From a virus (Duplodnaviria; Heunggongvirae; Uroviricota; Caudoviricetes): a DNA stretch of 13,807 nucleotides. This document shows, one piece after another, positions 1 to 13,807 of the stretch. The position numbers and the translations under genes were made by a program. A model generated the notes under the pieces. It did not search any database. It worked only from the letters and a program-made list of their open reading frames with translations, and had not been told where the DNA came from. Position 1 is the stretch's first letter. Each line of letters opens with the position of its first letter. The stretch is taken from the IMG/VR virus record IMGVR_UViG_2778261065_000014. One strand, 5' to 3'.

Positions 1-600
<600 letters not shown>

Positions 601-761
601 ATTCAATAAAACTATTGGGAATAGTTTCTGTGATTTTGTTCTGTAGAAATGGAACACAACAACCAGTCACCACCAGCACTTCTTTAAAAACGCCAAGTCC
701 GACGCAAGCTAACCTTCTAGTCCGCTTTGAACGATGAGCGGAAATTGACATATCTGTTAAA

Positions 762-1100
762 GTGAATGGTTCGTTTTGCAGGGATACTTACACTGCCCCC
801 TGTCAAAATGATATACCGAAGAATAAGAGTTCTTCTTCAAGAACAACAAAAAGAGATCATTCCAGCATGCTGGAAACGCAGCGTGTAATGATGACGGATA
901 AGACTCTGGCGCATTCCATGACAGCGGCAAAGGCCATAGCAGCCAATCAGATAGCTAGAATAGCCGCGAGGAAGGAAAGCCACCAGCAAAATGAAGCCAT
1001 CGAGCGCTTGCGCGTAAATACGCGAATCTTAAACGGCGCAGAGATGCAGATTTACCCGCAACTGGCGACTTCAGCAATGAACCGCATACAGACCGAGTAA
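762..1100 (+). CDS. Hypothetical small protein (GTG start in ORF track; true start may be an internal Met such as MLETQRVMMTDK..)
   Basis: 112-codon ORF between the IS remnant and the kinase gene. The C-terminal ~70 aa (AAKAIAANQIARIAARKESHQQNEAIERLRVNTRIL) look helical. No recognisable motif and no clear RBS. Confidence 0.25.
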   Translation: MNGSFCRDTYTAPCQNDIPKNKSSSSRTTKRDHSSMLETQRVMMTDKTLAHSMTAAKAIAANQIARIAARKESHQQNEAIERLRVNTRILNGAEMQIYPQLATSAMNRIQTE

Positions 1101-1196
1101 GTGATGCGCTGGATGCCGTATTGAAAAGACAGCCAGAAAAGCGGTATTGGGTTCCAGAGGGTTTTAGAGGTTAAAGCGCTCACAAATCTAGCTAAT

Positions 1197-1223
1197 TTGT
1201 AACCATCTTTAAACGTTTATGAT
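1197..1223 (+). promoter_or_regulatory. Candidate sigma70 promoter for the kinase operon
   Basis: TTGTAA at 1197-1202 and TATGAT at 1218-1223, about 40 nt upstream of the ATG at 1265. The 15-bp spacer is shorter than optimal, so this is weak. Confidence 0.25.
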
Positions 1224-1264
1224 ATTGTTAAATAAAACTAAAACTACCACGGCATGATTTACCG

Positions 1265-1963
1265 ATGAAAAAAGAACTTGAAACCATACTGCCTGAGTTT
1301 GGTGAGGCAATTCGCCCTTACGTTTATAGTTACGTAACAGCAAACAAAAATGCCAATGCCAAGCACGTCCTGTTTATGGCTGGTTCGCCTGCTGCAGGTA
1401 AAACCGAGCTCTTAAATCGTCTTTTAGAACAACATGGCATCACAAACATTGTTCGAATTGATGCTGATGATTTTCGCTGGTGGTTCCCCTACTACAATGA
1501 AGAGAACTCTGTGGACTATCAGAGACCTGCCTCCAGAATGGTCGATTTTATCTACAAAAAAGCGCTATCTGAAGGCTATCCCATTGTTATGGACTCTACT
1601 TTCTCCAGTATAGGTATTGCGGAGAGAAACTTTGATCTGGCCCTGAAGGCTGGTTATCAGGTAGCACTGAATTACGTCTATTTTGATCCGGCTTACGCGT
1701 GGGTTTTTGCCCAAGCCCGCTCTCGTAAGGTTCCGTTAGAGGTTCTTAAAGCGAACTTTTTCAAGAGCAGAGAGACCATTGAACATATGCTCGCGAAATA
1801 TGCAGGCCTATTTACACTCAATGTTTATCATCGACGGGAAGATCCTGAAAATGATGGTCAGTTCGTGGTCGACTATACTCCTAACGTGACCCTTGAAAAC
1901 TGGACTACCTCCCATAGCTGCCCATATTCAGACGTTAGCGATCTAGCGCATTTAGGTGTATAA
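1265..1963 (+). CDS. Zeta-toxin/PezT-family P-loop kinase (UDP-GlcNAc kinase-like toxin fold), 232 aa
   Basis: Walker A GSPAAGKT (residues 40-47) followed 18 residues later by IVRIDADDFRWWFPYY, which mirrors the zeta/PezT catalytic block (I-I-D-x-D-x-F-x-x-x-x-P). Size matches PezT-like toxins. The RBS is weak. Confidence 0.8.
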   Translation: MKKELETILPEFGEAIRPYVYSYVTANKNANAKHVLFMAGSPAAGKTELLNRLLEQHGITNIVRIDADDFRWWFPYYNEENSVDYQRPASRMVDFIYKKALSEGYPIVMDSTFSSIGIAERNFDLALKAGYQVALNYVYFDPAYAWVFAQARSRKVPLEVLKANFFKSRETIEHMLAKYAGLFTLNVYHRREDPENDGQFVVDYTPNVTLENWTTSHSCPYSDVSDLAHLGV

Positions 1964-1988
1964 TAAGTGTCCTATCTAAGGAGTGTAT

Positions 1989-2615
1989 ATGTCTGTTAAA
2001 ACTGAAGCCATTAAACCAGCTGCTGAAATTTCGTTGTTCGATGCATTCGGACCTAACGTGAGCGAGCGGGTACAAGCCATCAACCGGAAGGCCGCTGAGC
2101 TTTCTATGGCTGATATGGCTCAGGTAATGGACGTGACATTATCGTCTAGGAAGAAACTGGAAGTAACTGCTGAGAGCAAATATATTCTCGATTTGCCTCA
2201 ATGGCTAGAAGTCAATGCACGGAAACCTGGAGTTTCTTTTGACATGAAAGCATACACTTCTGTTGAAGTTAACAAGATGCATGTTCCTGACTTTCGCCAG
2301 TTCCTTCCTGTAGGTGCAAATATGTTGCATACCTATTCACCAATCGGTAAAACGGGCCTGCAAGGAATTCATGATTATTTAATCGGTGCTGTTTCATCTA
2401 AACTTCATCACTTGCAAGGTGTCGGAGTTGATGAGGGCACGTTTAAAATACTTATCCGCTATGAAGATGCTAAAACGGGTGCTCCCCGCAATGATATAGT
2501 TGAAGCTGAGTCGACAATTAGCCCAAGTTCTTTCACTAGGCTCAAGCCCCGTGTGAAAAAACTTCGCAGAAAAGGTCATGAAATGGCGATGCATGCACTA
2601 ATTGCCAAAAAATAG
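1989..2615 (+). CDS. Hypothetical protein co-transcribed with the zeta-like kinase (candidate cognate antitoxin/immunity or effector partner), 208 aa
   Basis: AAGGAG at 1978-1983 lies 5 nt before the ATG at 1989 (the ORF track starts at the in-frame GTG 1983). It sits 25 nt after the kinase stop and is followed by an intrinsic terminator. No recognisable catalytic motif. Confidence 0.7.
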   Translation: MSVKTEAIKPAAEISLFDAFGPNVSERVQAINRKAAELSMADMAQVMDVTLSSRKKLEVTAESKYILDLPQWLEVNARKPGVSFDMKAYTSVEVNKMHVPDFRQFLPVGANMLHTYSPIGKTGLQGIHDYLIGAVSSKLHHLQGVGVDEGTFKILIRYEDAKTGAPRNDIVEAESTISPSSFTRLKPRVKKLRRKGHEMAMHALIAKK

Positions 2616-2627
2616 TAAGCCCTTAAC

Positions 2628-2660
2628 AAAACCTCACTCGATTGTGAGGTTTTTGCTTTC
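2628..2660 (+). terminator. Rho-independent terminator closing the kinase operon
   Basis: Perfect 10-bp stem AAAACCTCAC (2628-2637) / GTGAGGTTTT (2644-2653) with 6-nt loop TCGATT, running into a T-rich tail, 13 nt after the stop at 2613-2615. Confidence 0.7.
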
Positions 2661-3153
2661 TGGCGTTCTAAAAGTCAATCACTCCAGCTCACCAGCGCGG
2701 TTAATCTCTAAAACCGATTTAGTTTTCGGCATAGTGCCCTTCGTCGTCTCTTTCTGCGTACATCAAACAACATCTACGGCCCATAGCGGATCACCATCAG
2801 CATGCAGCCACTGACTGGTTAAAGTCTCCTTTTCGTTTATCTTAGCAAGCTGGTACTGCGTGTGGATCCCGCCCATTTCTGCATACTGTCGAAAATCGAT
2901 GAGATGGCCAGTCGTGTTTGTTATTGGTCTATTTTTGAAAACAACTATCAATGCTATTGGTCTGTTCTTCGTTAATTAATATGCAATCCTTTCATGACAC
3001 AGGGCTACTGTTACAGCCCTGACAACCTTAGACTTCAATCGATTCAGAGATCTCTAACGCATCATCGCCCCGTTGAACTCACAGCGATAAGTAGACGCTG
3101 GCGGCAATAACACAGAAGTATAGCGGGAATTTGAACCACATAATTTATGTTTG

Positions 3154-3606
3154 TTAGATGGCTTTGCTTCGATATTCAATTTCTAAAATCGCCTTTGTCA
3201 TTGCCGCAATAGTTATAGCTTCTACCATAGTTAATTCAGGCCTGTTCAAGCTTCCGTGTCCAGCAGTAGGTAGTTTGTTGCGTAAATCATAAATATCTTT
3301 AACAATATCAATAAGATTCTTAGGTAATTTTGACATTTTTTCGAACTGTTTAAAAAAACCACCCAATGACTCATTTGCCACATTCGGGTTTTGAGTGATT
3401 TCCTTCGCCATAGTTTCTAGAATATTAGAGGCTGCGTGCAGTGCACCCGCAGGGTCATTATTATCCAAGCAATTATTCATTCTATCTATTTGCTGAATGA
3501 TATTTGGATGCAATCTCTTTAAGTAATCACTAGCCAATTCTTCATTGAAGTTTTTGACACTTTCAAAAACATCGCAATCTAAATAAAATTTAGGATTGAC
3601 TGACAT
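3154..3606 (-). CDS. Hypothetical protein (150 aa); probably the C-terminal part of the same interrupted gene; possible abortive-infection/HEPN-like protein (speculative)
   Basis: In frame with 3676-4020. No good RBS before the ATG at 3604-3606. Contains DLRNKLPTAGHGS (R-x7-H), which only loosely resembles the HEPN R-x4-6-H motif. AT-rich. Confidence 0.55.
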   Translation of the reverse strand: MSVNPKFYLDCDVFESVKNFNEELASDYLKRLHPNIIQQIDRMNNCLDNNDPAGALHAASNILETMAKEITQNPNVANESLGGFFKQFEKMSKLPKNLIDIVKDIYDLRNKLPTAGHGSLNRPELTMVEAITIAAMTKAILEIEYRSKAI

Positions 3607-3675
3607 CCATGTATATTTCCAATCATTTTCTAAATTATCTTTTTCCGCACTACGCCTGCCAGTATCCTGATCTAT

Positions 3676-4020
3676 CTAATCAACATATTTACACATATAA
3701 TCGGCGTAATAGTGTAAATATCTAAATGATATTTCTGGGCAAAAATTACTAACTGATGCAAGGCCGCCATATTCTTTTGTAGTAACTGTTGGGACTTCTT
3801 CATCACATAAATATGAGAAACTAGTTCTTTCCCCAAATTCGCCCAACTCTTTTTCTTTCCTAGTTGCCATACCAGCTATCATATTGATGCTTGAGAGCAA
3901 AACTACACTCTGATAGTACCGAGGACATCTGTATGAACTAGCATATGGGCATTTTGATGATGCTTTACGATTAATACGCTCTTTTTCCCACCAATTTTTA
4001 TCAGGAATAATTCTTTGCAT
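3676..4020 (-). CDS. Hypothetical Cys-rich protein (114 aa); probably the N-terminal part of a gene interrupted by the in-frame TAG at 3676-3678
   Basis: ATG at 4018-4020, TAG at 3676-3678. Same reading frame as the ORF 3154-3606 with no other stop between them. Locally AT-rich. Confidence 0.5.
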   Translation of the reverse strand: MQRIIPDKNWWEKERINRKASSKCPYASSYRCPRYYQSVVLLSSINMIAGMATRKEKELGEFGERTSFSYLCDEEVPTVTTKEYGGLASVSNFCPEISFRYLHYYADYMCKYVD

Positions 4021-4484
4021 AATTTATGCTACTATCTCACGAGTGAATGAATGTTTAGCCTTCTGCACAGTTTATCAGTTCCGGCATACCTACTGCTACC
4101 CCACTGATTCAACTTTAAGTTATGGATTAAAGCGATTCGGTTTCGCTAGATGACACACTAGTGTTAACTTATGGATAAAAATTTATCACTTAAAATTAAC
4201 TAATGACTGTAGCGACCAAAAGTGTGCCAGAATGTTATTTTCGTCTGGCCTATTATCAATCTAATTACCCAAATTAAAGTTACTCTCCTTCATCAGCAAA
4301 AAATAAATACGCCTGTTCACTTTCTCAAAGTGTTCCTGTGTTATTTTTAAAGTTAACAACGCCGTCTATTCGTCCAAATGTACAACAAACATCAGACTCT
4401 GGCACAACGCTGACAATGAGAATAGTTCTAGCCCTGTGCCACAGAAATGTCAATTCACATATGTATTAATGCTCTTTAATCTCG

Positions 4485-4907
4485 TCACTTCAATAAATAG
4501 CGAACATTTCCCTGATAAAATGCCAACACTCGCTGCATTACTTCACTTTCCAGACACTCGCGACAAACCATGTTATGGCGACTATCGTAGCGACGAATTT
4601 CTCCGTCAGGTAATGACCAGATAAGGTCCGGATCAACCATAGACGGTTTCTTCCCCTTTGCCCTCGATAGTTTTTTGCGGGCGTTTTGCCAGTCCTTACG
4701 AGCCTGTTCTGACGGGAATAACCCATAGCCAGAGTTGTATACATCGCCACTGGCAACCAGCTCCCAGGCAAGAACGCTAATCAGATATCTTGTCGCACCT
4801 GTTTTAGCTTCCAGCTGTCGTAACGTCTCGCGCCCACTCTGGCGTACGAGTGCAACAACCTGTCCCTTAATTTTTTCCCGCTCTTCTTGTGTAAAAACTT
4901 TTGCCAC
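4485..4907 (-). CDS. Hypothetical phage protein (140 aa), last gene of the rightward replication operon
   Basis: GTG start at 4905-4907 preceded by a perfect AGGAGG 4 nt upstream (minus strand). Lies 40 nt downstream of the O-like gene stop. No motif recognised. Confidence 0.7.
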   Translation of the reverse strand: MAKVFTQEEREKIKGQVVALVRQSGRETLRQLEAKTGATRYLISVLAWELVASGDVYNSGYGLFPSEQARKDWQNARKKLSRAKGKKPSMVDPDLIWSLPDGEIRRYDSRHNMVCRECLESEVMQRVLAFYQGNVRYLLK

Positions 4908-4947
4908 AAGTCCTCCTGAAAATTACCTCATGATCTGAAATCAATAC

Positions 4948-5910
4948 CTACCCCCTGAACCCTGGTGGAATTTCGGTGTCAGGTTCAGAAATATGATTCA
5001 CACAACGCTGTACAGGCGAACGCCCCAGACGGATAACCAGCTCATCCCATTTATCGCGAAGTTTTGACGGGCTCATGATGTTTTTTACCCAGAATGGATC
5101 CCGCTGTACCCGACCAAACATTTCGCAGATTTGTCTGTGAGTTCTGCCATCCAGCATCCGCATTATGCGCACGTCATTGGCCCATGCTGTCCAGTTGGGT
5201 TCTTTCGGTCGGGTGATCTCGCCATCATCGCTGGCGGCCTGTTCGTAAAGACTCACGATTCGCCCCCAGATCCACTGTGCGCATGCCAAATCCTCCTGAG
5301 TTCCCCACTGACGTTTTTTTGCACTAAACACAACCGCATCAGGATGTCGGGTTAAAAAATCCTGTTCAGCCGTCTGCGGGTCCGGTTGCGAAGCTTCCGG
5401 ACGAAAAGATCTTTTATCTGACGGATCAGGTTTTAATACTGACGGATCGGGGCCAACCATCGCCCCCCTAACCGGCTGTTTTTTACCAACGGTTGATCCA
5501 TCAAAATTTGACGGGTCAACCGTTGAGGGGGCAATATTTGACTGGTCAACTGTTAACGGGTCATTTTTTGCCGGGCTAATTTTTCTTTTCGGTTTATATG
5601 CCTCACGCGCCGCCTCAGCTGCTGCTTCGAGTTTTTCCACATTAAGGCGGTAGATATTGCTTTCATTACGCCCACCGACCTTACGCTCCTCCTTCGTCAG
5701 CCAGCCGTTCTTTTCCAGTTCCGCTATCGCCGCTTTAACCGTTGATTCACTCTTTGCCCCAATCTGACGACGAATGGTCTCCACTGCAGGCCATGACACA
5801 CCTTCGTCATTGCTGTAGTCTGCAAGGCGAGCCATTACTGCCACCCTGGATAAGATCATGCCGGTGAAGGCGCACCCTTCCCAGACAAGACCATGAAGCT
5901 TGCTGCTCAT
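4948..5910 (-). CDS. Phage replication initiator (lambda O-like architecture: N-terminal winged-HTH DNA-binding domain, repetitive linker encoded by ori iterons, C-terminal domain)
   Basis: N-terminus MARLADYSNDEGVSWPAVETIRRQIGAKSESTVKAAIAELEKNGWL is a typical replication-protein wHTH. The central 10-aa repeats (PLTVDQSNIA / PSTVDPSNFD) are encoded by the DNA iterons. Position is immediately downstream of the cro-like and YdaT-like genes. Confidence 0.8.
   Translation of the reverse strand: MSSKLHGLVWEGCAFTGMILSRVAVMARLADYSNDEGVSWPAVETIRRQIGAKSESTVKAAIAELEKNGWLTKEERKVGGRNESNIYRLNVEKLEAAAEAAREAYKPKRKISPAKNDPLTVDQSNIAPSTVDPSNFDGSTVGKKQPVRGAMVGPDPSVLKPDPSDKRSFRPEASQPDPQTAEQDFLTRHPDAVVFSAKKRQWGTQEDLACAQWIWGRIVSLYEQAASDDGEITRPKEPNWTAWANDVRIMRMLDGRTHRQICEMFGRVQRDPFWVKNIMSPSKLRDKWDELVIRLGRSPVQRCVNHISEPDTEIPPGFRG
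5418..5600. other. Putative prophage origin of replication embedded in the initiator gene (iterons plus adjacent AT-rich stretch)
   Basis: Five copies of a 12-bp inverted-repeat motif YTGAYnnRTCAR at 5418-5429, 5439-5450, 5493-5504, 5508-5519 and 5538-5549. Two tandem 30-bp units (5507-5536 and 5537-5566) match at 23 of 30 positions. An AT-rich run follows at 5562-5600. Confidence 0.55.
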
Positions 5911-5933
5911 AAAAAACCCCGAACACCGTGCTT

Positions 5934-6359
5934 TTAGTGCATCACCACAGCATTTCCTGCCGGGCCACCACGATTCATCTGATTGAAACCGGCGATTGCC
6001 ACTGCGACAAAATCATCAGCGTCTCTCACCAGTCGTTCCCGCGTCTCCACCAACTCCCGAAAATAGGCTGAACTGTGGCTGCGCATCCGGGCCACCAGCA
6101 GAGGTGGCATTGCTTTTTCGATTGCTGGTAACAACGCCTGAATTTTTTCAACCGCATCAGTGGTGTCTTTCTCCACCCAGCGGAAAATTTTCTGAGTATT
6201 ACGAGCCAGGGCTTCTGGATGGCTGTCGTCGTACAGTTCCGGGGACGTCATTCCCAGTTCGAAATAAGCCCTGGTTATCTTGGCCGCCGGAACTTTTTCA
6301 CCATCCGGACGCGCCCAGGCATTCATAGCCATGCGGATGTGTTCATGCTTGATTTTCAT
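5934..6359 (-). CDS. ydaT: YdaT-like protein (Rac prophage YdaT family; function debated: CII-like regulator or toxin)
   Basis: N-terminus MKIKHEHI.. and overall length match my recollection of Rac YdaT. Start overlaps the upstream cro-like stop (ATGA overlap at 6356-6359), indicating translational coupling. Confidence 0.75.
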   Translation of the reverse strand: MKIKHEHIRMAMNAWARPDGEKVPAAKITRAYFELGMTSPELYDDSHPEALARNTQKIFRWVEKDTTDAVEKIQALLPAIEKAMPPLLVARMRSHSSAYFRELVETRERLVRDADDFVAVAIAGFNQMNRGGPAGNAVVMH

Positions 6360-6583
6360 GAATCATTCTTTCCTTCGTTCAAGGTGTTATCCTTCTTTTT
6401 GTAAAGTTCTGGGTTCAAAGATAATTTTCCCTTGGAGTATGCGGCAGCTTCCGCGGCCCTCCCCTTGGGAACTATTTCACCAGGACGTTTGCGCCACATG
6501 TATATAGCTTCACGGGTTATCCCATAAAAATCGGCAACTCTCTGAACAGAGCCAAAAAACTGGACAAGTTCATCAACTCGCAT
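6356..6583 (-). CDS. Cro/YdaS-like small HTH DNA-binding protein (75 aa)
   Basis: Perfect AGGAGG 5 nt upstream of the ATG at 6581-6583 (minus strand). HTH-like segment VADFYGITREAIYMWRKRPG. Divergent from the CI-like repressor gene. Confidence 0.8.
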   Translation of the reverse strand: MRVDELVQFFGSVQRVADFYGITREAIYMWRKRPGEIVPKGRAAEAAAYSKGKLSLNPELYKKKDNTLNEGKNDS

Positions 6584-6604
6584 TTCACCCTCCTAAAACT
6601 AAGT

Positions 6605-6640
6605 ATTTTTAGATTAAAGGATAATTTTTTTTAGGTCAAT
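6605..6640 (-). promoter_or_regulatory. pR-like promoter for the cro/ydaT/replication operon, inside the divergent immunity control region
   Basis: On the minus strand: -35 TTGACC (plus-strand 6634-6639), 17-bp spacer, -10 TAATCT (plus-strand 6611-6616), then a short leader with AGGAGG. Flanked by the inverted 9-mers TTTTAGATT (6607-6615) and AATCTAAAA (6644-6652). Confidence 0.5.
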
Positions 6641-6675
6641 GCAATCTAAAATAATTTATATTCAATTCACGGGAG

Positions 6676-7326
6676 ATGATGATGGAAAGCCTTGGCATTA
6701 GGCTTAAGAGACTCAGAAAAGACAAGGGACTGACCCAAGTCGAACTGGGCAAGCTTTCTGGCGTAACAGGGGTAACTATAGGGTACTGGGAGAAAGACCT
6801 AAACGAACCCGGTAGCAAAGCTCTTAGTAAATTAGCCCAAGCACTAGGAACTACTGAGTCCTATCTCCTATATGGAGTATCGTCTACTGAACCTACCCTT
6901 GTGCAGAACAATTCAGGCACCCAAATCCCCTATCTTTCATGGGGGGAAGCAATTTCTTTCCTAATTTTAGAAGGAGAGAAAACTATGGGAAATGCCGACA
7001 GAATCACCACATTCTTTGACGTCAAGGAGGGGGATTTTGCCGTTTCAATGCCTGATGACACTATGCACAACCCATCAGGGTCGCCAAGCATTCCGGTTGG
7101 TGCCACAGTGATCATGAGGCCTAGAGAAAAATATAAAAATGGTAGTATCGTCGCTGTAATAGTCCCAGATCCGCTTACAAACGAACCATCTATGACTATA
7201 AAAAAATTAGTCATCGACGGAAAACTCGTGTATTTAAGCCCCCTCAATCCTCGCTATCAATCGTCCTTACTGACACCTGAATGTAAAATTGTTGCTGTAG
7301 CAAAAGGTGTGCAGTTCAGCCTATAG
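6676..7326 (+). CDS. CI-type prophage repressor with N-terminal XRE-family HTH and C-terminal LexA-like S24 self-cleaving peptidase domain
   Basis: HTH LTQVELGKLSGVTGVTIGYWE; S24 serine motif AVSMPDD and lysine in TIKKLV. Three consecutive ATGs at 6676-6684 with GGGAG just upstream, so the true start is probably the third Met (6682). Followed by a terminator. Confidence 0.85.
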   Translation: MMMESLGIRLKRLRKDKGLTQVELGKLSGVTGVTIGYWEKDLNEPGSKALSKLAQALGTTESYLLYGVSSTEPTLVQNNSGTQIPYLSWGEAISFLILEGEKTMGNADRITTFFDVKEGDFAVSMPDDTMHNPSGSPSIPVGATVIMRPREKYKNGSIVAVIVPDPLTNEPSMTIKKLVIDGKLVYLSPLNPRYQSSLLTPECKIVAVAKGVQFSL

Positions 7327-7348
7327 CTTCCACTTTGTTTTTCAATCA

Positions 7349-7375
7349 GAGGTCGGCTTTGTCGACCTTTTTTTA
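7349..7375 (+). terminator. Rho-independent terminator after the repressor gene
   Basis: Stem AGGTCG (7350-7355) / CGACCT (7363-7368) with 7-nt loop, followed by a T tract at 7369-7375; 23 nt after the stop at 7324-7326. Confidence 0.65.
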
Positions 7376-7393
7376 AATATATCTAGATCGCGC

Positions 7394-7428
7394 TTGACTA
7401 TAAAACTAAATAGATTTAGTTTTATAGT
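7394..7428. promoter_or_regulatory. Perfect 15-bp inverted repeat (operator-like, OL analogue) overlapping a TTGACT -35-like hexamer
   Basis: ACTATAAAACTAAAT (7397-7411), AG, ATTTAGTTTTATAGT (7414-7428): 15 of 15 complementary. TTGACT at 7394-7399; TATAGT at 7423-7428. Sits where lambda has OL/pL, between the repressor terminator and the early-left genes. Confidence 0.45.
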
Positions 7429-7517
7429 ATACCACCCCGCCCCACAGAACGCAGGGCAATACTTCGAGTTACCAGGCAGTGGTCAGGGGTTAAGTAGCCA
7501 GCCCGAGGCGTAAGAAC

Positions 7518-7748
7518 ATGACGGCAGGGTTCAACTTTAACTATGCAGCAGGTTTTTGTTCCGCCACCCCGGCGTTAAGGGGAAATGAGGTCAGCATGGA
7601 TACTATCGATCTTGGCAACAGCGAATCTCTGGTATGTGGCGTGTTCCCCAACCAGGACGGTACGTTCACCGCGATGACATATACCAAAAGCAAAACGTTT
7701 AAAACCGAAACTGGCGCGCATCGCTGGTTAGCCAGAAACACTGACTGA
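7518..7748 (+). CDS. Small hypothetical early protein (76 aa; alternative start at Met 7596 with GAGG RBS)
   Basis: First ORF after the operator-like palindrome. GAGG lies 9 nt upstream of the ATG at 7518. Its stop overlaps the next start (TGATG at 7746-7750). Confidence 0.5.
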   Translation: MTAGFNFNYAAGFCSATPALRGNEVSMDTIDLGNSESLVCGVFPNQDGTFTAMTYTKSKTFKTETGAHRWLARNTD

Positions 7749-8149
7749 TGAGGTTGACTATGGAATTTAAAGAGTTACCAAAAGAAATCCAAGAAATTGC
7801 AGCACATACACTTCGTCAACGTCTGAACGAAGTTGCATTAGAAGCTGAAACGAAAAAAGACATTGATAATATGGCTCGTAATGTGCGCGATGCGTTTACC
7901 GGACTGTATTCTGTTTCTGTTGAGGACAATAACATTCCTGACGAACAGGAAGAGAGTACAGACCCCCACAAATTCTGGAAATCTGTAGAGGCCATTGCAA
8001 AAGCCAAACTACTGGAACTTAACAACTTATATCATCGTGAGAATGATGGTCGTCAATCTTTGCATCATCAGGGAGTCGCCACCCTGATAGCTCTAACGAA
8101 AGAGCAAGGCGAATATCATCCAGTGGCATTAAACGACACTGTGAAATAG
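7748..8149 (+). CDS. Hypothetical acidic early protein (about 130 aa)
   Basis: Stop/start overlap with the upstream ORF. An alternative ATG at 7760 has GAGG 6 nt upstream. By my count about 24 acidic versus 16 basic residues. Confidence 0.65.
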   Translation: MRLTMEFKELPKEIQEIAAHTLRQRLNEVALEAETKKDIDNMARNVRDAFTGLYSVSVEDNNIPDEQEESTDPHKFWKSVEAIAKAKLLELNNLYHRENDGRQSLHHQGVATLIALTKEQGEYHPVALNDTVK

Positions 8150-8901
8150 TCCATCCATGTTTACGGGATAGATAAAGATATATCGCTTCGAAACCATCGA
8201 CATGGTTTGGATAGCCTTCCTCAGCAGCAAGGTTATCCCCAAAACATTCAAGAATATAATTTAAACGCGCTGTTTAATAATGAATCTTCCAGCGAGTCTA
8301 ATTTAGTTTGCTGACCATTTTAATTTTATCCTCCATTGAGGTTACTGGTTGAGAATGGAGACCACACGTGACAGCGCGTGGTCGTGCGCCGGACACGGAT
8401 AAGAATCCGGCACAAACAGTTTACTGAAAGGATATATCCCTGAAAAGTCAGGGCATAACGCGAAAGCGCACGGCGAAGTCATTCCTCCCTTTGTTGTGTA
8501 CCACTGACATCTTCGTCTGTGCGCTTCCGGTTGTGGCAATCCGCGAAATGGCGCGGCGGTAAGTATGGCGGGGTTATTCCTTCCCCGTTGAGGACACCGG
8601 GTTGTCAGGTTGACCATACGCTTAAGTGGCAACCCCGCTGCAACGCCCTCTGTTATCAATTTTCTGGTGACGTTTGGCGGTATCAGTTTTACTCCGTGAC
8701 TGCTCTGCCGCCCTTTTTAAAGTGAATTTTGTGATGCGGTGAATGCGGCTAAGCGCACGCGGAACAGTTAAAAAGGCCAGTTGACTTCCGTATTGGTTCT
8801 TATGGGTGGGTTCTCTGTATCCGGCGTTAATTGTTAACTGGTTAACGTCACCTGGAGGCACCAGGCACCGTATCACAAAATTCATTGTTGAGGACGCGAT
8901 A

Positions 8902-9090
8902 ATGGAAACGTTATTACCAAACGTTAATACGTCTGAAGGTTGTTTTGAAATTGGTGTCAGAATCAGTAACCCTGTATTTACTGAAGATGCCATTAATAAG
9001 AGAAAACACGAACGGGAGCTATTAAATCAAATATGCATTGTATCAATGCTGGCCCGTTTACGTCTGATGCAAAAAGGATACTGGCAATGA
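8902..9090 (+). CDS. Small hypothetical phage protein (62 aa)
   Basis: GAGGA at 8890-8894 lies 7 nt before the ATG at 8902. Its stop overlaps the next gene start (ATGA at 9087-9090). The ORF-track entry 8806-9090 is a longer GTG-initiated version of the same frame. Confidence 0.5.
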   Translation: METLLPNVNTSEGCFEIGVRISNPVFTEDAINKRKHERELLNQICIVSMLARLRLMQKGYWQ

Positions 9091-9290
9091 ATACAGCATT
9101 TGCACTCGTTCTGACGGTTTTTCTTAATACGGGCGAGCCAGTTGATCTTGTTATTGGTATACATGACTCAATGAAAGAATGCATGGCTGCCGCAGCGGAA
9201 CAGAAAATTCCCGGCAACTGTTATCCGGTTGAGAAAGTTATTCGCATGGACAATAACGAAATCCCGGCAGGACTTAAAACAGCACCGTAA
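9087..9290 (+). CDS. Small protein with N-terminal hydrophobic segment (likely membrane or exported), 67 aa
   Basis: ATG at 9087 overlaps the preceding stop. N-terminus MNTAFALVLTVFLNTG is hydrophobic. The ORF-track entry 9033-9290 is the same frame with an earlier start. Confidence 0.55.
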   Translation: MNTAFALVLTVFLNTGEPVDLVIGIHDSMKECMAAAAEQKIPGNCYPVEKVIRMDNNEIPAGLKTAP

Positions 9291-9370
9291 TTAATATCCG
9301 GTTTCATTTTTATATGCCAGCAATGGCAGGGATTTGTTCACCCTTAAATCTGTAATGAGGTTAAAACAAA

Positions 9371-11842
9371 ATGAGTAAAGTCTTTATTTGCGCCGCCATT
9401 CCGGACGAACAGGCAATAAAGGAAGAAGGTGCAGTCGCTGTAGCCACTGCCATTGAAGCCGGCGACGAACGTCGCGCCCGAGCCAAATTTACCTGGCAAT
9501 TCCTGGAGCAATATCCGGCTGCTCAGGACTGCGCTTATAAATTTCTTGTCTGCGAGGATAAACCCGGCATGCCCCGCCCTGCCATCGACTCCTGGGATAC
9601 CGAATATATGCTGGAAAACCGCTGGGATGAGGAAGGCGCTTCCTTTGTCCCGGTCGAACCAGAATCCGATCCGATGAACGTCAATTTTGACAAGCTGTCC
9701 CCTGAAGTACAGAACGCGGTCCTGGTTAAGTTCGACACATGTGAAAACATCACCGTTGATATGGTTATTAGCGCACAGGAATTGTTGCAGGAAGACATGG
9801 CAACATTCGACGGACATATCGTTGAAGCGTTGATGAAAATGCCAGAAGTTAACGCCATGTATCCGGAGCTTAAGTTGCACGCCATTGGGTGGGTTAAGCA
9901 TAAATGTATTCCTGGTGCTAAATGGCCCGAAATTCAGGCAGAGATGCGCATCTGGAAAAAACGTCGCGAAGGTGAACGCAAGGAAACCGGAAAATACACG
10001 TCTGTTGTTGATCTCGCCCGCGCCAGAGCCAATCAACAGTACACTGACAATTCAACAGGAAAAATCAGCCCGGTCATTGCTGCCACTCATCGCGAATACA
10101 AGCAGACATGGAAAACACTGGATGACGAACTGGCCTACGCTCTCTGGCCTGGTGATGTGGATGCCGGAAACATTGACGGCAGCATCCATCGCTGGGCAAA
10201 AAATGAAGTTATCGACAACGACCGCGAAGACTGGAAGCGTATCTCGGCATCAATGCGCAAACAGCCTGATGCCCTTCGCTACGACCGCCAGACTATTTTT
10301 GGCCTTGTCCGTGAACGTCCGATCGACATTCACAAAGACCCTGTGACACTGAACAAATACATTACTGAATACCTGACTACAAAGGGCGTGTTTGAAGATG
10401 AAGGAAGAAATCAGAGCGCAACTGATACTCTCTCGTCGCCAGTACCAGAAACTGATGCAGTGGAAACGGCAATTCCGGACAACGAAAAAACCGAATGCAA
10501 AGTGGAAGTCGAACCATCTGTAGAGCGTGAGGGGCCGTTCTACTTCCTCTTCACCGACAAGGATGGCGAAAAATATGGTCGCGCAAACAAACTTTCTGGT
10601 CTGAATAAGGCGCTGACTGCAGGGGCTACTGAAATCACGAAAGAAGAATATTTTGCCCGTAAAAACGGTACATACTCAGGTTCACAACAAAATACTGGTG
10701 CATCTGACACGACCGCACAACCAGAGCCGGTAAAAGTTACCGCTGACGAAGTAAACAAAATTATGCAGGCAGCCAATATCAGCCAGCCTGACGCCGATAA
10801 GTTGCTTGCTGTATCACGTGGTGAATTTGTTGCAGGGATTAGCGACCCGAATGATCCGAAATGGGTGAAGGGGATTGAAACCCGCGATTCAGTGAATCAG
10901 AACCAGCAAGAAACGGAACAGAACGACCAGAAAGCAGAACAAAACAGCCCAAATGCGTTACAAAACGAGCCAGAAACGAAACAACCTGAGCCAGTAGCGC
11001 AACAGGAAGCGGAAAAAGTCTGCACCGCATGCGGTCAGACCGGCGGCGGCAACTGCCCTGATTGTGGTGCGGTGATGGGCGACGCAACATACCAAGAAAC
11101 ATTCGATGAAGAGAATCAGGTTGAAGTTCAGGAAAATGATCCGGAGGAAATGGAAGGCGCTGAACATCCACACAAGGAGAATGCTGGCAGCGCTCAGGAC
11201 CACGCCAGCAATAATGAAACTGGCGAGACGGCAGATCCCTTAATTGCGGTGAACGGTCATCACGTTATCACATCCACCAGCAGGACGTGTGACCATCTAA
11301 TGATCGACCTTGAAACCATGGGAAAAAATCCTGATGCCCCGATTATCTCAATAGGTGCAATATTTTTCGATCCGCAAACCGGAGATATGGGACCGGAATT
11401 TAGTAAGACTATCGATCTGGAAACTGCTGGCGGAGTCATTGATCGGGACACCATTAAATGGTGGCTTAAGCAATCACGCGAAGCGCAATCTGCCATTATG
11501 ACCGATGAAATCCCGTTAGATGATGCACTGTTACAATTGCGGGAATTTATCGACGAAAACTCCGGTGAATTTTTTGTTCAGGTCTGGGGAAATGGAGCCA
11601 ACTTCGACAACACGATTTTGCGCCGTTCATACGAACGGCAGGGGATCCCCTGCCCGTGGCGTTACTACAACGATCGCGATGTACGCACAATCGTTGAGCT
11701 GGGGAAAGCCATAGACTTCGATGCCAGAACGGCTATTCCATTCGAAGGTGAGCGCCATAATGCACTTGATGACGCCCGTTACCAGGCAAAATACGTTTCA
11801 GTTATCTGGCAAAAACTGATCCCGAGTCAGGCTGATTCTTAA
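9371..11842 (+). CDS. RecE-like prophage exonuclease (family usually annotated exodeoxyribonuclease VIII) with internal C4 zinc ribbon and C-terminal DnaQ-like DEDDh 3'-5' exonuclease domain, 823 aa
   Basis: C-terminal motifs LMIDLETMG (Exo I, D-x-E), GNGANFDNTIL (Exo II) and HNALDDARY (Exo III, H-x4-D). CTAC-x7-CPDC at codons 551-565 (DNA 11021-11065). Central segment SRGEFVAGISDPNDPKWVKGIETRD resembles, from memory, RecE-annotated prophage proteins. GAGG RBS upstream of the ATG at 9371. Confidence 0.85.
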   Translation: MSKVFICAAIPDEQAIKEEGAVAVATAIEAGDERRARAKFTWQFLEQYPAAQDCAYKFLVCEDKPGMPRPAIDSWDTEYMLENRWDEEGASFVPVEPESDPMNVNFDKLSPEVQNAVLVKFDTCENITVDMVISAQELLQEDMATFDGHIVEALMKMPEVNAMYPELKLHAIGWVKHKCIPGAKWPEIQAEMRIWKKRREGERKETGKYTSVVDLARARANQQYTDNSTGKISPVIAATHREYKQTWKTLDDELAYALWPGDVDAGNIDGSIHRWAKNEVIDNDREDWKRISASMRKQPDALRYDRQTIFGLVRERPIDIHKDPVTLNKYITEYLTTKGVFEDEGRNQSATDTLSSPVPETDAVETAIPDNEKTECKVEVEPSVEREGPFYFLFTDKDGEKYGRANKLSGLNKALTAGATEITKEEYFARKNGTYSGSQQNTGASDTTAQPEPVKVTADEVNKIMQAANISQPDADKLLAVSRGEFVAGISDPNDPKWVKGIETRDSVNQNQQETEQNDQKAEQNSPNALQNEPETKQPEPVAQQEAEKVCTACGQTGGGNCPDCGAVMGDATYQETFDEENQVEVQENDPEEMEGAEHPHKENAGSAQDHASNNETGETADPLIAVNGHHVITSTSRTCDHLMIDLETMGKNPDAPIISIGAIFFDPQTGDMGPEFSKTIDLETAGGVIDRDTIKWWLKQSREAQSAIMTDEIPLDDALLQLREFIDENSGEFFVQVWGNGANFDNTILRRSYERQGIPCPWRYYNDRDVRTIVELGKAIDFDARTAIPFEGERHNALDDARYQAKYVSVIWQKLIPSQADS

Positions 11843-11853
11843 TGTTCAACTGT

Positions 11854-11885
11854 CGCCGGTTGTGACTGGTATTCTGCAACCGGCG
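11854..11885 (+). promoter_or_regulatory. GC-rich hairpin between the exonuclease and xis without a U tract (possible attenuator or RNA processing site)
   Basis: Stem CGCCGGTTG (11854-11862) / CAACCGGCG (11877-11885), 9 bp, with a 14-nt loop. The following sequence is not T-rich, so it is not a canonical intrinsic terminator. Confidence 0.3.
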
Positions 11886-11914
11886 CTCGTCTGATGTAAG
11901 AGATAAAGAAATCG

Positions 11915-12166
11915 ATGAGCGAAGTAATCATGATTGTCTCTCCCGGCAAATGGGTATCCGAAGAGCAGTTAATTGCGCTGAAAGGAATAAAAAAAGGTAC
12001 GTTAAAAAAGGCCCGGGAAAAATCGTTTATGGAAGGAAGGGAATATAAGCATGTCGCTCATGACGGTATGCCATGGGATAACAGTCCATGCTTTTACAAC
12101 CTGGAAGAAATTGATCGCTGGATTGAGCGCCAGGCATCAGCGAGACCAAGACGTCATCTTACTTGA
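11915..12166 (+). CDS. xis: Excisionase-like protein (Xis)
   Basis: Small basic protein immediately upstream of the integrase. GREY-containing segment KKAREKSFMEGREYKHVAHD resembles lambda-type Xis DNA-binding proteins. Confidence 0.7.
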   Translation: MSEVIMIVSPGKWVSEEQLIALKGIKKGTLKKAREKSFMEGREYKHVAHDGMPWDNSPCFYNLEEIDRWIERQASARPRRHLT

Positions 12167-12185
12167 CTAAAAGCCACACTAACTA

Positions 12186-13481
12186 ATGAGAGAAGTTGAA
12201 ATGAAATATCCGACAGGCGTGGAAAACCATGGAGGGAAATTACGTATCTGGTTTGTTTATAAAGGCGTAAGAGTCAGGGAAAATCTGGGGGTTCCTGACA
12301 CAGCAAAAAACAGGCGCGTTGCAGGTGAACTACGCTCCTCTGTTTGTTACGCAATAAAAACTGGTGTTTTCGACTATGCAAAACAGTTTCCCTCCTCACG
12401 CAATCTGGAAAAATTTGGTGAGGCCCGACAAGATTTAACCATAAAAGAACTGGCTGAAAAATTTCTGGCACTGAAAGAAACTGAAGTCGCCAAAGCATCA
12501 CTCAACACATACCGTGCCGTCATCAAAAATATCCTGAGCATAATCGGTGAAAAAAATCTTGCCTCATCGATTAATAAAGAAAAATTACTGGAGGTTCGTA
12601 AAGAGCTACTGACTGGATACCAGATCCCCAAAAGTAACTATATTGTTACACAACCAGGGAGATCGGCTGTAACTGTAAATAATTACATGACAAATCTTAA
12701 CGCCGTGTTCCAGTTTGGTGTTGATAACGGTTACCTGGCAGATAATCCGTTTAAGGGGATCTCGCCATTAAAGGAATCAAGAACCATTCCTGATCCTCTT
12801 TCACGGGAGGAATTTATCCGTCTTATCGACGCCTGCAGAAATCAGCAGGCCAAAAATTTATGGTGTGTTTCTGTTTATACAGGCATTCGCCCTGGTGAAC
12901 TGTGTGCGCTTGGGTGGGAGGACATAGATCTGAAAAATGGAACAATGATGATCAGGAGAAATTTAGCAAAAGATCGTTTTACGGTACCGAAAACACAGGC
13001 TGGTACCAATCGGGTAATTCACCTTATCAAGCCTGCAATCGACGCTCTCAGGAGTCAGATGACACTAACGAGGCTGAGCAAAGAACATATTATTGACGTT
13101 CACCTCAGAGAGTTCGGCAGAACAGAAAAACAAAAATGCACCTTTGTTTTTCAACCTGAAGTGTCAGCGAGAGTAAAAAATTATGGTGACCATTTTACCG
13201 TTGACTCAATAAGGCAGATGTGGGACGCAGCGATAAAGCGCGCTGGCCTCCGCCACCGCAAATCATATCAGTCGAGACATACTTATGCCTGCTGGTCGTT
13301 GACAGCCGGTGCCAACCCGGCATTCATAGCAAACCAGATGGGACATGCAGATGCGCAAATGGTGTTTCAGGTATACGGGAAATGGATGTCTGAAAACAAT
13401 AATGCACAGGTAGCCCTGTTAAATACACAGCTAAGCGAGTTTGCCCCAACCATGCCCCAAAACGAGGTGGTGAAAAATTAA
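12186..13481 (+). CDS. int: Tyrosine site-specific integrase (lambda Int family)
   Basis: Conserved blocks YQSRHTYACWSLTAG (R-H-T box II) and MGHADAQMVFQVYGKW (catalytic Tyr). The probable true start is the ATG at 12201 (MKYPTGVE..) with GAGAG about 8 nt upstream; the ORF track gives 12186. Confidence 0.9.
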   Translation: MREVEMKYPTGVENHGGKLRIWFVYKGVRVRENLGVPDTAKNRRVAGELRSSVCYAIKTGVFDYAKQFPSSRNLEKFGEARQDLTIKELAEKFLALKETEVAKASLNTYRAVIKNILSIIGEKNLASSINKEKLLEVRKELLTGYQIPKSNYIVTQPGRSAVTVNNYMTNLNAVFQFGVDNGYLADNPFKGISPLKESRTIPDPLSREEFIRLIDACRNQQAKNLWCVSVYTGIRPGELCALGWEDIDLKNGTMMIRRNLAKDRFTVPKTQAGTNRVIHLIKPAIDALRSQMTLTRLSKEHIIDVHLREFGRTEKQKCTFVFQPEVSARVKNYGDHFTVDSIRQMWDAAIKRAGLRHRKSYQSRHTYACWSLTAGANPAFIANQMGHADAQMVFQVYGKWMSENNNAQVALLNTQLSEFAPTMPQNEVVKN

Positions 13482-13807
13482 TTTATTAATTATCAAATGG
13501 TTACTATTCATGACTCTTGAAATCCATGAATTCAAGCGCAGTGCCCAGCCATCCCGATACTGCTGCTTTCACCAAATCCTTAGTGCTTCTTTCGTGTTTT
13601 TCTATTGTCATAATGGTTATCTCTAAAAAAGAGGTAAGATGCGTACTACTTACTCGCCGTTATTGGTATTATTCAGAAAAAGTGAGTAAGACTTTGCAGC
13701 AATGCTTTTGATCCTGTTCAAATAAACTAATGGCATCAGCAACATTAGACTGGCCCCCTGAATCTCCAGACAACCAGTATCACTTAAATAAGTGATAGTC
13801 TTAATAC

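Follow-up and report, generated by a model that had tools for sequence, protein, structure and literature searches.

A mobile two-gene cassette of a zeta-family kinase and a modular partner protein: a candidate phage-conflict module in enterobacterial prophages and plasmids

The zeta toxins, a classic toxin-antitoxin (TA) family, have few known types of partner and two known substrates, UDP-sugars and NAD, and no role in phage defence has yet been established for them. What, then, is the function of a zeta-like kinase gene that lies in a prophage with no antitoxin gene upstream and a 208-aa protein of no recognised family directly downstream? The question arises from a window of 13,807 nucleotides, which is the whole stretch of DNA analysed here (IMG/VR virus record IMGVR_UViG_2778261065_000014, a Caudoviricetes virus), and in which a preliminary description had singled out this gene pair as a candidate toxin-immunity or anti-phage module. 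The open reading frames, motifs and signals that it had reported for the kinase-partner unit were all found in place. Literature searches on zeta toxins in anti-phage or abortive-infection settings, and on the accessions, returned no description of the pair. The features on which the argument draws are as follows.

762..1100, + strand: remnant of a RepL-like gene (RefSeq 867-1100, 77 aa), a hitch-hiking flank, from its match to Enterobacter plasmid RepL
1014..2918, no strand: transferred cassette, the sole stretch common to E. coli and Klebsiella lambdoid prophages (blastn)
1179..1264, + strand: 5' leader with putative promoter, -35 TTGTAA at 1197-1202 and -10 TATGAT at 1218-1223, 15-nt spacing, read from the sequence
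1265..1963, + strand: zeta-toxin-family P-loop kinase, 232 aa, WP_000711879.1 (Pfam, PDB, AF2, Foldseek)
1382..1405, + strand: Walker A motif GSPAAGKT, kinase residues 40-47, with K46 equivalent to zeta K46; invariant in 26 family members
1454..1489, + strand: catalytic block RIDADDFRWWFP, kinase residues 64-75, in which D68 aligns with zeta D67 and PezT D66
1592..1609, + strand: D110-S-T-F-S-S115, replacing E-G-T-x-R-T of zeta and PezT in alignments
1964..1988, + strand: 25-nt spacer after the kinase stop codon (TAA, 1961-1963), with a strong RBS, AAGGAG, at 1978-1983
1989..2615, + strand: partner gene, 208 aa, ATG at 1989 (the same start as in RefSeq), stop codon at 2613-2615
1989..2132, + strand: partner residues 1-48, near-invariant N-terminal module in the family alignment, [ST]L.D.FGP[ND].S.E..A…AA..SM.DM..VM
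2133..2393, + strand: partner residues 49-135, hypervariable in sequence and length in the alignment, AF2 pLDDT below 50
2394..2513, + strand: partner residues 136-175, semi-conserved helix and beta-hairpin, L..L..VGVD.R….I.Y.DP.TG..R (alignment, AF2)
2514..2615, + strand: basic C-terminal tail of the partner ending …AKK, plus stop codon; K207 and K208 nearly invariant in the alignment
2628..2653, + strand: intrinsic terminator, 10-bp stem and T-tract (terminator scan)

The description of the first gene as zeta-like is borne out by both sequence and fold. The Pfam model Zeta_toxin (PF06414) matches its product at 101.1 bits (cut-off 22.3, E-value 7e-29, profile positions 11-178 of 199), and phmmer against PDB sequences recovers PezT at 1.4e-10 and zeta at 3.3e-4. 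The AF2 model (pLDDT 91.6) has 1gvn, 3q8x and 2p5t, that is, zeta and PezT, as its top eight Foldseek matches, with E-values from 7e-11 to 9e-9 and TMq of 0.65-0.68. The kinase is a genuine member of the Zeta_toxin family; the NCBIfam equivalog model for PezT itself, which it hits at 39.6 bits, has a cut-off of 470 that is not reached. Second-tier fold neighbours include polynucleotide kinases and PSTK, as might suit an accessory kinase of metabolism or repair that is not toxic, has a chaperone-like partner and takes no part in conflict. We find such a housekeeping role hardly credible, since the closest matches in sequence and in fold are toxins, the pair is rare, patchily distributed, borne on mobile elements and recombining, and a module of the partner has homologues in phages.

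Residues K46, D68 and R152 (PezT R157) are invariant across 26 homologues, the family also conserves the acidic D94 and D110, and dN/dS values of 0.07-0.30 (NG86) indicate purifying selection on the gene. By these residues the protein is a catalytically intact zeta/PezT-type P-loop enzyme. The UNAG-binding GTXR motif (zeta G117-T121; motif definition and residue roles as in PMC6362051) does not occur in the kinase family, in which all members have S-T-F-S/A and the Thr alone is retained. Because this motif is missing, the substrate is probably not UDP-GlcNAc, and the active site, as aligned, points away from UNAG. Members of the zeta family are toxic, and every characterised one is growth-inhibitory (PMC6362051, PMC10532202). 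Zeta-domain proteins are common among viruses.

Around the two genes, the expression signals are compact. The promoter is best called putative, because it was read from the sequence and a consensus promoter scan made no call at 1197-1223, where the spacer between the boxes is short (15 nt). The leader block at 1179-1264 aligns between otherwise unrelated contexts, and no operator-like inverted repeat or palindrome in it is common to the loci. The kinase has a weak Shine-Dalgarno sequence. The 25-26 nt length of the kinase-partner spacer and its AGGAG are kept in all loci, and a hairpin stands at the terminator position in every related locus, formed by non-homologous sequences. The arrangement first reported here, a 208-aa partner 25 nt downstream with a strong RBS and a terminator behind it, is confirmed. 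Conservation of the pair across genera, together with purifying selection, establishes that both open reading frames are real genes.

The reported lack of an upstream antitoxin gene also holds, as no upstream gene, of the epsilon/PezA family or any other, is conserved among 11 contexts. An upstream 77/112-aa open reading frame was considered as the missing antitoxin and rejected. It is a remnant of a RepL gene and is absent in other contexts; the segment at 762-1100 is 46% identical over 69 aa (E-value 5e-11) to a gene of the RepL family that immediately precedes the pair on Enterobacter plasmids, and a full-length repL occupies this position in two loci, L025 and L026. An outlier kinase (P0086, 33% identical) is overlapped by a 54-aa open reading frame that, by eye, has no obvious likeness to the partner.

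The partner, currently annotated everywhere as 'hypothetical protein', is as uncharacterised as was first thought, with no match in Pfam, NCBIfam, PHROGs, PADLOC or PDB. Profiles of the whole protein and of its N-terminal module, searched against all PDB sequences (1gvn_A and 2p5t_A included), retrieve nothing at an E-value of 10 or better, and no DNA-binding domain is detectable. A fold search would not be meaningful because the AF2 model, built from a 23-sequence alignment, reaches a pLDDT of 50 and a pTM of 0.17. A beta-clamp-binding motif, 'SLFD.F', was dropped as a candidate, since position 4 is an invariant Asp rather than Leu. Type VII TA systems include kinase-type antitoxins. Given a partner as large as the kinase, with a conserved C-terminal element and a basic tail, one could picture the polarity reversed, the partner being the effector or a protein substrate that the kinase controls by phosphorylation. 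This is very unlikely: the partner, mostly unmodelled, bears no mark of an enzyme or of a membrane-active protein, the substrates of zeta-family kinases are small nucleotide metabolites rather than proteins, and the strong partner RBS fits a stoichiometric inhibitor.

Variation within the partner falls into blocks. Identity in the N-terminal module tracks identity of the kinase (r = 0.96), and the module is our proposed kinase-coupling and neutralising element. As an example, loci L003 and L007 are 98% identical in the kinase and 96% in the partner N-terminus and only 34% in the rest of the partner; their DNA is 97-100% identical up to partner codon ~46 and only about 35-45% identical beyond it, and dS rises from 0.06-0.12 to 1.7 past this junction. 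A recombination junction thus lies exactly at the 5' edge of the hypervariable region. By region, partner dN/dS (NG86) ranges from 0.14 to 0.78, with the value of 0.14 at residues 136-175 against the Klebsiella copy. The variable region gives 0.42-0.78 and never exceeds 1, so that positive selection was not detected there by NG86, and relaxed constraint plus recombination could account for the variability without an arms race.

In the window, the pair rides as a 'moron', oriented for lysogeny, in an E. coli lambdoid prophage of the Qin/dicB type. Inside this prophage it has the replication genes on one side and the DUF968/RusA/Q region on the other, and it runs antisense to the early operon. 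The earlier placement between an IS remnant and a prophage proved to be an artefact of the window edge: IS3-family DNA is limited to positions 1-498, while 499-13745 is 99.99% identical to IS-free prophages. What survives of the proposed setting is a mobile-element or defence hotspot, exemplified by a Klebsiella copy that adjoins an AAA_15 and DUF4435 pair. The unit had also been called AT-richer than the prophage core. At a GC content of 0.43-0.44 this is true against the prophage segments at 0.48-0.53 but not against those at 0.41-0.44, and the truly AT-rich stretch of the window is 3000-4500. That the cassette moves as a unit is clear from blastn of the window against the Klebsiella prophage locus L021, which returns 93.8% identity over 1014-2918 and nothing else.

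A survey of gene-pair conservation, suggested at the outset and carried out by collecting contexts protein by protein, found the toxin-first order strictly kept. The partner is always 25-26 nt 3' of the kinase in 11 independent contexts from Escherichia, Klebsiella, Enterobacter, Pectobacterium, Serratia and Pantoea, comprising lambdoid prophages, a P4-like island, and RepL and Rep3 plasmids with the same order and spacing, as well as lone two-gene islets in the core genome of Pantoea and Pectobacterium chromosomes. The kinase family, with 23-34 clusters, is as small as that of the partner, with 36, and the pair is rare, with 8 occurrences in 5,426 complete E. coli genomes, 1 in 72,556 plasmids and 0 in deposited phages. 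A profile search of genome contigs with the partner yielded a single locus, in Serratia silvae. Two deep-search matches of more than 1,500 aa (P0034 and P0040) were discarded as spurious, being eukaryote-type repeat proteins. The pair is an autonomous, horizontally mobile and portable two-gene cassette. Its neighbours are often replication or partition genes (repL, Rep3, parAB, hok), and one copy (L011) lies near psiA, psiB and parB of a conjugative-plasmid leading region, on the strand opposite to the leading-region genes.

Carriage on mobile elements, including the L011 position, also invites a reading as a counter-defence or fitness module. Here the kinase would be no suicide toxin but would phosphorylate, and so inactivate, a host immune metabolite or signal (NAD-derived compounds or nucleotide second messengers), with the partner as regulator or adaptor. 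The loss of the UNAG-binding GTXR, the phosphorylation of NAD by its relative AvrRxo1 (PMC6362051) and the frequency of zeta-domain proteins in viruses would all be in keeping with this. We nevertheless judge it quite improbable. The L011 pair runs against the leading-region genes, the prophage orientation suits lysogenic and not lytic expression, core-genome islets carry the pair as well, and growth inhibition is the rule among characterised family members.

The N-terminal module of the partner has a second life in lytic phages. It recurs in small proteins of Pantoea phage AAS21, Erwinia phage KEY and a Xanthomonas jumbo phage, with no kinase nearby. An HMM built from kinase-linked partners only retrieves these proteins at E-values of 6e-15 to 1e-4 on the scale of the whole library, and hhalign relates the partner and phage modules with a probability of 93.7%. 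Beyond the grafted motif, the phage proteins are unrelated; a motif-only search of a set of 5.8 billion proteins added just three. Because the head of the partner recurs in lytic-phage proteins, the cassette is probably a TA-style phage-conflict module, although in phages the motif might have a host factor, and not the kinase, as its binding target.

Further evidence for conflict is the antisense orientation to the early operon and the company that the cassette keeps, namely AAA_15 and DUF4435 in Klebsiella, relE-HTH next to the P4-like island copy, and hicAB not far from the pair. Against it, the partner is unlike any known antitoxin (epsilon, PezA or Arc1) and there is no PADLOC match. The PADLOC models proposed as a check on the anti-phage idea gave best E-values of 0.04 (DndF) and 0.06 and nothing for the partner, so the pair matches no defence system catalogued in PADLOC-DB v2. 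This last result would equally suit a pure addiction module, in which plasmids and prophages are maintained by post-segregational killing without any phage defence and the partner varies because a loosely constrained linker drifts and recombines. Plasmid maintenance was the role in which epsilon/zeta first came to light (PMC10532202), repL, Rep3, parAB and hok are frequent neighbours of the cassette, and the partner dN/dS that never exceeds 1 would be expected. On the other hand, the lone chromosomal islets have no element to stabilise, module homologues in lytic phages are hard to explain by addiction, and the recombination junction falls exactly at a module boundary. On balance, addiction alone seems to us an unlikely account.

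We put the chance that the cassette is a toxin-first zeta-kinase TA-like or abortive-infection module at about even, from sequence comparisons; its toxicity, neutralisation and phage protection are what we infer. Under this conflict reading, the kinase would be the toxic effector, acting by phosphorylation of an essential metabolite of nucleotide type that is not UNAG, with NAD, as for AvrRxo1, as one candidate. The partner, made from a much stronger RBS, would keep the kinase inactive through its N-terminal module, and its variable portion would tune release of the kinase in response to phage proteins or to loss of the element. The outcome might be abortive infection or exclusion of superinfecting phages and, on a plasmid, post-segregational killing. 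The module copies of lytic phages would either inhibit the kinase, as antitoxin mimics, or, conversely, be what the system detects. A more specific version, which we offer tentatively and regard as doubtful, is an unrecognised kinase-based abortive-infection system in which a partner head of about 40 residues restrains a non-UNAG kinase and the hypervariable body senses phage, while T5-like phages of Pantoea and Erwinia and jumbo phages took the head as a portable antitoxin mimic. If the antitoxin-mimic reading is true, defence and counter-defence would form a directly traceable pair. As the phages that carry the head infect the same host genera, the choice between neutralising and being sensed could be put to direct test with a handful of clones (the kinase, the partner, its residues 1-55 and AAS21 gp168). 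With the cassette the zeta family gains an architecture in which the toxin comes first and the partner is modular and unrelated, and a gap in annotation would be filled for a protein that has no Pfam, PHROG or PADLOC family.

Several known systems invite comparison. Two are parallels by analogy only, with no sequence relationship to the cassette: phage antitoxin mimicry as in T4 Dmd against RnlA and LsoA, in that the neutraliser module here is also found in lytic-phage proteins, and the trigger-sensing TA defences CapRel and TAC, in that a variable region lies beside a conserved, putative effector-binding element. Epsilon/zeta of pSM19035 and PezAT of S. pneumoniae are closer. They share with the cassette the kinase superfamily and fold (PF06414, with 1gvn, 3q8x and 2p5t as best matches), a conserved Walker A Lys, catalytic Asp and Arg, and a two-gene operon on mobile elements; the Arg that contacts both antitoxin and substrate in PezT (R157) is kept in the cassette kinase. 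In contrast, the two genes of the cassette stand in reverse order, its kinase has 232 aa where theirs have 253-287 aa and is only 16-24% identical, S-T-F-S/A replaces the UNAG-binding GTXR, and the 208-aa partner resembles neither the three-helix bundle of epsilon and PezA nor a helix-turn-helix protein.

The likeness to AvrRxo1-Arc1 that was first proposed holds for gene order, since AvrRxo1-ORF1 of Xanthomonas oryzae also precedes its neutraliser Arc1 (AvrRxo1-ORF2), and AvrRxo1 is likewise zeta-like without the classical UNAG specificity. It does not extend to descent of the parts. Similarity in fold to the cassette kinase is detectable (Foldseek E-value ~1e-7), but zeta and PezT come first and the AvrRxo1 chains follow at ranks 9-12, with TMq of 0.56-0.59 as against 0.65-0.68, and give no phmmer match at an E-value of 0.01 or better. 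AvrRxo1 is a longer, type III-secreted effector, whereas the cassette belongs to enterobacterial prophages and plasmids, and the partner, about twice the size of Arc1, has no detectable kinship to it (no PDB match to 4z8q chain B). The remaining comparison is with PezT(Mtb) of the non-canonical PezAT pair Rv0366c-Rv0367c. Its antitoxin gene lies upstream and encodes an RHH domain with a PezA-like C-terminus, in which no homology to the cassette partner was detected. The toxin itself, like the cassette kinase, is a zeta-family protein that keeps the P-loop, Asp and Arg and lacks GTXR, which implies a substrate other than UNAG, and it is toxic when overexpressed (PMC6362051).

The two genes of the cassette, the kinase and its downstream partner, lie where the preliminary description placed them, as do their motifs, the 25-nt gap, the ribosome-binding site and the terminator:

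1265-1963, plus strand: kinase ORF, 232 aa (RefSeq WP_000711879.1, 'zeta toxin family protein', in identical DNA)
Kinase residues 40-47: Walker A, GSPAAGKT
Kinase residues 64-75: catalytic block, RIDADDFRWWFP
Kinase-partner spacer, plus strand: 25 nt, holding AAGGAG at 1978-1983
1989 (ATG) to 2615, plus strand: partner ORF, 208 aa (RefSeq WP_000114219.1, 'hypothetical protein', in identical DNA)
2628-2653, plus strand: hairpin with 10-bp stem and T-tract, 3' of the partner

The partner begins 25-26 nt 3' of the kinase in every context examined, AGGAG occurs in 7/7 spacers read out, and a hairpin follows the partner in all seven loci with an aligned 3' flank. Alignment of the loci also reveals a leader of about 85-110 nt upstream of the kinase that is conserved across contexts. 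The flanks of the cassette are unrelated between these contexts, which are as follows:

Lambdoid prophages (E. coli, Klebsiella)
P4-like integrase/AlpA/primase island (Pectobacterium)
Plasmids with repL, parAB, psiAB or Rep3 (Enterobacter)
Downstream of glmS (Serratia)
Lone two-gene islet between crl and a porin gene (Pantoea)
Lone two-gene islet inside inositol-catabolism genes (Pectobacterium)

The cassette is an autonomous mobile unit of prophage, plasmid and island hotspots. Its transferred extent is bounded at window 1014-2918, since this stretch (93.8% identity) is all that the E. coli and Klebsiella prophages have in common. The ORF at 762/867-1100 (plus strand) is the remnant of a P1 RepL-like gene, and on several Enterobacter plasmids a full-length repL immediately precedes the kinase, suggesting that the prophage got the cassette from a RepL replicon. 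As a candidate antitoxin this ORF was rejected because it is not conserved in other contexts, and the claim that no antitoxin gene precedes the kinase stands. In Serratia silvae (L004 98-1427 and 1571-3400) the pair sits immediately 3' of glmS, the attTn7 position, at a contig end, with its carrier element out of view. The cassette is rare, occurring in 8 of 5,426 complete E. coli genomes and 1 of 72,556 plasmids, and is absent from the deposited phages searched. That such a unit is purely an addiction module we consider unlikely; that its kinase serves mobile elements in counter-defence is less probable again.

From 499 to 13745 the window matches, with 99.99% identity, prophages at the Qin/rspB site that are free of the IS and carry the cassette internally, so the cassette is a moron inside the prophage and does not lie, as first supposed, between an IS remnant and a prophage. 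The prophage order is cI / cro-ydaT-O-like-DUF977, two small minus-strand genes, the cassette, a hok remnant and DUF968-RusA-Q, with the cassette antisense to the early operon. A DicF antisense sRNA (8662-8713, plus strand; Rfam RF00039, 76.7 bits), together with dicB, which in the identical prophage L001 maps just downstream of the DicF site, marks a Qin/dicB-type prophage. Window 1-498 is the 3' end of an IS3-family transposase (rve, rve_3, rve_2), found in this genome only; in the otherwise identical prophages L001 and L002, a hok/gef remnant and DUF968-RusA-Q take its place. The ORF at 9371-11842 (plus strand) encodes an 823-aa exonuclease with a long acidic, low-complexity middle, named 'exonuclease' or '3'-5' exoribonuclease domain-containing protein' by RefSeq in near-identical prophages.

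Adjoining the cassette, genes 3154-3606 and 3676-4020 (both minus strand, in the orientation of the early operon) lie where the window is richest in AT (GC 0.33-0.39). Their 150-aa product gives a sub-threshold match to Abi_C (AbiJ-like/HEPN-type; E 7e-5; 23.2 bits, cut-off 24) and their 114-aa product gives no match; the pair may be a second conflict module. The same slot of the Klebsiella prophage (L021 9232-11136) holds an AAA_15/AAA_21 ATPase and a DUF4435 protein beside the cassette; the two form a PARIS-like (AriA/AriB) architecture. Another AAA_15 + DNA-methylase pair and hicAB lie past Q, and because these genes cluster there, the region is a dense defence hotspot.

The kinase scores 101 bits against Pfam Zeta_toxin (gathering score 22.3, E 7e-29), and among all solved structures its sequence matches PezT (2p5t, 1.4e-10) and zeta (1gvn, 3.3e-4). 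An AlphaFold2 model built from 26 homologues (pLDDT 91.6, pTM 0.87) is nearest to zeta/PezT (TMq 0.65-0.68), then AvrRxo1 (0.56-0.59), then PSTK and polynucleotide kinases. Its initial description as zeta-like is thus upheld by profile, sequence and fold. Active-site definitions were taken from PMC6362051, in which the substrate-deprotonating Asp is zeta D67, the Arg is PezT R157, and GTXR binds UDP-GlcNAc (UNAG). K46 (the Walker A Lys), D68 (= zeta D67) and R152 (= PezT R157) are invariant throughout the kinase clade. So is D110, which with position 94 (D or E in 7/7 aligned kinases) supplies the acidic counterparts of the zeta E100/E116 positions. In every clade member S-T-F-S/A stands where GTXR would be, and the score against the NCBIfam PezT equivalog is far under the model threshold. 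With its catalytic residues kept, the kinase looks active, yet judged by these substitutions and scores it is predicted not to be a canonical UDP-GlcNAc 3'-kinase, a situation also described for PezT(Mtb) and AvrRxo1 (PMC6362051). A reversed polarity of the pair, or a protein substrate, is very improbable. The clade, 36 clusters at at least 52% identity with the next relatives at only 33%, is of the same small size as the family of partners. The nearest outlier (L014 5001-5859, metagenomic; 33% identity) likewise has the toxin gene first; the 54-aa ORF that follows and overlaps it has, by eye, no obvious resemblance to the partner, and its neighbours include zf-CGNR and MFS genes. Toxin-first order may be common in that branch.

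The partner has no match in Pfam, NCBIfam, PHROGs, PADLOC or PDB sequences, and so is as uncharacterised as first reported. AlphaFold2 gave no usable fold for it (pLDDT 50). Its family is tiny (a set of 5.8 billion proteins yields 23 clusters, and one of 1.84 billion yields about 30 genuine representatives, two long hits having been discarded as spurious repeat proteins), and members come from Enterobacterales wherever the source names an organism. It is an obligate, novel, modular downstream product, which aligns as follows:

Residues 1-48: N-terminal module, almost invariant, MSVKTEAIKPAAEISLFDAFGPNVSEQVQAINxRAAELSMDDMAxVMGV
Residues ~49-135: hypervariable in sequence and length
Residues ~136-175: semi-conserved, helix plus beta-hairpin
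C-terminus: basic, ending in AKK

Over 11 gene pairs, mean identity is 70% for the kinase, 63% for the first 48 partner residues and 25% for the remainder, and identity of the N-terminal module follows that of the kinase (r = 0.96). Between two Enterobacter hormaechei loci, L003 and L007, identity is 97-100% from 600 nt or more upstream, via the kinase, to partner codon ~46, past which it is ~35-45% without recovery; dS rises from 0.06-0.12 to 1.7 at this junction. The recombination junction therefore sits exactly at the module boundary. The partner has undergone rapid change and cassette exchange; positive selection is not demonstrated, as dN/dS (kinase, 0.07-0.30; variable middle, 0.42-0.78) never exceeds 1. 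Against L025 and the Klebsiella prophage L021, the first 48 partner codons (1989-2132) have a dS of 0.36-0.41, whereas the kinase next to them, at 0.92-1.0, has more than twice as much. Constraint at the nucleotide level, or gene conversion at the recombination-prone module boundary, might account for this; resting on 48 codons, it is a noisy estimate.

Among the weak hits from the deep search are some that align to the N-terminal module alone. The genes for these lie in tightly packed runs of small genes on one strand, a layout typical of lytic phages, and no kinase is close by. Deposited phages have the module as well, and the module-bearing phages encode no close zeta-type kinase. The module-bearing loci, none with a zeta kinase nearby, are:

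L035 2489-2770: Pantoea phage vB_PagS_AAS21 gp168 (T5-like Markadamsvirinae)
L037 1453-1770: Erwinia phage KEY gp151 (T5-like Markadamsvirinae)
L036 1959-2177: Xanthomonas jumbo phage XbC2_378
L029 765-1070 and L032 4001-4396: further module-bearing small phage proteins

The ~35-40-aa module occurs once or twice in each of these proteins, and two have it in duplicate. An HMM restricted to residues 1-55 of partners linked to a kinase, its E-values set to a search space of 1.84 billion sequences, returned phage proteins at 6e-15, 1e-11, 1e-7, 3e-5, 1e-4 and 0.02; hhalign gave a probability of 93.7% over 41 columns, and '…LDxFGP…AAxxSMDxMAEVINxx' is common to the partner from Pantoea and gp168 of the Pantoea phage. 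On these grounds we regard the homology as significant. Because it is duplicated in two proteins, and present on protein P0050 yet missing from its homologue of 95 aa in Klebsiella phage IME260, the module is portable, grafted onto otherwise unrelated phage protein families. In 85 other Klebsiella/Yersinia T5-like phage records, tblastn matches only residues 33-128 or so of P0050, not its motif-bearing N-terminus. Of all the features, the phage-borne module is the one that specialists would probably least expect, and it is also the simplest to test.

Since every characterised zeta-family member is growth-inhibitory (PMC6362051, PMC10532202), we infer from these relatives that the kinase is a toxin; a benign accessory kinase is the least probable of the alternatives. 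A TA-like, abortive-infection reading of the cassette stands at about an even chance. The kinase would be its toxic component, which the partner, with the stronger RBS, would neutralise by way of the N-terminal module; the variable body would determine what frees the toxin, and phage copies of the module might act as antitoxin mimics or triggers.

By sequence the kinase is assigned to the Zeta_toxin superfamily. The operon nevertheless falls outside epsilon/zeta-PezAT, because it has no upstream antitoxin, an unrelated partner and a kinase without GTXR. The likeness to AvrRxo1-Arc1 proposed in the preliminary description survives in the toxin-first gene order, the sole feature in common; the kinase is nearer zeta/PezT and the partner is unrelated to Arc1, so the operon lies outside that system too. 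No PADLOC model describes the kinase-partner pair, nor was a paper describing it found in the literature searched.

Follow-up and report, generated by a model that had tools for sequence, protein, structure and literature searches.

The gene at 3154-4020 on the minus strand of the DNA analysed here (a stretch of 13,807 nucleotides, called the window below) is very probably a pseudogene, derived from a cassette-borne gene of 288 codons whose intact protein can be considered a one-gene defence candidate of the abortive-infection type. The evidence supports the view that this gene was horizontally acquired and inactivated by a nonsense mutation. When the minus strand of 3154-4020 is translated, 289 codons are obtained with a single internal stop, the TAG at codon 115, and a terminal TAA; the ancestral coding sequence combines an N-terminal Cys4 domain with a C-terminal HEPN domain. 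Translation also bears out what a first, sequence-only reading of this DNA had described, that is, two minus-strand ORFs in the same frame split by the TAG at 3676-3678 and 23 sense codons. The upstream ORF (3676-4020, minus strand) starts with the ATG at 4020 and contains codons 1-114 and the stop, and the downstream ORF (3154-3606, minus strand) starts with the ATG at 3606, contains codons 139-288 (150 codons), and encodes the tail of the N-terminal domain and the entire HEPN domain. The 23 sense codons between the TAG and this next in-frame ATG (codons 116-138; 3607-3675, minus strand) are homologous to residues 116-138 of the intact proteins, and were once part of the N-terminal domain. 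In RefSeq, both halves have been entered as separate hypothetical proteins with no pseudogene label (WP_135276011.1 upstream and WP_000115767.1 downstream), and a literature search for these WP_ accessions found no mention of them.

The openness of this frame is not expected by chance. The remaining two minus-strand frames of 3154-4020 contain 16 and 36 stops, and about 23 stops would be expected in 288 codons at the local base composition; the probability of finding one stop or fewer is 1.2e-9, and such a low number was reached in 0 of 20,000 shuffles. The GC content is 36.7% at 3601-3660 (the earlier estimate for these positions was about 37%), 35.2% in the gene, 36.6% at 3000-4484, and 46.2% elsewhere in the window. 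The downstream ORF had also been said to lack a convincing ribosome binding site. This is true of ATG3606, but it is equally true of the true start, ATG4020 (25 nt 5' of it inspected), and the absence of a Shine-Dalgarno sequence therefore does not discriminate between them. When 2600-4600 was scanned for promoters and terminators, the number of sites did not exceed that obtained with shuffled sequence.

Uninterrupted orthologues, whose search and alignment across the TAG had been proposed in the sequence-only reading, have been found, and they are co-linear with the window gene. It aligns without gaps with intact 867-nt genes of 288 codons in two other E. coli sequences (L002 and L003). In the DNA alignment and codon table, the TAG (minus strand) corresponds to GAG or GAA (Glu) in the intact orthologues: the alleles of L002, L008, L009, and L003 carry one or the other of these codons, GAA being the codon of strain NCTC9064. 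The stop arose by a G to T change at the first position of the Glu115 codon GAG. The presence of GAG at the site of the TAG in co-linear, uninterrupted orthologues supports the earlier proposal of one ancestral gene of about 288 codons killed by a nonsense mutation. In ten other E. coli records, one 867-nt CDS lies in a stretch that is 96% identical, and one further E. coli strain has an 867-nt CDS that is 80% identical. WP_032317446.1 and WP_016569949.1 are examples of intact alleles. A protein search returned 88 homologues, whose full-length members (286-296 aa) come from E. coli, Salmonella, Serratia, Hafnia, Pectobacterium, Vreelandella, Shewanella, Vibrio, and Pseudomonas. Intact homologues are thus abundant, each the product (286-296 aa) of one gene, and they are spread over at least seven genera, which goes against both of the observations that the sequence-only reading had listed as refuting it. 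In all homologues without the TAG, residue 115 is Glu or, rarely, Asp, Ala, or Gly; Glu115, part of the motif YVDEID, is shared by at least 90% of the N-domain family.

A single-base difference from a sense codon might also point to a sequencing or assembly artefact in a gene that is truly intact. The probability of this explanation is negligible, as it is refuted by independent assemblies: the identical TAG is present in 21 of 21 sequence-checked copies, which excludes the assembly error that had been envisaged. These copies are the window, three complete E. coli chromosomes that match the query at 100% identity (H1-H3), and 17 read copies, of which five are complete genomes, one is a metagenome contig, eight were reached via the 150-aa product, and three via the 114-aa product. 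Eight complete genomes from several continents are included among the read copies, and the countries of origin of complete genomes with the TAG include Ecuador, USA, Japan, Viet Nam, and Korea. The strains ARS-C301 and EC261 are examples of carriers of the TAG allele. One metagenome protein (P0001) has Gln at position 115 and was considered as a CAG intermediate or a revertant. This was rejected, since its contig (L004) reads TAG, and Gln115 is therefore an artefact of gene calling with a code in which TAG is sense.

The position of the stop within the protein is informative. The N-terminal domain is an alpha+beta domain of about 160 residues (3532-4020, minus strand), delimited by four alignments (A4-A7) and modelled with pLDDT values of 90-97. 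The same alignments contain four invariant Cys, C24 (3949-3951), C32 (3925-3927), C94 (3739-3741), and C149 (3574-3576), all on the minus strand. Its motifs are CPYAxxxxCPRYYxS, NFCPE, YVDEID, and DWxxxW, and among them YVDEID is the most conserved. The Cys-rich N-terminus noticed earlier is present; what that reading missed is that it belongs to a separate and widespread domain of about 160 residues that is cut midway by the TAG. In the AlphaFold2 model (m9d9f8766130c), codon 115 opens the helix 115-128, and Met139 lies within the strand 138-143. The 114-aa fragment would be deprived, according to this model, of the helix 115-128, the strand 138-143, the helix 152-163, and the fourth invariant Cys, C149. 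One third of its domain is missing from the 114-aa product, and 174 of the 288 codons are located downstream of the stop. The break is thus predicted by the model to fall inside the N-terminal domain and not at the domain boundary near residue 165. The codon at ATG3606 encodes Met139, an ordinary internal residue that is also present in intact enterobacterial proteins.

These features bear on a functional split, in which the 114-aa N-fragment and a separately translated 150-aa HEPN fragment would act as antitoxin/toxin-like partners, or the HEPN fragment would act alone. The 150-aa ORF does contain a complete HEPN domain, and both halves are annotated as proteins in RefSeq; against this, the break lies mid-fold in the N-domain rather than between domains, ATG3606 is the ancestral internal Met139 of the intact alleles and has no Shine-Dalgarno sequence, and no two-gene organisation was found among the homologues recovered by protein and N-domain profile searches. 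The high frequency of the allele could also be taken as favouring a split. The 150-aa products have been found on about 700 contigs (P0091 on 613 and P0090 on 90), and the intact proteins on about 54 contigs in E. coli and about 434 in Salmonella. Nevertheless, all 21 sequence-checked copies belong to one lineage, and at every chromosomal TAG locus read with enough flank the gene occupies the same slot, with a DUF977 gene on one side and a convergent pair, consisting of a zeta-toxin-family gene and an ORF of 208-210 aa, on the other. One lineage in one prophage slot means that the frequency is explained by descent, the dead allele being common because it spread with a single prophage lineage. 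Hitch-hiking is a possible reason for the presence of the TAG in some 700 contigs, yet the allele could also be tolerated or useful.

The changes that followed the stop have been examined using the P2-type alleles and NCTC9064 as outgroups to polarise them. The stem of the TAG clade has accumulated about 6 nonsynonymous and 7 synonymous changes, so most of this branch was under constraint and the TAG is fairly recent. Within the clade, 5 nonsynonymous changes (E12K, R34Q, W63G, R123L, and V239I) have been counted versus 2 synonymous ones, numbers that are too small for significance. The window carries a second degenerative change, W63G, at codon 63 (3832-3834, minus strand), which is GGG (Gly) in the window and TGG in all intact alleles. 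Other TAG sub-lineages keep TGG (Trp) at this codon, and W63 is invariant across the family (alignments A2, A4, A5, and A6). R34Q, affecting a near-invariant residue conserved in at least 90% of the family, is found in a sister lineage of the window's copy. The changes after the TAG fit decay following inactivation, their counts being too small for a formal test. In the five TAG alleles first compared, 4 amino acid changes fall in the N-part or spacer versus 1 conservative change (V239I) in the 150-aa part, which would favour a split; this 4-versus-1 difference is not significant, and the N-fragment has lost either the invariant W63 or, in a sister lineage, the near-invariant R34. Overall, a functional split is considered improbable.

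Even less probable is readthrough, in which the toxic full-length protein would be made from a suppressed or leaky TAG, either in very small amounts or solely in suppressor backgrounds. In its favour, the frame of 288 codons is open apart from a single stop, and low expression would suit a toxic HEPN effector. However, amber suppressors are usually absent from natural isolates of E. coli, and no tRNA gene is present in the window. Where the window has the stop, at least 90% of the family has Glu; the stop is confined to one lineage with more than 99% identity, with no conservation across diverged homologues, and every other lineage of the family has a sense codon at position 115. Moreover, the loss of the invariant Trp63 in the window copy would be unexpected were the full-length product important. 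Expression restricted to an amber-suppressor background, offered earlier as an option, thus finds no support in the window, with its lack of a tRNA gene and its second hit, W63G.

The interpretation as a pseudogene is in agreement with the nature of the element in which the gene resides. The window region is 100% identical to the three complete E. coli chromosomes, where the gene is hosted by a decaying Qin/Rac-like lambdoid prophage. This prophage encodes a cI/LexA-like repressor, Cro, YdaT, a replication HTH gene, DUF977, DicB, and the DicF sRNA, as well as RusA, Q, an excisionase, and an integrase. Sister copies of the prophage have suffered deletions, or IS insertions in the replication gene, and the window itself begins with an IS3-type rve fragment. 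Within this context, an AT-rich cassette of 1,492 bp (2916-4407, no strand assigned) shows 95.4-95.8% identity by blastn to L002, L008, and L009, and nothing outside 2916-4407 in the window matches these three sequences. The cassette consists of the gene, 238 bp downstream, and 387 bp upstream. An AT-rich cassette common to lambdoid and P2-like prophages at 95.8% identity supports the horizontal acquisition that had been suspected. In the P2-like prophages, the cassette is found in the cargo region between the portal gene Q and the DinI/gene A side, and its neighbours at this hotspot vary by strain (an AAA ATPase plus HNH, the LPO_1073 family, or a P-loop NTPase). In NCTC9064, the gene is located on an island between a Gabija-like pair of ATP-dependent nuclease and helicase genes and a DUF4297/AAA pair. 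The intact E. coli and Salmonella alleles examined are found in P2-like or other contractile-tail-type (baseplate/sheath) prophages, or on an island. The homologues of Pseudomonas, Salmonella, Pectobacterium, and Shewanella reside in integrase-linked islands and as prophage cargo; distant homologues adjoin integrases, Mrr, DUF4145, or prophage tail genes, and large plasmids carry a small number of them. The location of the intact family members is that of defence cargo of mobile elements. The possibility that neighbouring genes form part of a shared system was also considered and rejected, as the window ORF at 1983-2615 has no similarity to the gene's neighbour at the P2 hotspot in L002 (5247-5900).

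Regarding the C-terminal half, the DLRNKLPTAGHGS motif and the N-terminal Cys residues pointed out in the first reading are both present as stated there. The C-terminal domain is a four-helix up-and-down bundle of about 110-130 residues with a clear HEPN fold. The HEPN RNase site has been described as an Rx4-6H motif that closes helix 3 and whose R is followed by a polar residue, together with an Ex3[KR] motif in helix 2 (PMC3710099). In the window protein, the model, the alignment, and this description point to a predicted catalytic motif R247-N248-x6-H255 (RNKLPTAGH; 3256-3282, minus strand), in which R247-N248 ends the third HEPN helix (helix 234-249 of the model) and H255 begins the next loop. 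The spacer between R and H has 7 residues, one beyond the published 4-6 (PMC3710099). A second conserved acidic motif, E202-x3-K206 (ETMAK; 3403-3417, minus strand), belongs to HEPN helix 2, which spans residues 190-209 of the model. None of R247, H255, G256, E202, and K206 varies among 34 full-length homologues. With the Pfam model Abi_C (PF14355), the 150-aa ORF of the window scores 23.2 bits (E=7.5e-5), and the intact proteins of L002 and L003 score 18.9 and 13.7 bits, all under the gathering score of 24. Precomputed PF14355 matches exist for several family members, and a distant N-domain relative matches Abi_C with E=2e-14. The loose HEPN resemblance noted earlier is therefore real, given the weak Abi_C match, the clear HEPN fold, and the invariance of R247 and H255 across the family.

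Other searches were less productive. With PADLOC-DB 2.0.0, no model matched significantly, the closest being PDC-S32 (E=0.008, residues 201-268) and AbiJ (E=0.0017 for the homologue P0034, at the HEPN motif), and a protein consisting only of the N-domain (P0115) matched nothing. No match was obtained in PDB sequence searches with the full-length protein and the N-domain profile, in NCBIfam, in GenBank phages (blastn and tblastn), or in BFVD with Foldseek; in PHROGs there were weak matches only. The N-domain has no Pfam-A match at E<=1 for the window protein or at E<=0.1 for nine relatives; of the N-terminal domains of AbiJ proteins (AbiJ-NTDs), only some have Pfam models.

More can be learned from the distribution of the N-domain. 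A profile search retrieved 1,044 clusters at 90% identity, or 499 representatives at 50% identity, of 154-819 aa, in which the domain is nearly always N-terminal. Proteins of about 200 aa carry the N-domain followed by a single hydrophobic C-terminal helix or a short KPGxxGxxxNL tail. Among 86 long members, 19 are fusions with TIR, and a further 5 have a CAP12/Pycsar-type TIR; the other C-terminal partners are DpnII-MboI REase, PLD, SEFIR, Schlafen/AlbA_2, Abi_C, and GGDEF. The fusion partners TIR, PLD, REase, HEPN, SEFIR, and TM mark the N-domain as a candidate conflict-system sensor, judging from sequence. It was also considered whether the distant homologues P0070-88 share the HEPN half; this was rejected, the N-terminal domain being the common part. 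Similarly, a 288-aa gene upstream of a TIR fusion (L011, 7132-7998) was rejected as a paralogue. Tentatively, and with a probability well short of even, the N-domain might be an undescribed, widespread infection-sensing or metal/redox-sensing module gating interchangeable suicide effectors (HEPN, TIR, PLD, REase, SEFIR, or a membrane helix), and the window copy might have been lost as self-targeting in a lambdoid prophage. The self-targeting part, in which a system from contractile-tail-type prophages would be triggered by lambdoid phages, is speculation based on one lineage only; it was put forward because the intact E. coli and Salmonella alleles sit in contractile-tail-type prophages or an island and the lambdoid copy is dead.

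Several known systems can be compared with this family. The closest is the AbiJ family (Abi_C, PF14355; AbiJ-NTD1-5), whose members are likewise single polypeptides that end in a HEPN domain (Anantharaman et al., 2013; PMC3710099), and whose diverse N-terminal domains have been proposed as infection sensors or antitoxins restraining the toxin domain (PMC3710099). The window family gives weak scores with the Abi_C and AbiJ models and, like AbiJ, is located in mobile elements and defence islands; and like the AbiJ-NTDs, its N-domain of about 160 aa recurs before other conflict effectors (TIR, PLD/HKD, and REases). Unlike AbiJ, the E. coli proteins of the family reach 13.7-23.2 bits with Abi_C versus the 24 bits required, their R-H spacer is 7 instead of 4-6, and their N-domain does not resemble the N-terminal portion of the AbiJ profile in PADLOC. 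The family thus fits a known class, that of a sensor domain plus an AbiJ-type HEPN, in a comparison that covered the published AbiJ-NTDs with a public model. Another example is provided by HepS, from the Gifsy-1 prophage of Salmonella, and Tha, from S. aureus prophages, which are prophage-encoded single-protein HEPN abortive-infection systems. HepS senses the siphovirus tail-tip protein J, and the HepS and Tha papers report that a prophage carrying such a system has to avoid setting it off itself. Beyond the fold, HepS and Tha have no sequence similarity to the window family, and HepS (218 aa) differs from it in having no Cys4 N-domain. DARNA/PD-T7-3 and other single-gene HEPN defences of E. 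coli likewise combine, in one protein of the accessory genome, HEPN with a non-catalytic sensing domain. Unlike the window family, DARNA (456 aa) has an N-terminal HEPN, an R-x4-H motif, and a Pds5-like helical C-terminal ssDNA sensor; with the domain order reversed and an unrelated sensor, DARNA/PD-T7-3 was rejected as the same family. Finally, the ordinary nonsense pseudogenes of cryptic E. coli prophages show the same single premature stop, later degenerative substitutions, and a prophage bearing IS elements or deletions. The window gene shows no material difference from them; the only oddity is that its halves are annotated as normal proteins and that the TAG was once translated as Gln.

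A mechanism consistent with these comparisons can be proposed. The 288-codon gene was carried on the AT-rich cassette of 1.49 kb, which moves among prophages. In the intact protein, the Cys4 alpha+beta N-domain may serve as a sensor or auto-inhibitor, and the AbiJ/Abi_C-type HEPN domain as a predicted metal-independent RNase acting through R247/N248/H255 and E202. Recognition of a phage cue by the N-domain, or the loss of an inhibitory contact, could release or pair the HEPN domains to form a composite active site; RNA, probably tRNA or mRNA, would then be cleaved and the growth of the infected cell would halt. The change from GAG to TAG at Glu115 came first, W63G being added later in the window's sub-lineage. 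Translation of this copy would end at residue 114, giving a fragment that is unlikely to fold as the native domain, and an N-truncated HEPN piece might be made at most in trace amounts by low-level reinitiation, because ATG3606 is an internal Met without a Shine-Dalgarno sequence. The copy would persist only by hitch-hiking in a vertically inherited, decaying lambdoid prophage.

The pseudogene itself is ordinary, and the parent family is uncharacterised but widespread. Alone, the pseudogene tells only of the loss of function in this lambdoid prophage lineage. Its intact relatives represent a one-gene HEPN candidate in the cargo region of P2-like prophages, which is the defence hotspot of E. 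coli with the best validation. The N-domain has no Pfam model, and its ligand, once defined, would extend the catalogue of trigger-recognition modules by one. In the databases, both RefSeq halves and the metagenome protein translated with Gln should carry a pseudogene-product flag. The fake intact Gln115 protein, which comes from one metagenome pipeline, is at present the representative of a cluster of 141 members.

The element carried by the window is a Qin/Rac-like lambdoid prophage, since the DicF sRNA (8662-8713, plus strand; 76.7 bits with Rfam model RF00039, whose gathering score is 48), dicB and a ydaT/cro/cI module are all present. At the left edge of the window, a fragment of an IS3-type transposase (rve, rve_3, rve_2; 12-458, plus strand) adjoins a hok/gef remnant. 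This prophage lineage is decaying, because the HTH_36 replication gene is interrupted by an IS in two sister copies (L027 and L029) and deletions are found in two others (L030 and L032). Two genes converge on the split gene in the window: one coding for a P-loop kinase of the Zeta_toxin family (1265-1963, plus strand; PF06414, E=7e-29) and, after it, a 210-aa ORF (1983-2615, plus strand) for which searches of Pfam and PADLOC gave zero matches. The pair is linked to the split gene in most of the retrieved loci with the TAG allele, being truncated in L030 and absent from L032, and may constitute a toxin-antitoxin or defence pair.

In a metagenome contig (L004, 619-1485), the gene caller rendered the TAG as Gln, and P0001, the representative of a 141-member protein cluster, is therefore a fake intact protein derived from the TAG allele. 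In RefSeq/PGAP, both halves (3154-3606 and 3676-4020 in the window, and their counterparts in L001 and L005-L007) are labelled as ordinary hypothetical proteins with WP_ accessions (across five genomes, four different ones for the 114-aa half and two for the 150-aa half), and the pseudogene flag is absent.

In the P2-like prophages with the intact gene, the same convergent gene of 654 nt is always found beside it (5247-5900 in L002; 4247-4900 in both L008 and L009), whereas the remaining cargo of the hotspot differs among them. This neighbour, which is absent from the window, shows a weak PADLOC match to RTasHEPN (E=5e-5). Full-length homologues, 58-59% identical, are also encoded by plasmids of 92-102 kb from E. 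fergusonii, E. albertii and E. coli (H33-H36). Four of the seven plasmid hits overall are predicted to be non-mobilizable, and the plasmids carrying a homologue could be phage-plasmids.

Finally, in some relatives sharing the Cys4 N-terminal domain, this domain is followed by an RHIM-like stretch (weak PF12721; P0081, residues 168-183) or by a 'MGDQYNVTGQIGAIGPNAK' stretch (P0070-P0078, around residue 185-205), both reminiscent of bacterial amyloid-signalling motifs. Another relative, the TIR-fused P0085, is located in an ICE-borne cluster (L011, 5140-13426) with HNH, NOV_C, NucS_C, NERD, a SAM-synthase-like gene, NUDIX and a WYL regulator, forming an island densely packed with candidate defence genes.

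Follow-up and report, generated by a model that had tools for sequence, protein, structure and literature searches.

A probable replication origin within the linker-coding part of an O-type initiator gene in a lambdoid prophage of E. coli

The DNA analyzed here, a stretch of 13,807 nucleotides (the window), is lambdoid prophage DNA from E. coli ARS-C301. The segment at about 5380–5565, inside the linker-coding part of the prophage's own O-type initiator gene, is likely to be its replication origin, a sequence-based reading that draws on the identity of the gene, the position of the segment, selection at the level of nucleic acid, repeat density and variation in unit copy number, and also on a module swap, a family-conserved AT-rich trough and a disordered linker. 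The lambda-like arrangement put forward in the original prediction is supported by homology of the C-terminal domain, iterons at the matching relative position, synonymous constraint and repeats that co-vary with the N-terminal domain. A lambda-type origin embedded in the initiator gene is already well known, and the window very probably adds a further example. It is unusual in its 15-bp spacing, its invariant GATC pair and its DnaT-like C-terminal tail, and in having no helicase-loader gene. Literature on oriJ/Rac, 'initiator-solo' modules, replication protein O iterons and HTH_36 yielded no account of this origin, and a survey of Stx-phage 'Eru' types does no more than list HTH_36 proteins (PMC8951638).

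The initiator gene and its repeats

The 320-aa initiator matches PHROG 391 ('replication initiation O-like', E 3e-113), and in RefSeq its gene is labeled only 'helix-turn-helix domain-containing protein', with no origin indicated. The protein consists of a winged-helix N-domain, a linker predicted to be disordered and a C-domain with homology to lambda O (Table 1). Its sole Pfam match is HTH_36 (PF13730; aa 25–71, E 6e-8), and a profile of 31 homologues compared with the PDB gave for the N-domain only winged-helix regulators (MarR, GntR, Crp), all weakly (best E 2e-4, others E 0.02 or weaker). An AlphaFold2 (AF2) model with a low mean pLDDT of 57, which served for secondary structure and disorder only, has a helix-helix-helix-hairpin topology in the N-domain and a pLDDT below 50 in the linker (aa 107–173); predicted disorder of this kind would leave the protein sequence there free to track the DNA. 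By BLASTP, aa 166–293 align with lambda O aa 155–270 at 38% identity (E 2e-27), and the C-domain aligns with phi80 gp15 at 36% identity (E 4e-26). Phage_rep_O (PF04492) is present in lambda O and phi80 gp15 but absent from the window initiator according to Pfam, where HTH_36 alone is matched, so that by these domain profiles the protein is an O-type initiator whose reader domain differs. The C-terminal tail is identical to that of E. coli K-12 DnaT at 14 of 20 residues (70%, E 1e-7), DnaT is also among the PDB matches, and YdaU of the Rac prophage ends in the same tail (IPPGFRG).

The gene order cI, cro, cII-like, O-like, taken from Pfam, PHROG and RefSeq order, is lambdoid, and by this order transcription through the cro-like and cII/YdaT-like genes would enter the origin. 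No P or DnaC-like helicase-loader gene lies directly downstream of the initiator, where the next gene is DUF977/LygF. O157-type relatives do carry a DnaC paralogue after the initiator (49% identity with host DnaC), and the isolated phages SfIV and mEp460_ev081 likewise have no helicase-loader gene.

Table 1. Features in and around the initiator gene (window positions)
Feature	Position	Strand	Basis or remark
O-type replication initiator gene, 320 aa	4948–5910	-	ORF; PHROG 391
C-terminal tail QRCVNHISEPDTEIPPGFRG, like last 20 residues of host DnaT	4951–5010	-	E. coli K-12 DnaT comparison
Lambda O-type C-terminal domain (aa 166–293)	5032–5415	-	BLASTP vs lambda O, phi80 gp15
Zone of synonymous-site constraint, extent of the putative cis element (aa 116–177)	5380–5565		Codon entropy
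GC-rich inverted repeat (GTCCGG ... GAAGCTTC ... CCGGAC)	5381–5403		Read from sequence
Family-conserved AT-rich tract, candidate unwinding region	about 5398–5443		Overlaps class B boxes; C-terminal side of array
Class B box 2, palindromic 12-mer CTGACGGATCAG	5418–5429		GATC; fits full YTGAn4TCAR pattern
Class B box 1, palindromic 12-mer CTGACGGATCGG	5439–5450		Invariant GATC; coding strand CC GAT CCG TCA G
Class A iteron array, five 15-bp units (TTGAnnnnTCAA type)	5488–5564		Repeat finding, Tandem Repeats Finder, codon resampling
Class A 12-mer TTGATCCATCAA, good palindrome	5493–5504		Sequence
Class A 12-mer TTGACGGGTCAA, good palindrome	5508–5519		Sequence
Degenerate class A unit TTGAGGGGGCAA	5523–5534		Sequence
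Class A 12-mer TTGACTGGTCAA, good palindrome	5538–5549		Sequence
Degenerate class A unit TTAACGGGTCAT	5553–5564		Sequence
AT-rich run of the original prediction, encodes KPKRKISPAKN	5562–5600		GC 0.325
N-terminal winged-helix domain (aa 1–105), putative iteron reader	5596–5910	-	Pfam HTH_36, PDB profile, AF2
cII/YdaT-like gene, upstream in the initiator's rightward-type operon	6359–5934	-	Pfam, PHROG, gene order
cro-like gene, upstream in the initiator's rightward-type operon	6583–6356	-	Pfam, PHROG, gene order

The linker DNA carries two classes of repeat site, five 15-bp units (class A), two of which are degenerate palindromes, and two GATC-containing boxes (CTGACGGATCRG; class B). All five 12-mers of the original prediction are present where it had placed them, and every repeat falls, as it had claimed, within the initiator ORF. 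Tandem Repeats Finder reported 5502–5575 with a period of 30 (2.5 copies at 77% matches) as well as a sub-period of 15 bp, and a repeat search recovered five units in a 15-bp register from 5487 to 5576 together with a 21-bp pair at 5418/5439; where the original prediction had two tandem 30-bp units, the basic period is 15 bp and not 30. In the protein the repeats correspond to DPLTV-DQSNI-APSTV-DPSNF-DGSTV (aa 117–141), which has an in-frame 5/10-aa period, and to DPSVLKP-DPSDKRS (aa 155–168). The motif YTGANNNNTCAR has seven matches in the window vs. 1.36 expected, a count reached in none of 200 shuffles, and four of these seven fall within 5418–5549, with no second cluster elsewhere in the 13.8 kb.

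The repeats vary in number among relatives. Array copy number shifts in 5-aa steps among E. coli proteins of 94–97% identity, whole-unit differences among near-identical E. coli proteins being of 5 aa or 7 aa, SfIV and Klebsiella phages have five to eight units, and exact TGAn4TCA units range from 0 to 7 between species, their density in the arrays being 60–70 times that in the rest of the genes. The class B boxes are 21 bp apart in the window and 18–24 bp apart across the family, the family consensus of box 1 is GGGATCCGTCAGTAAA, and some E. coli variants have no copy of one of the boxes. The unit that lies nearest box 1 in other clades is degenerate in the window. Conservation within the repeats is found at the outer half-sites, with variable centers, and the half-sites follow the N-domain clade (TTGA with clade A, CTGA with clade B), a single split that is weak evidence.

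Constraint on synonymous sites

Codon usage was compared in 60 diverse Enterobacterales homologues, left after near-identical genes had been removed and drawn from genome contigs; relatives on viral contigs were all at least 93% identical to the N-domain and of no use for this purpose. Median relative codon entropy was 0.11 in 25 linker columns vs. 0.88 in 63 N-domain columns (Mann-Whitney p=1.7e-11). Across 64 homologous genes, TCA accounts for 80% of the serine codons at the repeat core, compared with 10% of those in the N-domain and 16% of those in the C-terminal part, and box 1 has GTA in 96% and an aspartate codon GAT in 64/64. The amino acids at the repeat units vary (P/A/T/G/Q/V), and serine is replaced by proline or leucine with xCA/xTA kept. 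Since synonymous sites are nearly frozen whereas the linker amino acids vary, these codon data place the constraint on the nucleic acid and not on the protein. Concerted evolution of tandem repeats could raise codon uniformity within one gene, but not across 60 species. Within the window, synonymous codons of aa 116–170 were resampled 20,000 times. The resampled sequences had 0.53 +/- 0.69 palindromic 12-mers, compared with four in the actual gene (P=2.5e-4), and their 15-nt autocorrelation was 30 +/- 3, compared with an actual value of 41 (P=4.5e-4).

The same tests bear on the proposal that the repeats are no more than a low-complexity protein linker (D-x-S-K/N-x), prone to slippage and without function as DNA. 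The repeats are indeed in frame and encode 5-, 7- and 10-aa repeats in a linker predicted to be disordered, and indels comprise whole units; yet synonymous positions hardly change where the amino acids do, resampled codons seldom yield palindromes or 15-nt periodicity (P below 1e-3), and in sister genes whose N-domains differ the repeats are quite unlike these and encode different peptides. By the codon tests this proposal is already largely refuted, and it is the least probable of the alternatives considered. Scarcely more credible is a constraint on single-stranded nucleic acid, either as mRNA structure affecting translation or stability of the initiator or as ssDNA hairpins for primosome assembly, which would fit palindromic units able to form hairpins and a DnaT-like tail that hints at a primosome. 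Against this, an Rfam scan of 4400–6800 gave nothing above chance (the best match, to a miRNA, had E 0.94), conserved outer half-sites with variable centers are typical of a dimer site and not of stems under compensatory change, and the unit copy number varies freely.

The GATC of box 1, invariant in the 64 genes, is kept despite changes in neighboring codons (GAT CTA, GAT CTT, GAT CCA CAA), and the class B GATC pair is often the sole GATC pair in the gene. Four GATCs in 5408–5498 make up the densest 100 bp of the window, but their count matches the amino-acid expectation (P=0.41); GATC enrichment within the window is not significant once the amino-acid sequence is fixed, and only the family-level invariance stands. 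In addition, a relaxed match to a DnaA box at 5633–5641 has codons that are not conserved in the family, and no IHF consensus occurs in the region. The region does not match plasmid iteron origins of the RepA or pi type, which have DnaA boxes, IHF sites and iterons that lie outside the rep gene, whereas the window repeats are inside the gene.

AT-rich tracts, mosaic modules and known origins

The AT-rich run that had been named as an origin element (5562–5600) is the lowest 40-bp GC window of the gene, yet only moderately AT-rich (GC 0.325 in 5560–5599), and it lies on the N-terminal side and is not conserved. Its equivalent has a GC of 0.38–0.62 in clade A relatives, and the family mean has no trough there. 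Lambda, phi80 and the sister modules have their AT-rich tract C-terminal to the iterons, and the run is probably a wrong choice, a peculiarity of the window's close relatives rather than the unwinding element. A better candidate is the tract at about 5398–5443, just after box 1, where mean GC in the 60 homologues is 0.31–0.34 between flanks of about 0.63, the trough lying around the two CTGACGGATC boxes. Of the 16 homologues listed, 11 have the lowest GC of the whole gene in this tract, which in the window is modest and short (GC 0.35–0.38; 0.35 in 5400–5439). Just past it, where the shared C-domain DNA begins, lies the GC-rich inverted repeat, whose codons are fixed family-wide (TGT 100%, GAC 96%); lambda and phi80 have a GAATTC-centered inverted repeat at the matching position.

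The N-domain and repeat segment (window 5380–5920) is present in 1521 of 5426 complete E. coli genomes (28%), O157:H7 and O104:H4 strains included, and also across Enterobacterales. Phages mEp460_ev081 and vB_EcoM-606R7 (O-like plus LygF/DUF977) share the C-domain and the downstream DUF977 gene with the window at about 89% DNA identity, as well as the layout of N-domain, repeats, A-rich 12-mers and C-domain; their N-domains, in contrast, are unrelated and have no Pfam match, and their repeats at the matching place are 23-bp CATCRGGTCAAAATGRC..GATG units in four to five copies and TCGTGAC repeats, with an A-rich tract after each array. Similarity to the mEp460-type phages breaks off at a mosaic junction, at about 5408–5415 of the window. 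Lambda, phi80, mEp460_ev081, vB_EcoM-606R7 and the window family each have their own repeats, which change with the type of N-domain. A 16-kb circular 'plasmid' (pZ1322PEC0161-2) that carries cI through the lysis genes and the initiator, considered as a natural analogue of lambda-dv, was not used as evidence; it may be an assembly artefact, because its initiator and ydaT-like genes are frameshifted.

The closest parallel is lambda ori/O, where the C-domain is homologous, the gene lies downstream of cro and cII, and the origin is placed mid-gene in the initiator, where the linker joining the DNA-binding N-domain to the C-domain is encoded, its dyad repeats being succeeded C-terminally first by an A-rich tract and next by an inverted repeat (PMC7466680). 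GenBank records of lambda and phi80 have four iterons each in the linker-coding segment, and the iterons lie between the N- and C-domains at aa 117–145 in lambda and aa 122–147 in phi80, the window repeats being at aa 117–165. Lambda differs in its Phage_rep_O N-domain and in its four 18-bp sites (as annotated), 20–24 bp apart, whereas the window has 12-bp YTGAn4TCAR sites at 15-bp spacing plus two GATC boxes; the window also has a shorter AT-rich tract, no P gene and a DnaT-like tail that lambda O does not have. Similarly, phi80 has a homologous C-domain and four annotated gp15 sites followed by an AT-rich tract, and its junction DNA AAAAGATCTTCGTCCG is nearly the same as window 5403–5417, but its N-domain is of the Phage_rep_O type, its sites are of the TTCCCGAAAACGGGAA type with a spacing of 21 bp, and its gene 14 is P-like. 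The 15-bp center-to-center spacing of the window is tighter than in lambda or phi80 (20–24 bp). Iteron number also differs between close relatives in the lambda group, four in lambda vs. six in Stx phages, and adds residues to the initiator linker (PMC7466680); the six-iteron lambda-type origins of 933W and P27 resemble the window family in such steps, which are of 5 aa and 7 aa in the latter, but have lambda-type O, P and iteron sequences. The Rac prophage (ydaU-ydaV-ydaW), reported to have an active origin oriJ (PMC3945230), shares with the window the order cro-like, YdaT, initiator, DUF977, the YdaU tail and four internal repeats in YdaU (AAGCAGATGTTCAA); unlike the window, it has a DnaC-like gene after ydaU, and YdaU, whose N-domain is DUF1376, is not detectably similar to the window protein in its central or C-domain.

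These comparisons also bear on the possibility that the initiator or another protein binds the sites for regulation only, with the origin elsewhere in the prophage; autoregulation, a transcription roadblock, copy control or exclusion are possible roles. Synonymous constraint is evidence of a cis element and not specifically of an origin, and cloned lambda iterons inhibit phage growth (PMC3349717). However, the position matches that of the proven lambda origin, an AT-rich tract precedes a GC-rich inverted repeat, an order that lambda and phi80 also have, the motif cluster is unique in the window, and the lambda sites serve both roles, which together leave a purely regulatory function unlikely. 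Some points do count against an origin, namely the short and only moderately AT-rich tract, the 15-bp spacing, the two poor palindromes among the five array units, the missing helicase-loader gene after the initiator and the absence of a sigma-70 consensus promoter in a simple promoter/terminator scan.

Proposed initiation and its implications

For the embedded origin, we infer an unwinding site, helicase recruitment and origin activity along the following lines. Derepression would lead to transcription from the cro-side promoter and synthesis of the initiator, whose dimers would bind the YTGAn4TCAR sites, that is, the two conserved boxes by the AT-rich tract and the variable-number 15-bp array, through the N-terminal domain; a winged-helix domain paired with dyad-symmetric sites points to such binding. 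The nucleoprotein complex would then destabilize the adjoining AT-rich tract, and the lambda O-type C-domain would bring in the helicase, probably host DnaB-DnaC given that no P or DnaC gene is present here, and possibly via the DnaT-like tail. DnaT is a replication-restart protein with no sequence-specific DNA binding (PMC13377028); it has only the tail in common with the initiator, and the order of initiator and DnaC paralogue in O157-type relatives is that of the host dnaT-dnaC operon.

More speculatively, the prophage might carry an 'initiator-only' lambda module, in which the GATC pair confers Dam/SeqA control and/or the DnaT-like tail recruits host DnaB-DnaC, a suggestion that is rather doubtful. 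Invariant GATC boxes 18–24 bp apart in an AT-rich tract could allow control by Dam methylation and SeqA, as at oriC or P1 oriR, and no phage helicase loader might be needed if the initiator's tail mimics that of host DnaT and recruits DnaB-DnaC directly. If true, either would be a route of lambdoid prophage replication that was not found described in the literature.

The frozen synonymous sites provide a clean case of a coding sequence that conceals a cis element, a point of relevance to codon-based evolutionary analyses and to recoding, and an embedded origin would explain the mosaic breakpoint inside the initiator gene. The DnaT-like tail and the GATC pair offer testable ideas on how lambda-like modules with no P gene may load the host helicase. 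Replication after induction amplifies prophage genes, and a known origin with its recognition sites would help to predict which prophages still replicate after induction.

Repeats in the linker DNA of the initiator gene

The original prediction placed five 12-mers of an iteron-type origin within the initiator gene, and all five were found at the positions assigned to them. The motif YTGANNNNTCAR matches the window seven times against 1.36 expected (0 of 200 shuffles reached seven), with four of the seven matches falling within 5418-5549. Tandem Repeats Finder detected periodicity over 5502-5575, at 30 bp with a sub-period of 15 bp, and a repeat search of the window returned five units in 15-bp register over 5487-5576 together with a 21-bp pair at 5418/5439. 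Two site classes are present in the linker DNA: class A, a 15-bp array of TTGAnnnnTCAA palindromes (three good and two degenerate), and class B, a pair of CTGACGGATC boxes, which on the coding strand is separated from the array by a GC-rich spacer.

Genes and repeat units of the replication region in the window
Feature	Position	Strand	Codons (coding strand)	Residues
Repressor	6676-7326	+
cro-like	6583-6356	-
cII/YdaT-like	6359-5934	-
Repeat-bearing initiator gene, 320 aa	5910-4948	-
DUF977/LygF	4907-4485	-
Class A array	5488-5564
Array unit		-	GAC CCG TTA ACA GTT	DPLTV
Array unit		-	GAC CAG TCA AAT ATT	DQSNI
Array unit		-	GCC CCC TCA ACG GTT	APSTV
Array unit		-	GAC CCG TCA AAT TTT	DPSNF
Array unit		-	GAT GGA TCA ACC GTT	DGSTV
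Class B box 1	5439-5450
Class B box 2	5418-5429
Class B unit		-	GAT CCG TCA GTA TTA AAA CCT	DPSVLKP
Class B unit		-	GAT CCG TCA GAT AAA AGA TCT	DPSDKRS

When synonymous codons were redrawn with the protein held fixed, 0.53 palindromes were obtained against four observed (P=2.5e-4), and the 15-nt autocorrelation was lower than observed (P=4.5e-4). The peptide repeats alone therefore do not account for the DNA pattern, and these codon tests exclude a purely protein-level repeat. The comparison covered 67 loci from one-genome-per-species contigs (Erwinia, Edwardsiella, Enterobacter, Yersinia, Proteus, Providencia, Gilliamella, and others), which with phage and E. coli relatives gave 64 usable genes, or 60 without near-identical ones. 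In all homologues, the N-domain is followed by 5-aa S-D-x-S-K-type repeats of varying number and then by a conserved G-G-D-P-S-V ... D-P-S. Across the 64 genes, the repeat-core serine codon is TCA in 421 of 527 cases (80%), as against 10% in the N-domain and 16% in the C-terminal part, while the other linker serine is TCT in 51%; in box 1 (family consensus GGGATCCGTCAGTAAA), Asp is GAT in 64/64 genes and Val is GTA in 96%. In the 60 non-redundant genes, median relative codon entropy is 0.88 at conserved N-domain residues, indicating saturated synonymous sites, compared with 0.11 for 25 conserved columns at window residues 116-177 (Mann-Whitney p=1.7e-11). The middle codon of the unit is variable across homologues (P, A, T, G, Q or V), and its serine is replaced by proline or leucine in some of them with xCA or xTA kept. 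Since linker codons are nearly fixed while amino acids vary and the N-domain is saturated, the region is not simply young or recently transferred, and particular bases are held fixed. The density of TGAn4TCA in the arrays is 60-70 times that in the rest of the same genes, and the sequence comparison delimits a cis element of ~185 bp (window 5380-5565). An RNA or single-strand hairpin role finds no support, an RNA family scan of 4400-6800 having returned no match above chance. The outer half-sites are fixed and the centres free, which argues for dimer binding.

GATC occurs in box 1 of 64/64 genes and in box 2 of most, the two often forming the sole GATC pair in the gene, and it persists in genes whose neighbouring codons differ and which lack the TGAC half-site (GAT CCA CAA, GAT CTA, GAT CTT). 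The window has GATCs at 5408, 5424, 5445, and 5495, four in 90 bp and its densest 100 bp, of which the two in CTGACGGATC boxes are family-conserved; by codon resampling of the window alone, the four in 5408-5498 are no excess over the amino-acid prediction (P=0.41). Two Klebsiella and E. coli phages (records L006 and L007) carry a Dam methylase gene directly 3' of the initiator gene, and control of the origin by Dam and SeqA is possible.

Position of the probable origin and the AT-rich tract

The initiator is assigned to 'replication initiation O-like' in PHROGs (E 3e-113), and its C-terminal part aligns with lambda O (aa 166-293 with 155-270, 38% identity, E 2e-27) and phi80 gp15 (36% identity, E 4e-26). 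The N-domains of lambda O and phi80 gp15 are Phage_rep_O, whereas that of the initiator has an HTH_36 winged-helix motif (aa 25-71; Pfam), and a profile of 31 N-domains matched only the MarR, GntR, and Crp winged helices among solved structures, weakly but consistently. In a low-confidence AlphaFold2 model, the N-domain folds as helix-helix-helix-hairpin, the C-domain is helical, and aa 107-173, exactly the repeat-encoded part, are without confident structure.

The lambdoid phage origin lies mid-O and comprises iterons and an AT-rich tract, with four iterons in lambda and six in Stx phages, the extra ones lengthening the O protein (PMC7466680). In the lambda record, four iterons are annotated at gene residues 117-145, with an A-rich tract and a GAATTC-centred inverted repeat after them; in the phi80 record, four annotated gp15 sites at residues 122-147 precede an AT-rich tract and AAAAGATCTTCGTCCG; and the window has its repeats at residues 117-165, followed by AAAAGATCTTTTCGTCCGGAAGCTTCG. 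The proposed lambda-like arrangement is supported by C-domain homology and by repeats at equivalent residues in all three. Just past the AT-rich tract, at the relative place of the GAATTC-centred repeat of lambda and phi80, lies a GC-rich inverted repeat (GTCCGG ... GAAGCTTC ... CCGGAC; window 5381-5403), whose codons are invariant or nearly so among the homologues (TGT 100%, GAC 96%). A regulatory binding array without origin function is less likely, given that the repeats are positionally homologous to the annotated iterons and that an AT-rich tract and then an inverted repeat come after them.

In a GC profile of 60 genes anchored on box 1 (25-nt windows), mean GC is 0.31-0.34 in windows starting 5-25 nt after the box 1 GAT codon against ~0.63 in the flanks, and this trough is the gene-wide GC minimum in 11 of the 16 genes listed. 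It corresponds to ~5398-5443 in the window (GC 0.35-0.38), on the C-terminal side of the array, a polarity shared with lambda, phi80, mEp460_ev081, and vB_EcoM-606R7. The run at 5562-5600 that was originally noted beside the repeats is indeed AT-rich (GC 0.325, slightly more so than 5398-5443 within the window), but it is probably not the unwinding region; because it lies on the N-terminal side and its equivalent in clade A relatives (homologues with TTGA half-sites) has a higher GC of 0.38-0.62, 5398-5443 is the likely unwinding region. The relaxed DnaA-box consensus (TTTTCCACA) is matched perfectly at 5633-5641, ~35 bp beyond the 5562-5600 run, but probably by chance, because the underlying codons (V-E-K) vary in the family. 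Only the two iterons adjoining the AT-rich tract are required in lambda in vitro (PMC7466680), which fits the arrangement here, with conservation strongest at the class B boxes and a variable number of units in the distal array.

Module exchange and prophage setting

E. coli proteins 94-97% identical to the initiator show array deletions of exactly 5, 10 or 15 residues, and some have a 7-residue difference with one class B box gone. The array has five units in SfIV, six in Klebsiella phage 1 LV-2017, and eight in vB_EcoS-733R5. Megablast alignments of the window with phages break within the initiator gene; the C-terminal half and the DUF977 gene match mEp460_ev081, Tritos, vB_EcoM-606R7, and others at ~89% DNA identity, and the match ends at ~5415, with the mosaic breakpoint inside the initiator gene at 5408-5415 in the window and at 2470 and ~1340 in two related records (L158 and L159). 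The N-domains of these phages are unrelated to that of the initiator and to one another. At the same gene position, mEp460_ev081 carries four to five 23-bp palindromic units and then three A-rich 12-mers (ACAGAGAATACA), directly followed by the common DNA TTTTCGTCCGGAAGCTTCG, and vB_EcoM-606R7 carries TCGTGAC repeats and then three 12-mers (ACAGATAAAGAT), with the common sequence resuming farther downstream. Each phage sharing the C-domain has its own N-domain, repeats, and A-rich 12-mers, and these three are therefore exchanged as a single specificity module, in line with the classical comparison of lambdoid phages. Rac YdaU, with a DUF1376 N-domain, has four internal repeats of its own; mid-gene in ydaU (Rac record L008, 3972-4063), four AAGCAGATGTTCAA-like 14-mers with spacings of 33, 33, and 12 are candidate iterons of oriJ.

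The 541 bases around the repeats are 100% identical to the E. coli ARS-C301 chromosome and recur at ~91% identity in 1521 of 5426 complete E. coli genomes, O157:H7 and O104:H4 strains among them. In RefSeq annotation, the surrounding 16 kb is a lambdoid prophage with genes for integrase, excisionase, exonuclease, dicB, a LexA-family repressor, cro, a YdaT-family protein, a 'helix-turn-helix domain-containing protein', DUF977, and, further on, RusA and Q. The DUF977 (LygF, 'Ren-like') gene lies directly 3' of the initiator gene at the place of lambda P, a pairing also seen in the isolated phages mEp460_ev081, Evi, vB_EcoM-606R7, and HannyBb. Likely defence or addiction cargo lies between the replication and Q regions (window 1265-1963 and 3154-3606; record L001, 2708-2860) and consists of a gene of the zeta-toxin family, one that matches Abi_C (abortive infection) below threshold, and a truncated hokD. 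Within the 823-aa exonuclease gene (9371-11842), a 21-bp unit (consensus GAAACAAAACGAGCCAGAAAC) is repeated in tandem 4.3 times at window 10894-10984.

Possible helicase recruitment and the wider module

Derepression would let transcripts run via cro and the cII-like gene into that of the initiator, dimers of which would bind both class B boxes and the array through the winged-helix domain; the complex would open the AT-rich tract, and the lambda O-type C-domain would recruit the helicase. The gene annotation of the window has no P or DnaC-like neighbour of the initiator gene. In an O157-type relative, a DnaC paralogue with 49% identity to the host protein lies 3' of the initiator gene, an order that matches the host dnaT-dnaC operon. 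The final 20 residues of the initiator (QRCVNHISEPDTEIPPGFRG; window 4951-5010, minus strand) are identical at 14/20 positions to the last 20 of E. coli DnaT, DnaT was also among the PDB matches, and Rac YdaU has the same tail. As a lead, the DnaT-like tail, its presence in YdaU, and the DnaC paralogue following the O157-type gene suggest that the tail contacts host or phage DnaC, and it may be a recruitment peptide for DnaC or DnaB-DnaC.

A 15,977-bp circular E. coli 'plasmid' record (NZ_CP148542.1) consists of the lambdoid repressor-to-lysis region only, with a close relative of the initiator and a DnaC-like gene and without a typed plasmid replicon, and could be a natural lambda-dv-like replicon. 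An assembly artefact is possible, because the initiator and ydaT-like genes of this record are frameshifted, the former in the GATC-box region.

An origin within the initiator gene is textbook knowledge for lambda, and a specialist would expect an embedded origin in any O-like gene. No paper describing an HTH_36/YTGAn4TCAR origin module was found in the literature, and a survey of the Stx-phage 'Eru' types names HTH_36 and YdaT proteins but no origin (PMC8951638). The novelty lies in describing this very widespread module, not the embedded origin as such, and the traits of the module are the HTH_36 reader domain, YTGAn4TCAR sites at 15-bp spacing, the invariant GATC pair, the lack of a loader gene, and the DnaT-like tail.

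Follow-up and report, generated by a model that had tools for sequence, protein, structure and literature searches.

A perfect 32-bp palindrome predicted to be the principal early-left operator of an Escherichia coli lambdoid prophage

The window, by which we mean the whole stretch of 13,807 nucleotides that was analysed, is 100% identical to a prophage of Escherichia coli strain MB07081 and represents the immunity and early-left region of an E. coli lambdoid prophage. According to annotation, Pfam and Rfam, the minus strand carries replication genes, ydaT and cro, and the plus strand carries, in this order, cI, a terminator, a palindrome, ydfA, a hypothetical gene, DicF, dicB, a DUF1482 gene, an exonuclease gene, xis and int (Table 1). 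The exonuclease, of 823 aa and encoded by recE, lies between the DUF1482 gene and xis, and ydfD also belongs to the controlled operon. This gene order puts the palindrome at the place of lambda OL/PL and of Qin dicBp, as a sequence-only reading had proposed: like a lambdoid OL, it is adjacent to the repressor gene, on the 3' side of this cI-like gene and its terminator, and stands at the head of the early-left operon, here ydfA-DicF-dicB-recE-xis-int. DicF is full-length (52 of 52 model positions, 76.7 bits) and was the sole match in an Rfam scan of the window at gathering thresholds, and a permissive Rfam scan of 7330-7650 returned chance-level matches only. With DicF and dicB in the operon, the prophage carries cell-division inhibitors, like Qin.

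Other elements of the window deserve mention in their own right. The prophage arm also encodes a truncated Hok/Gef pseudogene and a zeta-toxin family gene (87-239 and 1265-1963, from the annotation of L001). Directly 3' of the hypothetical gene that comes after the zeta-toxin family gene, an inverted repeat with 10-bp arms (AAAACCTCAC-TCGATT-GTGAGGTTTT, 2628-2653) resembles a bidirectional terminator. Beyond int, near the prophage end and adjoining a ynaK pseudogene, there is a 20-bp inverted repeat with 9-bp arms (TATCACTTAAATAAGTGATA, 13778-13797), the outer hexamers of which, TATCAC and GTGATA, are the lambda operator consensus half-sites.

Table 1. Features of the immunity and early-left region, with positions in the window.
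Feature	Position	Strand	Basis or remark
Cro (Pfam P22_Cro)	6356..6583	-	annotation, Pfam
OR1 core CTAAGTATTTTTAG, 1 mismatch, overlaps predicted PR -10/+1	6599..6612		motif scan
OR2 core ATAATTTTTTTTAG, 2 mismatches, 22 bp from OR1	6621..6634		motif scan
OR3 core CTAAAATAATTTAT, 1 mismatch, 25 bp from OR2, overlaps predicted PRM	6646..6659		motif scan
cI-type repressor, 214 aa, HTH_3 N-terminal and S24-like (Peptidase_S24-like) C-terminal domain	6682..7326	+	Pfam
Intrinsic terminator, end of repressor gene transcript	7348..7370	+	terminator scan
Candidate weak OL2, TTAAA-TATA-TCTAG, 2 mismatches, centred 33 bp upstream of OL1	7373..7386		alignment
-35 hexamer TTGACT of PL/dicBp-equivalent promoter	7394..7399	+	invariant in clades A and C; also in heteroimmune L015 and L016
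Perfect palindrome, 15-bp arms, AG centre	7397..7428		read as probable OL1, with the symmetry continuing for another 5 bp at either end
Operator core CTAAA-TAGA-TTTAG	7406..7419		motif scan
-10 hexamer TAGTTT, 17 bp after -35, within right arm	7417..7422	+	inference for the window itself
Predicted transcription start, A of ATACC, 7 nt after -10	7429	+	comparison with heteroimmune phages
Early-left operon leader	7429..7595	+	sequence comparison; 90-97% identical to heteroimmune phages
ydfA (DUF1391), first gene of controlled operon	7596..7748	+	annotation, Pfam
DicF small RNA, inside controlled operon	8662..8713	+	Rfam
dicB cell-division inhibitor, inside controlled operon	8902..9090	+	annotation

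An inverted-repeat search returned two arms of 15 nt each, 7397-7411 (ACTATAAAACTAAAT) and 7414-7428 (ATTTAGTTTTATAGT), which are 100% complementary and separated by AG. The 15 of 15 pairing claimed earlier was thereby borne out; the start had been put at 7394, which takes in the TTG of the TTGACT hexamer, while the palindrome proper spans 32 bp from 7397 to 7428. It is the longest perfect inverted repeat anywhere in the 13.8-kb window. Shuffling the entire window 300 times with dinucleotides preserved gave no perfect arm longer than 12 (gap 0-6), and the expected number of such repeats is ~0.006 in 13.8 kb even at the local AT-rich composition, statistics which exclude a chance origin of the palindrome. 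As a single-stranded hairpin it has a dG of -10.2 kcal/mol (z = -6.6 versus shuffles).

The hexamers TTGACT (7394-7399) and TATAGT (7423-7428) are both present and 23 bp apart, as the sequence-only reading had described, and this spacing is indeed noncanonical, but a TAGTTT at the canonical 17 bp from TTGACT had been missed. In the window, TTGACT-17-TAGTTT fails a sigma-70 scan because TAGTTT matches only three of the six -10 positions, whereas TTGACT-17-TAGATT, the form found in a related lineage (clade C, see below; phage vB_EcoS-689R5), passes, and it is the sole promoter-like site that the scan found in the clade C homologue. The -10 hexamer is TAGATT throughout clade C and TATATT in clade B. 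Similarity to phages of other immunity begins at 7432, immediately past the palindrome, and the conserved block of three heteroimmune relatives opens with the same ATACC; together with the distance of A7429 from the -10, this places the predicted start at or near 7429. With such a start, the palindrome would cover about -32 to -1, with its centre at -16.5, and TATAGT would be the discriminator region, though TATAGT could conceivably act as the -10 of a weak, alternative promoter. The only promoter found by scanning the window, TTTATA-17-TATATT on the minus strand, was discarded as spurious, since the total number of hits was what chance would give.

The leader, which runs for 165 nt from the promoter to ydfA, shows its 90-97% identity with phages of unrelated immunity (L015, L016 and L017), and the module boundary lies at, or no more than about 3 nt from, the predicted +1. 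The leader has a C-rich 5' end (ACCACCCCGCCCCAC), an ATG at 7518 and no Rfam match; it might conceivably serve as a rut site or encode a small ORF from this ATG. A put-like or antiterminator structure in the leader was considered and rejected, as the fold of 7429-7600 is no stabler than shuffles (z = +1.15).

CTAAA-N4-TTTAG has a single exact match in the window, the core of the palindrome. When up to two mismatches are allowed, the window holds eight such sites, which is no more than chance, and five of the eight lie in OR or OL, as do all three of the sites with at most one mismatch. Three of these five core sites start at 6599, 6621 and 6646, with the spacing (22 and 25 bp) of a lambda-like tripartite OR; the other two start at 7373 and 7406. 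Scored with the half-site consensus AAAWCTAAAW, the best three 22-mers in the window are 7402-7423 (20/20), 6595-6616 (18/20) and 6642-6663 (17/20), the last two both inside the 98-bp cI-cro intergenic region. As this consensus is partly derived from the palindrome and from OR1 (6595-6616), the independent matches are only OR3, OR2 and OL2, and among the top three it is 6642-6663 that provides independent confirmation. The palindrome and the cI-cro sites (OR) thus share an operator sequence, as is the case for a lambdoid OL.

The candidate OL2 has at most two mismatches in clades A, B and C (read off the alignment), and its consensus score of 13/20 is indistinguishable from that of 28 other sites, so that on its own it is statistical background; it was kept as a candidate only because of its position and its conservation across the clades. 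No third OL operator was found by the motif scans, which yielded one exact site (7406-7419) and one site with two mismatches (7373-7386), and the three tandem OL operators of a lambdoid phage are accordingly not seen here. The motif common with the OR sites does not extend to the outermost 5 bp of either arm, so operator function leaves the full 32-bp symmetry unexplained. The pattern GACNNNAAAACTAAATANNNTTA was also searched for in genome and metagenome contigs, and was set aside, since among the matches listed most were chance hits in AT-rich genomes; in viral contigs it was useful only once filtered for the conserved leader.

In a phmmer search of the PDB, the N-terminal domain of the repressor (WP_000444616.1) was most similar to the DNA-binding domain of P22 c2, whose structure was solved on operator DNA (1adr, 3jxb and 2r1j, E = 2.5e-7 to 5.9e-7, residues 4-67). 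Repressor residues 1-67 are near-identical across clades A, B and C, with 1-2 substitutions in any clade, and the OR1-3 cores are invariant across the three clades, which should therefore be homoimmune. Cro (WP_001261751.1) is probably a second protein that binds the same operators. Among GenBank phages the closest are uncharacterised induced prophages, at an amino-acid identity of 92.5%, followed by others at 42%; this immunity is not shared by any characterised phage, and the literature yielded nothing on this immunity type, only the Qin and CP-933P analogues.

Alignment of the repressor with lambda cI gave a further observation, in that the S24-like domain appears to be without all three autocleavage hallmarks: Ala-Ile stands for lambda Ala111-Gly112, Thr (DDTM) for Ser149 (GNSM) and Val for Lys192. 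Owing to this apparent loss, the repressor may escape RecA-dependent cleavage and may need another induction route. The altered motif is conserved across all three clades, yet one prophage of clade C was obtained as an induced phage. Where the repressor gene begins (6676-6684), clade A has three successive in-frame ATG codons (ATGATGATG), the third of which is the annotated start, and clades B and C have AAAATGATG or AAAATAATG.

Three heteroimmune relatives, namely phage Evi (L015) and two E. coli prophages, have the same leader and different repressors. In the interval from the -35 to the conserved ATACC, each of them has an inverted repeat of its own (AGTTTAAT-GTTT-ATTAAACT, AAGGTAAC-TCTT-GTTACCTT and ATACC-TATG-GGTAT), and the next-best match to each of these repeats in its locus falls within the cro-cI intergenic region of that locus. 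The site therefore changes with the repressor while the flanking modules are shared, which is the immunity specificity of a lambdoid OL. Along with the core motif in the cI-cro intergenic region, these OR-matching repeats argue for an operator that would control the early-left operon, one of the options raised in the sequence-only reading.

Of 5,426 complete E. coli genomes, about 474 have this OL region, O157:H7 and O111:H8 among them, and the accompanying repressor genes form three clades, A (the window type), B and C. Members of clade A have 0-1 differences among them over 645 nt of cI, whereas the cI of clade B (e.g. O111:H8) has 62 differences from A, and that of clade C (e.g. O157:H7 and the induced phage vB_EcoS-689R5) differs from A at 75-87 sites and from B at 90-95. 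The OL class follows the cI clade in all 51 loci with a readable cI (of 56 loci). The -35 and the left arm are essentially constant among the clades; from the second centre base, the right arm reads GATTTAGTTTTATAGT in clade A, CTTTTAGATTTATTGC in clade C and TTCTTATATTCATTGC in clade B, the natural OL variants, given as centre and right arm, being AG ATTTAGTTTT (A), AC TTTTAGATTT (C) and AT TCTTATATTC (B). Pairing is perfect in clade A only, and clade C pairs at 11 of 15 positions. Clade A is represented in 18 of the complete genomes; 12 of its 17 sampled loci are perfect, and the other five carry TATGGT and pair at 14/15. The exact 32-mer is present in six IMG/VR contigs, each time in the same context. 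This conservation within clade A was rejected as a sign of selection, because cI itself differs by only 0-1 nt within the clade.

In clade B (L012 and ten other loci), three lineage-specific, clustered changes in the same arm reduce the symmetry and turn the -10 into the better TATATT. Clade B also has a different -35 (TTGACG), and its changes run opposite to those of the window's clade. Partial states occur elsewhere: L010 and L051 have TATAGT next to a clade C core, and L014 has TAGTTT on a clade C background. L010 and L051, which have a clade C1 repressor, combine a clade-A-like outer arm and start region (TATAGTATGCC; compared with L006, clade A) with a clade C operator core, a pattern which suggests a recombination breakpoint within the operator/-10 region rather than exactly at +1.

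For the origin of the symmetry, the state common to clades B and C was taken as ancestral. Since cI and the adjacent intergenic sequence put A nearer to B, the C-like arm is the ancestral one; the converse, that the perfect palindrome is ancestral and the relatives decayed, was rejected, as B and C share non-palindromic states although A is nearer to B. On this comparison of sequences, the perfect symmetry is derived and confined to one young clade, having arisen from an ancestral 11/15 quasipalindrome. The 'unusual perfection' noted earlier is hence real as far as the symmetry is concerned, but it is not a property of the operator family, the homoimmune relatives pairing at 11/15.

The four clade-A changes (7414, 7420, 7426 and 7428) all restore pairing with the left arm. 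Clade-A-specific substitutions are found at 26 of 994 aligned sites overall and at 4 of 16 in the right arm, compared with 0 of 19 in the -35 and left arm and 0 of 162 in the leader. The excess in the right arm has P = 7e-4 if the overall rate is assumed and P = 0.013 with the rate of the upstream spacer, which evolves fast, and the probability that four random right-arm substitutions are exactly the symmetrising four is about 9e-6. Clustering and symmetrisation together point to a directional process. At the -10, one of the four turns TAGATT into the weaker TAGTTT, and a fifth clade-A difference, C to G in the centre at 7413, is not templated. No intermediates with part of the four changes were seen within the sampled clade A. 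Both selection for a tighter operator and a quasipalindrome template switch fit such a directional change equally as candidate explanations.

Taken together, the palindrome is very likely OL1, the principal operator of the early-left promoter (PL of lambda, dicBp of Qin) of this E. coli lambdoid prophage. A repressor dimer would bind to two half-sites, AAAACTAAAT, with about four central bases between them left uncontacted, and Cro would probably occupy the same site in lytic growth. The palindrome fills the gap from the -35 TTGACT to the predicted start A7429; as the site takes up the spacer and the -10 of TTGACT-17-TAGTTT, bound repressor is proposed to exclude RNA polymerase, which would keep the ydfA-DicF-dicB-ydfD-recE-xis-int operon silent in the lysogen. 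The weak site 33 bp upstream and the three OR sites ~800 bp away may help by cooperativity or looping. Symmetrisation most likely resulted in a tighter operator and a slightly weaker -10, and this combination would mean less leakage of the toxic DicB/DicF genes. Perfect symmetry is, on the other hand, no guarantee of higher affinity; lambda repressor recognises its two half-sites in an asymmetric way. That protein binds here, where transcription starts and that the promoter is repressed are what we infer from the DNA sequence and its comparison with relatives.

The outer 5 bp of symmetry, being absent from the motif shared with OR, could also speak for a different dimeric protein, either a host factor or a phage regulator of the early-left operon or of excision. 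We consider this highly improbable, given that the core motif is common to three cI-cro intergenic sites, that the site co-varies with the cI clade, that the heteroimmune relatives have their own OR-like repeat at the same position, and that no further regulator gene is evident between cI and ydfA. Even less credible is a function through DNA or RNA structure, be it as a cruciform, as a terminator or processing hairpin, or as a replication or recombination signal. A perfect AT-rich repeat with 15-bp arms can extrude under supercoiling, and the hairpin stability given above is in line with this; however, the palindrome, with its AT-rich stem followed by ATACCACC, has neither a G+C-rich stem nor a T-run and is thus not terminator-like, and the terminator scan detects the real terminator (7348-7370) and not the palindrome. 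A start at 7429 would moreover leave the palindrome outside the PL transcript, hairpin formation is not conserved, as homoimmune relatives function with 11/15 or poorer symmetry, and the palindrome has no Rfam family match. Another dimeric protein and a cruciform-prone element, which had both been put forward from the sequence alone, are therefore alternatives that are unneeded and without support.

A further possibility, which we hold to be unlikely but to be taken seriously, accepts the operator and concerns its symmetry, which would be the by-product of a single quasipalindrome template switch that copied the left arm onto the right, was inherited by clade A and has little or no functional meaning. 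Template switching makes E. coli quasipalindromes into perfect or more perfect inverted repeats (PMC7202029). The locus has both an ancestral imperfect repeat and clustered changes, four within 16 bp, every one of them templated by the opposite arm; the symmetry runs 5 bp past the OR-shared motif on each side, for which selection on the operator offers no explanation; and clade A is so young that conservation is uninformative on selection. The partial states TATAGT (L010 and L051) and TAGTTT (L014), however, fit stepwise change or recombination, and the centre difference at 7413 is untemplated. The equally clustered changes in the same arm of clade B, by which symmetry goes down and the -10 improves, look instead like selection on promoter/operator strength. 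More doubtful still is the reading in which homoimmune lineages tune one OL in opposite directions, such that in clade A a single template switch would have created a 'super-operator' with a weakened -10 that locks the toxic DicB/DicF operon, and clade B would have degraded the same arm into a better -10.

As OL1, the palindrome is an ordinary kind of element, comparable to lambda OL1/PL, P22 OL, Qin dicBp and CP-933P PL933P, and only its perfect symmetry is unusual. It resembles lambda OL/PL in its position relative to cI, in the overlap with a predicted promoter, in the motif common with a tripartite OR and in its predicted use by CI and Cro; as in lambda, the OR sites are centred about -16, -41 and -63 from the predicted PRM start. 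In lambda, P22 and Qin there are three operators at OL. Those of lambda are strong and imperfectly symmetric 17-bp operators, in contrast to the one 22-bp site found here, which is perfectly symmetric in clade A. P22 c2 has the closest solved DNA-binding domain homologue, so that homology to the DNA-binding domain of a P22 c2-type repressor is present, and Cro falls into Pfam P22_Cro. P22 operators also consist of two short half-sites around about four central bases, as proposed here, and this geometry is all that the two kinds of operator have in common. The P22 half-site is of the TTAAG type and differs from the CTAAA (AAAWCTAAAW) seen here, and the recognition-helix residues are VTGVTIGYWE here versus VSNVAISQWE in P22. 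The lac Osym operator is a synthetic, perfectly symmetric form of an imperfect operator that binds its repressor more tightly, an effect that was measured, whereas the symmetric form in the window is natural and a predicted operator.

In Qin, DicA represses dicBp 22-fold via operators predicted to overlap dicBp (PMC10448788). The promoter there is likewise 3' of the repressor gene, heads the ydfA...dicF-dicB-ydfD operon and is a PL analogue under a cI analogue (PMC10448788), and the site in the window also heads a ydfA...dicF-dicB operon. Unlike Qin, which has the 135-aa DicA, the prophage described here encodes a 214-aa two-domain repressor (HTH and S24-like), and its promoter and leader are not homologous to K-12 DNA, the similarity to K-12 and DH1 beginning at 7558, just 5' of and into ydfA; neither a short DicA-type repressor nor homology in the promoter region is thus shared with dicBp. 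Three operators were reported at dicBp (PMC10448788), as opposed to one strong and one weak candidate here. In CP-933P of E. coli O157:H7, PL933P is repressed about 100-fold by PaaR2 (CI analogue) and YdaS (Cro analogue) (PMC8630535). This lambdoid switch is similar in having a YdaS-type Cro and a YdaT-type CII, and the operators of its PL-type promoter resemble OR (PMC8630535). A repeat of the CP-933P type (GTTTAGT...) is found in phage Evi (L015), which has the window's leader. CP-933P differs in its repressor family (PaaR2), in its half-site GTTTAGTAA and in the three OL operators that were reported (PMC8630535), and it is heteroimmune to the window prophage.

With this analysis, an operator motif, OR1-3, OL1-2 and a PL-type promoter are now assigned, as predictions, for a common uncharacterised E. 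coli prophage immunity group. The DicF and DicB carried by these prophages affect cell division and phage resistance, and the predicted control site makes their regulation testable. The finding is mildly interesting for its natural allelic series and its possible template-switch origin: the three natural OL variants, perfect, ancestral and degraded, under one repressor form an allelic series for the trade-off between operator symmetry and -10 strength. If homoimmune lineages did tune one OL in opposite directions, the arm over the -10 would be a hotspot at which a known mutational mechanism feeds multi-base regulatory changes that are retained by selection.
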